This document shows, in pieces, positions 1-64,000 of a DNA stretch of 64,000 nucleotides. Each line of letters begins with the position of its first letter. Position 1 is the stretch's first letter. The notes beneath the pieces are model-generated. The model worked only from the letters and a program-made list of their open reading frames with translations, did no database searches and was not told where the DNA came from. A program made the position numbers and the translations under genes. Source of the stretch: Synechococcus sp. (GTDB taxonomy: Bacteria; Cyanobacteriota; Cyanobacteriia; PCC-6307; Cyanobiaceae); assembly GCA_047284725.1 (NCBI GenBank), contig JBJBEO010000001.1, positions 1,016,203 through 1,080,202 on the forward strand, given 5' to 3'.

Positions 1-343
1 GCTTGATGAACCCTTCGTAATCGCGGTCGACGGCCATGGTCAGTCCACCCGGCAGGTGGTACTCCAGTTGGACCGGATCAGGCACCGTCTCGCAGCGCTG
101 TCCAAGATCGGCAAGGGCCCTGGTCAGCAGGTTGGTGTGCCCGCTCTCTCCGAAACCGAAGATCATGGAGGCACCCACATCAAAGGTGTATCCCTTTCTT
201 TGGAAGCTGCCTCCAGATCCTCCTGGAATCAGATAGCGCTCCAAAACCAGCGTTCTTGCCCCTTTCATGGCCAGCTGGGAGGCGGTGACCAAACCGCCGA
301 TCCCGGAGCCGATCACAATCACGTCCCAGGCGGTTTCGGTCAC
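1..343 (-). CDS. crtH: Carotenoid isomerase, N-terminal part (runs off the window edge; not in the ORF track)
   Basis: Manual translation from GTG at 343: MTETAWDVIVIGSGIGGLVTASQLAMKGARTLVLERYLIPGGSGGSFQRKGYTFDVGASMIFGFGESGHTNLLTRAL; FAD GxGxGG motif and the CrtH-type FDVGASMIFG. Confidence 0.9.
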   Translation of the reverse strand, partial: MTETAWDVIVIGSGIGGLVTASQLAMKGARTLVLERYLIPGGSGGSFQRKGYTFDVGASMIFGFGESGHTNLLTRALADLGQRCETVPDPVQLEYHLPGGLTMAVDRDYEGFIK

Positions 344-476
344 AACTGGTGTCAATCTCAACGCTGAACCCTAGGTGCTGGCAACCATGACCAGCGCGTA
401 GAACAGCACCCGATCGTTCAGAGGGATGCTGATTCCCCATGGCCCGCGTTTCTCTCACGCGATGGAGCATCGGACG

Positions 477-1451
477 TCAGGACAGCCGTGCTTCACTGGA
501 CGAAAAAGGGGGGGTGGCGGTAAGGATCACCTCGGAGCGTACGGGGCTTGTCATCAGCTCACGGCATCGTTCCTCGATGCGCAGGCGGATCACATCAATG
601 GCTGCTCCATCCATCGGCTGACTTGGGTTCAGATACACCACCACGAACGCGGTTCGGCCCACCTGCATCACAGTGAGATCCAGCAGCCAGCAGGACAGTC
701 CCGTCAAGAGATCTTCAAGGGCAGCTCGGGTGGATCGAATCGTGTCGCTTTCAGCCGATGCTCCGGAAGTTTGTCCAAGGGCTGTCAAAAAAGCCTGGAG
801 TGGTTCACGCAAAACGGCCGCACTCACCACCAGCACCAAGAGTGAATCGGTGATTGGCGTCAGCACCTGAAGGGCTGTTCCACGCAGGAGGGGGGCCCCG
901 AGCAGGGCAAGGCCCGTCAGGCCGCTGATCAGACCATCCACCTTTGCCGCCCTGGCTTCTGTGAGCAGAAGTTGTGACTGCGCCCCCGTTCGTCGCCAGT
1001 CGCGGTAATGACACCAGGCCAGCCCCCAGCAAATCACCACCATCGCGATCGAATACAAGGCGACGGGACCGAGGTTCACCTCTGCGATTGGTTGCCCTTT
1101 GGCGTAATCAATCACCGTCCCCAGACCGGCGGCGGCAGCAAAGGTGAGCACTCCGATCAGGACCAGGGAGCGGAACAGCACATAAAGCGCTTCCTGGCCG
1201 TCGTAGCCGTAGGGATAGGCGCGATCAGGTGGCCTTACCACGTTGCGGCTAATCCTTGCGGCGACCAAGCCCGATCCAACCATCACGGCGGAGTAGAGCC
1301 CATCGAGGAGCAGGGCATAAGACCCTGACAGCACGTGAACCGAGAGACCGGCCATCGCCATCACGGCACTGGCTCCAACACCGATGCGCAGCGATCGCTG
1401 TTCAATCAGTCGATGGCGCCGCGCCTGAGAGGGCTCCTGCTCCGTTGCCAT
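477..1451 (-). CDS. Cation diffusion facilitator (CDF) family transporter
   Basis: About 6 TM helices; SYALLLDGLYS, PPDRAYPYGY and AAKVDGLIS are CDF-type motifs. Confidence 0.8.
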   Translation of the reverse strand: MATEQEPSQARRHRLIEQRSLRIGVGASAVMAMAGLSVHVLSGSYALLLDGLYSAVMVGSGLVAARISRNVVRPPDRAYPYGYDGQEALYVLFRSLVLIGVLTFAAAAGLGTVIDYAKGQPIAEVNLGPVALYSIAMVVICWGLAWCHYRDWRRTGAQSQLLLTEARAAKVDGLISGLTGLALLGAPLLRGTALQVLTPITDSLLVLVVSAAVLREPLQAFLTALGQTSGASAESDTIRSTRAALEDLLTGLSCWLLDLTVMQVGRTAFVVVYLNPSQPMDGAAIDVIRLRIEERCRELMTSPVRSEVILTATPPFSSSEARLS

Positions 1452-1488
1452 GTGCTGACGCCGTCTATGTCTCTGGTAGCAAGACGCC

Positions 1489-2883
1489 TCAGGCGGCGGC
1501 TTCGGTGGCTACTGGGTTGATCACGGTCACGCCCTGCTGCAGTGCATGTCTGCAGAGGTCGGACAAGGCGCGGTCGCGATAGGCCCCATAGCGGCGACGT
1601 TTGTCGCGGATGCGCTCGGGCAGGGCTGGCAGGAGGCCGAAGTTTGGGGGCATGGGTTGAAACTTGCTCGAAGGTGCTTCACTGATGAAGTGGGTCAGGG
1701 CCCCCACCATGCAGGTGGGAGGAAGCTCGATGGGCTCCAGCCCCTTCGCGAGACGTGCCGCATTGGTTCCGGCCAGCCAGCCTCCAGCCACGGCGGCGGC
1801 ATACCCTTCCGTGCCAGTGATCTGTCCTGCAGCCAGCAACCGCTCGCGGCTGCGGAACTGAAGTGTGGGTTGCAGCAGCTCTGGTGCCTCGAGGAACGTA
1901 TTGCGGTGCATCACACCGAAGCGCACGAAGTCAGCCTGTTCAAGTCCAGGAATCATGCGAAGCACACGCTTCTGTTCTCCCCATTTCAGGTTGGTCTGGA
2001 ACCCCACCAGATTCCAGAGCCGTCCGTCCTTGTCTTCCTGGCGGAGTTGCACCACGGCGTAAGCCCGTTTGGCCCGACGCACCTCTCTGTCGTTGACGTC
2101 GCCCCAGCGGGGATCCCAGAGTCCGATCGGCTTCAGCGGGCCGTAGCGCATGGTGTCCTCGCCGCGTCGGGCGAGCTCCTCGATGGGCAGACAACCCTCA
2201 AAGAATGTGGCGGTGTCTTTCTCGAACTCCTTGAGTTCGGCTTGTTCAGCACCAAGCAGAGCTTCGCGGAACTGGATGTACTCCGCCTGGTCCATCGGGC
2301 AATTGATGTAGTCAGCATCGCCCTTGTCGTAGCGGCTGGCCCGAAAAGCCTTGCCCATGTCGATGCTTTCACCCTCCACGATCGGGCTGGCAGCGTCGAA
2401 AAAGTGGCAGTCGTCGCGGCCGGTGAAGTGGCGGAGATCGTTGGCGAGGGAATCGCTGGTTAGAGGGCCCGTGGCGAGCACGGTGATTTGATCGGAATTG
2501 GGGAGCTGAAGCTGTTCACGACGTTCGATCGTGACGAGAGGGTGTTGCCCCAGGGCCTCCGTGAGGGCTGCGCTGTAGCGACCTCGATCGACGGCAAGTG
2601 CTCCCCCTGCGGGAACGGCATGGTGATCTGCCGTGCCAATCACCAGGGACCCCAATCGTCTCAGTTCTTCCTGCAGCAACCCCGCTGCGCGATCACTACT
2701 GAGGGATCCAAAACTATTACTGCAAACTAGTTCTGCGAATTCGCTGCTGTGATGCGCCGGAGATCGCTTGACCGGCCGCATCTCGATCAGTGTCACAGGA
2801 ACACCAGCAGCAGCAGCCTGCCAAGCCGCTTCGGTGCCGGCCAGGCCTGCACCGATCACAACAATGTTGTTTTCTGCTGTCAA
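1489..2883 (-). CDS. trmFO: FAD/folate-dependent tRNA (uracil-5)-methyltransferase TrmFO (Gid)
   Basis: [53 protein letters not shown]. Confidence 0.97.
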
Positions 2884-2928
2884 AGGGGTTGAGACATGCG
2901 CTGACTCTGAACCTTACGGAGCAGAGCT

Positions 2929-3051
2929 TCAGGCTCGACTGCGCTTGATCATCAGCTGGAGCTGGCCGACCGCGGCTCGACCGATGTTGAAGCCAGCCCA
3001 GCCCAGTGCCAGAAGAATCGGAGAAGCCACGAGGACGAGCCGGAGGTCCAT
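2929..3051 (-). CDS. psbY: Photosystem II protein Y
   Basis: MDLRLVLVASPILLALGWAGFNIGRAAVGQLQLMIKRSRA, 40 aa, the 3' end of ORF 2929..3354. Confidence 0.93.
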   Translation of the reverse strand: MDLRLVLVASPILLALGWAGFNIGRAAVGQLQLMIKRSRA

Positions 3052-3112
3052 GGGTCGATCAGAAAAGCCCAATGATCTTAAAGACCATGGCTTGCTCCCG
3101 GTAAGGCTTCGT

Positions 3113-3646
3113 TCAGCTCGTTTGGTTTTGCAGCATTTCGGCATGACGTGCATGCTGCATGGCCAACGTCCTGTAGTGGAGTGCGTGCTCGATCTGCTGC
3201 TGCATCGCCTCCTCGCTGAGTTCTTTCTTTGCCTGAGCAGGAATGCCTGCGACCAGGGTTCGTTCCGGAACGTCTTTGGTGACAACAGCACCAGCCGCAA
3301 CGATGGCTCCTTCGCCCACGGTGACGCCATTGAGCACCACGGCTCCGATCCCAATCAGACAGCTGTCCAGAAGCGTTGCGCCATGGACAACAGCACGATG
3401 TCCAACCGTGACGTGCTTTCCGATGGTGACGGGCTGGCCGGGGTCCCCATGCAGTACAGCCCCGTCTTGCACGTTGCTGCATTCGTCAATGCTGATGCAG
3501 GCCAGATCGGCCCGGGCGACAGCAGTCGGCCAGAGGCTGCTGCCTGGTGCCAAGCGAACATCCCCAATCACCACGGCGCTGGGTGCGACCCAAGCCGTCG
3601 GGTGGATGGTGGGCTCAGGCCAAGGAAAGGATGGCGACGAGGTCAT
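3113..3646 (-). CDS. Gamma-carbonic anhydrase / CaiE-like hexapeptide-repeat protein
   Basis: IHPTAWVAPSAVVIGDV, NVQDGAVLH, VTVGHRAVVHGA (left-handed beta-helix with Zn-binding His residues). Confidence 0.9.
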   Translation of the reverse strand: MTSSPSFPWPEPTIHPTAWVAPSAVVIGDVRLAPGSSLWPTAVARADLACISIDECSNVQDGAVLHGDPGQPVTIGKHVTVGHRAVVHGATLLDSCLIGIGAVVLNGVTVGEGAIVAAGAVVTKDVPERTLVAGIPAQAKKELSEEAMQQQIEHALHYRTLAMQHARHAEMLQNQTS

Positions 3647-3789
3647 GACAGGTGCAGGCAAAACAGGCTCCGGCCGGTTCCATCCCGTCTCTCAGTGAAT
3701 GAGGCTTTGAAGAGGGAACCACCGGGTGATACGTTCTGATGGTGCCTGAAGGGCACTCCCGTTCCTGGGCAAAAGCCGGGGTTCTGGAA

Positions 3790-3861
3790 GGGTCGCTAGC
3801 TCAGCGGTAGAGCATCCGGCTTTTAACCGGCTGGTCCTGAGTTCGAATCTCAGGCGACCCA
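3790..3861 (+). tRNA. trnK: tRNA-Lys(TTT)
   Basis: GGGTCGC acceptor stem, anticodon loop CTTTTAA, GTTCGAATC T-loop, ends GCGACCCA; CCA not encoded. Confidence 0.96.
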
Positions 3862-3929
3862 TTTTTTCTTTCTTCCACCATCGCCAGGGATTTGCGTCAG
3901 GATGGTGGGTAATCCCGAGAGGTTGGCGA

Positions 3930-4331
3930 GTGGACGATGGGGGAACCCTGAAGTCGAACGTGCTGGTCGCTGTTGTGGACGACGACCCAAGGCTGAGGGA
4001 CCTCCTTGAGGATGAGCTGGTGGATCTGGGGGTTAATCCCTTGATCTGCAGCAGTGGTGTTGATCTCCTCGAGTTGCTCGATAGCACGACTGTCGACTTG
4101 ATTCTTCTGGATCTGATGATGCCGGAGATGGATGGTTTCTCCTGCTTGCAGGCGCTGCAAGAGCGCAACTATCAGGGGGATGTCGTGGTGGTCAGTGCCC
4201 ACGGGGATGCCAGTTACAGGCAGCAGGTGATCAAGGCCGGTGCCTCAGAATACGTTCGCAAACCGGATCTGTTTGATGCCTTGCCTGATCTGCTCAATCA
4301 ATTTTTAAATCAGTCATCGGTTTCTAGTTGA
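3930..4331 (+). CDS. Single-domain response regulator (CheY-like receiver)
   Basis: VAVVDDD, LILLDLMMPEMDG (phospho-Asp), VVSA, EYVRKP; no output domain. Confidence 0.9.
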   Translation: MDDGGTLKSNVLVAVVDDDPRLRDLLEDELVDLGVNPLICSSGVDLLELLDSTTVDLILLDLMMPEMDGFSCLQALQERNYQGDVVVVSAHGDASYRQQVIKAGASEYVRKPDLFDALPDLLNQFLNQSSVSS

Positions 4332-5489
4332 TGATTGAGGTGTTAGATTCTGGCATGGAAAGTGAATTAAAATGCAGGCGCCATGATTGTCAAATGAAAT
4401 ACTTTCTTGGTCCATCAAAATTTCAACCGTTCCACCCATGCCGACGATGAGCTCTTGAACAACCGTCAGGCCTAGGCCACAGCCTTCTTCTCTTGTGCTG
4501 GAGCGATGTTGCTCAAGTCGTTGAAACCGATCGAAAACGGAGTCGATTTTGTCTTGTGGTGTCTCAGTAATGCCTAGACCTTTGTCCTTGAATAATAAAT
4601 CAATGCCGCCACGAGAATTTCTGATGTCGATCGTAATCGAGACGGTTTGATCGCTGAACCGAAGGCTGTTGGACAACAGTTGATCAAGCACAATCTCTAG
4701 TGCATGACTGTCCAATCTGACACTCTTCAGCTCTGGATCGGCTTTCATGCTGATCAGTTCCTGTTGGTGCTGCGGAAGATGATCGATCCACTGACGCATG
4801 GAATCCTTGATCGATTGCTCCTGAATAGACCAAGGGAAAAGGGCCGTGTCCAAGTCTGAAAGCAACATCAGATTGTCCACGAGGGTTCTCAGGCGAAGGC
4901 TTTCGGATTGTGCTGTCTGAAGTGCATTGATGGCCAGGCTGGGGGCGGTCACCAATCGGCCCAGCCGGCGAAGACTTCCGGAGAGAATGGCCAGGGGTGT
5001 GCGGAGTTCATGGGCCAGCTGTTGTACAAACAACCGTTGCTTCTCAAAAGCCTGTTCGATGGGGTCAAGATTTCTGAAAGCAATGAGATGAAAGGGTTCT
5101 CGAGTGTTTGTGATTGCTTTCCAGCTCACGTTGTTCAGTGGTGCGTGGCGCTCAGGATTGTCGCTGACTCGTTTGACCCGTAGGCGCATATCGCCAGCGT
5201 TTTGCGTCAGGAGAAGAGATCTGGCATCCAGTGGTCTGGCTTCTCCATAGGGGGCTAACAAGATGATTCGATCTGCAAAGGATTGAGAGATCAGCGTTGC
5301 TGTCATTCCACGGCTGAAACGGTCGGCGGCTGTTTGATTGGCCCAGCGAATGGTGTAGTCACGATCGAGAATGACCATGGCATCACTAGCGCTGTCGAAT
5401 GCCACTTGAAGGAGTCCCAGTGACTGTCGCATCTGCGCCAGGAGTTCCTGCTCAGGCTCCTGCCTGTGTGGCCTGCTTTCAGCAGGCAT
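4314..5489 (-). CDS. PAS-domain sensor histidine kinase
   Basis: PAS-like FDSASDAMVILD...WANQ; H-box LAHELRTPL; LLSNSLRFS, DKGLGI, VFDRFQR, GCGLGL boxes; start chosen at MPAESR. Confidence 0.88.
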   Translation of the reverse strand: MPAESRPHRQEPEQELLAQMRQSLGLLQVAFDSASDAMVILDRDYTIRWANQTAADRFSRGMTATLISQSFADRIILLAPYGEARPLDARSLLLTQNAGDMRLRVKRVSDNPERHAPLNNVSWKAITNTREPFHLIAFRNLDPIEQAFEKQRLFVQQLAHELRTPLAILSGSLRRLGRLVTAPSLAINALQTAQSESLRLRTLVDNLMLLSDLDTALFPWSIQEQSIKDSMRQWIDHLPQHQQELISMKADPELKSVRLDSHALEIVLDQLLSNSLRFSDQTVSITIDIRNSRGGIDLLFKDKGLGITETPQDKIDSVFDRFQRLEQHRSSTREEGCGLGLTVVQELIVGMGGTVEILMDQESISFDNHGACILIHFPCQNLTPQSSTRNR

Positions 5490-5862
5490 GGGGGCCTTCG
5501 AGGGGTCGAAGTGTCGCAGCGAAGCTCCAGCTTCCCGAGGTTTCGCGTTCGGCCACGATGAAGTGTTCGCTACGGATGGATGTGCCGTCACTGCAGAGAG
5601 TGACAAGCTCAAGGGGGTGATTGACGAGCTTGGAGGTCTCCGTGAGTTTGAAACGTGAGAAGCCGCTGTGGTGCTGCTCGCGGAATGAGGAAGGCAGGAT
5701 CACACCAATTGATTGGCCGACAATTGTGGTGTCCCAGCCATAGACCGTCTGGAACCTGTCGTTGAATTCAACGACATGGCCTTCTGCATCCGCTCGAACA
5801 AAGGGCAGATCATGGAGTTTCCTTAGGGCTGCAACGGCTCCGGGAGTCCAATCATCGGCCAT
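5479..5862 (-). CDS. Stand-alone PAS domain protein
   Basis: PFVRADAEGHVVEFNDRFQTVYGW...IVGQSIGVILP; overlaps the kinase start by 11 nt. Confidence 0.8.
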   Translation of the reverse strand: MADDWTPGAVAALRKLHDLPFVRADAEGHVVEFNDRFQTVYGWDTTIVGQSIGVILPSSFREQHHSGFSRFKLTETSKLVNHPLELVTLCSDGTSIRSEHFIVAERETSGSWSFAATLRPLEGPHAC

Positions 5863-5938
5863 GAACGGGAGGCAATGGTTGTCAGATTAGAGCGCTTCGC
5901 CTGCTCCGTCTGCCAACGGCCCGCTACAATCACAACTC

Positions 5939-6012
5939 CGGGGTATAGCGCAGTTTGGTAGCGCGCCTGCTTTGGGAGCAGGATGCCGGGGGTTCAAATC
6001 CCTCTACCCCGA
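5939..6012 (+). tRNA. trnP: tRNA-Pro(TGG)
   Basis: CGGGGTA acceptor stem, CCTGC-TTTGGGA-GCAGG anticodon arm, GGTTCAAATCC T-arm. Confidence 0.96.
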
Positions 6013-6500
6013 CTCCAGTTCAAAGTCAGTCAATGACTGAGGTCGACGCCTGGTTTGCAGGTGACTCTCTTTTTGCCTCCAACCAGCGATCCCCCTGGAT
6101 GCTGCGCCGACGGCGTCGACTGGTGGCGCCTTTGTGGCTTGTGGAGTGCATGTGCCTCCGTTTTGGCTAATGGGCAGAACCGCTTGGTTCGAAGGTTGTA
6201 TCCAGCGATTGTCTGAGCGATGCCAGCAAGCAGGCGCTGTGCACGTGTATGGGGATTGTCGTGAGTACCTGGCCGCTTGCCTTTGGATCACTCGTTGGGC
6301 CTGAGATGTTCTCTGGCTTGCCGTGAAGGCTTCTGCATGGCTCGATGGCGTGGTTTTTATCCATTCCATGGCATCAGAAGGAGGGCTTATGCATCAACCA
6401 GTCAAAGTCCATCGAACTTGCAAGGGGACCAGCAAGTAGGGTGATAGAAATGCTGAATCCTTCGTGAAGGTCGATTGCCAAGGTGCCTTCAGGGGGCTGA

Positions 6501-6743
6501 GTGATGAGTGATGCCCAGTTGATCATTCAACGGCTGACAGAGATTCTCGAGGTTGATTACAGTTGGCATGAAGAGTGTCGAGAAACCTGGGAAGGCAAGG
6601 GAGACACCAGCTGGATTGTGGCTGCTTTGCGTCAGGCTGATGAAGCTGCGGTGATTCGGTCTGCTGCTCACTCTGAATCTGTTGGAGAGGCTTTGGATTT
6701 TGTCGCCATGATTTTCGGTTGGGGGCTCACGGATGGGGATTGA
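6501..6743 (+). CDS. Hypothetical small acidic protein
   Basis: 80-aa ORF with protein-like composition; no recognised motif. Confidence 0.5.
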   Translation: MMSDAQLIIQRLTEILEVDYSWHEECRETWEGKGDTSWIVAALRQADEAAVIRSAAHSESVGEALDFVAMIFGWGLTDGD

Positions 6744-6811
6744 GGGTTGCTTCTGCTGTGCAGTGGTGGCCTTGCGCTATTCCGATGTCACCAGGCTTGC
6801 GGAAGTTTGAA

Positions 6812-7210
6812 ATGTCTAACGATCGTCTTCAATGCTCTGATTGGCTTCATCAGAAAAGCGCGAACCTGCGGCACCGTCGTGCGGACGACTGTCATGGTTT
6901 TTGTTGGCTGATGGCTGCTGCTTCGGTGATGATCGTGGGCATGCCAGGTTTGGCTGGGCTGAATGCCTACACAGCGTTTGAACGGTTGGGTAATTGGCTG
7001 ATTGAACGAAAAACAACAGTTGATGGTGAGCATTCCTGCAGGGCATCGATCCCTTCAGGTGGTGCATGGTTCAACGAAAATATCCATCTGGATCGACAGG
7101 GCAAGTTGGTCATTCCTTCAGGTGTGAAGGGGGAGGCTTACCGGGATCGGATCCCTCAGGTTCGTGTCGTTTTGCAGCGATGTCGAGAAGAGAGCTATCA
7201 GCTTGAGTGA
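6812..7210 (+). CDS. Hypothetical exported protein
   Basis: Hydrophobic segment (LMAAASVMIVGMPGLAG) then YTAFERLGNWLIERK...CRASIP; start uncertain. Confidence 0.55.
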   Translation: MSNDRLQCSDWLHQKSANLRHRRADDCHGFCWLMAAASVMIVGMPGLAGLNAYTAFERLGNWLIERKTTVDGEHSCRASIPSGGAWFNENIHLDRQGKLVIPSGVKGEAYRDRIPQVRVVLQRCREESYQLE

Positions 7211-7396
7211 AGCAGTAAGGGATTGGTGGTGAGAATGCACTATTTTCAAGCCATTTGTTTAATGGTGCGTTTGGGGCTTTGTTGACAGTTGACTGCTTGT
7301 TTGTTTGAAACAGGCACTGATTGTTGACCCAAGCAATCGATCGAGTTTGTGCTTTCACTGGATCTGAGACGGTCTGGGTTTTTTGTGCCGCCCTTC

Positions 7397-7752
7397 CTAG
7401 ATGAGACTTGTTGAGCCATTTTTGTCATGAAGATATGCCTTGGAGCGTTTGATTACTGCACCGGCTTTGTCCTCCGATTGGAAGACGATTGTGATTCTGC
7501 TTTGATTGCTCTTCAGGTCAGTAGCTTCTTTTTCTCGTGAGAATTTGATTCTTGTGTAGCTCTCTGGATGTGCCAGGCCTGAGACAATGAGGTCTTCGCA
7601 TGCTTGGGCCGCTTTGGACGCCATTAGCAAGGCGTCTGTTCGTGTGGGGCTGACGCGTTGATGGTGGAGTCATGGTCGCTCCACGCCGTGAGGGTGGTGA
7701 TAAGAGCTAGGAGTGGGCATGCAATCTTGAGGAAAGTGATTTGTTCGGCCAT
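7397..7752 (-). pseudogene. Frameshifted exported/lipoprotein-like gene
   Basis: MAEQITFLKIACPLLALITTLTAWS...PC* in one frame continues as LMASKAAQACEDLIVSGLAHPESY... in another; span 356 nt, one base short of a multiple of 3. Confidence 0.45.
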
Positions 7753-7785
7753 GGTCTTGATCAATCAGTTGTCTTTTCGTGGGGC

Positions 7786-7989
7786 TCAGTCTTCCAGCCA
7801 GTCTTCTGAGTTCATGTATGCATCTTCGAGTCGTGCCAGTGCGCCGAGCGTGGTTAAAGCGCGTTGTGCTGCTTTGCTGGTTTTGTCTTCACAAAGATGT
7901 TTGATGAGTGTGTCTCGGAGCGGTTGGTTCTCCATTTGTTTCTGTTCTTTTGACCATTTCAGCTTCGACGACGTTCTGCTTCTTGGCAT
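7786..7989 (-). CDS. Hypothetical small protein
   Basis: 67-aa ORF downstream of the LuxR gene on the same strand. Confidence 0.45.
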   Translation of the reverse strand: MPRSRTSSKLKWSKEQKQMENQPLRDTLIKHLCEDKTSKAAQRALTTLGALARLEDAYMNSEDWLED

Positions 7990-8096
7990 CCCCCGTATGG
8001 GGGTATTGCTGTAGTGACTTTCTTGTGGCGGTTGATATCAAGTTCGCTTCTTGTGCCAATCGGGATTCGTGATTGGCGTCTTTGCTCTTTGAACGA

Positions 8097-8795
8097 TCAG
8101 TTCTCGTTCAGCCCAGCCTTAATGGCAATCACAGCAGCTGCCGTGCGGTCTTTGACGCCCAGTTTCCCGATGACAGCACTGACATGGCTCTTGACCGTTT
8201 CGGGTGAAACAAAAAGACGCTCGGCAATCTCTTTGTTTGTTCCTCCTGCGGCCAAGCAGGACAGAACCTCTCGTTCTTTATTGGTGAGGTCCTTGGGTAA
8301 GGGATGCTGTGGTTCGCTGGCATAGTCGGCGGCCCTGAGAACGTCCCGTGGGTAGTAGGTCGCTCCTGAGATGGTGCTGCGGAGGGCACCCATGAAATCG
8401 CCGTCCCCTCTGCCACCAAGGGATGATACAAACATCACCCCATTTGCGCCTGCTTCAATGCAATCTTGAACCAGAGATTTGGTCTCAGTGCGTAGAAAGA
8501 GGAGGCATATTGTGTCGGGACAACGTTGCTTGACGTTTCGGACCAGTGAGAGCCCTGAGCCTTGTTCGAGGTCTTCGGTGGCAAACAGCAAATCGGGAGT
8601 TGTGGTTTTCATCAGCTCCAGCACTTCCTCCTCCGATGTGCAGGCGCCTAGCAGACTGCGGGCAACGGGAGGGATGAGGCAGAAGGAGCCAAGTGTGAGC
8701 TGATCAGCCATGCAGGCGATGGATTGTGTGCCGCTCAGCAACTCAAAGGCCTCGCGCATTAGCTCGCTGTCGGGATTCTGAACGGCGTATTGCAT
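8097..8795 (-). CDS. LuxR/NarL-family regulator with degenerate receiver domain
   Basis: C-terminal LTNKEREVLSCLAAGGTNKEIAERLFVSPETVKSHVSAVIGKL HTH; the receiver lacks the canonical acidic pocket. Confidence 0.9.
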   Translation of the reverse strand: MQYAVQNPDSELMREAFELLSGTQSIACMADQLTLGSFCLIPPVARSLLGACTSEEEVLELMKTTTPDLLFATEDLEQGSGLSLVRNVKQRCPDTICLLFLRTETKSLVQDCIEAGANGVMFVSSLGGRGDGDFMGALRSTISGATYYPRDVLRAADYASEPQHPLPKDLTNKEREVLSCLAAGGTNKEIAERLFVSPETVKSHVSAVIGKLGVKDRTAAAVIAIKAGLNEN

Positions 8796-8993
8796 GACGT
8801 TGAGGCTTTGTCCGAAGCCTTGTTCAACTTAGGCATGCTTCATCCTGTTTTCAGAGCGGGGCCTCCCCAGACGAGTCATGGTCCGAGAGCTGCCACTGAT
8901 GGCTTCATTTGACAGAGGCTGAGAGTGCGCCTTCTCCGATCGTGCTTCCTGGGTCACCCGCAGGCGTAGCGTTGAGCGACTGATGCCCATGCC

Positions 8994-9224
8994 ATGACCG
9001 TTGCTTCTGCGTGTCGGACGCCTGTATCTGAAGACACTTTGATTGATGCTCTGCGGGGTTGCGTGAAGGCGTCGCAGCTTTTGCAACTGAGAGATCAGTT
9101 GGCCAAGAATGATGCCAATCCCCCCCTGTTCAACTGGGTTTGCAAACTGTTGGTTGACCGCCGCATCTCCCGAGGACTTGCGTCCAGGGTGTTGCTGCAG
9201 CTGCATCACGATCAACCTCTTTGA
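8994..9224 (+). CDS. Hypothetical protein
   Basis: 76-aa ORF filling the gap between the LuxR and AAA-ferredoxin genes. Confidence 0.6.
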   Translation: MTVASACRTPVSEDTLIDALRGCVKASQLLQLRDQLAKNDANPPLFNWVCKLLVDRRISRGLASRVLLQLHHDQPL

Positions 9225-9233
9225 TGCGATTAC

Positions 9234-11342
9234 TTAGGCACTGACCAACCATCGCCCACTGATGGCGATTGTGATCATCAACACGCAGGCTGTCAGCCAG
9301 GCTCTGCGGTGGTGACAGAGGAGTCGTCTCAGGGTGATCACACTCGCCATGCCGCCTGCTGCGATCACGGCCGACTGACAGAAGCCGATCACGTGGGGAT
9401 CCGCTTGCCAGGATGGAAGATCCTTGATCCAGCCTGACGTCAGGGGGCTGAAGCTCACCGGCAACAGAGAGCCAGCTTCCTGCATGCCGATTGGCAGGTG
9501 AGAGGCCAGTAGCAGCGCCCAGAGCAGAGGTAACAGCCCGTACAACGTGCGTTGCAATCGCTGTGTTTCGAACACGAGGTGTGCGAGTTGGTAAATCGCC
9601 GCCGGCAGGGCCAGGCAGAGGCACGCCATGGCGAGGCGTGGCAGCCATGGTCCGCTGTGCATTGATGCCGGCGCGAGGGCACTCCAACCCCAGAGCGCTT
9701 TCCAATGCTGCAGACAGATGCTCCCCGTCAGCACCAGCAAGAGCCCCGGTTCTCCCCTGGGGATGACCATCTGACGCTGCAGATCGGCTGCTGGTGGGCG
9801 CACTCTCAACTGCACTGAGCGATGGGGGCAGGCCTGGGCACAAGTGAGACAGAGAACGCAGTTGCGGTTGTCGCGCAGGTGGGCCGGATGTGTGCCGAGT
9901 GGACACCCGCCCGAGGCCATGCCCTCGCCTTCTGATGGACCGCCCTTGAAACAGGCATAGCTGGAGCAGTTGCCGCTGCAGACCCCCGCCTGGGCCCGTA
10001 ATTCCAGAATCGAGAGCTTGGCGAACAATCCATTCATCCCTCCGATGGGGCAGAGATAGCGGCACCAGAAGCGCTTTTCGAAGCGGAGCGAGCCCACCAC
10101 CGCGCCCGTCGTGATCAGCAAGAGAAGCCCACTGCTCAGCCTGGCGTTCTGGGGAAGATCACACAGGCTTTCCCACAGGAGAATCGCCGCAAATCCGCCG
10201 GCCAACCAAGGTGACGCCCAGTCATCGTGATCTCCCCGAGGCCACGGCGCAGGCATCCAGCCCAGACGCTTGCTCAACCGCTGCACAATCTCTCCCCAGA
10301 CCATGAAGGGGCAGAAGGAGCACCACAACCGGCCCACCAGCGGGAACCCCACCAGGATCAGCGGCCACCACCAGGCCCAGAACAGATTGAGGGCTCCGTT
10401 GTGGGAACGATCCTGAGGCCCAATCCACAACCACAGATTGATCAGCACGAACAGCCAACTCACCAGGCCGAACAACAGGCCATTCCATAGCTTGGGCGAA
10501 CGCATCCATGGCCTCAGCTGAGGCTTCCATGTCCAGAGGTCAAAGCGAGCGACTGGTTTCGTGGGCGATGTCCAGAACACATCGGCGGGCACAGCCGTCG
10601 GTCGGTCCTCCTGGCGTCGCATCTGCTGCAGGGCCCGTTCGATCAGTGCTTCGAGTTCGCGCAGGTTGTTGGGGAAGTCGTAGTTCTGCAGTTCCTTCAC
10701 GACAGACAGGGGAACCGCGGGGGCCTGCTGCATGCCGAGACGCTGGCTTTGCTGCCGGATGCCGTAGCGCAGCCATTCCCCGAGGTCTTGCCGGCGCACT
10801 CTCAGGGGAGGAACCCGGATCAGTTGCACCACCGACATCAGTTCGGGGATGGCCTGTTCGGCCGTGATCAGCAGGCGCCCTGAAAAAGGGTGGTTGATGC
10901 CGGGTTGGGCGACCGATGGCCAGCTTCCATCGGTCGCCAACTGAACCAATGCTTTGCGCCCCCCTGGTTCCAACTGCTCGATGTTGTCGATCAGAAGGCT
11001 TCCCTCGCCAACAAGCTCCACCAGCGCAGGCCTGTTCTTGTTGTCGCCTTGGCCAAACAAGACGCTTTCATCGCTGGACATCTGGGCTGCGTCCAATCTC
11101 AGCATCAGATGGTGTCTGCGCCTTGATCCGAAGTGGATCAGCGCTGCCAGGTTGTCTTTCTCGAGGCCGGGCTCGCCCACGAGCAACACAGGCCTGGTGC
11201 TGGGGTCTGACGAGGCTTGATGCAGTTCTTCGCGAAGACGCTTGGCCTGGCGACTGCTGCCAACCACGCCGCGGCGGGGGCGGCCTACCAGGTAGGGGGC
11301 CAGTTGCAGCAGCGTTGCCTCGGGTGCCCAGTCCCCGTTCAT
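9234..11342 (-). CDS. Sigma54-interaction-type AAA+ domain fused to a membrane polyferredoxin (NapH/FixG-like 4Fe-4S protein)
   Basis: PVLLVGEPGLEKD, VPPLRVRRQDL, YDFPNNLREL, then TM helices with WCSFCP, WCRYLCP, CSGNCSSYAC...GCP, CVLCLTCAQACP; start chosen at MNGDW. Confidence 0.85.
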   Translation of the reverse strand: MNGDWAPEATLLQLAPYLVGRPRRGVVGSSRQAKRLREELHQASSDPSTRPVLLVGEPGLEKDNLAALIHFGSRRRHHLMLRLDAAQMSSDESVLFGQGDNKNRPALVELVGEGSLLIDNIEQLEPGGRKALVQLATDGSWPSVAQPGINHPFSGRLLITAEQAIPELMSVVQLIRVPPLRVRRQDLGEWLRYGIRQQSQRLGMQQAPAVPLSVVKELQNYDFPNNLRELEALIERALQQMRRQEDRPTAVPADVFWTSPTKPVARFDLWTWKPQLRPWMRSPKLWNGLLFGLVSWLFVLINLWLWIGPQDRSHNGALNLFWAWWWPLILVGFPLVGRLWCSFCPFMVWGEIVQRLSKRLGWMPAPWPRGDHDDWASPWLAGGFAAILLWESLCDLPQNARLSSGLLLLITTGAVVGSLRFEKRFWCRYLCPIGGMNGLFAKLSILELRAQAGVCSGNCSSYACFKGGPSEGEGMASGGCPLGTHPAHLRDNRNCVLCLTCAQACPHRSVQLRVRPPAADLQRQMVIPRGEPGLLLVLTGSICLQHWKALWGWSALAPASMHSGPWLPRLAMACLCLALPAAIYQLAHLVFETQRLQRTLYGLLPLLWALLLASHLPIGMQEAGSLLPVSFSPLTSGWIKDLPSWQADPHVIGFCQSAVIAAGGMASVITLRRLLCHHRRAWLTACVLMITIAISGRWLVSA

Positions 11343-11411
11343 GGAACGAGCATGCATGGCCAGCTGTCTGTGTTCATGGCTATGGAGTGAGTGGCACCCG
11401 CCAGCTCCACC

Positions 11412-11795
11412 ATGGCTCGACTTTCGAATGCTGCCCTTCTTGTGCTGCTGGCTTCCGGTTTTGGTGCGGTTGCATCGGCTCAGCCCCGATGGGCTTTGCC
11501 CTTGAGTGCAGGACAACCGATTCTGGAGGCTGATGCGGTGTTGTTGGCTTCGGGCTGGAGGCCACACCCCCAGCAACGACCCCTGGCGATGGATCAGCAA
11601 CGGGCCGGGGTGCCGCTGACCAGCCTCTCGGCCTGTTCCGGGACCGGGGAGGGGTTTTGCCGCTTTGATTACCGCCGAAACGGACGCCAGTTGTCAGTGG
11701 TGACCATCCCCACGGGGCTCGGCCCGGATCATGCCTCTCAGCTTGGAGGTGTGGTGAAGCGGTGGTGGATTGAAACAGTGTCGGGAAGGCATTGA
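11412..11795 (+). CDS. Hypothetical secreted protein
   Basis: Signal peptide MARLSNAALLVLLASGFGAVASA; SACSGTGEGFCRFDY Cys pair. Confidence 0.65.
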   Translation: MARLSNAALLVLLASGFGAVASAQPRWALPLSAGQPILEADAVLLASGWRPHPQQRPLAMDQQRAGVPLTSLSACSGTGEGFCRFDYRRNGRQLSVVTIPTGLGPDHASQLGGVVKRWWIETVSGRH

Positions 11796-11838
11796 TCGGC
11801 TGATGGCTTGATTGCCTCACTCAAGCGAAGCGTTCCTC

Positions 11839-12087
11839 TCAGCCGATGGGCATCGTCAGACGGACTGTGCCCCACAGGTCGAAGACGCAAAAAATTACAC
11901 CGATCACGATGATGTCCCAGGCACGATGGCGCAGGGCCCAGGGAGCCAGAAACAATTCGGCGACGCCATGCAGGGCCGTTCCCACCGCAACATGCTCCAG
12001 CACCAAAAGCCCATGGGCAAGGAGGAATAAGGCGCTGGCGACGCACCGCATCAGAACTTCCCACGACCCGCTCAGAGCTTTCAGCAA
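11839..12087 (-). CDS. Small integral membrane protein
   Basis: 82 aa, about three hydrophobic helices with intramembrane His residues. Confidence 0.6.
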   Translation of the reverse strand: MLKALSGSWEVLMRCVASALFLLAHGLLVLEHVAVGTALHGVAELFLAPWALRHRAWDIIVIGVIFCVFDLWGTVRLTMPIG

Positions 12088-12230
12088 AAGTGCATCAAGA
12101 CTTAAGGCGCCAGCACCTTAAGCCGGGCTAACGACCGCGTAAACAGGATCGGAGCTCTGACCCGTTGAGCAGGGTGAGAAGAGCTCCTTCCGCTCTCAAG
12201 AGTGGGTACTGTTGAGAAGACCGTCACCGG

Positions 12231-12689
12231 ATGGCGATGACTAGAGGAGCGTCTTCGGCACCAGTGCAGGACCCCCTTCAACGGGGCCTGCACCGCGATG
12301 GTCGTCGCCTCACTCCCCAGCGACAAACAATTCTCGCGTTGTTCGAGCAGATCGGTGCTGGCCGCCATCTGAGTGCTGAGGATGTGCACCAGCGGTTGCT
12401 TGAGTCCGGCACCAAGGTGTCCCTCGCCACGATCTATCGCACCTTGCGCCTGCTCGTTGAGATGGGCTTCCTGCAGGAGTTGGAACTCAGTGAAGCCGGT
12501 CGACGCTTTGAGTTGTCGTCAGGAGAGCACCGCGACCACCACCATCTCGTTTGCATCCGCTGTGGTCGCACCGAAGAGTTTGAGAACACGTCGGTGCTTG
12601 ATGCCGGTCAGACGGCTGCAGATCGGCATAGTTTTGATTTGATTGAGTCCACGCTCAATGTGCGTGGAGTCTGCCCGGATTGCCGTTGA
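12231..12689 (+). CDS. fur: Fur-family transcriptional regulator (Fur paralogue)
   Basis: RLTPQR, HLSAEDV, SLATIYRTL, HHHLVCIRCG, CPDC. Confidence 0.9.
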   Translation: MAMTRGASSAPVQDPLQRGLHRDGRRLTPQRQTILALFEQIGAGRHLSAEDVHQRLLESGTKVSLATIYRTLRLLVEMGFLQELELSEAGRRFELSSGEHRDHHHLVCIRCGRTEEFENTSVLDAGQTAADRHSFDLIESTLNVRGVCPDCR

Positions 12690-12726
12690 GTTGAAACCGG
12701 TGTTGGTGAAGCTCAGTGCAGGTTGA

Positions 12727-13188
12727 TCAGTGTGAATCTGTGGGGTGCTCGTTGCAGGGCATCCACAGTTTCCCCATGGCGTGCACCCCTGTGCAGCCAA
12801 GCTTTTCAGCTTCCTTTTCTGCTTGCTCTCGGCTTGGATAAGCCATCAGCGCGGGATTATCAGTCTTCTGATCACCGTGGTGTTGATGGGCGGAATCTGA
12901 GCCTTGGGGTTGGTCCAATCGAACCAGGCCCATGGAGAGTGGGCCAGCGGTCCAGACGCCCATGGTGTTCACCCCCACCGCCAGCAGACCCATCCCCACG
13001 ACGGACAGGTTGATCACTCCCATGGCCACGACCCCAATGGAGACGACGCCCATGGGGACAACGCCGATGCAGACCACACCCATGGGCACAATCCCGATGG
13101 AAACGGTTCCCAGCGGTGCGATGCCGATGGCGAAGCGCTTGGGCTTGCTGCCGCAGTGGGCAGGGCCGGAGTCCACAGGCGCGCTCAT
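12727..13188 (-). CDS. Gly-pentapeptide-repeat membrane protein with C-terminal DUF3721-like domain
   Basis: About 13 G-x-x-x-h repeats (GIVPM GVVCI GVVPM GVVSI GVVAM...) then YPSREQAEKEAEKLGCTGVHAMGKLWMPC. Confidence 0.7.
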   Translation of the reverse strand: MSAPVDSGPAHCGSKPKRFAIGIAPLGTVSIGIVPMGVVCIGVVPMGVVSIGVVAMGVINLSVVGMGLLAVGVNTMGVWTAGPLSMGLVRLDQPQGSDSAHQHHGDQKTDNPALMAYPSREQAEKEAEKLGCTGVHAMGKLWMPCNEHPTDSH

Positions 13189-13245
13189 CCAAATCGGAGG
13201 TGTGTTGTTGTGACCCTAGGTGTTGACCCTCTTCTTGAAGCTGGT

Positions 13246-14241
13246 TCAGCTGAGAGCTCCACCACAGCTGCTGCCGCTTCCGGCTGTGCAACCGAAACAA
13301 TGCTCGGCCACCGTGATCGGTTGCTGTTCGATCTGTTCCGCGTTGCTGTTGAGCAGATCCTCCAGCGTCTGGGCCTCGGCTCCGCAAGTTAATCCCAGTT
13401 GTTGATTGAAGTCGCAGTCGTAGAGGGCTCCCTGCCAATCGACGCTCAGCAGGGAGCGGCACATCACCGCCTGGAGATTGTCGACCCGGAATGACTGGCG
13501 CAGAAGTTGCCGGTACTCCAGCAGTTGCCCTTTCTGTTCGAGGTCTCTGGCGAAGCGTTCGATCGCCATGTTGGTGATTGTGAGCAGCTGGTTGAACTGA
13601 ATGCCATGGTCGCGTTGGAGCGCTTCCCGATAGTGCGCTTCCAGGCCTGCCTGGGCTGGAGGGAGGCTTGGCCCCGCAGGGTTGTAGACCAGATCGAGCG
13701 CTAATCCCCTTTGGGGGTTGCCGAAGCCAAGACGGTTGAGTTGCTTCAAGCCTTCAATGCTGCGTTCAAAGACACCTCCTCCGCGTTGACGGTCGACCCT
13801 CTGTTGTTCCGTGCAGGGGAGTGACGCCACCACATGAACACCTTCGCTAGCGAGAAACGCTGCCAGATCCTCCTGTCCTGGTTCGTTGAGGATGGTGAGG
13901 TTGCACCGATCAATCACCTCCACGCCGAGGCTGCGGGCGGCCCTCACCAGATCGCGAAAACGGGGATGCAGTTCCGGGGCTCCACCGGTGAGGTCGAGCA
14001 CCTTGAGCTTGAGATGCTGCAACACCTGGGGAATCAGATCAATGTGGCGATCGGCCATCATTTCCCTGCGCCAGGGTCCTGCATTCACGTGGCAGTGACT
14101 GCAGCTTTGATTGCAGCGGTAGCCGAGGTTGACCTGAAGCGTTTGCAGGGTGCTTCGGTGGAGTGAAGGAAACAGCGTCGGTGCGGTGGAGGCTGGGGTG
14201 CTGTTGGGGTTTGACGTGATCAGAGGACCCCTCAGAAGCAA
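13246..14241 (-). CDS. arsS: Radical SAM / Cys-rich protein, arsenosugar-biosynthesis ArsS family
   Basis: TLQVNLGYRCNQSCSHCHV, LTGGAPELHP, YDCDFNQ, HCFGCTAGSGSSCGG; start uncertain. Confidence 0.85.
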   Translation of the reverse strand: MLLRGPLITSNPNSTPASTAPTLFPSLHRSTLQTLQVNLGYRCNQSCSHCHVNAGPWRREMMADRHIDLIPQVLQHLKLKVLDLTGGAPELHPRFRDLVRAARSLGVEVIDRCNLTILNEPGQEDLAAFLASEGVHVVASLPCTEQQRVDRQRGGGVFERSIEGLKQLNRLGFGNPQRGLALDLVYNPAGPSLPPAQAGLEAHYREALQRDHGIQFNQLLTITNMAIERFARDLEQKGQLLEYRQLLRQSFRVDNLQAVMCRSLLSVDWQGALYDCDFNQQLGLTCGAEAQTLEDLLNSNAEQIEQQPITVAEHCFGCTAGSGSSCGGALS

Positions 14242-14348
14242 GCACCATTGTGAAAGATCAGGTGTGCCTGCATCGTTTGCGGTTCTGTTCTCTGAGGTGC
14301 ACCTGTTGGTGCAGGTCGTGGGATCTGAGGCCGCTTGACGGCCGACCA

Positions 14349-15551
14349 TCAGGCCGTTCGAGCGGCGAGCTGGCGGAACCACTGCACATAGTGCCGTGGC
14401 CCCCCAGGCATCAACACGTTGACCTGCAGTGGATCTTCGGGATCGCTGATGCCTCGAAGGTCGGGATCAGCGAGGCTCGGTCGATCCACTTCGCCGCCGC
14501 TGCTGTCCACCAGCACCACGCGGTTGGGCTGGTTGTAGCGCTCTCCGATTTCCTGGAGCAGGCTGAGGAAACCTCGGTCACTGCCGCCGCGCAACCAGGT
14601 GCCAGTCTCAGAGCAGAAGGTGGAGGTGACGGTATCGCCAATGCCGACAAGAAGGGGCATTTGGTCAAGGGGGATGGCCTGCTCGCAGAGCTTCAGCAGT
14701 TCTTCGTGGTCATGGGGAGCTGTGCGCACGTTGAAATCGTCCCCAAGAGGGGCCGTCCCGGTGCGAGCGGCGATATGGCGATTGATCAACACCAACAGGC
14801 CGGCCTCCTTGATGGCCCCGCGCAGCATGAATTGAATGTCGGTTGAGCCCACATCACCGGGTTGAGCCGGTTTCAGGCGCTCCTGTCCGGCAGCATCACG
14901 CCCCAGATTGGGGGCCACGTGGAGAAAGAAGGAGCTGCCCAGGCCATGGTCCGTGGCCTGCACGAGCAGGTCTTGCATCAGGTCCTCCAGCATGTGCTGC
15001 AGGGCCTGTTGCAGGCTGACGTCGTTGGGGCAGAGCGCAAACAGTCCGTTGAGATTGATGGTGGGAGATACCTGGGTGTCGAGCACCGCCTTGGTCACTT
15101 CCTGGCGCAACACGTCGTTTGGCAAGGACGGCATCAGCGGGGCAACTCGCGTCTCCAGTGCGGTTTCCATCCGCTTTGGCAAGGCAGCCAGAAATGCCAT
15201 CTCTGCTTCACTGACGCCGGGATGCGACAACTGGCCGTGATTGTCTTGCAGTTGAACCCCTCCAGCTGCAAGGCCTGGAAGGTAAAGCCCGTCGCGCGCT
15301 GCCCGGTCGGGATCTCCCAGGGCCTGTTCCACCAGTCGATTCACCCCTCGCTTGCCTTCGTGCTCACCGTTGGTGAGGACGAAGAAATGTCCGCTCATCT
15401 GTGCCACCGCCTCGACGTAGTCGGGATCCATCCGGCGGGTCAGGGGATCCTTCACCAGCTCCATGCAGACGCCATCGAGGTCTTGAACGATGAGCAGGTT
15501 GTCGATGCCTGAGATCTCGTTCAGCAGTTCATCAGGAGTCAATCTCGGCAC
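14349..15551 (-). CDS. stpA: Glucosylglycerol-phosphate phosphatase
   Basis: LIVQDLDGVCMELVKDPL HAD motif, LTNGEHEG, VGIGDTVTS, RGGSDRGFL. Confidence 0.93.
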   Translation of the reverse strand: MPRLTPDELLNEISGIDNLLIVQDLDGVCMELVKDPLTRRMDPDYVEAVAQMSGHFFVLTNGEHEGKRGVNRLVEQALGDPDRAARDGLYLPGLAAGGVQLQDNHGQLSHPGVSEAEMAFLAALPKRMETALETRVAPLMPSLPNDVLRQEVTKAVLDTQVSPTINLNGLFALCPNDVSLQQALQHMLEDLMQDLLVQATDHGLGSSFFLHVAPNLGRDAAGQERLKPAQPGDVGSTDIQFMLRGAIKEAGLLVLINRHIAARTGTAPLGDDFNVRTAPHDHEELLKLCEQAIPLDQMPLLVGIGDTVTSTFCSETGTWLRGGSDRGFLSLLQEIGERYNQPNRVVLVDSSGGEVDRPSLADPDLRGISDPEDPLQVNVLMPGGPRHYVQWFRQLAARTA

Positions 15552-15749
15552 AGCGGGGCTTGGGCACGACGTTTAAGCCCTGGACCCTACGCCAGATTTT
15601 TGGAGGGTTGTCTGGGTGGACTCCAACCATGCAGCCTGGGGTCTGAGGCTCCGAGACGTCCCCTGGCGGGTCAACAGCAAGGTCTGCGTTGACGACTGTC
15701 AGGCACCTTGAGGGCACACTGGAGTCTGCTCTCGGATGGCCGGGTCGTT

Positions 15750-15992
15750 GTGCCTGATTTCAACAGCTCTGAAGAAAAGCGAGCCCGATTCGGAAAAGTG
15801 TTCGCCCCCCGCATCGAGAAGTTGATCGAGGATCTTCAGGCTGTGGCGAAAACGGCCAATTTGGACATCTATGAATTTGACGATGCCCTTGTCAAAAAAC
15901 TCTTCGTTGAGCTGGCTCGTCGCTTCAGAACCACGGCCCATCGGTTTGGTATTGAATTTGAGATCAGTGTGGAGGGTGAAGTCGTGGAGTAG
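15750..15992 (+). CDS. Hypothetical protein
   Basis: VPDFNSSEEKRARFGKVFAPRIEKLIEDL...; coding-like composition. Confidence 0.65.
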   Translation: MPDFNSSEEKRARFGKVFAPRIEKLIEDLQAVAKTANLDIYEFDDALVKKLFVELARRFRTTAHRFGIEFEISVEGEVVE

Positions 15993-16347
15993 TGATCGCC
16001 CGCTTCTCCATCGATCGCGTCTTTGGCTTCACCCTCCCTGGCCTCATCCGGCCACGTTGTTGCAGCGTTGCAGGAGTCGAACCTCCTGTTCGACCATCAA
16101 TTGATGCAGAGAGGCGGCGGGCATCAGTCCACCAAGGGTTGCAGACCGGTTGCTGGGCAGGGCCACCAGCCAGCCCTGCGGTTTCGAGGCCGATGACCGA
16201 CTCACAACAGACGACAAGCGATGCATAGGCGTTGCGATTGAGATGACGATGGACGTGCCCTGGATTGGCGGGTCATGACGTCATAGAGCCCTATCGGCTA
16301 GTGTGCTATGAGCAAAGTGGCCTATTTGCTCTTGTCTTGCCTGGGCT

Positions 16348-16935
16348 TTAGGCGGGAAGTCCCATGGCCTTGCGGTAGGCCGGTCGTTGTTGCACCGATG
16401 CGATCAAAGCCTGGATTGTTGGGTAGGGACTGAGGTCAAGCTCGGGGAAGAACACAGGCAGGTAGGCCAGGTAGGCCTGCACGGCGCAGTCAGCGGCCCC
16501 CCACTGCTCTCCCACCAGTGGCGTCTGGAGGTCAAGCATCCGATCGAGCTCGGCCATCAGGCGAGCAAACTCCCGCTCCCGGTTGCTTGGCACAAACAGA
16601 GCAATGGCCAATGTGGCATTGGCGAAGAGCAGCCATTGTGCCGTCAAGGCCCGTTCAGCCTCTGATCGGATGTCGTTGCTGTGACGCTCTGCCAGATGCA
16701 AGAGAATCGCACCGCTTTCAAACAGCTTGAGTGGTTCGCCATTCGGATCAGGCACGCTCGGATCCACGAGGGCAGGCAGCTTGCCGAAAGGGTTGACGGC
16801 GAGAAATTCCGGCTGCTGGTGTTGTCTGGCCTGGAGATCCAGCTCGATCAGTGCATAGCTGATGCCCTTCTCCTCCATGTACCAGCGGGGCATCGAGGCT
16901 CTTGTGCGTTGACCGCCGTAGAGGGTGAGGGGCAT
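16348..16935 (-). CDS. Glutathione S-transferase
   Basis: NPFGKLPAL, LFESGAILLHLAE, WGAADC. Confidence 0.92.
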   Translation of the reverse strand: MPLTLYGGQRTRASMPRWYMEEKGISYALIELDLQARQHQQPEFLAVNPFGKLPALVDPSVPDPNGEPLKLFESGAILLHLAERHSNDIRSEAERALTAQWLLFANATLAIALFVPSNREREFARLMAELDRMLDLQTPLVGEQWGAADCAVQAYLAYLPVFFPELDLSPYPTIQALIASVQQRPAYRKAMGLPA

Positions 16936-16991
16936 CGCTCTTGCTGCTTAGGGTGTAACCGGATCATGGTGCAGGGGCTGGGACGCAACGG

Positions 16992-18530
16992 ATGACGCTC
17001 GAGAAGGGTTTAGACAGCAACGCCTTTTTTCCCCGCAGCCTTGATGGCGATCTGATCAAGCAGCGCATCCTCGACCTGGAGACAGGCAAGGTGGGCTTCT
17101 ACAGCGTGGGCCTGTATCCAGCTTCGCTGGCGTACAACTGCGCTATGCAGCAGGCCACCGAGCACAGCCTGATGTTGGCACCGCGCCCGGGCCGTGCCTT
17201 GCTGGGAGCCTTCCCTTCAGCTGCGCGTGAGGGCATGGATGCCACCCATGTGGCCTGTCTTGAGCGAATGGCGACCCACCTGGAGGGTGATGCACGGGTC
17301 CCCAACACCCTCGGTGATGTGATTCGGGAGTGCGAGCTCGTGGTGCTTGCCGCCAACAGCAATCACATTGAAGAAGATCTCCAGGAGGCTTGCCGTCTCC
17401 GGCGGGCCTTGGGTCGTGACCACGTGGTGCTGGCCTGTCTGGCCGGCTCCTTCACCCACGACCCCATCACCAATGAGTCCTACGTGTTGTGTGAGCGCGA
17501 GCCGAATCTCGCCTTCTTTTCCGGCTTCCATCGCCACGGCGCACTGCGCAATCCGCTCGATAGCTTCACGGCCAACTTCTGCCATCCGAATGCGCTCACC
17601 GCTCTGCTGGGTGCGCGCATGCTCGATCGCCTGTCTCCCAACATTCAGGTATCCCCAGGCGTTCACAACGTCGAGGGGCAGTACATCAAGGCGGCCAAGA
17701 ACATGTCCTCGGTGTTCGCCGGCTTTGGCTACGCCTACCACCAGGACAATCCCGGCGTGCTGCCCACCCTGCTCACGCTTTTGCTTGATCAATGCCTGGA
17801 TCAGGCTGCCACGGTGTCGATGGCACGCCGCGATCGCCAACGCCTCTACAACCGCCAGCCTTTCCCGCTCACGGAACTGGGTTACGGGGTTCAGAGGATC
17901 GAGGCCGCACTGGTGCGAGGTGGGGACATGGAGAAAGTGCGTGACCACACGTTTGCGCAGCTCACCGCGATGGTGGCCGATGTGCGCGGCAGCATGATGC
18001 TGCCCGTTTCGGGAACACCCACTCGTAATTTCCAGGCCGGTCAAGTGCTCGCTGATCGCATGCGCGATCTGAAACGCTGTCCGACGTCCATGGAAGAACT
18101 GGAACAGTGGTGTGAAGAGCAGGGGTTGCGCAAGGGTGGCCTCGAGGGGCTGAAAGCGCTGCGGTACTGGCCGCAGATCGTGCGCAAATACGCCATTCCG
18201 GTGCATGACGCTTCCATGGTGAATCTGCTTTACATGGCGATTTATGGAAAGCCGTCCACCAAGCAGGTGGCGTTTTCGGTGATGTCTGATAGCCGTGAGT
18301 TATCGGCCTACTGTCAGGAATCGGTCCGGCCCACGCACAGCCGGCGCTATGCCGAGGCGTTGCAGAACCTGCAGCAACCTGAGGCGATGGATCTGATTGT
18401 CAACGCGGTGATTGCCGATAATGCCCGCAAGGCGATCCGCGACGATCTTGCCCTCGAGGAAGGCAGTGAAGCAACGGATCCACCGGCCTATCTCCGTGCC
18501 ATGCACGTGATCGAAACCGCTCTCGATTGA
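16992..18530 (+). CDS. 512-aa protein, probable divergent NAD(P)-dependent glycerol-3-phosphate dehydrogenase (GpsA) fold
   Basis: Strong coding bias; colinear GpsA-like motifs LAFFSG, AAKNMSSVFAG, VADV, TRNFQAG, LEG. Confidence 0.6.
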   Translation: MTLEKGLDSNAFFPRSLDGDLIKQRILDLETGKVGFYSVGLYPASLAYNCAMQQATEHSLMLAPRPGRALLGAFPSAAREGMDATHVACLERMATHLEGDARVPNTLGDVIRECELVVLAANSNHIEEDLQEACRLRRALGRDHVVLACLAGSFTHDPITNESYVLCEREPNLAFFSGFHRHGALRNPLDSFTANFCHPNALTALLGARMLDRLSPNIQVSPGVHNVEGQYIKAAKNMSSVFAGFGYAYHQDNPGVLPTLLTLLLDQCLDQAATVSMARRDRQRLYNRQPFPLTELGYGVQRIEAALVRGGDMEKVRDHTFAQLTAMVADVRGSMMLPVSGTPTRNFQAGQVLADRMRDLKRCPTSMEELEQWCEEQGLRKGGLEGLKALRYWPQIVRKYAIPVHDASMVNLLYMAIYGKPSTKQVAFSVMSDSRELSAYCQESVRPTHSRRYAEALQNLQQPEAMDLIVNAVIADNARKAIRDDLALEEGSEATDPPAYLRAMHVIETALD

Positions 18531-18531
18531 G

Positions 18532-21243
18532 TCACCTCAGTTCAACAACGGCATCGGCAACAGCGCGGTAGGGGTCTCCATCACAGCTGAGCACGACCAC
18601 CTGCAGTCCATCGTCTGCGGCTTGGCGCAACATTGACAACACCGCTTGCAAACGGGTTGGGTCGGTATTGCTGAAGGCATCGTCGAACAGCACAGGTAGA
18701 CAACCGTCGTGGCCCGTGCGCAAGGTGTCGGCCAGGGCTAGACGCAGCGCCGCGTTGAGTTGCTCCCTCATTCCCCCGCTGAGGTTGGCAAAGGGCAGGG
18801 TGAGGCCATCCCGTTGGAGGCGTAAATCTCCTAGCCCGTTCTTGGCGTCATAACTGAGGCTGCACAGGGCATCGGGCTGAGGCAGCAGTGGCCCGAGGTA
18901 GTGGGCAATGCTGCGGCTGAGCGGTGCGGTGTAGCGCTGCGATAAGTCGCTGCGTGCGGTGTCGAACAGGTTCAGGAGATGCTGGTGCGCCTTCACCTGC
19001 AGCGCTTCATTGCTGTGGGCCCGTCGTGCCTGCTCCAGCTGGGTGCGAGCTTCCTCGGCATGGGCGTAGGGATCCCGGCGACCCAGGCTGTTGCAACGCT
19101 CCCGCAGGGCACCCCGCTCTGAACTCAGGCTCTGCAGGCGTTCCTGCAGTTGCTGCAGCTGTTGTTGCACCGCGTTCAGCCGGCGTGCGATCGCCGCTTC
19201 TGGGTCGTTGTTGGATCCATCAGCCTGGGGCAAGGCTTTCAGCTGCTGCTGCAAGTTGCCGATCTGTTCCTCCAGCTGCTGGAGGTCAGCGGTGATGCGT
19301 TCTGCGTCGCCGTGATCGCGAATCAAGGCGAGGCGCTGTTGATCAAGGCTGCGGATTTCTGCTGTCAGGGCTTCGCGTTGCAGTTGCAAAGCCTGTTGCT
19401 GCTGCTGTTGCCCCTTGAGCAAGGTCTCCTGTTGTTCCAGTTGCTGCAGAAGGGATTGGCGTCGTTCGTTCGTCTCGCGGTAGTGCTGGCGGCAGGTGAT
19501 CAGAGCTTGTTGAATGGCCTCCGCATCCTGAGGCGAAAGCCTTTCACTGGTTGCCTGAGCGCCATCGTTGAGCTCTTGCTCCAGGCTCTGGAGGCGTTCT
19601 CGTGCCGATGCCTCTTCGGCTTTGATGACCTTCTGATCATCGGCTTCAGGGGTTTGCTGCTGGAGCAGTGATTGGCGGGTGAGTAACTCCATGCGCTGTC
19701 GGCCACGGGCCTCCAGTTCGGCAACGCTGTCGGCCTGCCAGTGGCTGAGGCTCGCTTGGATGGTTTGTGTGAGCGCTTGATGCTCACGATGGATCGCCTC
19801 CAGGCCGTCGCCTCCCCCCGGGGCGATCCGCAGTTTCACGCCCTTGCCCACGGTCAGGGAGAAGGTGTTGGTGCGCCGCTGGGACTCCCCTGGCTCCATT
19901 GGGGCGTCATCGAGGCGCACCTGTTGATCACTGCACTCGAGGGTCACCACCGCAGCCATGGCATCACTTCGGATGGCGAGGGCTTCGAGTTGGCGCGTCT
20001 GGTCCTGCAACGTGACCAGGGCCTCATGCTCTGGGGCCCGGAGGCTGCTGAGGGCCGCGGTGATCTCCTTGTGTTGGCGCTCCCAGCTCAGCAACTGTTG
20101 TTGCTGCCGGTCCAGTTGCGTGAGGCGTTGTTCCAGCTGCAAGCGTTCCTCCAGGCGACGCAGCTGCTGACCTCGCAGTTCAAGGCCACTGCGCTTCTGC
20201 TCCAGTTGATCGCGGCCAAGCATCAACTGCTTCACGGCGTCGCTTTGCTCCACCAGCAGGCGTTGGAGGCGCTCCAGTCCGGCGGTGACACGGACGTTCT
20301 GCTGCTGTTGGTTCGCCAATGTCTGTTCGGTCTCCCGGAGCCGACGCAGTTGCAGTTGCAGTTGTTGGCGTTGCTGACTGAGAGGCGTGAGCTGCTGCTC
20401 CACTGCCTGGCGTGCGGCCTTGGCCTGGGCCTGTTGCCGCTGCTCGTCGAGCAGCTGGTTCTGTTTTTGCTCCAGCTGCGGTTTGCGCTCTTGTTCCAGC
20501 TGGCGCTGTTCGTCGTCGAGGGCATCGAGGCTGGTGCTTGCCTCCTCGTAGTCGTGCAGCTCAGCCGTGGCGGAGGCAAGTCGCTCCTCACTGGCCTTCA
20601 AGGCCTGTTCGCAGTGCCAAAGAACGCTCTGATGGCGAGTCCCTCGCGTGGTCAGGCTTGAGGACACCAATTGCTCAAGCCGGTCGTGCAGCTGTTGATC
20701 CAGAGGCGATTGCAGAGCAGCATCAGCTCCTTGCTCGAGTTGGTCGATCAGGCTGCGCAGGTCGTAGTGCTCGCCACCGAGCTTGAGCAGATCGCGGCCT
20801 CCTTCCCCCTGCATCACCCAGAGGTGGGCCCAGCGTGTGGGAAGCACCCGTCCTGCCTGGCGACTGCCGATGATCTCATCAACACCCAGCAGTGTTGCAA
20901 GCTGCTCTTCGGCTTCGCTGCCGAGGCGGGCAGGCTCGCCCGCACCGTTCAAGCTCGTCGTGCCGCTCTGGCCGCTGAAGCGTTTTTGAAGCATCCAGCT
21001 GCGGCCTTTGGCTTCGAAGTTGAGGGTTACCTGGGGATGACCACTGTGTTGCAGCGACCGCAGCTGCTGCACGGGAGCTCCCGTGGCGTTGCCGCGTAGA
21101 AAGAGGGTCCGGTGCAGGGCCTCCACCAGGGAGCTTTTGCCGCTTTCGTTGGCGCCTGTGATCAGGGTCAGGCCTGGATGGAAGTCCAGCTTCAGCGCGG
21201 CATGGCGGCGAATGCTGTGGAGATCGCAGCTGAGTAGCTTCAC
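18532..21243 (-). CDS. SbcC/Rad50-like (YhaN-type) coiled-coil ABC ATPase
   Basis: Walker A GANESGKS, long Q/E/L coiled coil, signature LSGGMREQ, Walker B VLFDDAF. Confidence 0.88.
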   Translation of the reverse strand: MKLLSCDLHSIRRHAALKLDFHPGLTLITGANESGKSSLVEALHRTLFLRGNATGAPVQQLRSLQHSGHPQVTLNFEAKGRSWMLQKRFSGQSGTTSLNGAGEPARLGSEAEEQLATLLGVDEIIGSRQAGRVLPTRWAHLWVMQGEGGRDLLKLGGEHYDLRSLIDQLEQGADAALQSPLDQQLHDRLEQLVSSSLTTRGTRHQSVLWHCEQALKASEERLASATAELHDYEEASTSLDALDDEQRQLEQERKPQLEQKQNQLLDEQRQQAQAKAARQAVEQQLTPLSQQRQQLQLQLRRLRETEQTLANQQQQNVRVTAGLERLQRLLVEQSDAVKQLMLGRDQLEQKRSGLELRGQQLRRLEERLQLEQRLTQLDRQQQQLLSWERQHKEITAALSSLRAPEHEALVTLQDQTRQLEALAIRSDAMAAVVTLECSDQQVRLDDAPMEPGESQRRTNTFSLTVGKGVKLRIAPGGGDGLEAIHREHQALTQTIQASLSHWQADSVAELEARGRQRMELLTRQSLLQQQTPEADDQKVIKAEEASARERLQSLEQELNDGAQATSERLSPQDAEAIQQALITCRQHYRETNERRQSLLQQLEQQETLLKGQQQQQQALQLQREALTAEIRSLDQQRLALIRDHGDAERITADLQQLEEQIGNLQQQLKALPQADGSNNDPEAAIARRLNAVQQQLQQLQERLQSLSSERGALRERCNSLGRRDPYAHAEEARTQLEQARRAHSNEALQVKAHQHLLNLFDTARSDLSQRYTAPLSRSIAHYLGPLLPQPDALCSLSYDAKNGLGDLRLQRDGLTLPFANLSGGMREQLNAALRLALADTLRTGHDGCLPVLFDDAFSNTDPTRLQAVLSMLRQAADDGLQVVVLSCDGDPYRAVADAVVELR

Positions 21244-22445
21244 ACCGCCATCTCCTGGTCACAGGGCGACTGGGCACCAGCGCTGAGGCGATGCAGTTCA
21301 TACAACGCTGTCTCCAGCAGGGCAACTTGGTCGTGCTGGTCGGGGGGCGTCTGCTCGAGGGTTTGCTGCAGTTGCCGGGCAATGCTGCCCATCAATGGGG
21401 CCTCTGAACGATCCAGAAGCGTGCTGAGCTCAGTGGCTTCCGGGCGCCTGTGGCATTGGCCTCGAACGCGCAGGTGGAGCAGTCGGGTGCGTAACCGGGT
21501 CAGGATTTGTTCGAGTTGCTGGTGATCGACCAGCCCAAGCTGTCCGTCGATTTCGAGCCGCAGCAGGTCACGTCCCACCCGTCGTTTGGTGAGCGTTGTG
21601 ATCCGCTGCTGCAAGCGCTCGAGGTCGTTGCGTCCCCTCAACTGTATTCGTTCGTTGTGCCACTGCATGCTTGCGGTGCTGATCGTTTCGACCTCGGGTG
21701 TTTGGCCCCGCTCCACGTCGGCGATCAGCACTTGGCCGCGCTGATCGTCCTCACTGGAGGGGAAGCGGTCTGGTTCAGGGGTGCCGGGATACCACCCTTT
21801 TGGTGGCACGGCCTTGAAGGCATGCCAGTCGCCTAAGGCGAGGTAGTCGTAGGCCCCGCTGTCCCAGCGGGCTGGATGCAATTGATTGGTTCCCGCGCGT
21901 GTGTCGTTGTCGTAGTCAACGGCGGAAAAGCCCTGAATGGAGCCATGGGCCAGCACCACCCGGGCCTGATCAGGGTCAAGGCTGTCCCAGTCGAAATGGT
22001 CCAGCCAGGCGCCAGGACTCAACGTCTCATGTTGGCGTCGCAGTGGACAGGGCAGCACCGTGATTCCGGCGATGCCAAGGGGTTCAGGTTTTAGCAGCAA
22101 CCGCAGATTGGTGGCTCTTTGGAGCATCTCCTGTTGCACATCCGGACGGCGCCAGACACCGCCAGCACCACCATGGTCGTGATTGCCAGGAATGACCAGC
22201 ACGGGGGTGTTGATCGAGCCGATCAGCTCCAGCACCTCCATCACCAGGGCGCCATCCACGGTGCTGCTGTCGAATAAGTCTCCAGCCACGAGCACCGCAT
22301 CAATGGCGCGTTCTTCAACAAGTTCAATGATGCGTTCGACGGCCTCCATGCGCGCCCGTTGCAGTCGACTGCGCCGCTCGGGGTCTTCGATCCAGCGATA
22401 GGGCTTACCGATTTGCCAGTCAGCGGTGTGGAGCAGACGAGGCAC
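21240..22445 (-). CDS. SbcD/Mre11-like metallophosphoesterase nuclease
   Basis: LHTADWQIG, VAGDLFD, PGNHD, LAHGS, ALGDWH, YPGTPE; 4-nt overlap with the ATPase gene. Confidence 0.9.
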   Translation of the reverse strand: MPRLLHTADWQIGKPYRWIEDPERRSRLQRARMEAVERIIELVEERAIDAVLVAGDLFDSSTVDGALVMEVLELIGSINTPVLVIPGNHDHGGAGGVWRRPDVQQEMLQRATNLRLLLKPEPLGIAGITVLPCPLRRQHETLSPGAWLDHFDWDSLDPDQARVVLAHGSIQGFSAVDYDNDTRAGTNQLHPARWDSGAYDYLALGDWHAFKAVPPKGWYPGTPEPDRFPSSEDDQRGQVLIADVERGQTPEVETISTASMQWHNERIQLRGRNDLERLQQRITTLTKRRVGRDLLRLEIDGQLGLVDHQQLEQILTRLRTRLLHLRVRGQCHRRPEATELSTLLDRSEAPLMGSIARQLQQTLEQTPPDQHDQVALLETALYELHRLSAGAQSPCDQEMAV

Positions 22446-22543
22446 GGCGATTGTTGAGGTGTGAAGGGTCGCTCCATGGTGCCTTGTGTGACGGGACCTG
22501 GCGAATCAGGGCGATGATGGGGACTGGTTTTGAAGGTGATGCC

Positions 22544-22764
22544 ATGGCGATGCGATCCGTCTTGTCGCGGGAGTCCAAGGCCTTGCCCTGGCTTCAGTCG
22601 CGAGTTCCGTTCTGCTGACCCCAGTTGAGGCCAGAACGACGCGCACGTTCAGTGGTTCCAACCCCGCTGAGGTTGAGAAGAATGCCCGCCGTGCCGGCTT
22701 CGACTATCCCGATGGGGAGATGACATGCAGCAGCCGCTGTAACCAGCGCTGGGCCAAAGAGTGA
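22544..22764 (+). pseudogene. Small secreted protein split by an apparent 1-nt deletion
   Basis: MAMRSVLSRESKAL joins LASVASSVLLTPVEARTTRTFSGSNPAEVEKNARRAGFDYPDGEMTCSSRCNQRWAKE* if one base is added near 22586; span 221 nt. Confidence 0.5.
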
Positions 22765-22840
22765 CGCGGAGCGGCTGACGATCTGCACACTGATCAGCCC
22801 AGCCCCCCAGCAATCGCGGCAGTGTTGCGTTCCGAGACGC

Positions 22841-24013
22841 ATGCGATCCGTTGTGACCCTGGCCGCCTCGAGCACCGGACGCCACCTTGAGGTCATCGCG
22901 GGTCGATTTCATCCGCCGGAACAGATCGACGCGATCCACCCGATCGGCTCGGGCAACGTCAATGACACGTTTTTGGTGCGGCTCGCGGTCGCAACCGCAG
23001 AAGGATCTGATGCGTTTGTGATGCAACGGTTGAACACTGATGTGTTCAACCGTCCAGATCTTGTGATGGGCAATCTGATCGCTCTCGGCAGTCATGTGCA
23101 GGAGCGGATGGCGACAGGCATGCCTGAGCTGCAGGGGCGTCGCTGGGAAGTGCCCCGGGTGATCCCCGCCCGCGGTGATCACGGGCATTGGGTGGAACAC
23201 GAGGGCCAGTTCTGGCGTTCGATTTCCTACATCGATGCCGCGATTGCCCATGACGTCATTTGCGATGCCAAGCATGCGCGGGAGGTTGGTTACGGGCTGG
23301 GAACGTTCCATCACTTGATCAGTGATCTGCCTGTTGCCCAGCTCGCTGACACCCTTGAGGGGTTTCACGTTACGCCAGTATATCTAGATCGTTACGACAC
23401 CGTGCTTGATCGTTGGTTGGATCGTGCTGAGCCCCGTGAAGTCACTGAATCGCGCCTGGTGTCAGCTCTGGCCTTCGTGGCCGATGGGCGTGATGGGGCT
23501 GATGTGCTCGAGGCGGCCTGTCGGCGCGGTGAACTTCAGCGCCGGCCGATTCATGGTGATCCCAAGATCAACAACGTGATGATCGATGCAGGTAGTGGTC
23601 AAGCAGTGGGGCTGATTGACCTCGACACCGTCAAGCCTGGTTTGGTGCACTACGACATTGGCGATTGCCTGCGCTCATGTTGCAATCCTGTGGGGGAAGA
23701 AGTCACTGATCTCACGACTGTTCGCTTTGATCTGGACCTCTGCCGGTCGATCCTCGAGGGGTATCTCACCGTTGCGAGTTCGTTTCTCTCCCCTGCCGAT
23801 GTGTCGTACCTCCCCGCCTGCATCCGCTTGATTCCTTTTGAGCTTGGTCTGCGCTTTCTCACCGACCATCTCGACGGTGATCGTTATTTCAAGGTGGAGA
23901 AGCGTGGTCAGAATCTCGATCGTGCCCTTGTGCAGTTCTCCCTGATGCGGTCCATTGAGGACCAGTTCGAGGCCATTGAATCCCTCGTGCAGCAGCTCAC
24001 CGGCCCTCTCTGA
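22841..24013 (+). CDS. Aminoglycoside-phosphotransferase-fold kinase (N-acetylhexosamine-kinase-like)
   Basis: GSGNVNDTF, QRLNTDVF, IHGDPKINN, LIDLDTVKPG, ELGLRFLTDHLDGDRYFK. Confidence 0.85.
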   Translation: MRSVVTLAASSTGRHLEVIAGRFHPPEQIDAIHPIGSGNVNDTFLVRLAVATAEGSDAFVMQRLNTDVFNRPDLVMGNLIALGSHVQERMATGMPELQGRRWEVPRVIPARGDHGHWVEHEGQFWRSISYIDAAIAHDVICDAKHAREVGYGLGTFHHLISDLPVAQLADTLEGFHVTPVYLDRYDTVLDRWLDRAEPREVTESRLVSALAFVADGRDGADVLEAACRRGELQRRPIHGDPKINNVMIDAGSGQAVGLIDLDTVKPGLVHYDIGDCLRSCCNPVGEEVTDLTTVRFDLDLCRSILEGYLTVASSFLSPADVSYLPACIRLIPFELGLRFLTDHLDGDRYFKVEKRGQNLDRALVQFSLMRSIEDQFEAIESLVQQLTGPL

Positions 24014-24025
24014 CGGAACCCTTCG

Positions 24026-24610
24026 ATGGCACGCCACTCCACGCTGGTCTGCCAGATCTGCCATTTGCGGCCTTTCCCCGATACGAATGTTCCCTCTCTT
24101 GTCATCAGTGCAGAACTGATTTGGCGCGAGGAAGGGCCCTTCACTCTCAGCTACGGCCTGCTCCCTGATCCGCCGTTCGAGGGCCGTTCCTTGCGAGACC
24201 AGTTGATGGGGCCCTGGAACCCTTCACGTTATCTCGGGTCTCGTCGTGATCAGCTCTGGCAACACACCTGCTTTGAGGCTTTTTTGGCGCTTCCGGGTCA
24301 GCAGGCCTATTGGGAACTGAATGTGTCCCCCTCCGGGGACTGGAATCTCTATCGCTTCAGTGGCTACCGCCAGGGGGGAGAGCCCGAGCCCAAGGCAGTG
24401 GCGCCCTCGGTCTCGCTTCAACGCATGGCCCGTGGATTGCGGTGCACCATCGAACTGGACCCGAGTGGGTTCTGGCCCCCGTCACTGGTTCCGGAGGTCG
24501 CTCTGACCACGGTGGTGGAGCAACGCGATGGATCCTTGAGCTATTGGGCGTTGTCCCATTCTGGTGAACAGGCCGATTTTCACGATCGCCGCAGTTTCTT
24601 GATCCTTTAA
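24026..24610 (+). CDS. DOMON-like (carbohydrate-binding-type) protein
   Basis: RRDQLWQHTCFEAF, YWELNVSPSGDWNLYRFSGYR, SYWALSH...DFH. Confidence 0.75.
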   Translation: MARHSTLVCQICHLRPFPDTNVPSLVISAELIWREEGPFTLSYGLLPDPPFEGRSLRDQLMGPWNPSRYLGSRRDQLWQHTCFEAFLALPGQQAYWELNVSPSGDWNLYRFSGYRQGGEPEPKAVAPSVSLQRMARGLRCTIELDPSGFWPPSLVPEVALTTVVEQRDGSLSYWALSHSGEQADFHDRRSFLIL

Positions 24611-24624
24611 CGCGTGCTTGTGCC

Positions 24625-25644
24625 ATGACTGCTGTGCGCCGTTGGTGTGTTGTGTTGGCCGCTGTCGGGGCTCTCCCGTTGGCGTTGCTGGCTCAGCACC
24701 GGATTGCGTTACAGGCCGAACAGGAGCCTGCTGACGTTGCTCGTTCAAACGCTTCCGACGCCGACGCTCGTGATTTAGACGTTGCGGTTCCCCGGCTGCC
24801 CAGTCATCCGACCCTTCCTCGTACGGCCCAAGGGCGTCATTACCCCCTGTTGCCCCAGGACCCGCAGGCCACCGCCGCATTACTGGGTGCTCTCGAGGCG
24901 GCGATCCGTGATCCCGCGGTACCGGCGGATCGCATCCCGCCTCTCGCTCATCAGCAGCAAGTGATCTATCGGGTGCTGTCCCGTGATCCTCAGCGCGCTG
25001 GAGCCGTGCGAACCGCGTTGGCGCCCCGGTGGCGCTGGGTGTTTGACCAACACATTGCGGCGCGGCGGGAGTTTCTGGCCATGCATCGGGGGCCGGCAAC
25101 TCCTCGGGTGCCCGCCTGGCGCATCCAACAGCCTGCACCGCAGGAGCAACTGTTGCGCGCCTATCGCAGTTCGGCCAAGGCCACTGGCATTCCCTGGACT
25201 GTTCTGGCGGCGGTGAATCTGGTGGAAACGGGGATGGGCCGCATCGATGGGGTGTCTGTGGCCAACGCCCAGGGCCCGATGCAGTTCCTTCCATCCACCT
25301 GGGCTGAACCGGGGATTGGTCAGGGGGGTGATATCCGCAATCCGTGGGATGCCATCCATGCGGCGGGTCGATACCTGGTGCGCCGCGGTGGTTTGCAGGA
25401 CATCCGCCGCGGGCTCTGGGGGTACAACAACAGCGACCATTACGGCGAAGCAGTGCTGCGCTATGCCGCGCTGCTCGACCGTGATCCTCTGGCCTACCGC
25501 GGTCTGTATCACTGGCAGATCCACTACGCCTCTGCCGCTGGGGACCTTTGGTTGGAGGAGGGCTATGCCCGCACCAGGCCGGAATCCGCCCATCAGCACA
25601 CGCGTGAGTTTCCCCACAGCAAACCGCCCTCTACGCTGCCCTGA
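24625..25644 (+). CDS. Exported lytic transglycosylase (SLT family)
   Basis: Signal peptide; WTVLAAVNLVETGMG, AQGPMQFLPSTW, LWGYNNS. Confidence 0.85.
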   Translation: MTAVRRWCVVLAAVGALPLALLAQHRIALQAEQEPADVARSNASDADARDLDVAVPRLPSHPTLPRTAQGRHYPLLPQDPQATAALLGALEAAIRDPAVPADRIPPLAHQQQVIYRVLSRDPQRAGAVRTALAPRWRWVFDQHIAARREFLAMHRGPATPRVPAWRIQQPAPQEQLLRAYRSSAKATGIPWTVLAAVNLVETGMGRIDGVSVANAQGPMQFLPSTWAEPGIGQGGDIRNPWDAIHAAGRYLVRRGGLQDIRRGLWGYNNSDHYGEAVLRYAALLDRDPLAYRGLYHWQIHYASAAGDLWLEEGYARTRPESAHQHTREFPHSKPPSTLP

Positions 25645-25666
25645 TCAAACACACACACGCAGCTGA

Positions 25667-26371
25667 GTGGCGAAGGAACTGACCCATCGCGCCGATGAAC
25701 TCCAGGCCCTCGGTTGGTCTGCTGAGGATGTGGCCCGTTACGCCGAGCTCTGGGACTACCGCCAGCGCTGGGGTGCGATGAATCTCGAGCGGGAGGATCG
25801 CCTTTTTCTGCGCAAGGCCGAAGCGGCTCTTCCCGCGATTGTCACCGGCAAAGCTGCAGCCAAAAAAGGGATCCGCGAGAAGTCCTATTACCGCTGGCTG
25901 CAGTTCCACCTCGATGCGATGACGGAGGCCGAGCAGCACTTTGCCTTGCAGGACGGCTCCCGTGGCGCCTGGGCGATCCTTCTGGATGAAGAACTGCGCT
26001 TGCTGGATTACTACCAGCCTGTGCTTGGTCTGCCCGACACCCTCAAAGCCAAAGCCTTGGATGCAGTGCGTTCGGAGATGGCCGCAGATGCGGTGTCATT
26101 GGCTTCCGACGGCGGCTCCCTGCAGCAGTACGACTTCAAGGCAGCGCTCGACGCTCTCAAAGCTCAGGAGAACAACCGGTGGCGTCACCTTCTGGATCAG
26201 GACGGTTCCCAGCCCTACCCGGTGCTCAGCGGAGCCACTGCCACCAGCTTCCGCCAGCAAGTTCGAACCCGTCTTGGCGCTCTCGTTCGCGAGACCTTGC
26301 CTTCCCTGGTGGATACCGAGAAGCCGATCCCTGCAGACGACTGGGTCCGTCCCGTCGAAGCCGACAGCTAG
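25667..26371 (+). CDS. Hypothetical protein
   Basis: 234-aa ORF with strong coding bias, co-directional with metY. Confidence 0.75.
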   Translation: MAKELTHRADELQALGWSAEDVARYAELWDYRQRWGAMNLEREDRLFLRKAEAALPAIVTGKAAAKKGIREKSYYRWLQFHLDAMTEAEQHFALQDGSRGAWAILLDEELRLLDYYQPVLGLPDTLKAKALDAVRSEMAADAVSLASDGGSLQQYDFKAALDALKAQENNRWRHLLDQDGSQPYPVLSGATATSFRQQVRTRLGALVRETLPSLVDTEKPIPADDWVRPVEADS

Positions 26372-26391
26372 AACTGGGACAGGACGCCTGA

Positions 26392-27726
<1,335 letters not shown>

Positions 27727-27747
27727 GACTTCGAAGTCTGTTCCTTC

Positions 27748-28641
27748 ATGGCTCTGATTCTTCCGCGCAACTATCACAAAATCGCTGCGGTTGAACGCAA
27801 CCGGATTTCCTGGATTGAGCCCGATCTGGCTGAACGTCAGGACATCCGGCCCTTGCGCATTGGCATCCTCAATATCATGCCGCTGGGTAAGCAGTACGAG
27901 TTCAATCTGCTGCACCCGCTTGGCTTATCCCCTCTGCAGATTGAGCCGATTTGGATTCGTCTCACCAGCCATTCGTACAAAACCTGGGACAACAGCCATC
28001 TGGATCAGCTCTATGTCACCTGGGAGGAAGCCACAGCGCATGCACCCCTCGATGGGCTGATCATCACCGGTGCTCCGGTTGAGCATCTGCCGTTTGAGCA
28101 GGTCAACTACTGGGCAGAGCTGGTGGAGTTGATCGATGATGCCCGGCGCACCTGCGCCAGCACGCTTGGCTTGTGTTGGGCGGGGTTTGCTCTGGCTTAT
28201 CTGGCTGGTGTCGACAAGCTGCCCTTCGCGCAGAAGTTGTTCGGCGTTTACCCGATGCGAAGTCTTGTGCCTGGACACCCTTTGATGGGGACGCAAGACG
28301 ACGTGTTTGTGTGTCCCCAGAGCCGCCATGCCGGCTTGCCAGAAGCAGCGATGGAAGCAGCACAGCGGCAGGGCCGGTTGCGTCTTCTCGCCCATGGAGA
28401 AGAGGTTGGTTACACAATTTTTGAAACCACAGATCAACGCCAGTTGATGCATCTCGGGCATCCTGAATACAACGCCGGCAGAATTCTGGAAGAGATGGAA
28501 CGTGATAAAGCCAGAGGTGATGTGCCCCCTCCGGAGAACTTTGATCCCGATCAAGCCCAAACCCTCTGGCGATCCCATCGCAACCTGCTGTTTCAACAGT
28601 GGGTGTGGTTCTGCTATCAGCGGGTCAGCTTGAATGCCTGA
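27748..28641 (+). CDS. metA: Homoserine O-acyltransferase, MetA family (likely acetyl-specific)
   Basis: QDIRPLRIGILNIMP, DGLIITGAPVE, LCWA, PQSRH, GHPEY. Confidence 0.93.
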   Translation: MALILPRNYHKIAAVERNRISWIEPDLAERQDIRPLRIGILNIMPLGKQYEFNLLHPLGLSPLQIEPIWIRLTSHSYKTWDNSHLDQLYVTWEEATAHAPLDGLIITGAPVEHLPFEQVNYWAELVELIDDARRTCASTLGLCWAGFALAYLAGVDKLPFAQKLFGVYPMRSLVPGHPLMGTQDDVFVCPQSRHAGLPEAAMEAAQRQGRLRLLAHGEEVGYTIFETTDQRQLMHLGHPEYNAGRILEEMERDKARGDVPPPENFDPDQAQTLWRSHRNLLFQQWVWFCYQRVSLNA

Positions 28642-28654
28642 TGAATGCACAGAT

Positions 28655-28690
28655 GCAATGTGCGGTTGATGTGTATCTCCCGCACATTGC
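28655..28690 (+). terminator. Strong hairpin just after metA (terminator-like, weak U tract)
   Basis: GCAATGTGCGG-N14-CCGCACATTGC, a perfect 11-bp stem. Confidence 0.45.
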
Positions 28691-28891
28691 TGCTCTCAAG
28701 GCCAGAGGACTGTGTTCAAAGCTGAGTTGGATTGAGTGGCTCGAACGATGAGCTTCATCAGGGCTGATTCCTTCAAGCTTTGTTGAGCCCATTTTTTCCT
28801 GGATTAGTCCTGTGGCCAAGGCTCCAGATGTTGTTATTGACCTGTCCGCCTGAATAATGATAGAAATGGGCAGAAGCACGCTAAGCATTTC

Positions 28892-29182
28892 ATGTACGTC
28901 ACCTGCGTTCACGTCAAGGTTAAAGCAGATCACGTCGCCGAATTCATTCAAGCGTCAGAAAAGAACCATGCTTGCTCTATTAAAGAGTCCGGTAATTGCC
29001 GGTTTGATGTACTGCAAAGTCTTGATGATCCAACGATCTTTGTTTTGTACGAAGCCTATGCATCCAAGGCTGATGCCGCAGCACACAAGGAGACGGAGCA
29101 TTATCTGAAATGGCGAGAGACCGTTGCGGATTGGATGGCGGAGCCGAGAAATGGAATTTCCTACAATTCAGTAGCGCCTTGA
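28892..29182 (+). CDS. ABM-family protein, LsrG/quinol-monooxygenase-like
   Basis: VHVKVK...ESGNCRFDVLQ...FVLYEAY...AAAHKETEHYLKWRETVADWMAEPR. Confidence 0.85.
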   Translation: MYVTCVHVKVKADHVAEFIQASEKNHACSIKESGNCRFDVLQSLDDPTIFVLYEAYASKADAAAHKETEHYLKWRETVADWMAEPRNGISYNSVAP

Positions 29183-29204
29183 TCGCTGATCTTCTGAATA
29201 GCTG

Positions 29205-30389
29205 ATGGGATTGTCTTTCTCGTTGTCTCGAATACCCACAATTCACTGTGGAACAGGCATTCTCGACAACATCACCGATTGGCTGGTCGGGCGACATGCA
29301 AAGTTTGTCCTGCTGGTCACCGGCTCGTCCTCGCTTGAAAGGCATGGACATCTGGGCAGAGTCCGGCATTTAATCTCCAACTCGGGAGCCACTTTTGAGC
29401 ATATCCAAAGTCAAGGCGAACCCGGCTCGGATTTTGTTGATGCTGTTTCGCAACGACTTCATTCGCAGAAGCTGGATGCGGTGATCGCTGTTGGAGGAGG
29501 CAGTGCCATTGATCTGGGGAAGGCCTTGGCGGCAATGATTCCTGTTGGAAATTCAGTCCTGGATCATCTTGAGGGGGTTGGAAAAGGAATCAGCCATGGC
29601 GGCGAGATGCTTCCCTATCTGGCGATCCCTACAACCTCTGGAACCGGTGGTGAGGTCTCTAAAAATGCTGTTTTAAGTCAGGTTGGAGTTGATGGATACA
29701 AGAAATCATTGAGGCATGAAAATTTCATTCCTCATGCTGTCATTTTAGACAGTGACTTGCTGATCGAGACTGAGCCCGAGATAACGGCTGCGTGCGGAAT
29801 GGATGCCTTGACGCAACTCCTGGAACCCTATTTTTCTGATCTGGCATCTCCAATCACCGATGCCATCGTTTGGAGCGGACTGGAGTCATTGGTGCCAAAC
29901 CTGCTGGCTGCGTGTGGTGATGGAGCGGGACGTCACGACGTACGACTGGCGATGGCGTATGGAGCTCTTTGTTCCGGGATCGGCCTGGCAAACGCGGGGC
30001 TCGGCATTGTTCATGGTCTAGCGGGGCCTATCGGTGGCTGGTTTGATATCCCTCATGGGGTGATCTGTGGCACGTTGATTGGTTCGGCTCAACGGCAGAA
30101 TTGGTTGGCCATTCAGGATCGCGCGCCTCACCATCCGGTGATCAGGCGAATGGCACGGGTTGGCAGCTTGATGCCAGGCGCTGAAGCGATCAAGGATGAG
30201 TTTCAGCTTGTTGAGCACCTGACCACCAAGCTTGAGCAATGGGTTGATGCTCTTGCCATTCCACGACTTGGTGTCTTCGGGTTGAAATCCGAAGATCTGG
30301 ATCGTCTTGTTCTTGCGGCCAGTAATCGCAACAATCCAATTCAACTGTCAGCGACAGAGATCAGATGTTTGCTGGAAAGGCGCCTCTAA
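29205..30389 (+). CDS. Iron-containing alcohol dehydrogenase
   Basis: AVGGGSAIDLGK, IPTTSGTGGEVS, GMDALTQ, GLGIVHGLA, IPHG. Confidence 0.92.
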   Translation: MGLSFSLSRIPTIHCGTGILDNITDWLVGRHAKFVLLVTGSSSLERHGHLGRVRHLISNSGATFEHIQSQGEPGSDFVDAVSQRLHSQKLDAVIAVGGGSAIDLGKALAAMIPVGNSVLDHLEGVGKGISHGGEMLPYLAIPTTSGTGGEVSKNAVLSQVGVDGYKKSLRHENFIPHAVILDSDLLIETEPEITAACGMDALTQLLEPYFSDLASPITDAIVWSGLESLVPNLLAACGDGAGRHDVRLAMAYGALCSGIGLANAGLGIVHGLAGPIGGWFDIPHGVICGTLIGSAQRQNWLAIQDRAPHHPVIRRMARVGSLMPGAEAIKDEFQLVEHLTTKLEQWVDALAIPRLGVFGLKSEDLDRLVLAASNRNNPIQLSATEIRCLLERRL

Positions 30390-30549
30390 CCTGGACGTCA
30401 CGATTGATTGAGCTCGTGTTGAGGTTTCGGCTCTGGGCGATTGATCTTTCAGATCATGCAAAATCACTTGCTTTTCTTGAGGTGGCAAGTTCCTGACAGC
30501 GCCGACTCTGATTGCCCGGCGCTGCAGCTTTCTTCCTTGCGATGCAAGA

Positions 30550-30906
30550 CTAGTGTCGAAAGCCTTTTTCAACCTTGAACAAAACGGGGCTTAGCGGAGC
30601 GACTTGTTCCTGCATGGCGGCAAGTTGCTGTTCGGTGCCATGAATTTCAAGTCGTTCAAGTTTGGCGTACTCAAGGGCTTCCTTCAGTTCGTCGCCAACA
30701 TTGTTGAGGTGATGCAATGCCGATTCGGCATCGCTATAGCTTTCGCGGCAGAAGGCTCTGTCCCCTGAGAAGGAAAATCCATAGTTCAAGCATCCTTTTT
30801 CTTCCAAGGTTTTGGCAATCATTTTGTCGCACACGGCTCTGAACTGATCGCCGCACCCTGGGTTGATGAGAAAGTAAGGATGAATGGAAACGGATTGATC
30901 GTTCAT
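30550..30906 (-). CDS. ABM-fold (putative monooxygenase) protein
   Basis: EEKGCLNYGFS...FCRESYSDAESALHHL...LEIHG. Confidence 0.7.
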   Translation of the reverse strand: MNDQSVSIHPYFLINPGCGDQFRAVCDKMIAKTLEEKGCLNYGFSFSGDRAFCRESYSDAESALHHLNNVGDELKEALEYAKLERLEIHGTEQQLAAMQEQVAPLSPVLFKVEKGFRH

Positions 30907-31165
30907 CTGTCGATTGCCGACTTTAAAGATTCATCATTCTATCATTTTAGTGTCTCCGTTCTTTCTGCCATGCCTGTGGTCTTCGTGTTCGATGCATTGG
31001 TGATAACAAAACGCGTCATGGAATCGTTGAAGACTCGGGTAGACATTCTCAAGTCTGCCGCTGCCGCATGGCCGCCATTCCCGCATCGACCTATTAGCCA
31101 ATTCGGCGGAAGGACCTGACAACCAGGTGATGCGTGGTCAGTGTGTGTGTTTGCACTCTTTGAGA

Positions 31166-31462
31166 ATGCTTCGCCTCCGTTCGGCCCTCGCTGTGACCTT
31201 CGCTGCAGCACAGGTCAGCCTTCTCTCCTCCCTGCCAGGGCAAGCCCACAATCACGACCATCACCACAACCACCACCATGGTGATCATTACGTCTGCGCC
31301 ATCGGTTATCACTTCGCAGGCAACGGTCGTTGTGTCCGGAATGGTCCTTGGTGGACTGGTCGTCGACCTGTCGAATGGGGACCCTATTACGAGCCTCGAC
31401 GGAAGTCTGGCAGCGTCTCTTTTGAGGGCCCGAACGGAGGCGAGATCAAATTGAGGTGGTGA
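31166..31462 (+). CDS. Small secreted His-rich protein
   Basis: Signal peptide ending PGQA, then HNHDHHHNHHHGDH, CAIGYHFAGNGRC, C-terminal W. Confidence 0.65.
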   Translation: MLRLRSALAVTFAAAQVSLLSSLPGQAHNHDHHHNHHHGDHYVCAIGYHFAGNGRCVRNGPWWTGRRPVEWGPYYEPRRKSGSVSFEGPNGGEIKLRW

Positions 31463-31588
31463 CCAGTTTGCAGTTGAATTTCTGATGCCGGTTTGATGAC
31501 AGCCCCGTGTCGTTTCCTCATTCCATTGGGTTGAGGTCAGCGCGGTGCTGTTACCCCTGGCTGAACTTGATTCACCTCAACAGAGATC

Positions 31589-31771
31589 TTGATGAAGTCA
31601 TACCTCAAGGCGCTTAAGGCAGGCCTCCAAGAGCCGATCCCGCTCTGGGAGCTGCCAGTTCTGCTCGCCATCGCGGTGATCGATTTCACAGTTGGGCTTG
31701 GCTGGCTCAGATATCTCTTCATCGCGGCTGTGGTCTGGTCACTGGTCGCGGTTGCGAAAAAACGTCACTAA
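31589..31771 (+). CDS. Small membrane protein
   Basis: 60 aa, two hydrophobic segments, basic C-terminus. Confidence 0.5.
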   Translation: MMKSYLKALKAGLQEPIPLWELPVLLAIAVIDFTVGLGWLRYLFIAAVVWSLVAVAKKRH

Positions 31772-31924
31772 TACTTTTGGTCCGTTGCTCCCCCGCGGGC
31801 AGCGCGGCTGCCAAAGGCTCCGTCCCATGCACGACCCCACCAGCTACGGCTGGTGGAGCGATGTGGCAATCACATCAGGCCATCATTGCAACCGTGACCT
31901 CGCCTCGATCGCTGTCACTTCGTG

Positions 31925-32230
31925 TCAAGCGCTGGGAACCTTCGTTGGTGGCGAGGAGCGCGTCACCACTGATCGGAGAACTTCGCTGGGTCGATTCAGT
32001 TCACGTTCCAGACATTCAATCCGCTTTTCACGCAAACAGTGGCGGCAGCCTCCGGTGGTTTGCAGGTGCTTTTCTGGGGTGATGCAGATCTGCTGCACGG
32101 GATGCTTGCGGCAGCGAATCTTGATCGGGCTCTTGTAGCTGCGGTAATGAATCTCGCTGTAATCAAAACGGTCACCAAAACGCTGTTTGGCTCGTTCCAG
32201 AAACAAGTCTTTGGTGATCCGTGCTCCCAT
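31925..32230 (-). CDS. Hypothetical protein with DUF723-like Cys/His module
   Basis: FLERAKQRFGDRFDYSEIHY...IKIRCRKH...TPEKHL...GCRHC. Confidence 0.65.
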   Translation of the reverse strand: MGARITKDLFLERAKQRFGDRFDYSEIHYRSYKSPIKIRCRKHPVQQICITPEKHLQTTGGCRHCLREKRIECLERELNRPSEVLRSVVTRSSPPTKVPSA

Positions 32231-32283
32231 GGCCCGAATCTATGGGCCGGACCCCACTGATCCCAATGAGATGTAGTGCCTTG

Positions 32284-33888
32284 TTACGCGCTGGGTGGTG
32301 GATTGAGGTGCTGTTGTAAAGCCTCCTGCACAGAAGCCAGTGGCGTCGATTCATCGACCTGCACCGTGCGTGCCCTCTCGTGGGCATTGAGTGGTTCCAG
32401 CCAGTGTTGTTGTTGTTGCCTCACGCTGAAGTCGGCTTCTGAGGGGTCCTCGCCGCATTGCGCGCGTCGTGACAAACGCTCAAGGGCGGTGTCGTCGGAG
32501 CAGCTGCAGTGCACGATCGCTGCCTTTCGATTGAGCCGAGCGGACAAATCCAGCATGGTTTGCCTCTCGTGCTGACGCAGGAACGTGGCATCCAGAATCA
32601 CGGGGTAGCCGCTCATCAAGCAGCGTTCTGTGAGCATGGGTAGATGCTGATCGAACAGCCAGCGGCTGATCTCGGCGCGATACGGATCCCCTGTGAACCT
32701 GGCTGGTGCTGCGCCTGAGGGCGCAAAGGCACGAAGGCGTTCACGATCGGAACGGATCCGCACCGCCTCCAGGCTGATGCAGAGCCGCGCACTCAGGGTT
32801 GATTTACCGCTGCCGCTCAGGCCGTGCATCAGCACGAGACCTCCCGATGCAGGGGCCTCATTGCCAGAGGCGGTTTGCAGGTACCGGTTCAGGTCTCGCC
32901 GTAGGCGCTGCGTGGTGTGGTTCGACGGGGTTTGCTCCGCCTGCAGGGCGCACACCTTGGCGCGCACCATGGCGCGGTAGGCGTGATACCAGCGCCAGAG
33001 ATCCATGCCTGCATAGGCACCTGTGCATTCCAGCCAGGCATTGAGGGTTGTCATCGCCAGGGGCCTGGCGTTGTGCATCTGCAGGTCCATCACCAGGAAG
33101 GCCATTTCGCTGATCGGGTCGATCCAGCGCAGGTCGGGATTGAAGTCGATGGCATCGAATACCTCCAACTCCCCCTGGGAGGTGAAACGGATATTGCCGC
33201 AATGCAGATCACCGTGGCATTCACGGATCTCACCGTTCTGGTGGCGTGCTTCAAAACGTGCCGAGAGCTTTTGTTGTTGCTCCTGTGTCCATCGCCAATG
33301 CCGGTGCAGTTGTTCGCGCTGAGCGGGATCGCTGATCAGTCGATCCAGCACCGACAGGTTGGTGGAGACCGGTTCGCTTACCTGAGGGGGCGTTCCGAAG
33401 CTTTGTTCTCGTGAGGCGGCCGGCGCCTGCTGGTGAAATCGACCAAGGGACCAAGCCAGGTTGTTGAGTGCAGAGGCCTCGACGCTTCGCTGGGCCAATG
33501 TTGTGCTCAGCAGGTGTTCGGGCGGAAACTGACGCATCTTCACTGCCGCTTCAAGCATGCGTTGCCCCTGGGGCAGATGCAGGCTCTCAAGCATGCAGGC
33601 CTGCTCGACAGGGCCAATCACGGCCACAACCCCCAGATAGAGGTCGGCCGCCAGCCGTCGGTTGAGGCGTATCTCCTCGTGGCAGTAGTGCAGTCGTTGC
33701 TGCAGGGACGCCGCCTGCACGAAGCCCAGGTTGATCGGCTTCTTGATCTTGTAGGCGAAGGTTCCTGTGAGCAGAACCCAGGAGATATGCGTTTCGATCA
33801 GTTCCACCGTCTGCACGGGGTGGGGGTAGGCCTCAGGACGCATCAGGGCCTGGATCAGTGCTGGTGGCTCTGCAGTCGCGCCCATCAC
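32284..33888 (-). CDS. Bifunctional APH-like phosphotransferase / P-loop (AAA_33) kinase
   Basis: LIETHISWV, AYKIKKP, IRECHGDLHCGNI, FDAIDFN, HGLSGSGKST, ILDATF. Confidence 0.88.
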   Translation of the reverse strand: MMGATAEPPALIQALMRPEAYPHPVQTVELIETHISWVLLTGTFAYKIKKPINLGFVQAASLQQRLHYCHEEIRLNRRLAADLYLGVVAVIGPVEQACMLESLHLPQGQRMLEAAVKMRQFPPEHLLSTTLAQRSVEASALNNLAWSLGRFHQQAPAASREQSFGTPPQVSEPVSTNLSVLDRLISDPAQREQLHRHWRWTQEQQQKLSARFEARHQNGEIRECHGDLHCGNIRFTSQGELEVFDAIDFNPDLRWIDPISEMAFLVMDLQMHNARPLAMTTLNAWLECTGAYAGMDLWRWYHAYRAMVRAKVCALQAEQTPSNHTTQRLRRDLNRYLQTASGNEAPASGGLVLMHGLSGSGKSTLSARLCISLEAVRIRSDRERLRAFAPSGAAPARFTGDPYRAEISRWLFDQHLPMLTERCLMSGYPVILDATFLRQHERQTMLDLSARLNRKAAIVHCSCSDDTALERLSRRAQCGEDPSEADFSVRQQQQHWLEPLNAHERARTVQVDESTPLASVQEALQQHLNPPPSA

Positions 33889-33939
33889 GCATTGATCGCC
33901 TCAGCCTTCAGCATGGCGACAAGTCCGAGTGCCTGATTC

Positions 33940-34623
33940 ATGTCTGGCCTGCCCTGGAGCCACCACAGCGCCTGGTTGTCGCCCGCGGAGGCTTGCCGCT
34001 GGCAACAAGCTCTCACCGAGAAGCTGGTTTTTGATCAACCGCAGGTGTTGGTGTTCGGTCAACGCCATCTCACACCTCGGTTGGCTGCGTTTCTGGCGGA
34101 CCCTTCGGTGACTTACCGGTACAGCGGTGTCGAGCATCGGGGCCAGGGGTGGCCCGATTGGTTTGCGCCGTTGCTGCATCAAGTGAATGACCGTTGTGGC
34201 GTGTCGTTTAACGGATGTCTGTGCAATCTCTATCGCGACGGTCACGACCGGATGGGATGGCATGCCGACGATGAACCTGAAATCGACGCCAACCAGCCGA
34301 TCGCTTCCCTGTCACTGGGGGCGACCCGTTGTTTTCAGCTCCGTCGTCGTGATGGGTCCGATCGCCAGTCCCTGGACCTCGCTGATGGAGATCTGTTGGT
34401 GATGACCCCCCCTTGCCAGCAGGAATGGGTGCATGGCCTGCCCGTGCGCAAGCAGATCCGCACGGTCCGTCTCAATCTCACGTTCCGGGTGTTCAGAGTC
34501 CCTGCAGCACCATCCACCACATGGGAACACTCACCAAAGCCAACAGGGTGCTGCGAAGAATCAATCGAGCGGCCAGATCGGCATCTCGACCAGCATGCTC
34601 CGCCATCAGCAGGACGGAAATAG
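33940..34623 (+). CDS. alkB: Alpha-ketoglutarate-dependent dioxygenase, AlkB family
   Basis: YRYSG, NLYRDGHDRMGWHADDE, SLSLGATR, WVHG, RLNLTFR. Confidence 0.88.
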   Translation: MSGLPWSHHSAWLSPAEACRWQQALTEKLVFDQPQVLVFGQRHLTPRLAAFLADPSVTYRYSGVEHRGQGWPDWFAPLLHQVNDRCGVSFNGCLCNLYRDGHDRMGWHADDEPEIDANQPIASLSLGATRCFQLRRRDGSDRQSLDLADGDLLVMTPPCQQEWVHGLPVRKQIRTVRLNLTFRVFRVPAAPSTTWEHSPKPTGCCEESIERPDRHLDQHAPPSAGRK

Positions 34624-35476
34624 CTGCCGGAGCTGCCCCTTGCAGCACCAGGGCCTGACGACTCAGTGCCGTGATGGGGAGAAGGCTGCACACCATCCAG
34701 ACCCAGCAGGGAAAAAGCAGCAATTTACTGATCAGTGCCGCACGGATCTGCTTCGGTGGTGTGACTCTGGAGAGCAGGTCAGCCTTGGTTGGTTCCGCTG
34801 TCGCGTTCGTGTCTTGGCTCTCTGCCTGCGTGGATGGCAGAGCCCCAAGGCGCATGCCGACCACCACCAGGGCCAGCACAATCACAACTCGCGAGGGCAG
34901 CCATAACGCGGATGCGATGGCGTCGCTCCACGGGGTTGCCTGCACGATCCAGGCACCGACCAGCCCACGCGTGGCGGGGCTTGCTGCCACCTGCATCAGT
35001 AAATCCCTCACCACGGCTGGCTGCCCCCTGGCCTGATCGTTCTGGCGCTGTAACCAGAAGAGGCCAAGACTCCAGGCCAGCAGCGTGGCCCCAAGGTCGT
35101 AGCCGATGCTGATCGGCAAGGCCTCGGCCGGCAGCAGAGCCAGGGCGACGGGGATGCCGAAATAAGCTGTGTTCCCAAGGGCGCAGCCAATCTGGAGGGT
35201 GGGGCTGACCACCCTTTGCCAGGGTTTCGGCAGCTGCTGCATCACCAGCATCCAAAGGGCGATGGCCAGGGCTGCAGTGAGGGCCATGCCGGCCAGATTC
35301 CATGACAAGCCCCCTTTGAGCAGCAAGCCCATCACGCTCACGGGGACGCCGTAACGCACGAGGGGGGTGGCGAGCGGTCGTGTCCAGTGGGGCCTGGCCC
35401 TGCCGATCCAGAGTCCCAGTGCGAGCGAGGGGACTAATTCCGCGACCAGGCGGATGATGGGAGCAACGGGATGCAT
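34493..35476 (-). CDS. AEC-family (auxin efflux/malate permease-like) transporter
   Basis: GNTAYFGIPVALALL, VLQGAAPAA, many TM helices. Confidence 0.85.
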   Translation of the reverse strand: MHPVAPIIRLVAELVPSLALGLWIGRARPHWTRPLATPLVRYGVPVSVMGLLLKGGLSWNLAGMALTAALAIALWMLVMQQLPKPWQRVVSPTLQIGCALGNTAYFGIPVALALLPAEALPISIGYDLGATLLAWSLGLFWLQRQNDQARGQPAVVRDLLMQVAASPATRGLVGAWIVQATPWSDAIASALWLPSRVVIVLALVVVGMRLGALPSTQAESQDTNATAEPTKADLLSRVTPPKQIRAALISKLLLFPCWVWMVCSLLPITALSRQALVLQGAAPAAISVLLMAEHAGRDADLAARLILRSTLLALVSVPMWWMVLQGL

Positions 35477-35548
35477 CCTCGAAACAGTAAGCACAAACAC
35501 CGCTCTCGCCTTGTGCCAAAGTGGCTACTGTCTATTGATGGAATCGCT

Positions 35549-35758
35549 ATGGCTTTTGCTGCGGCGCCTTCGTGTTCGATTCCGCTGCGCGTTCTGCAGT
35601 TGCGTTCCTCTCTGCGCAGGCGGTTGGATCAGCTGCGGCTCAAGCTGTCGCATCAGGTGGAAACGCTTCCGTTTGGCAATGAAAGTTGGCTGCAGACGGA
35701 GAGAGAGTTGCTCGCCGCCGAGAAGGCTTTGCGTTCTCTTTCCATCGCGGATCGTTGA
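35549..35758 (+). CDS. Small hypothetical protein
   Basis: MAFAAAPSCS...LRRRLDQLRLKLSHQVETLPFGNESWLQTERELLAAEKAL. Confidence 0.65.
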   Translation: MAFAAAPSCSIPLRVLQLRSSLRRRLDQLRLKLSHQVETLPFGNESWLQTERELLAAEKALRSLSIADR

Positions 35759-35822
35759 TCGAGCGCTTCCCTTGCTTGATGTTTTCTGGGCGTTATAACA
35801 ATTTGGTTGCGTTTAACTTTTG

Positions 35823-36188
35823 ATGCTGACTGGTGCTGAGCTCCTCGCCAAGGTGAAGGAGATGGGGGATGCCTCGAAGACCGATCTGGCGACGGCTTGT
35901 GGCTATGTCTCCCAGAAAAAGGATGGCTCCGACCGCGTTAATTTCACGGCGTTTTATGAGGCTCTGCTCAACGCCAAGGGCATTGACCTGGGCAGTGGTG
36001 GTGCCGGCATTGGCAAGGCAGGTCGGAAGCTGTCCTACATTGCGAAGGTGCAAGGCAATGGCAATCTGTTGATCGGCAAGGCCTATACCGCCATGCTGGA
36101 TCTCAAGCCTGGTGACAATTTTGAAATCAAGCTTGGCCGTAAGGTGATTCGTCTTGTTCCCGAAGGAGGCCTTGACGGCGAGGAGTGA
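35823..36188 (+). CDS. Picocyanobacterial AbrB-like transcriptional regulator
   Basis: MLTGAELLAKVK, ACGY, FTAFYEALLNAKG, GRKLSYIAKVQGNGNLLIGKAYT. Confidence 0.9.
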   Translation: MLTGAELLAKVKEMGDASKTDLATACGYVSQKKDGSDRVNFTAFYEALLNAKGIDLGSGGAGIGKAGRKLSYIAKVQGNGNLLIGKAYTAMLDLKPGDNFEIKLGRKVIRLVPEGGLDGEE

Positions 36189-36217
36189 TCGTTGTGTTCG
36201 ATCAAGCTTGAGGCGAT

Positions 36218-36985
36218 TTAATTGATCTGACTGAGAAAGCGCCGTGTTCGCTCTTCCCGGGCCTGCGTGAAGAACGTTTCCGGATCGGCGCTTTCAATCA
36301 CCCGTCCCCCGTCCATGAACAGGACGCGATCAGCGACATCGCGCGCAAACCCCAGTTCATGGGTGACGACAACCATGGTCATGCCCTGGCTGGCCAGAGT
36401 GCGCATCGCATCGAGCACTTCTTTGATCCGCTCCGGATCGAGAGCGCTGGTGGGCTCATCAAACAGCATCACCTCCGGCTTCAGCGCCAACGCGCGAGCG
36501 ATGGCGACTCGCTGTTGCTGGCCGCCGCTCAGTTGGGCAGGATATTTGTTGGCTTGCTCCGCAATTCCCATCTGCTCAAGCAACTGCAGGGCTCGCTCTT
36601 CCGCGAGCTCACGCTTCTGGTGCTGCACGCGCACCGGAGCCAGGGTGATGTTGTCGAGGATGGAGAGATGGGGAAACAGGTTGAACTGCTGAAACACCAT
36701 GCCCACGCGTTTACGGATCCGCTGAATTCGTCGCGGCTCAGCATCGCGATCGAGGCCGATGTCGAGCACGCGCAGCTCCCCTGAGTCGATGCTTTCCAAG
36801 CCATTGAAGGTGCGAATCAGCGTGCTTTTGCCAGAGCCGGATGGGCCCATCACCACCAGCACTTCACCATGGGCGACCTCCATGCAGACATCATCGAGAG
36901 CGCGGTGGCCAGCTCCGAAGGTCTTGCAAACGTGGCGGGCTTCGATGGCAGCGTGCATGGGATCGAACCGGGACGAGGAATGCAT
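36218..36985 (-). CDS. aapP: Polar amino-acid ABC transporter ATP-binding subunit
   Basis: GPSGSGKST, GMVFQQFNLFPH, LSGGQQQRVAIARAL, FDEPTSALDPE. Confidence 0.9.
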   Translation of the reverse strand: MHSSSRFDPMHAAIEARHVCKTFGAGHRALDDVCMEVAHGEVLVVMGPSGSGKSTLIRTFNGLESIDSGELRVLDIGLDRDAEPRRIQRIRKRVGMVFQQFNLFPHLSILDNITLAPVRVQHQKRELAEERALQLLEQMGIAEQANKYPAQLSGGQQQRVAIARALALKPEVMLFDEPTSALDPERIKEVLDAMRTLASQGMTMVVVTHELGFARDVADRVLFMDGGRVIESADPETFFTQAREERTRRFLSQIN

Positions 36986-38007
36986 CAGCGGGTATGGCCA
37001 CCGAGAGGAGGTCCGCTCAGCTCAAGTTTGCGCGCCAGCAGGGCCATGGCAGTACAGAACAGCCAGTAGAGAGCGCCCAGCCAGACATACACCTCAAGGT
37101 GACGTCCGATGAATGCGGGGTTGGCCAGGAGACTGCGGCCGATTCCGAGAAGCTCAACCAGGCCGAGAAGAGCCATCAGGCTGGTGTTCTGCAGCAACCC
37201 GATCGCCTGGTTTGTGAGGGCTGGAATGGCGATGCGCATGGTCTGGGGCAAAATCACCAGCTGCAAACTCTGCAAGGGTGAGAGACCAAGCGCTGCTGCC
37301 GCCTCAGTCTGGGTGGCGGGGATGGCCTGAAGTCCGCCGCGCACATCTTCGGCGACGTAGGCCGCTGCAAAGAGAGCAAAGGCGACAATGGCCCGCAGCA
37401 CCCTGTTGATTTCAAGCTCCACCGGCAGGAACAGGGGAATGAGGAGCTGGCCGAAGAACAGCACAGCAATGAGGGGAACCGCTCGCATCAGGTCGATGTA
37501 GAGCCTGCTGAAACTGCGGATCACCGGGAGTTCACTGCGCCGACCGAGCGCCAGCAGAATGCCGATCGGCAGGGCCAGGGCCCCACTGCAGGTCGTGAGC
37601 AGAAGGGTGAGGCTGAGTCCACCCCAGGCACGGCTGGGCACTGCAGTGAGGCCTAGGACACCTGCGAGCAGACCAACACCCAGGGGAATCATCATGATCC
37701 AGCACCAGGGCAGGATCAGCCGAAACCAGCGCACGGGTCTGCCGGTGGTGGGCAGGAACAGCGTGGCGACGGCGCACAGAATCAGTGCGATGAACCACAC
37801 CATCGGCCGCCAGCGTTCTGGCGCGGGATAACTGCCTGCGGCGAAGAGGGGGAGATTGCTGTGCACCACCGACCAGTCGGCTGCGCTGAACACCCAAACG
37901 CCACTCGCCCAAACGGCCCAGCCGATCAACCCGATCACCATCAGGCTTGCAACGCTGTCGATCGGATGGCGCCGGCAATGACGTCGGAGCGAAGTCCAGA
38001 GGTTCAT
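36985..38007 (-). CDS. aapM: Polar amino-acid ABC transporter permease (AapM/NatH-like)
   Basis: WGGLSLTL, LALGRRS, RAVPLI, AAYVAEDVRGGLQAIP. Confidence 0.85.
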   Translation of the reverse strand: MNLWTSLRRHCRRHPIDSVASLMVIGLIGWAVWASGVWVFSAADWSVVHSNLPLFAAGSYPAPERWRPMVWFIALILCAVATLFLPTTGRPVRWFRLILPWCWIMMIPLGVGLLAGVLGLTAVPSRAWGGLSLTLLLTTCSGALALPIGILLALGRRSELPVIRSFSRLYIDLMRAVPLIAVLFFGQLLIPLFLPVELEINRVLRAIVAFALFAAAYVAEDVRGGLQAIPATQTEAAAALGLSPLQSLQLVILPQTMRIAIPALTNQAIGLLQNTSLMALLGLVELLGIGRSLLANPAFIGRHLEVYVWLGALYWLFCTAMALLARKLELSGPPLGGHTR

Positions 38008-38513
38008 CAGGCGGAGGGAGGTGCCGAGGCATCAGCTCGAAACAGATTGAGTGCTGTCATGAACAAGCCCACGCCGAACAGGGTGCCGAGAGCCCAGACA
38101 CTGTCACTGGGCCATTCGAGCAACAGAAAAAGGCCCAGAACAGACGTGATCAGACCGTCCACAATCACAATGCCGCCGGTTTGCTTGCCCGCACTGGCCC
38201 CCGCCGCCAGCTCCATCACGCCATTCACCAGCAGCAGCACGCCGGCAAACAGCGTCAGGCTCACCTCACTGTCGATCGGGTCCACCAGGACCCAAAGGGC
38301 TGCAGAGCAATAGAGAATTCCCGACAATGCCAGGAAGACTTTGGCGGTCATGCCATCAGGTCCCCCCAGGCGAAGCAGCTGACCGATGCCGGCAGCGAAT
38401 GCGATCCCGCCAAGGCCCACGGTGAGCAGCGTGGCCGAAAGAAACGGCAGCACGATCGCTGCAATGGCGGCAAGGGTGAGCAGGATCGCTGCCATCGTGG
38501 ATTTGGCTGGCAT
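38007..38513 (-). CDS. HdeD / DUF308-family membrane protein
   Basis: Six short TM helices; WPSDSVWALGTLFGVGLFMTA C-terminus typical of HdeD. Confidence 0.8.
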   Translation of the reverse strand: MPAKSTMAAILLTLAAIAAIVLPFLSATLLTVGLGGIAFAAGIGQLLRLGGPDGMTAKVFLALSGILYCSAALWVLVDPIDSEVSLTLFAGVLLLVNGVMELAAGASAGKQTGGIVIVDGLITSVLGLFLLLEWPSDSVWALGTLFGVGLFMTALNLFRADASAPPSA

Positions 38514-38537
38514 GGTGGCGTTGGATGTGTGAGGAGT

Positions 38538-39443
38538 TTAAGAACGCTGTCCACGCTGAATGATGGTTCTGTTCAACAGCTGCATGCCGGCATTGATGAT
38601 CAGATTGAGCAGAAGAAAGCTGAGCAGAAGCAACAGAAACCCTTCAATGGCCCGACCGGTTTGGGTGATGGTTGTGTCACTCACTGCATAGAGGTCTGCG
38701 TAGCCAACGGCAATGGCCAGGGTGCTGTTCTTGGCGAGGTTGAGGTACTGACTGCTGAGGCCGGGGATGATCGCTGGCAAGGCCTGGGGGAGCACAACGC
38801 GCCGTAACCCCATCCCTTCGCCCAGCCCCAGGCTTCGAAACGCTTCCCATTGGCCGCGGGGCACGGCATCGAGCCCTCCTCGAACGACTTCGGCGATGGA
38901 CGCTCCGGTGAACACACTCAACCCGAGCAGAACGGCGGTGAATTCAACGCTGAGGTGCACCCCCAGCACGGCGATGCCCTGATTGGTGAAACTGAGCAAT
39001 GATCCGAGAGGTGAGGGACTGCGCTGCGGCAGGCCAAGCAGGGCCACGAAATACCAGAACAGCAGTTGCAGCAGCAGTGGGATCTGCCTCACCAGGCCCA
39101 CATACAGAGCAGAGACTCCGCGTAGGAAGGGATTGACACTGCGTCGGGCAGCCCCCGCCAGCACACCGAGCACCGTGGCTGTGATCAGCCCCGCAATGAT
39201 CACCTTGAGGCTGTTCAGCCAACCGATCAACAGTGCCCAGGCGTAGCTGTCGGAGGGCTGGTACGGAAGGCTCGATTCAGCCAGGGCAAATCCAGCCGGT
39301 CGGCCCAGCCACTCAAAGCTCAATCCCAGGCCGGTGCGGATCAGATTCACGGCCAGGTTGTTCACCACAATCGCGCTCACGGTGAGCAATAGCGCCACAA
39401 CTCCGAGTTGGGCAACCAGCCGTTTCGTTGACCGTGGCATCAT
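38538..39443 (-). CDS. aapQ: Polar amino-acid ABC transporter permease (AapQ/NatG-like)
   Basis: RQIPLLLQLLFWY, IAEVVRGG, GQWEA, YLNLAKNSTLAIAVGYADL. Confidence 0.85.
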   Translation of the reverse strand: MMPRSTKRLVAQLGVVALLLTVSAIVVNNLAVNLIRTGLGLSFEWLGRPAGFALAESSLPYQPSDSYAWALLIGWLNSLKVIIAGLITATVLGVLAGAARRSVNPFLRGVSALYVGLVRQIPLLLQLLFWYFVALLGLPQRSPSPLGSLLSFTNQGIAVLGVHLSVEFTAVLLGLSVFTGASIAEVVRGGLDAVPRGQWEAFRSLGLGEGMGLRRVVLPQALPAIIPGLSSQYLNLAKNSTLAIAVGYADLYAVSDTTITQTGRAIEGFLLLLLSFLLLNLIINAGMQLLNRTIIQRGQRS

Positions 39444-39451
39444 AGTTCAGC

Positions 39452-40510
39452 TCACTGAAAGGGAGGCGCGGTCATGGCTCCTCCATCGCGATAGAGCTGA
39501 TTCATGCCCCTGGGGATTGGCACGGCACTGGTGGGACCGAGGTGGCGGTCATAGATCTCTCCGTAGTGGCCCGTGGCTTCGATGGCTCGCACCACAAAAT
39601 CATTGGCGAGGCCCAGTTTTTTGCCCAGTTCGCCTTCCACTCCTAGAAAACGACGTCGCTGTGTCAGTTCCGGCTGGGCTTTCGCTTCGGCCAGCTTGTC
39701 ACGCACATTGGCTTGCGTGATGCCGAGTTCTTCGGCGGTGATCAGGGCATAAACGACCCAGCGCATGGCATCGCCGAGCTGTTGATCCCCTCCCACAGAC
39801 AACGGCGCCAGGGGTTCTTTGCTCAGTACGCCTTCGAGAATGCGGTGCTGCTTGGGATTGTCGAAGCCTGAACGGGCTGCAGCCAGTTGGGAGCGGTCGG
39901 ACGTCATGGCGGCGCAGCGGCCCTGGAGATAACCCGCCACCACTTGATTGAGGTCCTGGTATTTGATCGGTTGATAGGGGATGCCTTGGCTTTCAAAGGC
40001 GTCGTTGAGGTTTTGCTCGGTGGTGGTGCCAGAGCCGACGCAAATGCTTTGACCGCTCAGGTCGGCGAGGGATCGGATGCCGCTGCTGGCCTTCACCATC
40101 AGCCCTTGACCGTCGTGGAACACCACTGGCGCGAAACTGACGCCGTTTCCACCTCCGGCATCACGACTGAGGTTGTTGGTGGTGTTGCGCGACAGCAAAT
40201 CGATTTCACCGGTGCGCAGAGCGGTAAAGCGTTCAGGCGCCGTCAAAGGGCGGTACTCAATGGCCTTGGCATCACCGACAAACGCTGCCGCGAAGGCTTT
40301 GCAGAGATCCACATCCAGCCCGGAATAAGTGCCATCAGCGCTGAGAAAGCTGAAACCAGGAATCTTGCCGCTGACGCCACAGCGCAGGCTCTGGCGTTGC
40401 TGGATCAGACCAAGGCGGGAGGCACCCCCATCTCCGAGGGATGCACATGACTGCAGCAGCAAGGTTCCTGCTGCAAGCAATCCACCAAGGATGCGGAGCT
40501 GCATGGTCAT
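39452..40510 (-). CDS. aapJ: Amino-acid ABC transporter substrate-binding lipoprotein (AapJ/NatF-like)
   Basis: Lipobox LLQSC; ERFTALRTGEIDLLSRNTT, DGQG, GTTTEQN, SKEPL. Confidence 0.9.
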   Translation of the reverse strand: MTMQLRILGGLLAAGTLLLQSCASLGDGGASRLGLIQQRQSLRCGVSGKIPGFSFLSADGTYSGLDVDLCKAFAAAFVGDAKAIEYRPLTAPERFTALRTGEIDLLSRNTTNNLSRDAGGGNGVSFAPVVFHDGQGLMVKASSGIRSLADLSGQSICVGSGTTTEQNLNDAFESQGIPYQPIKYQDLNQVVAGYLQGRCAAMTSDRSQLAAARSGFDNPKQHRILEGVLSKEPLAPLSVGGDQQLGDAMRWVVYALITAEELGITQANVRDKLAEAKAQPELTQRRRFLGVEGELGKKLGLANDFVVRAIEATGHYGEIYDRHLGPTSAVPIPRGMNQLYRDGGAMTAPPFQ

Positions 40511-40617
40511 CTGTCGTTCCCCCAAGTGTCTCAAACCTTCGCGAACAAGACCTTCGGCAATGGATGGCTGGATCCGTGCACTGTCCTTAGGTTGGCCATG
40601 GCCGTTGAGCTGAAGAG

Positions 40618-40968
40618 ATGAATGGATGCCGTTGGATCGCCTTGTCCGCATCCCTCACCGCGTCATTGGCCGTTTCAGCAATGGCCTTGCCAGCTCCGCT
40701 CGTTGCAGCTCCCCAAGCCAACGAGGTAGAGGCCATGAGGCGGATCTACAACAACAAAATGGCGTTGATTGGAATCCTCCGAGAGAGTGCGAGGCAACGG
40801 GCGATGGCAGAGGGAGACCTGCAGACCCTTTGCTTGATTCTGGGGATTGGGCTTGATGTGACCGATCGATACCTCGATCAAGTTCCCGGCAATGCCGCTC
40901 TCAACACCCGTCGCCGTCTGATGGTCAAGGATCTGGAAACCTGCCGGAGGGGTTTGGAGGCAGGCTGA
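40618..40968 (+). CDS. Hypothetical exported protein
   Basis: N-terminal signal-like segment followed by a helical domain. Confidence 0.55.
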   Translation: MNGCRWIALSASLTASLAVSAMALPAPLVAAPQANEVEAMRRIYNNKMALIGILRESARQRAMAEGDLQTLCLILGIGLDVTDRYLDQVPGNAALNTRRRLMVKDLETCRRGLEAG

Positions 40969-40993
40969 CCACCCGTTGACGCAGGCCAGGGAC

Positions 40994-42574
40994 TCAGCCG
41001 TGGGCAGCGTCGGGTTGGGTGCCGATGCGCTCGAGCAAGTTGTGACTCTCATGATTGAGCCCCTCGACGGTGACTGATGAGCCGCCCCGTTCCAGTTTGC
41101 GGGTGAGCTGATTGAGTGCGGCGACGCCGGTTTGATCCCAGATGTGCACCGCGCTCAGGTCGATCGTGACGCGGGCGGGGTGGTCGTGGACATCGAAACC
41201 CTGCAGGAAATACACCTTGCTCACGAAGAACAGCTGGCCGGTGACGACGTAGCGCCGGTGGTCCGGGCCCACGTCTTCCGCTTCCACCCGGATCACCTTG
41301 GCAACCTTGCGGCTGAAAAGCAGTGCTGCAAGGGCCACACCAGCCAGCACACCCAGTGCCAGGTTGTGGGGTGTGGTGAGCATGGTGACGGCGAAGGTCA
41401 TCAGCATCACGGCAGTGTCGCTCTTGGGGATTCTGGCGATCGCCCGCAGGCCGTTGAGATCGGCCGTGCTCACGGCAATGCTGATCATGACCGCCACCAG
41501 AGCAGCCATCGGGATCTGCTGGACCCATCCGCGTGCCAGCAGAATCATGGCCATCAGGCTGACGCCAGAGAACAGGGTGGAAAAGCGACCGCGCCCGCCG
41601 TTGTCGATGTTCATCACTGATTGCCCCACTAGGGCACATCCGGCCATTCCGCCGAAGAATGAAGACACGAGATTGGCGATTCCCTGACCGCGGGCTTCGG
41701 TGTTTTTGTTCGTTGTGCTGTCTGTTTTGTCGTCGAGGATGTCCTGGGTGAGAAAGGTTTCCATCAGGCCCACCAGGGAGATGGATAGAGCCGTCGGCAA
41801 CACGATTCCGAAGGTTTCAAGACTGAAGGGAACCTTGCCGTCGGCGAGGGAGCCGAAGGGCATCGTGGGAACGGGCAGCTGGCTCGGCAGTTCTCCCAGG
41901 CTTTTCACCGTGGGAATCTCCAGCCCGAGATTGACGCTGATCAGCGTCAGCACAACGATGGCCACCAGCTGCGAAGGGATCACGCGGGTGACCCTGGGCA
42001 GTGCGTAGATGATCACCAATCCGAGCAGCACCAGCAGCCACACCACCGGCATCTGAGCCGCAGGCAGGATGGTCTGCGCATCGTGGGCCGCCTTCTCCCC
42101 GAAGTGGAGGTTGATGCCGAGATTGGGAAGCTGCGCCTGGAAGATCAGCAGCGCCAGGGCATTCACGAATCCGCTGAGAACCCCCTGCGGCACGAAGCGC
42201 ATCTGATGGGCGAGGCGCAGATACCCCCAGAGGATCTGAAACACACCGGTCAGAACACCGGCAACGAGCAGATACTGCAGACCGAGACCGCTCACCCCCA
42301 GTTCACTGGAACGGGCATCTCCGAAGGCAACAATTCCCGTCATCAATAGGGCTGTCGAGCCTGTTGCCGACGTGATCATGGCGCTGCGGCCACCCACGAA
42401 CGCGATCGTGATCGAAAGGCAGAAGGCACCGAAGAGACCCACCTGAGGGTCCACTCCCGCGATCCCGGAGAAGGCGATCGCCTCCGGGATCATCGCGAAG
42501 GCCACCACCAGTCCGGACAACATTTCCTTGACCGGATTGTTAAACCACTGCCGCATCGGCTCACGGGCTGTCAT
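40994..42574 (-). CDS. SulP-family inorganic anion transporter with STAS domain
   Basis: [31 protein letters not shown]-terminal STAS (TGQLFF...IWDQTG). Confidence 0.92.
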
Positions 42575-42634
42575 GGGGCGACCGTATCCCACTGCCCTGA
42601 CGATGGCGATGACGGCGTTGGTAGGAGGGATGCA

Positions 42635-43903
42635 TCAGAGGGAGGGGAGTCGTCCTTCCGGATCCAGCTCACGTTTGAGCTTGCGCAAGAACGGCAGCTG
42701 ATGGCCGAATGCTCCCTCCAGCGTTCGCTGGTGCCAGGGCAGGTGATCATGCAGCTGGGCCAGATGCACACCTGGGCAGTGCGGTTGGAGAAGGCCCCAC
42801 ACCTGCGCAAGCCATGCCAGGGACCGCACGCGGCCTTGCCGATCACCCGCTCGCCAGGCGGCCGTGATCCAGGGTTTCCATTCGGCCTGACGATGGATGA
42901 AGGCACTCTGGTTGGGCGCATGTCGGGCCACCGCCCCCCCCAGCTGCTGACTGGCGATGCTGCAACGGGGGTGGGGACGGCATGCCATGGCCTCAGCCAA
43001 GGCCTGGATCAAGGCTGTGGTGGCCTCACCCCAGCGGGGGCCCAGCACTCCCAGCACTTCCTGGTGGGGTGGTTCCTGCGGCCGTGGGTCCGTCGCCAAG
43101 GCCCCGAATGCCGGCAACCCATGCAGACCTTTGAGGGCGGTGCGGTGCCTGGCCGGGAGCTTGAACTCGCAGCTGAGTTGATCCAGTTGCGCCTGGCTGT
43201 GGGGATCATCGGCTCTGCTCACCAGCATCACTTCCCGTTCGCGTCCCCAGCACCATTGCAAACTCAGACCTTCCGGGAAGTGTTCAGCCTCCTGGATCAG
43301 CGTGGCCAGCTCGTCTGTGCTGAGACACCCCTGTTGCACGATCAGCGGCAGCAATGGGGTGGTGTTGAGTTCAAAGCTTTCCACCGCAGCCAGAAACAGA
43401 CCGGCTCCAAGCAGCCCCCTCCAGCCTGTATGGGCCGCTGCGCCAGGGTGGTCTCGACCGGTCGGTCTCTCCAGGCTGAACCGTGTGCCGTTGCCCCAGA
43501 GGCCTGTGACGGCCTGAAGGTGATCCATGGCCAGCCCCAGGCTTCGGCTGAGGGGCCCCATCCCTCCGCTGAGCAGAAACCCCGCCCCTGGCAGGCCGGA
43601 CAGGCCGGTGGGGATCATGCGGTGGCTCTTAGCCAGTTCGGCCTGGATCTCTCCCATCGTGAGCCCAGCGCCAAGACGAACCCGACTGCGGTCGGCATTG
43701 AGATGGATCGCCCGGTGCTCCAGGCTCAGATCAACGGTCCAGTGCTGATCAGCCGCGCAGCGGCTGGTGGTGCCTCCGCTGCAGATGCGCAGGGGAGACG
43801 ACTTGTCCTGCAGCGTCAGCAGTGCTTCGAGCTCTGCCGATGACGGGGTGATCACCCCAAGGCTCTGGCATCCAGCAGCAATGGCGTTATGGACTGGCGC
43901 CAA
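42635..43903 (-). CDS. FAD-binding oxidoreductase (VAO/PCMH family)
   Basis: SGG loop, [39 protein letters not shown]. Confidence 0.8.
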
Positions 43904-43974
43904 CGGCGGGAGGACCTCTCCTTTGGATCATGGCGACATGGCGGCGATAGGGTCAGCTCAGGCGACTAATCACT

Positions 43975-45093
43975 GTGACGGCGGGTCTTTCGAAGCTCAA
44001 GGCAGAGGGGGTGGGGGTCTTGATCTGTGGTCATGGCAGCCGTAATCGACTCGCGGTGGAGGAGTTCGCTCGTCTGGTGGAGGGACTGCGCCCTCGGATG
44101 GGGGGGCTGCCGGTGGAGCATGGCTACCTGGAATTCGCCCAGCCAATCCTGCGCGATTCGCTCGATCGCCTGCGCGCCCAGGGCGTGCAGCGTGTGCTGG
44201 CGGTGCCGGCCATGTTGTTTGCTGCTGGTCACGCCAAAAACGACATCCCTTCAGTCCTGAACACCTACAGCGCTGAAACGGGTCTGTCGATTGAGTACGG
44301 TCGAGAACTGGGGGTGGATCGCCTGATGATCGGTGCCGCAGGTGCCCGCATCCGGAAGGCACTTGAGCAGTCATCACACGACGTGCCCCTGTCGGAAACC
44401 CTTCTGGTGGTTGTGGGTCGAGGCTCTTCAGATCCCGATGCCAACTCCAACGTGGCGAAGGTGACCCGGATGCTGGTGGAGGGGTTTGGTTTCGGCTGGG
44501 GTGAAACGGTCTATTCCGGCGTGACGTTTCCCCTGGTGGAGCCCGGTCTGCGGCACGTCGTACGACTTGGCTTCAAACGCATCGTCGTCTTTCCTTACTT
44601 TCTCTTCTCTGGGGTTCTGGTGAGCAGGATCCGTCAGCACACCGAGCTGGTGGCCGCAGATCATTCGGATGTGGAGTTCGTGTCGGCGCAGTATCTAGGA
44701 GATCACCCCCTGGTGCTCGACACCTTTGTGGAACGGGTGCAGGAAGTCGTCGGAGGAGAAACGGCGATGAACTGCTCGCTTTGCAAGTACCGCGCTCAGG
44801 TGCTCGGTTTTGAAGATGAGGTGGGGTTGGCTCAGGAGAGCCACCATCACCACGTGGAGGGGCTGACCGATGGCTGCGATCTCTGCGAGCGCGAGTGCAC
44901 CGGTGCCTGCCAACCGGATGGCATTCCCATCCCTCTGGGCGATCACCACCACGGCCACGAACAGCACGGGAATCGCCATGACCACAGCCATGAGCACCAC
45001 CACCACCCCTACCCGCACGCTGATCATCCGTTAGGTCCGGACACCCTTCGCAAAACAGCGCAACAAGATGAAGGACCTTCAACGCAAACCTGA
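43975..45093 (+). CDS. cbiX: Sirohydrochlorin cobaltochelatase CbiX (long form, Cys/His-rich tail)
   Basis: CGHGSR, GYLEF, AAGHAKNDIP, GRGSSDPDAN, PYFLFSG, MNCSLCKYR, poly-His tail. Confidence 0.92.
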   Translation: MTAGLSKLKAEGVGVLICGHGSRNRLAVEEFARLVEGLRPRMGGLPVEHGYLEFAQPILRDSLDRLRAQGVQRVLAVPAMLFAAGHAKNDIPSVLNTYSAETGLSIEYGRELGVDRLMIGAAGARIRKALEQSSHDVPLSETLLVVVGRGSSDPDANSNVAKVTRMLVEGFGFGWGETVYSGVTFPLVEPGLRHVVRLGFKRIVVFPYFLFSGVLVSRIRQHTELVAADHSDVEFVSAQYLGDHPLVLDTFVERVQEVVGGETAMNCSLCKYRAQVLGFEDEVGLAQESHHHHVEGLTDGCDLCERECTGACQPDGIPIPLGDHHHGHEQHGNRHDHSHEHHHHPYPHADHPLGPDTLRKTAQQDEGPSTQT

Positions 45094-45204
45094 AGAGATT
45101 GCGTCGAAACCAGCCCCCTCAAAAATCTCATTCTCGACCTGGACTCGAGAGACCAGGCAAGATAAGCAAGGCTTATCAGGCCACCGAGTGGGTTGATTTG
45201 GTGC

Positions 45205-45236
45205 CGTTTTCCACAGGCTTTGCGTCGTTTTCCACG
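45205..45236 (+). promoter_or_regulatory. Pair of DnaA-box-like sites
   Basis: TTTTCCACA (45207-45215) and TTTTCCACG (45228-45236), spaced 21 bp. Confidence 0.45.
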
Positions 45237-45443
45237 GGGGCTCTCCGTGGCGCAAGGGTGCTGGGGATTGTGTCTGATTTTCAGGGGTGTATCAGTGCCT
45301 TCTTGACAGGAGGTCGTGAAGTTGTCCTTGTCAGTCTTTCTGCGGTGACTTCGCGTTGGAATCTCTTGCACTGGCGTGAGTCTTGATTGAGATTGTTTGC
45401 GGTGGGGCTGGCTCGTTCCGGCTTTGACGCGGTCCCCTCAACG

Positions 45444-45758
45444 ATGGATTCTTGTCGGACAGACGGATCACAAGAGGCTTTGTTGGATCGCAATCAACTG
45501 GAACGGTGTGTGGAGGTTTCGGAGGAGTGTTCTCCTCTCGAGAGCGATGCTGCTTCCACGACGTACGTCAGCCTGGAAGCTGAAATCCCTGAGGTGCTGT
45601 ATCGCGGCATGAAGGATTTCATCGGCAGCAACGCCCATTGGGATCAATACCGGGTGATGAGTTCAGCTCTGGCGAACTTTCTGTTTCAGAACGGTTGCGG
45701 TGATCGTGCGGTGACCGAGCGTTATCTCGACGATCTGTTCAGCCGTTCCCAGCCCTGA
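45444..45758 (+). CDS. DUF2811 family protein
   Basis: YVSLEAEIPEVLYRGMKDFI...WDQYRVMSSALANFLFQNG. Confidence 0.85.
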   Translation: MDSCRTDGSQEALLDRNQLERCVEVSEECSPLESDAASTTYVSLEAEIPEVLYRGMKDFIGSNAHWDQYRVMSSALANFLFQNGCGDRAVTERYLDDLFSRSQP

Positions 45759-47376
45759 CCGCTTCCTGGCAGGCCCTGCGGGTCAGCGCCATCATCGTGA
45801 GTGTGGGGCTTTGCCAGGCCGACGTCGGCCAACAGGCTCCATCCACAACCAAGACGTTGGTGCAGCGCCAGAGTCGGTTGAAACGATCGACAACGCTGCT
45901 GGATTCGTGGGTTCCCATGGCAGCGCCACCCACTTCATGGATGTAGTAGCCCGGAGGTGGGGCCTGATCGTTGGTGGCAGCACTGGCGGTCACCAGCGGT
46001 TCGATCAGGGGCAGATGAATCAGATCCTGCAGTGGTCGAGGTTCTCCGCCCGCAGCGCTGATGGCCGACAGCATCGTTGTGTGCATGTGGTCCACCATGG
46101 CTTGCTCATTCGCTCCCCAGCGGCAGTCGATATGGGGGATGGGTCGACCCCACGCATCGGTTTGGGACGAAAGGCTCACGTGGTTGTCGTGACGGGCCAG
46201 CACCTCACCGTGGCCGATCAGGAAGCCCAGGCGGCAATCCCGTTGCCGCTTGAGAGCCGCAGGAGGATCAAAGCGATTGATGCCGCCCCAAAGCCCATAG
46301 CCCCTGAGGAAGTCGACGGAGCCGGTGCTTTCGAGGCAGGATCCGAAGGGGATGAAAAAGCTGCCTGCCCCCGATAACTTCGCTGGATTCACCGCCTCAG
46401 ATTCAGATGGCATCGCGAAGAAGCGGCACGTGGACACGTGGTCCATCAGGGCCTTGCCCAGACGACCCGAGGGGTCGTCGAAGCCATCCGCCGTGTGCTG
46501 CTGTTCTGATTGCAGAAGAATGCGCAGGGTTTGAATGGTGGAGGCACAAAGCACGATCAGGGGCGCTTCCAGTCGATGCCGGTTGCCATCGCTGAGCTTG
46601 ATGGCAATCGCACCTGCTGCCCGCTGCCGGTCTGGCGTCATCAGCAGTCGTTCGACCATCAGACCGCTGCAAAGCTCGACGCGCCCTGTCGCGAGTGCCC
46701 GCTTCATGGTGCTGCCGAGACTGCTGGAACGAGGCCAGGGGCTGTCTGGGCTGGTCGCAGGCAATTCGAAGCCCCTCGAGCGGATCCAGGGGTAGCCGAG
46801 CTGGTGAGTGACGGCGTCGCTGAAACGCTTCTCCTCAGCGGTCGAGGGCAGCGCGGTGGAACACCAGCCATCGGGGACTTGAAGCAGCCCGTTGCGTTCT
46901 CCATGAACGGCCAGCAGTTGCTCGAGGGCGGTGTAGTGCGGAGCGAGATCGTCATGGCAGATCGGCCAGTTCGCCCCGTGCCCGTCGTGGTCAGCCGCTT
47001 TGAATTCTCTGTCTGACAGCCTCAGTGTGATCCCCCCCCAGGTGAGGCTGCGGCCCCCTGCCTGATGGCCTCGGGTCCAGAGGAAGGGGCGATCAGGGGG
47101 ATGACTGTAGGGATGCTGCTTTTCGTCGATGTAAAGCAGCGGATTCTGTTTCCAGTAGCCAGGGTGCTGAGCTTGCTGGTGATGGCGCCCGCTGAGCAGG
47201 CCTTCGACCCGACGGATGCTGTTGCCAGGCTCTCCTCCGAGGGCTTGCTGGGGCGTGAGCTCAGGCCCCGCTTCGAGCACCAGCACACGCAATCCGGCGT
47301 CCGCCAGCGTCATGGCGGCCACGCCCCCTGTGGCGCCCGACCCCACCACGATTGCCTCGAAGGGATGCTTGTTCAC
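45739..47376 (-). CDS. GMC-family oxidoreductase
   Basis: VVGSGATGG, GGRSLTWGG, LMDH, IHEVGGAAMG, VVDGACWP...SPTLTMMAL. Confidence 0.92.
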   Translation of the reverse strand: MNKHPFEAIVVGSGATGGVAAMTLADAGLRVLVLEAGPELTPQQALGGEPGNSIRRVEGLLSGRHHQQAQHPGYWKQNPLLYIDEKQHPYSHPPDRPFLWTRGHQAGGRSLTWGGITLRLSDREFKAADHDGHGANWPICHDDLAPHYTALEQLLAVHGERNGLLQVPDGWCSTALPSTAEEKRFSDAVTHQLGYPWIRSRGFELPATSPDSPWPRSSSLGSTMKRALATGRVELCSGLMVERLLMTPDRQRAAGAIAIKLSDGNRHRLEAPLIVLCASTIQTLRILLQSEQQHTADGFDDPSGRLGKALMDHVSTCRFFAMPSESEAVNPAKLSGAGSFFIPFGSCLESTGSVDFLRGYGLWGGINRFDPPAALKRQRDCRLGFLIGHGEVLARHDNHVSLSSQTDAWGRPIPHIDCRWGANEQAMVDHMHTTMLSAISAAGGEPRPLQDLIHLPLIEPLVTASAATNDQAPPPGYYIHEVGGAAMGTHESSSVVDRFNRLWRCTNVLVVDGACWPTSAWQSPTLTMMALTRRACQEAVRAGNG

Positions 47377-47605
47377 GGTCTTCACTGAACACAAAGCCGT
47401 TGAAAGATTGCTGTCTCCTGAAGAAAGTCTGCCTTAATTCGGTCAATAACAATCTCCCAATCTTGCTTCTCACCTCAGAGGTCTGGATGGGCGGAGATTG
47501 ACGTTCCAAAGCTTCGGGTGCGGGCCATGGGGCGACTCCCATCGCTGCTAGACCAGAACAACATCGTCTGTTGGACGGAGTGACGACACCGATGCCGTTT
47601 CGCTG

Positions 47606-48949
47606 ATGCCCGCCGCTCCTCCGCTGGCCTTCCTGCCCCCCCGCTTTGATCGCCGCGTGCTCGCACTGAGCCGGCTGCTGCTCCCGATCGGGCTCAGGAC
47701 GGTCGCTGACATCCGAGAGCTGAAGGTGACTGGGGGCGACCGGCTCGTGTCGTCGATGGCCTCCTTCGAAGCGGGAGAGAGCAGGCTGATGCTGGCATTC
47801 CGCCATCCCAGCATCAGTGACCCGCTCTGCCTAGCGTCACTTCTCTGGCGTGAACTCCCTCGTCAGGACCGGCAACGGGGTCGGCGCTTGCGCGGCATCC
47901 CCCACAGCTTCTTTCTCTATGACCGTGGGATCCCGCTCTGGGCAGGTGCGCCACTGGGCTGGCTGCTGCAGCGGTTGGGAGGCACCTCGATTCAGCGCGG
48001 GAAACTGGATACCGCAGCCTTGCGGTCTGCCCGAGCACTCCTCCTGGATGGTTCGTTTCCGTTTGCGGCAGCGCCGGAGGGAGCGACGAATGGACACAAC
48101 GAGTTGGTCAGTCCTCTCGAGCCGGGTATCGCCCAACTGGCGTTCTGGACTGCCGAAGACTTGGCTCGCTCAGCGCGACACGAGCGGATGATCATTCTTC
48201 CGATCGGCCTGCAATACAGCTGGTGCGAGCCGATCTGGGGGGGGATCGATGGCTTGTTGTGCGATATGGAGCGCAACGCTGGTCTTTCTCCGCCAACGGC
48301 TGGACGCCTGGACCCCGACCTGCTCTACGGACGTCTGTTGGTCTTGGCTGAACGGATGCTGGAGTTGTTGGAACAGTTCTATCGGCGTGCTTACCAACGC
48401 GACCTGCCCGAGCTCTCCGGACTTGTCCCACGGCTTGAGCGTTTACTGACCACAGCCCTTGAGGTCGTGGAGGAGTCGTTGGGAGTCCGTTCTGCCGGCA
48501 GCCTCGATGAGCGCTGTCGGCGTCTTGAACAGGCTGCATGGGAACGGCTCTATCCGCCTGCAGGTGAGGCTGAAAGCCAGTGCCAGCTTCAGCGAGGTTT
48601 GGCCGATCGGCTGGCGGATGAAACCGAGGGACGCCTGTGGCACATGCGCATGGTGGAAAGCTTCACAGCCGTTAGTGGCAGTTATGTAAGAGAGCGTCCC
48701 AGTCAGGAGCGATTTGCCGACACGCTGCTGTTGCTTTGGGACACCCAATGCCGACTGCTTGGCACCAACCCGGCTCGACGCCCCCGTCTGGGCCCAAGGA
48801 GGGTGCAGATCACCATGGGCGCGCCGATCGCTGTTGAGGAGAGACTGGCCGAGTACCGCAAGAATCGTCGACAGGCCGTCGCCGCTCTCACCTCTGATCT
48901 GCAAAGGGCTCTGGAGGGGCTGATCAGACCCTCTGAGCTTCCTGGTTAG
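47606..48949 (+). CDS. Lysophospholipid / glycerol-phosphate acyltransferase (PlsC superfamily)
   Basis: FRHPSISDP (HX4D), IQRG, APEG, ILPIGLQY. Confidence 0.85.
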   Translation: MPAAPPLAFLPPRFDRRVLALSRLLLPIGLRTVADIRELKVTGGDRLVSSMASFEAGESRLMLAFRHPSISDPLCLASLLWRELPRQDRQRGRRLRGIPHSFFLYDRGIPLWAGAPLGWLLQRLGGTSIQRGKLDTAALRSARALLLDGSFPFAAAPEGATNGHNELVSPLEPGIAQLAFWTAEDLARSARHERMIILPIGLQYSWCEPIWGGIDGLLCDMERNAGLSPPTAGRLDPDLLYGRLLVLAERMLELLEQFYRRAYQRDLPELSGLVPRLERLLTTALEVVEESLGVRSAGSLDERCRRLEQAAWERLYPPAGEAESQCQLQRGLADRLADETEGRLWHMRMVESFTAVSGSYVRERPSQERFADTLLLLWDTQCRLLGTNPARRPRLGPRRVQITMGAPIAVEERLAEYRKNRRQAVAALTSDLQRALEGLIRPSELPG

Positions 48950-49037
48950 ACAGCGAGGTGTCGCACGACCAACCAACGTCCCTGACGCCTTGTCTGCTCC
49001 GCGCTCCCATTCGAGCGGCGGCGGTGGCCGATCCATC

Positions 49038-49071
49038 AAAAAGCCCCCTGACATTTTTAATGCCAGGGGGG
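49038..49071 (-). terminator. Rho-independent terminator downstream of tRNA-fMet
   Basis: Minus strand CCCCCCTGGCAT...ATGTCAGGGGGCTTTTT. Confidence 0.75.
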
Positions 49072-49077
49072 TCGATT

Positions 49078-49154
<77 letters not shown>

Positions 49155-49214
49155 GCGCTAGGCCGCGTTCGCGACTCGACAACTATACACAGAGGTTTGT
49201 GCACAGCGGGGAGG

Positions 49215-50183
49215 TCATGTCCGCAGTTCACCCTCCACTTCCAGCAGTACGCCAGGGTTGAGCATCAGCACCTGCGCCTCAAGTTCTTCCAGTCCACTGG
49301 GGGTCAGCCAGTCGAGTTGCCTGAGCAGGTGAAGCGCCACGGCGTGCTTCGCCCGGCGGGCCCCGTCTTCCACTTTGATGGCTACACCAAGGCCCTCTCC
49401 AATCCGGCTGAGGCATTGAATGCCCTCGGCGCCGCCTTTGCTCAGCACCTGGCCATGACTGCGCTGCATCAGCTCGGTGTCGAATTTCCCTTCGCCTGCG
49501 ATCAGATGGGGATGGCCCAGCATGGCTCTGCAGATCTGTTCGAGTTCCGCCTGGGTTGAGGCTCCGAGGTGGGCATAGAGCAGCGCCATCTGCGCCAGCT
49601 GCAGGCGAAGGGTGGGAGCACCGCAATCGTCGCGCGCCGCAATCAGTTCGTCTGTCGGCAGGCCGAGCAGTTCGGCAACGCGGCGATTGACCTCCTTCTG
49701 CACGGGGTGGTCGTTGTGGAGGTAGCTCTCCGTTGGCCAGGCCATTTTTCGGCAGGTGGCCAGAAATGCAGCATGTTTGCCTGAACAGTTGTGCTCGAGG
49801 GGGCTGCTGCCACCTTCAGGCACGGGACACTGCAGCTGCGATGCCTCGAGTTCGGCATTCCAGAGGATTTTGAAGGCTTCCCGGGCATGGCCGGCTGTGC
49901 CGGCATGGGAGGCGCAGCTGATGGCCAGACCCCTCTCCCCGCAATCCACCTGAGCGGCCGCTCCACTGCTGAGGAAGGGAAGGGCCTGGAACGGCTTCAG
50001 TGCAGAGCGGATGAACGATTCAAAGTCAGGTTGACCAGCTCGCATCAGGATGCGTCCCTTCTGGTCGCACACCACAGCGTGAACCCGATGCACCGATTCA
50101 AGGCTCGAATCACGTTTGAGCCTCACCTCCAAGGGAGGGGTGGCCAAGGACGCGCCGCCACTGAGGCTGGAAGGCAAGGCCAT
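49215..50183 (-). CDS. L-asparaginase II family protein
   Basis: RSALKPFQA, CASH, HNCSGKH, DDCGAP, SKGGAEG, IKVEDG. Confidence 0.88.
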   Translation of the reverse strand: MALPSSLSGGASLATPPLEVRLKRDSSLESVHRVHAVVCDQKGRILMRAGQPDFESFIRSALKPFQALPFLSSGAAAQVDCGERGLAISCASHAGTAGHAREAFKILWNAELEASQLQCPVPEGGSSPLEHNCSGKHAAFLATCRKMAWPTESYLHNDHPVQKEVNRRVAELLGLPTDELIAARDDCGAPTLRLQLAQMALLYAHLGASTQAELEQICRAMLGHPHLIAGEGKFDTELMQRSHGQVLSKGGAEGIQCLSRIGEGLGVAIKVEDGARRAKHAVALHLLRQLDWLTPSGLEELEAQVLMLNPGVLLEVEGELRT

Positions 50184-50205
50184 GAATGCTCGAAGGCGGT
50201 GCTGC

Positions 50206-50703
50206 TCAGAGAGCCTGACAGAGACTCGCCCCGCCCAGCATCAGGCCTGCCGTCCAGGCCATCGCCCGGGCCAGGCGTCCGAGAATGGGCCTCACCTCGT
50301 GGCGTGCCATCAACAGATCACGCTCTCGCCAAGCCAAGGGTTTTTCCCAGACCTGGCCGTCGTACCAGCCAGATTCTTCGTACTCCACCTGTTCCGACAG
50401 CAGGCGTTTGTGCACGTAACTCCAGCCGAGCCATTGCCTCACCAGCAGCAGCATCGGAAGAACGAGTGCCGCGACAGCACCAGCCGCGAACAGGCGAGGG
50501 AGATCATTGCGCAGGGTCCAACTGCCACTGGCCACCAGCACCGTGACAGGGAGGATGCCCAACCAACTGATCAACAGGGCTTGATCAAGCTTGGTCTGCG
50601 AGGCGGTGGGCCAGGTGAAGAACCAGGAGTCGCAGAGTTGCTGAAATTCTTCCTGGGGGCGTTGTTCTGGAGGAACGGGGCAGGCAACGGTGCTGGCCAT
50701 CAA
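50206..50703 (-). CDS. ycf36: CGLD27 / Ycf36 (DUF1230) protein
   Basis: CPVPPEQRPQEEF, LGWSYVHKRL, YEESGWYDGQVWEKP. Confidence 0.88.
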   Translation of the reverse strand: MMASTVACPVPPEQRPQEEFQQLCDSWFFTWPTASQTKLDQALLISWLGILPVTVLVASGSWTLRNDLPRLFAAGAVAALVLPMLLLVRQWLGWSYVHKRLLSEQVEYEESGWYDGQVWEKPLAWRERDLLMARHEVRPILGRLARAMAWTAGLMLGGASLCQAL

Positions 50704-50709
50704 TGTGGA

Positions 50710-51102
50710 TCAGGGAGCCTGTTCGTCTCCAGACGCTACGAAGCTTCGGCGTTCTCCGTGACCCCAGAAGGCCTCGAGGTCGTAATAGCTCCGCTCCCCG
50801 GGCTGGAGGATGTGAACGATCAACTCGCCGTAATCCAGCAACGCCCAACGAGCTTCATTCAATCCCTCGCGGCGGATGGGAAGACGACCGGTCACCTCCT
50901 CGACTTTGTCCTGTACGGAGCGGGCAATGGCCCTGACCTGTACATCGGTGTGTCCACCTGCGATCACCATCCAGTCGGCAAGGCTGGACACCTCATCAAC
51001 GCGGATGAGTTCAATGCCGGTGGCTTTGCGGTCGTCGCAGGCGTCAGCGGCGAGTTCCGCTAACTGCAGGCTGCTGAGCTCGGTTTGATCGGCGTCAGCC
51101 AT
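50710..51102 (-). CDS. rsfS: Ribosome silencing factor RsfS (iojap)
   Basis: DDRKA, ADWMVIA, QVRAIA, WALLDYGELIVH, YYDLEAFW. Confidence 0.92.
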   Translation of the reverse strand: MADADQTELSSLQLAELAADACDDRKATGIELIRVDEVSSLADWMVIAGGHTDVQVRAIARSVQDKVEEVTGRLPIRREGLNEARWALLDYGELIVHILQPGERSYYDLEAFWGHGERRSFVASGDEQAP

Positions 51103-51730
51103 AGACGTTCTCACTGGTGACGGATTCCCGCGATCCCTGCTGTTGCGCCATTTCCGCTCTGGCTTTGCTGGCACTCTTGCGCAGCGCTTCCAGGCGATCT
51201 TCGTAGAAGCTGCGCTTTTTCTTCTTGCGGGTCTTTTCCACCAGCTCCTTCAGCGCGCCACCCAGGCTTTTGTAGGCATTGGGAACGCTGTAGCCGAACC
51301 GACAGGCCAGATCGATGGCCCGTTCGTCAGCGGTGATGGCGTCCTGCAGTCGCTTTTCGGAATTGTTCTTGAGATAGAGCCGATAGCCAGCAAAACCGGA
51401 CAGGCCCAGCGCCATCATCAGCAGGAGTCCGTCCTGGACCCAAAGCTCACCGATGGCTCCGCCCAGGCCGATGGCCAGGGCAGCCATTTCCCATCCATCC
51501 CGCGGGATGGTGTCGTTCTGAATGCGACCGACCTCGTGCCAGAACAACAGGTTGCGGTGGTCAAGCGCGAGGTTGTCCCACTGCTCAAGGTCCACCTGGA
51601 TCTCGACTTCATCCCGACCGATCTCCTCAAGGGTGATCAAGGGGGGATCAATGGCAGCCGCAGCCTCCACGAACACCCAGCTCTGCATTTCCGGTGGCAG
51701 CAGCCCCTTGAGGCGCTGGAGCTCACTCAT
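51095..51730 (-). CDS. DUF3318 family protein
   Basis: MSELQRLKGLLP, RNLLFWHEVGRIQ, GWEMAALAIGLGG. Confidence 0.8.
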   Translation of the reverse strand: MSELQRLKGLLPPEMQSWVFVEAAAAIDPPLITLEEIGRDEVEIQVDLEQWDNLALDHRNLLFWHEVGRIQNDTIPRDGWEMAALAIGLGGAIGELWVQDGLLLMMALGLSGFAGYRLYLKNNSEKRLQDAITADERAIDLACRFGYSVPNAYKSLGGALKELVEKTRKKKKRSFYEDRLEALRKSASKARAEMAQQQGSRESVTSENVYG

Positions 51731-51844
51731 GGTCGTTCGAGGATCTTCCAGATCGCTTTAAACTAGCGACTCACGCCTCTGGGACGAAAGTTCGTGGGCC
51801 TGCCGCATGGGAGGCTTAACAGGTTTGGCTACGTTCAGAAGCCC

Positions 51845-54800
51845 ATGCCGCGGCGGTCAGATCTTCGACGCATTCTTTTGCTGGGTTCTGGTCCGATCGT
51901 GATCGGACAGGCCTGTGAGTTCGATTACTCAGGAACCCAGGCTTGCAAGGCTCTTCGCGCCGACGGTTATGAGGTGGTGTTGGTGAATTCCAACCCTGCG
52001 TCGATCATGACCGATCCGGAGCTGGCAGATCGCACCTATATCGAGCCCCTCACCCCTGAGGTGGTGACCCGCGTCATTGAGCAGGAGCGCCCTGATGCCC
52101 TCTTGCCCACCATGGGTGGACAGACGGCCCTCAACCTCGCTGTTGCCCTGGCTGAAAACGGCACCCTTGAGAAGTACGGGGTGGCGTTGATCGGTGCCGA
52201 TCTCCCCGCCATTCGCAAGGCCGAAGATCGCCAGCTGTTCAAACAGGCGATGGAGCGGATCGGCGTGAAGGTCTGTCCTTCGGGGATCGCATCCAGCCAG
52301 GAGGAGGCTCAGGCCGTGGGGGCTGCCATCGGCACGTTCCCGCGGATCATCCGGCCGGCGTTCACGCTGGGCGGTAGTGGCGGTGGCATTGCCTACAACC
52401 CCGAGGAATACGCTGCGATCTGCAAGAGCGGGCTGGAAGCCAGTCCGGTCTCGCAGATTCTGATCGAACAATCCCTGATCGGCTGGAAAGAATTCGAGCT
52501 GGAGGTGATGCGCGATCAGGTCGACAACGTCGTGATCGTCTGCAGCATTGAGAATCTCGATCCGATGGGGGTGCATACCGGTGACTCCATCACCGTGGCG
52601 CCTGCCCAGACCCTCACCGATCGGGAGTACCAGCGCCTCCGGGATCAATCGATCGCGATCATCCGTGAGATCGGTGTCGCCACCGGTGGCAGCAATATCC
52701 AGTTCGCCATCAACCCCGCCGATGGTGAGGTGGTGGTGATTGAAATGAACCCCAGGGTGAGCCGCTCCTCTGCACTGGCGAGCAAGGCCACTGGGTTTCC
52801 GATTGCCAAGATCGCCGCACGACTTGCGGTTGGCTACACCCTCGACGAAATCCTCAACGACATCACCGGCAAGACGCCTGCCTGCTTCGAGCCCACGATT
52901 GATTACGTCGTCACCAAGATTCCACGGTTCGCCTTTGAGAAATTCCGCGGTTCACCGGCGGTTCTGACAACGGCGATGAAGTCGGTGGGTGAGGCGATGG
53001 CGATTGGCCGTTGTTTTGAGGAGTCGTTTCAGAAGGCTCTGCGCTCCCTCGAGACCGGCCTGTCCGGTTGGGGCTGTGATCGACCCGATCCCCCGGTGGT
53101 CTCGGCAGAGCTGGAACGCAGCTTGCGCACCCCTTCGCCTGAGCGCATTCTCGCGGTGCGGGCCGCCATGGTGGATGGCCGCAGCGATGAGGAGATCCAC
53201 GATCTCAGTCGGATTGATCCCTGGTTTCTGGCCAAGCTGCGCACGCTAATCAACTGTGAGGCTGAGATCCTGCGTGGACGGGCGTTGAACCAGCTCAGCG
53301 CCGACGATCTGCTGCGTCTGAAACAACTGGGGTACGCCGACCGTCAGATCGCCTGGGCCACCAACACCGATGAATTGTCGGTGCGTCGCTACCGCCAGGA
53401 GAAGGGCATTGTCTCTGTCTTCAAAACAGTGGATACCTGTGCGGCGGAATTCGCTTCGTCCACTCCATATCACTATTCAACGTACGAGCGGCCGGTGTGC
53501 CGGCTCAATGCCGCGGGTGATCTTGAGCCGTTGCAGCCCGCTTCGGAAGTGCAGACGGACGATCGCCGCAAGGTAATGATTCTGGGTGGTGGGCCGAATC
53601 GGATCGGTCAGGGCATCGAATTCGATTACTGCTGCTGCCACGCGTCGTTCTCTGCTCAGGACAGGGGCTTCGCCACGGTGATGGTGAACAGCAACCCGGA
53701 AACGGTCTCCACCGACTACGACACCAGTGATCGCCTGTATTTCGAGCCCCTCACCCTTGAGGACGTGCTCAACGTGATCGAAGCGGAGCGTCCGGAGGGG
53801 GTGATTGTTCAGTTCGGCGGTCAAACCCCGCTCAAGCTGGCGTTGCCGTTGCTGCGCTGGCTCAAGAGTGACGACGGCCTTCAGACAGGCACGCGCATCC
53901 TGGGCACGTCGCCGGACTCCATCGACCGGGCTGAAGATCGTGAACAGTTCGAGGCGATCCTGCGCCAGCTCGACATCCGTCAGCCCCGCAATGGCCTGGC
54001 CCGCAGTGAAGAGGAGGCCCGTGCCGTGGCCACCCGCGTGGGGTATCCGGTGGTGGTGCGTCCTTCCTATGTGCTGGGGGGGCGTGCGATGGAGGTGGTG
54101 TTCGACGAGCAGGAACTCAACCGTTACATGGTGGAGGCCGTGCAGGTGGAGCCCGACCATCCGGTTCTGATCGACCAGTACCTGGAAAACGCCGTCGAGG
54201 TTGACGTGGATGCCCTCTGCGATCGCGAAGGGGTGGTGGTGATCGGTGGCTTGATGGAGCACATCGAGCCCGCCGGCATTCACTCCGGTGATTCAGCCTG
54301 CTGTCTCCCGGCTGTGTCGCTGGGTGATCAGGCCCTCGCGTTGATTCGACGCTGGACCGAATCCCTGGCACTGGCGTTGGAGGTGCAGGGCCTGATCAAT
54401 CTGCAGTTCGCCGTGCAGCGTGATTCGTCCGGTGCGGAGGTTGTGTACATCATCGAAGCCAATCCCCGTGCCTCTCGCACCGTGCCGTTTGTGGCCAAGG
54501 CCACCGGTGTTCCCCTTGCCCGTGTCGCCACGCGCCTGATGACGGGTGAGACGCTGCAGGAGGTGGGCCTCACCGAGGAACCCAGGCCGCCCCTCCAGGC
54601 GGTGAAGGAGGCCGTGTTGCCCTTCCGCCGTTTCCCAGGCGCTGATTCGGTGTTGGGACCTGAAATGCGCTCCACCGGGGAAGTGATGGGCTCGGCGCAA
54701 GAGTTCGGCATGGCCTACGCCAAGGCAGAGCTGGCGGCTGGCGATGCTCTGCCCACGGCGGGACGGGTGTTCCTCTCGACCCATGATCGCGATAAGCAAG

Positions 54801-55153
54801 CGCTCGTGCCCGTGGCCCGCCGCCTGATTGAGCTCGGTTTTGAACTCACCGCCACGGTTGGCACCGCCAAAGTGCTGGAACACGAAGGGCTGGCGGTGAC
54901 ATCGGTGCTGAAGGTGCACGAGGGACGACCGAACATCGAGGATCTGATCCGTTCCGGTGGGGTCCAACTGGCGATCAACACGCCCATCGGTCGCCAGGCG
55001 GCCCATGACGATCGCTACCTCCGCAGGGCCGCTCTTGATTATTCGGTGCCGACGGTCACCACCCTGGCCGGTGCACGGGCCGCAGTGGAGGCGATCGCCG
55101 CTCTGCAGGCTGAAAGTCTCTCCATCCATGCTCTGCAGGATGTCCATCCCTGA
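51845..55153 (+). CDS. carB: Carbamoyl-phosphate synthase large subunit
   Basis: [30 protein letters not shown]; duplicated ATP-grasp domains; C-terminal MGS-like domain. Confidence 0.98.
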
Positions 55154-55179
55154 CAGGCAAGCCACTAGGGTTTCAGAGA

Positions 55180-55866
55180 TTGTTCGAGCCTTCGGTTGTG
55201 ACTCAGGCCATCACTGCCTCGATTGCCCCAGGGACTGATTGCCGTGAGGCTTTCCGCGCTGCTTACGAGAATCGCTACACCTGGGAACCCGCGTTCGCTG
55301 GCTACCGCGGGCGCTGCATCTGGCAGCAGGGAGACCGACGGGTGGAAGGCACCTTCACGGTGGGGGCTGATCTGAAAGCGTCTGTGGAGGGTGTGGATGA
55401 GGCCGAGGTGCAGAAAGCGATTGCATCACAGCTGTGGGAAGTGGCTATTCATCGGGTGCGCCGCGGTTTTGAACAGGTGCACGGCGAGAACACCTTCACC
55501 GCTGGGGACACGACGGATCAAGGTCTGGAGGTGTTGATCGGTGGCAAAGGCGAGGGCGACCGCTATCGCATCAAGGATGACGTGGTGACGATGGTGCATC
55601 GACACATCCATGGAACCGTTGTGACCATCCACACCGGCAGTACCACCGATACCGGTGCTGGCTATCTGAGCCACACCTACAGCAGTCAGTATTCCGACCC
55701 TGAAACCGGTGCTGCGCGCGGTGGGGAAAGTCAGTTTGAGGACAGCTTTGCGCCTCTCAACGACGGTGGTCCCTGGGTGCTTGAGCAGCGCGTGATCACC
55801 AGCACGGATGCAGACGGGCAGCTGGGCCGGCAAGTGTTCCAATTCGTTGATTTGGCCACCTGCTGA
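55180..55866 (+). CDS. DUF3386 family protein
   Basis: FRAAYENRYTW, SQLWEVAIHRVRR, HGENTF. Confidence 0.82.
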   Translation: MFEPSVVTQAITASIAPGTDCREAFRAAYENRYTWEPAFAGYRGRCIWQQGDRRVEGTFTVGADLKASVEGVDEAEVQKAIASQLWEVAIHRVRRGFEQVHGENTFTAGDTTDQGLEVLIGGKGEGDRYRIKDDVVTMVHRHIHGTVVTIHTGSTTDTGAGYLSHTYSSQYSDPETGAARGGESQFEDSFAPLNDGGPWVLEQRVITSTDADGQLGRQVFQFVDLATC

Positions 55867-55915
55867 GTAACCGCCATTGACGCATCGGTTTTCATGGTGG
55901 TGATTTCGACCGTCC

Positions 55916-57295
55916 TTGATGGTTTTCGCTACCACGCAATCAGGCTTTGACAGGCTGGTCACCTCCATCAACGGACCGATTAACGCGTTCGCATGGGGGT
56001 GGCCGACCGTTGGCCTGATTTCGATCACAGGAATCGTCCTGATGATCGGTCTGGGTTTCATGCCGATTCTGCGCCTCAGGTACGGCGCCAGAATCATGTT
56101 GTCAGCGCCTGAGGCGGTCGCGGAAGGCGATATTTCTCCGTTTCAGGCGTTGATGACGTCCTTGGCGGCGACGGTCGGGACGGGAAACATCGCAGGAGTC
56201 GCCGGTGCCATCGCTGTGGGTGGCCCCGGAGCTGTGTTCTGGATGTGGTTGATCGCCTTCTTCGGCATCGCTACCAAGTACGCCGAGGCGGTGTTGGCGG
56301 TTCACTACCGCGAGGTCGATGAACTCGGGAACCATGTCGGTGGTCCGATGTATTACATCGCCAAAGGCCTGGGGTCAGGCTGGGCCTGGCTTGGCGGTGT
56401 GTTTGCCCTGTTCGGCATGCTCGCTGGCTTCGGCATCGGCAATGGTGTTCAGTGCTTTGAGGTCTCCAGTGCCCTTGAAGGGCTGGGTATTCCGCGTGAG
56501 ATCACAGCCATTGTTCTTGGACTGCTCGTCTTCGCCGTCATCATCGGCGGTGTGCAGCGAATCTCCAAGGCAGCATCTGCGATTGTTCCCTTCATGGCGA
56601 TCGCCTATGTGCTGGGTTGCGTGTTTATCCTTCTCGCCAATGCGTCGAAACTGGATACCGCCATTGAACTGATCTTTTCCAATGCTTTCACCGGGAAAGC
56701 GGCTGCCACTGGCACCCTTGTGCAGGTGATTCTGATGGGCTTCAAGCGTGGCATCTTCTCGAATGAAGCCGGCCTTGGCAGTGCTCCGATTGCCCATGCA
56801 GCCGCGCGGACCAACGATCCAGTCCGTCAGGGGACCGTGGCCATGCTCGGCACCTTCATCGACACCTGGATCATCTGCACCCTGACCGCCATGGTGATTC
56901 TTGTCAGCGGGGTTTACGACGGTGGCTTGTCAGGTTCTGAACTGTCGATCGCAGCGTTCAATCAGGCGGTTCAGGGATCGGGTTGGCTGGTGACCTTCGG
57001 TCTGCTTGTGTTCGCCTTCACCACTGTTCTGGGTTGGAGTTTTTATGGCGAGCGCTGCACTGAATATCTCTTCGGTGTGAAGGCGATTCTTCCTTTCCGT
57101 GTGGTCTGGGTGTCTGTTGTGGTGATCGGTTCCCTTGTCGGCGATCGCGGTGTGGTCTGGGGCGTCGCCGATACCCTCAACGGATTGATGGCGATCCCCA
57201 ACCTGATTGGTCTGCTCTTGCTCTCCCCCGTGGTGTTCCGCCTGACTCGCGCCTACGACTTCCGATCGGCAGGCCCGACGCACTTGGACTCCTGA
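55916..57295 (+). CDS. Sodium:alanine/glycine symporter (AGCS family)
   Basis: LAATVGTGNIAGVA, GGPGAVFWMW, GGPMYY, RGIFSNEAGLGS. Confidence 0.95.
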   Translation: MMVFATTQSGFDRLVTSINGPINAFAWGWPTVGLISITGIVLMIGLGFMPILRLRYGARIMLSAPEAVAEGDISPFQALMTSLAATVGTGNIAGVAGAIAVGGPGAVFWMWLIAFFGIATKYAEAVLAVHYREVDELGNHVGGPMYYIAKGLGSGWAWLGGVFALFGMLAGFGIGNGVQCFEVSSALEGLGIPREITAIVLGLLVFAVIIGGVQRISKAASAIVPFMAIAYVLGCVFILLANASKLDTAIELIFSNAFTGKAAATGTLVQVILMGFKRGIFSNEAGLGSAPIAHAAARTNDPVRQGTVAMLGTFIDTWIICTLTAMVILVSGVYDGGLSGSELSIAAFNQAVQGSGWLVTFGLLVFAFTTVLGWSFYGERCTEYLFGVKAILPFRVVWVSVVVIGSLVGDRGVVWGVADTLNGLMAIPNLIGLLLLSPVVFRLTRAYDFRSAGPTHLDS

Positions 57296-57328
57296 GGCTG
57301 GTCCGACCATCCTCCCCAAGACAGCATC

Positions 57329-57364
57329 AAAAAAAGCCTCCTGGATTGTCCAGGAGGCTTTCTT
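57329..57364. terminator. Bidirectional intrinsic terminator between convergent genes
   Basis: A7-GCCTCCTGGA-TTG-TCCAGGAGGC-TTTCTT. Confidence 0.85.
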
Positions 57365-57415
57365 GTTGGGATCCGGCGTTGCGGGGTGCTCGCGCCTCAA
57401 TCTCAACGACAAGTC

Positions 57416-57643
57416 TCAACCGGCATCAGGCAGAGGCGTGACGTTCTTCAGGCGCTCATTCAATTGTGAGGCCATCGACTGACGGCCCACGGCAAGCACC
57501 TTGAGGGTGTCTTCGTGCATGCGTAATTGGGCATCAGCCACCTGCATCCCTCGCACCAGTTCCTTCAGTTCGTTGGGAAGGGTATTGAGGTCGTAGCGCT
57601 TGCCTTCAAAGGTGAGAATCGGATTCTGTTCCTGTTCTGCCAT
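57416..57643 (-). CDS. Small coiled-coil protein (DUF6447-like)
   Basis: ILTFEGKRYDLNTLP...MQVADAQL. Confidence 0.7.
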   Translation of the reverse strand: MAEQEQNPILTFEGKRYDLNTLPNELKELVRGMQVADAQLRMHEDTLKVLAVGRQSMASQLNERLKNVTPLPDAG

Positions 57644-57657
57644 GGAGCTGATGTTGA

Positions 57658-58089
57658 TCAGTTTTGCTTCGATTGAATCGTATCGTCTTTATCGTGCATT
57701 GTTGATTGCTTCGGGTCGGTTGACGCTGCTGGTTGTGGAACGGCAAGTCGCTTGAAGAAAAACATCAGCAATCCCCCCACCTGACAGGTTTCCACCAGCT
57801 CCCAGCCTTCATTGCCCAGCAGATTGAGAAAGTGCTGCAGTTGTGCAGCCGGATGTTTTTGTTGGTTGGATTGTTGTTGATACAGCTGCGGGAATTCACG
57901 TTTGATGAATTCCGGGCTGAGGGACCCCTGCAGTTTCTTGCTGGCCGCTTCCGCTGTTGCCGGTTTCGAGGGCGTGTCGTTGTTGATGTTGATGTGAACG
58001 ACGCGGTATTCCCATTGCTGCATCGGTGTGGCTGATGGCGTTGCTTCAGCCTGTGCTGGTCGGTTGGGAGGTGTTGGTTGTTCCGTCAT
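57658..58089 (-). CDS. Hypothetical protein with DUF4177-like motifs
   Basis: WEYRVV...LNLLGNEGWELV...FFKR. Confidence 0.7.
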   Translation of the reverse strand: MTEQPTPPNRPAQAEATPSATPMQQWEYRVVHININNDTPSKPATAEAASKKLQGSLSPEFIKREFPQLYQQQSNQQKHPAAQLQHFLNLLGNEGWELVETCQVGGLLMFFFKRLAVPQPAASTDPKQSTMHDKDDTIQSKQN

Positions 58090-59840
58090 GACACCCTCGC
58101 TTCAGTATTTACGCGGATGAACTGCCGTTCACACAGCTCGCGATAACGCCCGTTGTTCGCCATCAGTTGGTCGTGGCTGCCCTGTTCGCTGATGTGGCCT
58201 CGATCCAGCACGACAATCAGATCCGCTTCCTGCACTGTGGCAAGACGGTGAGCAATCACAAGCACCGTGCGCCCATGCATGGCTTGCTTCAGCCCCACCT
58301 GCACCGCTGCTTCCGCTTCAGCGTCCAGGGCACTGGTGGCTTCATCGAGGAGCAGAACGGCGGGATTGCCGAGCACGGCTCTGGCGATGGCAATGCGCTG
58401 CAGTTGGCCACCTGAGACATTGGTGCCCCGCTCCTCGAGTTGGGTGTCGTAACCCTGCGGCAACCCCATGATGAAGTCGTGGGCGTTGGCCAGTTGTGCG
58501 GCTTGGATTAGTTGGCTGTGGCTTGCCTGCCGCCCGAAGCGAATCGCCTCGGCAATGCTGCCTGAAAACACTGTGGTCCGTTGGGGCACCAGCGCCATTT
58601 GCTTGCGGAGTTCCCTGGCCTTGACCTGACTGAGATCCTTGCCATCGAGCGCAATCGTGCCCGATTGGGCGGTGTTGAAACGCAGCAGCAGCGAAAACAG
58701 GGTGCTTTTGCCTGCACCGGAGGGACCCACCAAGGCCACCACCTGCCCGGCCGCAATGCTCAGATCGATGGCGTGGAGAACGGGATCTGCGTTGTTGTAA
58801 GCGAAATTAACCTGCTCCAGCTTCAGGTTCCCCCGGGGCCGTCCAAGCGGCAGCGCCTGCACAGGGTCTGCCGGTTCCTGAGGCTCTTTCTCGATCTGTC
58901 GGAGTCGCCTCAGGGACGCCTGGCCCTGCTGGAATTCATTGAAGTTGTTAGTGACGTGGGCGATCGGATCGATCAGAACCACCAATCCTGTGAGATAGCT
59001 GCTGAGGCCGGCAATGCTGAGATCGTTGCTCTGGATCCGCCAGGCCGCGAGGCCGAGCACGGAAAAGAGACCCACCACCTCGATCATTCCCACCACGGGA
59101 TGTTGCAGGGCCACGAGGTTGTAGGAGCGGTGACGGGCCTGACGGTGTTGGTCGATTTCGTCTTCAAATCGACCCTGTAACCAGGGCTCGGCGGCAAATG
59201 CCCGCACGAGGGGCAAGCCCTCAATCGCTTCACCCAGCAGGCCGGCCAATTCGCTCACCTTCTGCTGACTGCGTTCGGTGGCCACCATCACGCGAGCACC
59301 AAAGAGGCTGATCAGCCAGATGATCACCGGTGCGAGCAGCAGGATGGAGGCGGTGAGCTTCCAGTCGAGCCAGAGCATGTAGCCCAGCACTGCCGCCAGT
59401 TGCAGCACACTCGGCACCGTGTCGTGCACTGTCTTGTAGAGCACCTCGCTGACGCGGTCGGCGTCTTCCGTGAGCCGGTAGGTGAGGTCACCGGCAGAAA
59501 GTTTCTCCAACGCCCCGAGTTCCACCGTCTGCAGACGGCTGAACAGGTTGCTGCGCAGCGTTTGGCTCACCTGGAGCGCCGGCCCTGCGAGCAGCGAATC
59601 CTGGCCGAACTGGGCCAGCTTCTGCACCGCGAAGATCAGCACCCCTTGCCCGATCAACGCCAGCACCCTTGCCAGATCCTTGGATCCAAGGGCAGGAAAC
59701 AGGTCACCCGCCAGTCGCAGCAACAGCAGGAAACTGCTCACATAGATGAGCATGCAGACGAGACCGGCGATCAGCTGGCGCAGATGGGGACGGAGCAGGG
59801 GCAACAGCCTGCGGAAGCCTGCGTCGGACGGTTTCAGCAT
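58086..59840 (-). CDS. ABC exporter, fused TMD-NBD (MsbA-like)
   Basis: TM domain plus GPSGAGKST, VSGGQLQR, LLLDEATSALD, IAHRL. Confidence 0.93.
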   Translation of the reverse strand: MLKPSDAGFRRLLPLLRPHLRQLIAGLVCMLIYVSSFLLLLRLAGDLFPALGSKDLARVLALIGQGVLIFAVQKLAQFGQDSLLAGPALQVSQTLRSNLFSRLQTVELGALEKLSAGDLTYRLTEDADRVSEVLYKTVHDTVPSVLQLAAVLGYMLWLDWKLTASILLLAPVIIWLISLFGARVMVATERSQQKVSELAGLLGEAIEGLPLVRAFAAEPWLQGRFEDEIDQHRQARHRSYNLVALQHPVVGMIEVVGLFSVLGLAAWRIQSNDLSIAGLSSYLTGLVVLIDPIAHVTNNFNEFQQGQASLRRLRQIEKEPQEPADPVQALPLGRPRGNLKLEQVNFAYNNADPVLHAIDLSIAAGQVVALVGPSGAGKSTLFSLLLRFNTAQSGTIALDGKDLSQVKARELRKQMALVPQRTTVFSGSIAEAIRFGRQASHSQLIQAAQLANAHDFIMGLPQGYDTQLEERGTNVSGGQLQRIAIARAVLGNPAVLLLDEATSALDAEAEAAVQVGLKQAMHGRTVLVIAHRLATVQEADLIVVLDRGHISEQGSHDQLMANNGRYRELCERQFIRVNTEARVS

Positions 59841-59881
59841 GGCGTCACACTATCAATGGTCTCTGGTGTTCTTTCCCGCCG

Positions 59882-60064
59882 ATGCGGCTTGATCAATTCC
59901 TGAAATGGCAAGGCTGGGTGGCCACCGGAGGGGAGGCCAAGATGCGGATTCAGGCCGGCGAGGTGCACGTGAACGGAGTGGAAGAGTTGCGACGGGGCCG
60001 CCAGCTACAGATCGGTGACATCGTGGCGATGGGCGGAGATCAGGCGGACGTCACTAAGGTCTGA
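59882..60064 (+). CDS. S4-domain RNA-binding protein (YaaA/YbcJ-like)
   Basis: [20 protein letters not shown]...VNG...RRGRQL. Confidence 0.88.
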
Positions 60065-60125
60065 GGGCCGAACGCGCTGCCTGGACCGTAAGTTGGCTGC
60101 TGCTGACCGTCTGAGGGACTCGAGC

Positions 60126-60857
60126 GTGCACAAACCGGTGATCGCTGGCAACTGGAAGATGCACATGACCTGTGCAGAGGCCAAAGCGTGGATGGCCGCC
60201 TTCCTGCCTCTGATTGCCGAGACCCCTGACGACCGACATCTGGTGGTGGCACCGCCCTTCACGGCGATTGCAACCATGGCTGAGCAGGCGCAGGGATCCA
60301 AGCTTGAGTTGTCAAGCCAGAACGTGCACTGGGAGGGGCACGGCGCCTACACCGCTGAAATCTCCCCGGCGATGCTTCAGGAGCATGGGGTGAAGTACGC
60401 GATCGTCGGGCACAGCGAACCTCGCAAGTACTTCAGCGAAAGCGACGAGCAGATCAACCACAGGGCCAGGTCGGCTCAGTCGAGCGACCTCATTCCCATC
60501 GTCTGCGTCGGGGAGAGCGATGAACAGCGTTCCCGCGGCGAGGCTGAGCGGGTGATCCGACGTCAGGTGGAGCAGGGCCTTGAAGGCCTGGATCCCTCCA
60601 GGTTGATCGTTGCCTATGAGCCCATCTGGGCGATCGGTACGGGCAAGACCTGTGAATCCGCTGAAGCCAACCGCATCTGTGGTCTGATTCGCAGCTGGCT
60701 TGGCTCTCCTGATCTGATCATCCAGTACGGAGGCTCCGTGAAGCCAGGCAATATCGATGAACTGATGTCGATGAGCGATATCGACGGTGTGCTGGTGGGT
60801 GGAGCCTCCCTTGAAGCGGAGAGCTTCGCCCGGATCGCGAACTATCAGCCCGTCTGA
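60126..60857 (+). CDS. tpiA: Triosephosphate isomerase
   Basis: [44 protein letters not shown]. Confidence 0.97.
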
Positions 60858-60861
60858 CGAT

Positions 60862-61710
60862 GTGACCCAGCAGCATCGACCGCTCTGGCCCGATGACTGG
60901 GGGCAACGCACGGCGGTGATGGGGGTGATCAACCTCACCCCCGATTCCTTCAGCGACGGAGGCCTGTTCAACTCCCCGGAACGGGCCATGCGACAGGCGA
61001 CCCGTCAGCTCGCGGCAGGCGCTTCCATCCTTGATCTTGGGGCCCAGAGCACCCGACCGGGAGCCGATGAGGTCGGCGTTGAGGAGGAGATCGGCAGGCT
61101 GATGCCCGCCCTGGAGGCCATCAGGGCGGCCTGCCCGCAGGCGTTGATTTCTGTGGACACCTACTGGGCTGCTGTGGCCGAAGCCGCTCTGGAGGCAGGA
61201 GCGGACTGGATCAATGATGTGAGTGGCGGGCGCCGTGATCCGGCCATGCTGGCGTTGATCGCGCAGGCGGGCTGCCCGTATGTGCTGATGCACAGCCGCG
61301 GCGACAGCCAAACGATGGACGGGCTCACCGACTATGGAATGGATGTGGTGGGGGCTGTGCTGGAGGCTCTTGAGAAGGACAGTGCCCGCGCCCTGGAGGC
61401 CGGCGTGAGCCGTGATCAGCTGATCTGGGATCCAGGCCTTGGCTTCGCGAAGACAACGGAGCAGAATCTGACCCTGCTTCAGGGCCTGGAACGGTTGATC
61501 GACCCCGGGATCCCCGTTCTTGTGGGCCCGTCACGCAAGCGATTCATTGGTGCGGTGCTTGAGGAGCCGCGCGCGAAGGCCCGACTGTGGGGGACGGCAG
61601 CGGTCTGTTGCAGGGCGGTGGCGGCAGGGGCCGCCGTCCTTCGCGTTCATGACGTGGCACCGATCCGTCAGGTGGTGCAGATGGCCTCAACGCTCTGGCC
61701 CATGGGCTAG
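60862..61710 (+). CDS. folP: Dihydropteroate synthase
   Basis: MGVINLTPDSFSDGG, DLGAQSTRPG, WDPGLGF, SRKRF, RVHDV. Confidence 0.96.
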   Translation: MTQQHRPLWPDDWGQRTAVMGVINLTPDSFSDGGLFNSPERAMRQATRQLAAGASILDLGAQSTRPGADEVGVEEEIGRLMPALEAIRAACPQALISVDTYWAAVAEAALEAGADWINDVSGGRRDPAMLALIAQAGCPYVLMHSRGDSQTMDGLTDYGMDVVGAVLEALEKDSARALEAGVSRDQLIWDPGLGFAKTTEQNLTLLQGLERLIDPGIPVLVGPSRKRFIGAVLEEPRAKARLWGTAAVCCRAVAAGAAVLRVHDVAPIRQVVQMASTLWPMG

Positions 61711-61733
61711 AACCGGAGCTCTGCAGGTCTGCG

Positions 61734-62141
61734 TTGACCACGTATCCGATTGCTTTGACCCTGCTCTACGACGGAGGCTGTCCGCTTTGCCTGCGCGAGG
61801 TGTCGTTTCTGCGACAACGGGACCGTAGGGGGCAGATTCAATTCGTGGATGTGGATGCCGCCGACTATGCCCCCGAGGACTGGGGTGGGATCACGTATCG
61901 CCAGGCGATGGCCCGCATCCATGCCATCGGCGCGGATGGAACAGTGCTGACCGACGTGGCCGTGTTCCGTGCCGCCTACCGCCTGATCGGACTGGGATGG
62001 GTCTACGCCCCAACAACCTGGCCCATGCTCGGGATGCTGGTGGACCGTATGTACGGCCTGTGGGCGACCCACCGCCTACGCCTGACAGGACGCGCTGACC
62101 TGGATCAGCTCTGTGCAGATCGCTGTTCCAGGCAACGTTGA
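61734..62141 (+). CDS. DCC-family thiol-disulfide oxidoreductase (DUF393)
   Basis: LLYDGGCPLC (DxxCxxC), AMARIHA. Confidence 0.88.
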   Translation: MTTYPIALTLLYDGGCPLCLREVSFLRQRDRRGQIQFVDVDAADYAPEDWGGITYRQAMARIHAIGADGTVLTDVAVFRAAYRLIGLGWVYAPTTWPMLGMLVDRMYGLWATHRLRLTGRADLDQLCADRCSRQR

Positions 62142-62157
62142 GTCTGCGACGAATGGC

Positions 62158-62841
62158 TCAAGCGCCCTGGCTTGCCTGCAGATTCCCATCCTCCGACACC
62201 ATCAGCTTCGAGAAAAAATCGGCTTGTTCGGGTTTGATGGCACCCATGGAGACGAGCACATCGCCGATGCGAGGTCTGGTGGCCATGCGCGCTTGCTTGG
62301 CTGTGGCTTCCTTGAGACTGTCTTCGTCAATCAGACCCATGGCAATCAGACGTTCTCCCAGTCGTTTGCTGTTGAACTGGTGCAGGTCTTCCGAGGACAG
62401 CCCCAGCATGAAATCGATCACCTTGTGGGGCAGACACATCTTCAGCTTCAGGAATTCACCAAAGCGTTGAGAGCCGGAGAAGGGAATGTATTCCTGTAGA
62501 AGTTCATCCAGTTCGTCCTGGCTGAGCAGCCCTGACACCACAAGTTTCTGACCTAACTCGAGTTTTTCGAAGGCCTTGTCTGGATTGTGGGCCGTGGTAT
62601 CGAGGCTGCCCTGAATCAGTTCGGGCGCACCAAAAACTTTCTGCACCCATTCATTGGCGTTGAGAAAGCTCAGCAGTTCAGTCGGCTGGGGAGACCTCTC
62701 ACCAAAGGCATCCTGAACCAGTTCTTCAACAAAGGCCACCTGAGGGGCGGAGCCGAAATAGGTGTAGCGCAGATAGGAGCCTGACCCATGGCCTGCGATC
62801 TCAACGCGTGCAGACCCGGAACGGAGTTCAATCGTCAGCAT
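62158..62841 (-). CDS. Stand-alone protein with tandem MshEN (T2SSE_N-like) motifs
   Basis: ELGQKLVVSGLL, RFGEFL, RLGERLIAMGLIDEDSLKEATAKQ, RIGDVLVSMGAI. Confidence 0.7.
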   Translation of the reverse strand: MLTIELRSGSARVEIAGHGSGSYLRYTYFGSAPQVAFVEELVQDAFGERSPQPTELLSFLNANEWVQKVFGAPELIQGSLDTTAHNPDKAFEKLELGQKLVVSGLLSQDELDELLQEYIPFSGSQRFGEFLKLKMCLPHKVIDFMLGLSSEDLHQFNSKRLGERLIAMGLIDEDSLKEATAKQARMATRPRIGDVLVSMGAIKPEQADFFSKLMVSEDGNLQASQGA

Positions 62842-62983
62842 TGATCGTGGCGCCGTATCAGCACTTGATAGCTATCAACGATAAGACGACTCAAGGCTGT
62901 CGCCAAGTGTTACATCGTTGTTGACGCTTGTCTTCATGCCTAAGTTGCGGGTGTTTAAAACCAGTCGTGGGCTTTCTTCGGCG

Positions 62984-64000
62984 ATGACTGCATCAGTGAA
63001 TCAGCACGCGCGATCGTTCTGGGGCAACAGCGTCAGCAGGGTTCAGCGCACCTATGCGAACTGCCGTGAGCTCTGGCAGGAGCTCATCAGTCATCGCTAT
63101 TTTCAGAGTATTCGATCCTTCGATTGGCACAGCATTCAGCTGGGGCAGATTCTTGTCGCGTCGGCGTTGATCAATCTGCTTGAGCTGTCAACGCCGCTCT
63201 ACATCAATATCGTCTACACGTCGATTCTTCCCAAACGTGCCAACGACAGCCTGATCCTGCTCACGGTGCTTGTGGTGCTGGCCATGGCGGCAGGGGGATG
63301 GCTGAAAGCGCTTCGGCTGTCGCTGGTCGGTCGGGAGAGTGCCCAGATCGAGCACCGCAAGCGTCTGGATGCCTATGCGCGCTTTGTGAACACCCCTGTT
63401 GGTCGCTTTCTGGCCAACAATGCATCGGTTCATCTATCCAGGCTGAACAGTATCAATCTGCTGCGCGATGAAAGTGCGGTGCAAACCCTCACGGTGGCCG
63501 TTGATCTCGCCTTCTCGCTGCTGTTCATCCTTGTGTTCATGCTTCTCGGTGGCATCCTCGTGCTGCCGGTGGTGATTGGAATCGCCATTTACTTCTTCAA
63601 GTCGCTCGCATTCTCCCGCGAATTTGAAGCTCTCAATCGCGACAAGGACAAGCTGGACATCGAGCGGCAGCATTATCAGTCGCAGGTGCTTGATTCCGTT
63701 GATCTGATCAAAACCAACGGTCTCAACAATCAGTTTCTTGTTGATGGTGAGCCGCTTCAGGAGCGTTGGTCCTGGCAGCGCATGACCAACGCCACCGCGA
63801 TTGGCAATTATCAGGCGTTAGGCAGCTACATCAGCCAGGTGACCTTTGCCTGTGTGGTCACGATGGGAGCTCTGATGATCATTGGCGACCGTCTCCTGGT
63901 CGGTGCCCTTGCGGCCTGTCTGCTCCTGGTAGGCAAGATTTTCAGCCCCTGGCAGCAGGCGATGACCTTCTGGAACAGTTTCCGGCGCCTCGGCCATTCG
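62984..64000 (+). CDS. Type I secretion ABC transporter, transmembrane part (runs off the window edge; not in the ORF track)
   Basis: Open frame from ATG 62984 to the window end; ILVASALINLLELSTPLYINIVYTSILP, AVDLAFSLLF, LLVGALAACLLL match HlyB/LapB-type TMDs. Confidence 0.8.
   Translation, partial: MTASVNQHARSFWGNSVSRVQRTYANCRELWQELISHRYFQSIRSFDWHSIQLGQILVASALINLLELSTPLYINIVYTSILPKRANDSLILLTVLVVLAMAAGGWLKALRLSLVGRESAQIEHRKRLDAYARFVNTPVGRFLANNASVHLSRLNSINLLRDESAVQTLTVAVDLAFSLLFILVFMLLGGILVLPVVIGIAIYFFKSLAFSREFEALNRDKDKLDIERQHYQSQVLDSVDLIKTNGLNNQFLVDGEPLQERWSWQRMTNATAIGNYQALGSYISQVTFACVVTMGALMIIGDRLLVGALAACLLLVGKIFSPWQQAMTFWNSFRRLGHS

Follow-up and report, generated by a model that had tools for sequence, protein, structure and literature searches.

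A deeply divergent candidate glycerol-3-phosphate dehydrogenase in picocyanobacteria without canonical gpsA

The locus and its unnamed protein family

The window, by which we mean the whole stretch of 64,000 nucleotides that was analysed, comes from a Synechococcus sp. genome assembled as one contig and 99.98% complete. On its forward strand lies an open reading frame for a 512-residue protein (16992..18530), whose ATG is the first start past an in-frame stop and whose N-terminus is common to its closest relatives. Upstream, on the opposite strand, are stpA, encoding glucosylglycerol-phosphate phosphatase, and, between stpA and the reading frame, a gene for a glutathione S-transferase (Table 1). 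The latter gene is missing between the stpA-like and family genes in Prochlorococcus-like loci and is no part of the system discussed here. The 512-residue protein belongs to a strongly conserved family that is centred on cyanobacteria, and its 636 homologues are all unnamed, being labelled "hypothetical" in every source seen. A literature search that left most subscription journals outside its scope found an assignment of the family in no paper, and a printed one may exist.

Sequence searches gave the protein no name. It had no match in Pfam, in NCBIfam or among PDB sequences at any listed threshold. The two Pfam domains of GpsA, PF01210 and PF07479, did not match it even at E <= 1, let alone above their gathering scores, and neither model responded at the locus when the genome was searched in six frames. 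The single protein retrieved nothing from the PDB sequences at E <= 10, and the family profile A2 retrieved one irrelevant PDB match (E 3.1). A Pfam match to pPIWI_RE_Y (E 7.7e-4; 20.3 bits, below the cut-off of 26.7) was rejected as chance, since no single stretch passes alone. An Rfam search of positions 15400-17100 returned nothing at E <= 1. Contigs from four transcription runs match the locus exactly over 16795-17306 only; three of the runs are flagged "probably DNA", and the runs, which are stored as contigs, contain only 7-26% of the sampled words. The uncovered parts are uninformative, and the matches do not demonstrate expression.

Table 1. Features of the locus, with positions in the window or, where only these are given, residues of the 512-residue protein
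Feature	Position	Strand	Residues and basis
stpA, glucosylglycerol-phosphate phosphatase	14349..15551	-	Salt_tol_Pase E 1.4e-173; TIGR02399 577.5 bits
Glutathione S-transferase gene	16348..16935	-	GST_N E 1.3e-17
N-terminal Rossmann-like nucleotide-binding domain	17076..17666	+	Residues about 29-225; model secondary structure, VIA
Degenerate dinucleotide loop S38-V-G40-L-Y42-P43 (GxGxxG in GpsA)	17103..17120	+	hhalign, conservation
R65-P-G-R68, end of beta2, basic where GpsA has 'WSR'	17184..17195	+	hhalign
Insertion after beta2 in the Rossmann-like domain	residues about 69-100	+	Model
L150-A151-G152, place of the lost GpsA 'TKG' Lys	17442..17450	+	hhalign
S177-G178-F179-H180, replacing GpsA 'SGPN'	17520..17531	+	hhalign; G178, F179 and H180 invariant
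Proposed C-terminal helical catalytic domain	17667..18326	+	Residues about 226-445; model, VIA
K236-N237, proposed catalytic Lys-Asn pair, start of a long helix	17697..17702	+	Conservation, helix-alone alignment
Inserted beta-hairpin region, lower model confidence	residues about 279-320	+	Model
D330-V-R-G-S334, in which the Asp and Ser, separated by one helical turn, do not vary	17979..17993	+	Conservation
T344-R345-N346, counterpart of the GpsA 'SRN' phosphate-binding motif	18021..18029	+	hhalign, conservation
C-terminal extension, absent from canonical GpsA	18327..18527	+	Residues about 446-512

Predicted fold and the remodelled active site

A first-pass annotation of this DNA had taken the protein for a deeply divergent dehydrogenase of GpsA fold, and structure prediction agrees. 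The AlphaFold2 model (pLDDT 81.5, pTM 0.82) combines a Rossmann domain with a helical 6PGD-C-like domain, which is the architecture of the GpsA/GPD1 structural superfamily over the whole chain. When the model was compared with the PDB by Foldseek, ranks 1-25 were all NAD-dependent glycerol-3-phosphate (G3P) dehydrogenases (E 7e-9 to 1e-5, target TM 0.60-0.71), and the first other folds appeared at E 1.7e-5 with a TM of about 0.45. VIA-align gave Z 20.9-26.2 and rmsd 3.0-4.0 for 16 of 16 G3P dehydrogenase entries, with 298-332 residues aligned of 312-357 (531 in the Dunaliella fusion chain 6iuy_B), against Z 13.5 for the next fold, ketopantoate reductase. These alignments span model residues about 26-451, starting at 26-32 and ending at 439-451. 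Past the family's own clusters in the ESM Atlas, every named match shown was a PF01210+PF07479 cluster (score 0.91-0.93, 171-181 of 256 features). As judged from the model, the protein adopts specifically the fold of NAD-dependent G3P dehydrogenases along its whole chain. The central insertion and the C-terminal extension that had been described are both present, and the extension, although modelled with low confidence, contains a conserved YCQESVRPxHSRxY stretch.

It is because of this fold match, and not because of the motifs, that the likeness to GpsA exceeds chance. The proposed motif pairs were checked by aligning the family with profile A3, built from 20 canonical cyanobacterial GpsA proteins, using hhalign. 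The comparison was not significant for the whole family profile (E 0.038, probability 1.4%) or for its core (E 0.022), and it never became so whether run whole, by domain, greedily or globally (1-2% probability). In global mode hhalign returned a nonsense alignment. Seven pairs of motifs had been proposed, in the same order in both proteins, and several of them were recovered by hhalign unaided: LGDVIRECELVVLAANSN pairs with the beta3 region of GpsA (sub-segment E 0.0012), S177-G178 with 'SG', T344-R345-N346 with 'SRN', E385-G386 with 'EG' and Y414 with a GpsA Tyr. With the N-terminal segment cut out, S38, G40 and P43 pair with the GxGxxG glycines G13, G15 and G18, and R65 pairs with the Arg of 'WSR'. 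K236-N237 falls into register with the K-N of GpsA only if the alignment is confined to the matching helix (E 0.077), since whole-length alignment skips one beta-alpha-beta unit and mis-registers this part; on the matching order of secondary-structure elements in the model, the two pairs may correspond. The pairing 'VADV ~ LGDL' did not hold up, as hhalign sets S334, and not D330, against the active-site Asp of GpsA. One of these two residues probably stands for that Asp.

The proposed catalytic residues, among them the Lys, the Asp and the Arg-Asn to which the first-pass annotation had pointed, are constant within the family. All 16 members compared, the most distant at 27% identity, share K236, N237, D330, S334, T344, R345 and N346, and they share G40, Y42, G178-F179-H180, E385 and G386 as well. 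The order of elements and the sub-segment alignments together suggest that K236, N237, D330 and R345 line the cleft. Other parts of the active site differ from GpsA and GPD1, again as annotated. The fingerprint GxGxxG is reduced to S38-x-G40-x-x-P43, in which the middle Gly alone is kept, and hhalign places G152 opposite K85 of GpsA, the 'TKG' Lys, so that G152/A151 occupy the place of a residue whose counterpart in human GPD1, presumably K120, matters for catalysis. Two distant relatives, P0148 and P0155, keep 'AKG' as well as the second and third Gly of GxGxxG, and P0148 matches PF01210 below threshold (E 0.0094; 16.4 bits against a cut-off of 23.1); their sequences appear to bridge toward canonical GpsA. 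All 22 cyanobacterial members of alignment A1 have R65 and R68, which P0148 and P0155 do not conserve. From their position, these two arginines may form a site for the 2'-phosphate of NADPH, which would imply a preference for that cofactor.

A fingerprint this degenerate, combined with the loss of one catalytic Lys, might also be expected of a catalytically dead GpsA relative with a structural or regulatory role. We consider such a pseudoenzyme highly improbable, given that the polar residues of the predicted active site do not vary across 27-100% identity, that the fingerprint never loses its middle Gly, and that the smallest genomes searched (1.6-1.7 Mb) keep the family. The remodelling bears more heavily on what the enzyme might act upon. 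With the 'TKG' Lys lost, GxGxxG reduced to one Gly and SGPN changed to SGFH, DHAP and NAD(P)H are not assured as substrate and cofactor. The same fold could serve a reductase of a different small phosphorylated carbonyl, working with an StpA-like phosphatase in a compatible-solute or related pathway, and the new conserved loops and the conserved C-terminal extension would fit such a change as well. A new sugar-phosphate reductase, the alternative offered in the first-pass annotation, is likewise conceivable. However, neither the phosphate-binding T-R-N nor the K-N pair varies, and the model is by far closest in structure to G3P dehydrogenases, not to other members of the superfamily. We regard a different substrate as unlikely, a judgement that also takes into account the distribution described below.

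Distribution of the family, gpsA and stpA

The first-pass annotation had suggested an unrecognised G3P dehydrogenase, a reading that gains support not only from the fold and the residues but also from the source genome, which yielded no canonical GpsA. Searches with PF01210 and PF07479 gave no match, tblastn with four cyanobacterial GpsA proteins reached at best E 0.006 over 39 residues, and profile A3 found nothing at E <= 0.01. The tblastn patch, at ~1.55 Mb, was rejected as a gpsA remnant: it ends a 168-codon open frame and has no other similarity. Weak PF01210 matches (E 1e-4 to 1e-5) in genomes of the same genus or family were likewise discarded, the one examined being a 291-aa SDR epimerase/dehydratase (PF01370). 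The other weak matches have the same frame size or model range as that one.

A similar absence is on record for related organisms. Cabello-Yeves et al. (2022; PMC9361551) describe marine and brackish picocyanobacteria as lacking gpsA, an FAD-dependent glpA as a marine 'variant', and glycerol kinase as occurring in all marine and brackish isolates. In the Prochlorococcus model iJC568 (PMC5111396), the 'Glycerone phosphate' rows of supplement file 1 contain no DHAP-to-G3P reaction; the file lists a gene-less reversible G3P phosphohydrolase and, within those contents, no gene for making G3P. A term search of the supplements of iSO595 (PMC7900632) gave no match, although the model file itself may lie outside those supplements.

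Across 81 picocyanobacterial genomes, each at least 90% complete, the family and GpsA occur in a largely complementary pattern: 31 carry the family only, 35 the GpsA C-terminal domain (GpsA_C) only, 13 both and 2 neither. In the latter two, the stpA contigs are 3324 and 3231 bases long and end at the expected start of the family gene, so no picocyanobacterial genome with an unbroken locus lacks both. Counted by genus, 15 have the family only, 13 GpsA only, 6 both or a mixture, and 2 contain the contig-edge cases. GpsA_C is absent from the genomes that contain the loci of Prochlorococcus sp. MIT 0707, Prochlorococcus sp. AG-363-N20 and Synechococcus WH7803, and present in those with the loci of RCC307 and Cyanobium CH-040. 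Decay is visible in some genomes that have both. One has the family gene in frameshifted pieces beside a broken stpA, together with an apparently whole gpsA (PF07479 1-141, an open 333-codon frame without stops); in another it is gpsA that is frameshifted, with a stop, and the family gene that looks whole. Outside the picocyanobacteria, G291 carries the family without either GpsA domain, in contrast to its congener G284, which has both, and G225 has two family copies beside a GpsA remnant with 3 stops. G133, which had seemed to carry the family without GpsA, was not counted as a replacement, since it retains a GpsA_C fragment on a short contig. The picocyanobacterial genomes are syntenic and related, and the loss of gpsA in them may thus represent one or a few events; a Fisher p-value for the complementary pattern is accordingly too optimistic.

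This pattern tells against a different substrate, as the genomes in which gpsA has decayed or is absent are only ones that carry the family (G365, G225 and G291). A different substrate would require that picocyanobacteria without gpsA make the G3P for their lipids by an unrecognised route. That such a route is conceivable is suggested by G034 (99% complete, 80 contigs), in which no GpsA, GlpK or family gene was found and which lacks every known G3P-forming enzyme searched. Two further genomes (one f2, one f3) lack both PF01210 and the family. In these three, either a gene is hidden by the assembly or cyanobacteria have a further route to G3P.

The association with stpA is as close as the avoidance of gpsA. 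Of 60 family loci with at least 5 kb of upstream flank, 41 have stpA upstream in divergent orientation. The two genes co-occur in 43 of 44 family-bearing picocyanobacterial genomes, and stpA is present in 14 of 15 family-bearing genomes outside this group, compared with 63 of 270 overall. Family and stpA have also decayed together in G348. Membership of a 'marine salt package' is thus a confounder of the complementary pattern, and the co-occurrence counts in favour of a different substrate. Further genes of glycerol and glucosylglycerol metabolism lie nearby in some genomes: an island of glpK, glpD, a GH13 gene, the stpA/family pair and an ABC transporter occurs in five genomes of two genera (all four probes hit 4 of 80 titled loci), and in the non-picocyanobacterium G153 the family gene directly follows ggpS and glpD, all three on one strand.

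Given these glucosylglycerol and glycerol islands, the protein could be a true DHAP reductase that serves only glucosylglycerol synthesis under salt stress, with lipid G3P coming from glycerol kinase or from FAD-dependent GlpD/GlpA. The source genome does carry glpK and glpD, and the marine glpA and the glycerol kinase noted by Cabello-Yeves et al. fit as well. We think so restricted a role improbable. The gene is kept without glpK, glpD or ggpS in 14 of the 44 family-bearing genomes. GlpD oxidises G3P, with a quinone as acceptor, and we know of no steady source of glycerol for GlpK in an autotroph.

The Prochlorococcus-like genomes are especially informative. The family is universal among those searched, and in 14 that carry it no GpsA, GlpK, GlpD or GgpS was found. 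PlsY, which needs G3P, was found in five of the five tested. The glucosylglycerol link that had been drawn from stpA holds well beyond the window. Because the Prochlorococcus-like genomes have the family without ggpS, its core role is more likely a general supply of G3P than the feeding of glucosylglycerol synthesis alone. At the same time, these genomes keep an stpA-like gene next to the family gene even though searches in them turned up no ggpS, and the pair may therefore do something other than supplying G3P; this retention again favours a different substrate to some degree. It is also conceivable, if quite doubtful, that the StpA-like protein and the dehydrogenase form a conserved, GgpS-independent two-gene module in Prochlorococcus, which either takes DHAP through G3P to free glycerol, much as the phosphatase-dehydrogenase fusion of Dunaliella might, or makes a glycerol-containing solute. 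In such a module, the lost 'TKG' Lys, the new His/Arg loop and the conserved C-terminal tail could reflect changed chemistry or regulation.

Proposed function and relation to known dehydrogenases

Taken together, we think it likely that the 512-residue protein supplies G3P as a deeply divergent DHAP reductase. Marine Synechococcus and Prochlorococcus, which are without the ordinary enzyme, probably use it as their G3P dehydrogenase. We infer its substrate, cofactor, reaction direction and essentiality as follows. The Rossmann domain would bind NAD(P)H, probably NADPH to judge from the two arginines, R65 and R68, where beta2 ends. DHAP would occupy the interdomain cleft, in which T344-R345-N346 would hold the phosphate while K236-N237 and D330/S334 polarise the carbonyl, and hydride transfer would then yield sn-glycerol-3-phosphate. 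The gene may have arisen, or been retained, as an isozyme that provided G3P in connection with glucosylglycerol metabolism (stpA, ggpS, glpD, glpK). Every membrane glycerolipid needs sn-glycerol-3-phosphate as its backbone, and after the loss of canonical gpsA in marine Synechococcus and Prochlorococcus membrane lipid synthesis would have come to depend on this family alone for its G3P.

Few phototrophs on Earth are as abundant as Prochlorococcus and marine Synechococcus, and the family offers a concrete candidate for an essential G3P step that is missing from their annotation. Confirmation would close a gap in metabolic models and would add to the G3P dehydrogenase superfamily a new member family with an unusual nucleotide loop and active site. 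It would also mean that an osmolyte-linked isozyme replaced the housekeeping enzyme during genome streamlining.

The nearest known system is bacterial GpsA (EC 1.1.1.94; PF01210 + PF07479). The model aligns with 3k96_A at Z 26.2 over 310 of 326 residues and with 1z82_A at Z 24.4, the order of motifs is the same, T/S-R-N and E-G are kept, the K-N pair may be kept as well, and the two occur in complementary sets of genomes. However, there is no detectable match between sequence profiles, GpsA has about 310-340 residues whereas this protein has 512, owing to two insertions and a C-terminal extension of about 65 residues, and GpsA differs at the nucleotide loop (GxGxxG, here SxGxxP), at SGPN and at the 'TKG' Lys. 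Eukaryotic cytosolic GPD1 (EC 1.1.1.8; 1x0v, 6e90, 4fgw, 1evy) supplies the top Foldseek matches (E 7e-9) and aligns over 313-324 residues at Z 20.9-23.9, although identity is only 12-14% and the counterpart of what we take to be K120 is missing. Ketopantoate reductase, P5C reductase and other 6-phosphogluconate-dehydrogenase-like proteins share the Rossmann and helical C-terminal domains (Z 11-13.5), but their matches are much weaker and partial, and they are not the nearest relatives. The closest conceptual parallel is DsGPDH of Dunaliella salina (6iuy), a fusion of a phosphatase and a G3P dehydrogenase in an osmolyte pathway, whose dehydrogenase part matches the model at Z 22.1 (Foldseek E 3.4e-8). 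The pairing of the family gene with stpA resembles that fusion, except that the phosphatase here is encoded by a separate, divergent gene of another family (Salt_tol_Pase).

An unannotated family with a predicted glycerol-3-phosphate dehydrogenase fold

The 512-aa open reading frame lies at 16992..18530 (+) as claimed in the first-pass annotation, and the ATG at 16992 is the first start past an in-frame stop. Its product found nothing above threshold in Pfam, where the sole listing was pPIWI_RE_Y at 20.3 bits (cut-off 26.7) with no single stretch passing, and there were zero matches to NCBIfam models or, by sequence, to PDB chains. A word-indexed search that scored 8000 candidates returned 636 homologues at E <= 0.001; the 120 listed are 494–532 aa long, share 72–100% identity over at least 97% of the query and, where named at all, are always "hypothetical" or "uncharacterised". 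An exhaustive search covering 1.84 billion cluster representatives returned 137 matches, mainly fragments of the family, and canonical GpsA was absent from these. The non-fragment relatives were P0121 (62% identity), P0148 (676 aa, 31%) and P0155 (662 aa, 30%); a further relative, P0238 (379 aa, 31%), reads as garbled. On the basis of these homologue searches and the missing Pfam, NCBIfam and PDB matches, the family is narrow, strongly conserved and unannotated, and the literature that we searched yielded no published assignment.

AlphaFold2, given an alignment of 26 sequences, yielded a model (mean pLDDT 81.5, pTM 0.82) whose best matches were glycerol-3-phosphate (G3P) dehydrogenases, in keeping with the GpsA-like fold first proposed. 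NAD-dependent G3P dehydrogenases held Foldseek ranks 1–25 against the PDB (E 7.4e-9 to 1.3e-5, target TM 0.60–0.71), with sources including human GPD1/GPD1L, yeast, Leishmania, Plasmodium, Dunaliella, Archaeoglobus, and Coxiella and Thermotoga GpsA, and other enzymes with Rossmann and helical domains followed from E 1.7e-5 onward (TM ~0.42–0.46). VIA-align scored 16 of 16 G3P dehydrogenase entries at Z 20.9–26.2 (rmsd 3.0–4.0, 298–332 residues aligned), covering model residues ~26–451 and essentially the entire target chains, versus Z 13.5 for the next class, ketopantoate reductase. In the ESM Atlas, past the family's own clusters, all named look-alikes shown were PF01210+PF07479 clusters (0.91–0.93; 171–181 of 256 features), a lead rather than proof that also points to G3P dehydrogenases. 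For a prediction, the fold assignment appears secure, and we would be very surprised to see it overturned.

Comparison of the family profile with one of 20 cyanobacterial GpsA proteins was not significant (whole E 0.038, 1.4% probability; core E 0.022). Within these sub-significant alignments, S177-G178, T344-R345-N346 and E385-G386 pair with the GpsA motifs SG, SRN and EG, and sub-segments place S38/G40/P43 on the GxGxxG glycines, R65 on the Arg of WSR and K236-N237 on the K-N pair. We infer that K236-N237 would occupy the K-N helix of GpsA, a register that the element order of the model (beta174-177, beta192-197, alpha201-212, beta218-223, long helix 226-249) would fit. Conservation was scored on 16 diverse members, among them five from Prochlorococcus-like genomes and two relatives at 27–29% identity, and G40, Y42, N122, S123, G178, F179, H180, K236, N237, D330, S334, T344, R345, N346, E385 and G386 were invariant in all 16. 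For the catalytic Lys, Asp and Arg-Asn that were proposed to be kept, the candidate residues K236, D330 and R345-N346 are invariant; hhalign pairs the GpsA Asp with S334, not D330. The TKG Lys is indeed altered, with G152/A151 at that place. Such remodelling of the active site lends some weight to an enzyme acting on a different substrate, a rival to which we return. The distant relatives P0148 and P0155 retain AKG and G-x-x-G, and P0148 has a sub-threshold PF01210 match (E 0.0094), features consistent with divergence from a GpsA-like ancestor. Taken by themselves, R65 and R68, located where beta2 ends, would suggest a preference for NADPH.

Distribution relative to canonical GpsA

The window's genome is a single contig of 2,581,549 bases, 99.98% complete, and canonical gpsA did not turn up in any of four independent searches: PF01210 and PF07479 found nothing while controls were positive, the GpsA profile gave nothing at E <= 0.01, and the best tblastn match to four cyanobacterial GpsA proteins had E 0.006 and spanned 39 residues. 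That patch was rejected as gpsA, its frame not being a gene.

We surveyed 301 genomes of the class, each at least 90% complete, 31 of them (including the window's) picocyanobacterial and 270 outside. PF01210 matched in 276 of the 301 and the family occurred in 41, including 26 of the 31 picocyanobacteria. PF01210 matched strongly (E 2.3e-10 to 2.3e-14) in all five picocyanobacteria lacking the family; among the 26 bearing it, matches were strong in 2, weak only in 5 (E 1e-4 to 1e-5) and absent in 19. One weak match, from a same-genus genome, was an SDR epimerase and was rejected as GpsA.

A second sample comprised 81 picocyanobacterial genomes from 36 genera, each at least 90% complete. The family was found in 44, GpsA_C in 48, stpA (glucosylglycerol-phosphate phosphatase) in 45, glpK and glpD (DAO_C) in an identical set of 31, and ggpS-type GT20 in 33, namely those 31 plus two weaker matches. 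The family alone was present in 31 genomes, GpsA alone in 35, both in 13 and neither in 2 (Fisher p 7.6e-10, for related genomes that are hence not independent). Counted by genus, the family occurred by itself in 15 and GpsA by itself in 13; a further 6 had both or were mixed, and 2 held the "neither" genomes. In the latter, which are 90% and 94% complete, stpA sits on contigs of just 3324 and 3231 bases, both of which stop where the divergent family gene would start. Decay was seen among genomes with both genes: G348 has a full-length gpsA match in open frame and a family gene that is frameshifted, in pieces and missing ~residues 258–401, its stpA likewise being in pieces, and G365 has an apparently whole family gene and a frameshifted gpsA whose C-domain match ends at model position 60 with TAG. 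Fourteen genomes from Prochlorococcus-like genera of small genome size carry the family together with stpA, and GpsA, GlpK, GlpD and GgpS were not found in them; PlsY was present in all five tested. GpsA_C was not found in the genomes of loci titled Prochlorococcus sp. MIT 0707, Prochlorococcus sp. AG-363-N20 and Synechococcus WH7803 and was found in those titled Synechococcus sp. RCC307 and Cyanobium sp. CH-040, which agrees with this distribution.

According to Cabello-Yeves et al. 2022 (PMC9361551), the gene found in picocyanobacteria is FAD-dependent glpA where these are marine or brackish and NADPH-dependent gpsA where they are freshwater; the two occur together in brackish SC5.2 strains, and all marine and brackish isolates possess glycerol kinase. 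Kirsch et al. 2019 (PMC6753628) report that most Prochlorococcus lack key glucosylglycerol genes, and one of their figure legends names glpD, glpK and gpsA among genes that various cyanobacteria have co-localized with ggpS. A search of the iJC568 reaction table (PMC5111396) showed "Glycerone phosphate" in four reactions, G3P formed in none, and a reversible G3P phosphohydrolase with no gene attached.

Outside the picocyanobacteria, the family occurs in 15 of 270 genomes; 14 of these 15 also carry stpA, versus 63 of 270 overall. PF01210 matches were missing in 6 of the 270. Among these six, G291 (98% complete) has the family and glpK but neither GpsA domain, and family and GpsA are found together in its congener G284; in G225, which has two copies of the family gene, all that is left of GpsA_C is a remnant with three stops. 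The GpsA fragment of G133 lies on a short contig and is thus a draft artefact. Two further genomes, from two other cyanobacterial families, have neither a PF01210 match nor the family. In G034 (99% complete, 80 contigs, another family), we found no GpsA (by N or C domain or GpsA profile), GlpK or family gene; this genome, its G3P source unexplained, is an exception to the GpsA-or-family pattern and lends some weight to a different substrate.

Gene context and the likely reaction

The neighbors of the family gene were compared in 80 titled loci, all of cyanobacterial sequence and all from species-representative genomes. In 46 of them stpA is found no more than 7 kb upstream, on the other strand (41 of the 60 loci whose upstream flank reaches 5 kb or more), and in 14 of these 46 the gap is below 400 bases. 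Five metagenome-assembled contigs labelled Salipiger bermudensis or Gammaproteobacteria carry a gene 75–88% identical to the Synechococcus protein, four with stpA beside it, and look like mis-binned picocyanobacterial contigs. The order fur, arsS, stpA, family, APH-kinase, metB, metA is common to the window and Prochlorococcus-like loci; picocyanobacterial genomes are highly syntenic, so stpA adjacency within them amounts to about one observation. Independent context support is the class-wide co-occurrence with stpA and the one-strand order ggpS, glpD, family in the non-picocyanobacterium G153.

The window's sbcD-sbcC (18532–22445, −) separates the family gene from the APH-family gene, unlike in other picocyanobacteria; in L048 the two are only 3 bases apart. 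In the ~800 bases from stpA to the GST gene (15552–16347), the longest frame has 94 codons (15708–15992, +), exact-match contigs from libraries with a cDNA label are deepest at 15739–16260, and Rfam gave no match at E <= 1. The iron-containing alcohol dehydrogenase also matches Fe-ADH_2, the family that includes glycerol and glycerol-1-phosphate dehydrogenases. The surroundings in G304 are a lipid and outer-membrane biosynthesis cluster.

Features around family genes
Feature	Coordinates	Strand	Remarks
Fur-family regulator	window 12231-12689	+	near stpA
ArsS-type radical SAM gene	window 13246-14382	-	TIGR04167, E 2e-133; near stpA
stpA	window 14349-15551	-	upstream of family gene, divergent; GST gene in between
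APH-family phosphotransferase	window 22841-24013	+	downstream of family gene
Iron-containing alcohol dehydrogenase	window 29202-30386	+	Fe-ADH E 3e-33
stpA-type Salt_tol_Pase	L046:3027-4262, L047:3102-4343, L048:3061-4275, L051:2954-4219	-	Pfam E 1e-149 to 1e-172 (five loci incl. L050)
stpA-type Salt_tol_Pase	L050:6303-7526	+	Pfam E within the same range
APH-family phosphotransferase	L047:6146-7294, L048:5962-7131, L052:6039-7190	that of family gene	after family gene
GH13 alpha-amylase-family gene, 599 aa	L039:5317-7113	-	between glpD and stpA in glycerol/glucosylglycerol island
Family gene of G304 (non-picocyanobacterial)	L054:4521-6068	+	between lpxB-lpxA and fabZ-lpxC-bamA, opposite strand to them

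Four titled loci have glpK, glpD, stpA and ggpS as neighbors, and a fifth all except ggpS. In five genomes of two genera an island comprises glpK, glpD, a GH13 glycosidase, stpA divergent from the family gene, an ABC ATPase and two permeases; the GH13 gene recurs at the equivalent position in L040, L043, L044 and L045. Synechococcus genomes lack gghA according to one paper, and GH13_18 glucosylglycerol phosphorylases are described from heterotrophs; the island gene could therefore degrade glucosylglycerol.

Five Prochlorococcus-like genomes, each of a different genus, have stpA and the family gene directly divergent from one another. At these loci Salt_tol_Pase is full-length, and ggpS was not found in the genomes concerned; the role of a glucosylglycerol-phosphate phosphatase without GgpS is unexplained. 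That the family stays closely tied to stpA in genomes lacking ggpS again lends some weight to a different substrate, which we nevertheless consider unlikely. Reduction of DHAP to G3P is the probable reaction, given that phosphate-binding and putative Lys-Asn residues are retained, that every picocyanobacterial genome with an unbroken locus has the family or GpsA, that one gene decays where the other is present, and that 14 genomes lack any other known G3P source. For the essential step that is missing in the most abundant phototrophs of the sea, the family is a concrete candidate. The family itself is new, unrecognized and very divergent; its predicted fold and probable reaction class are already known.
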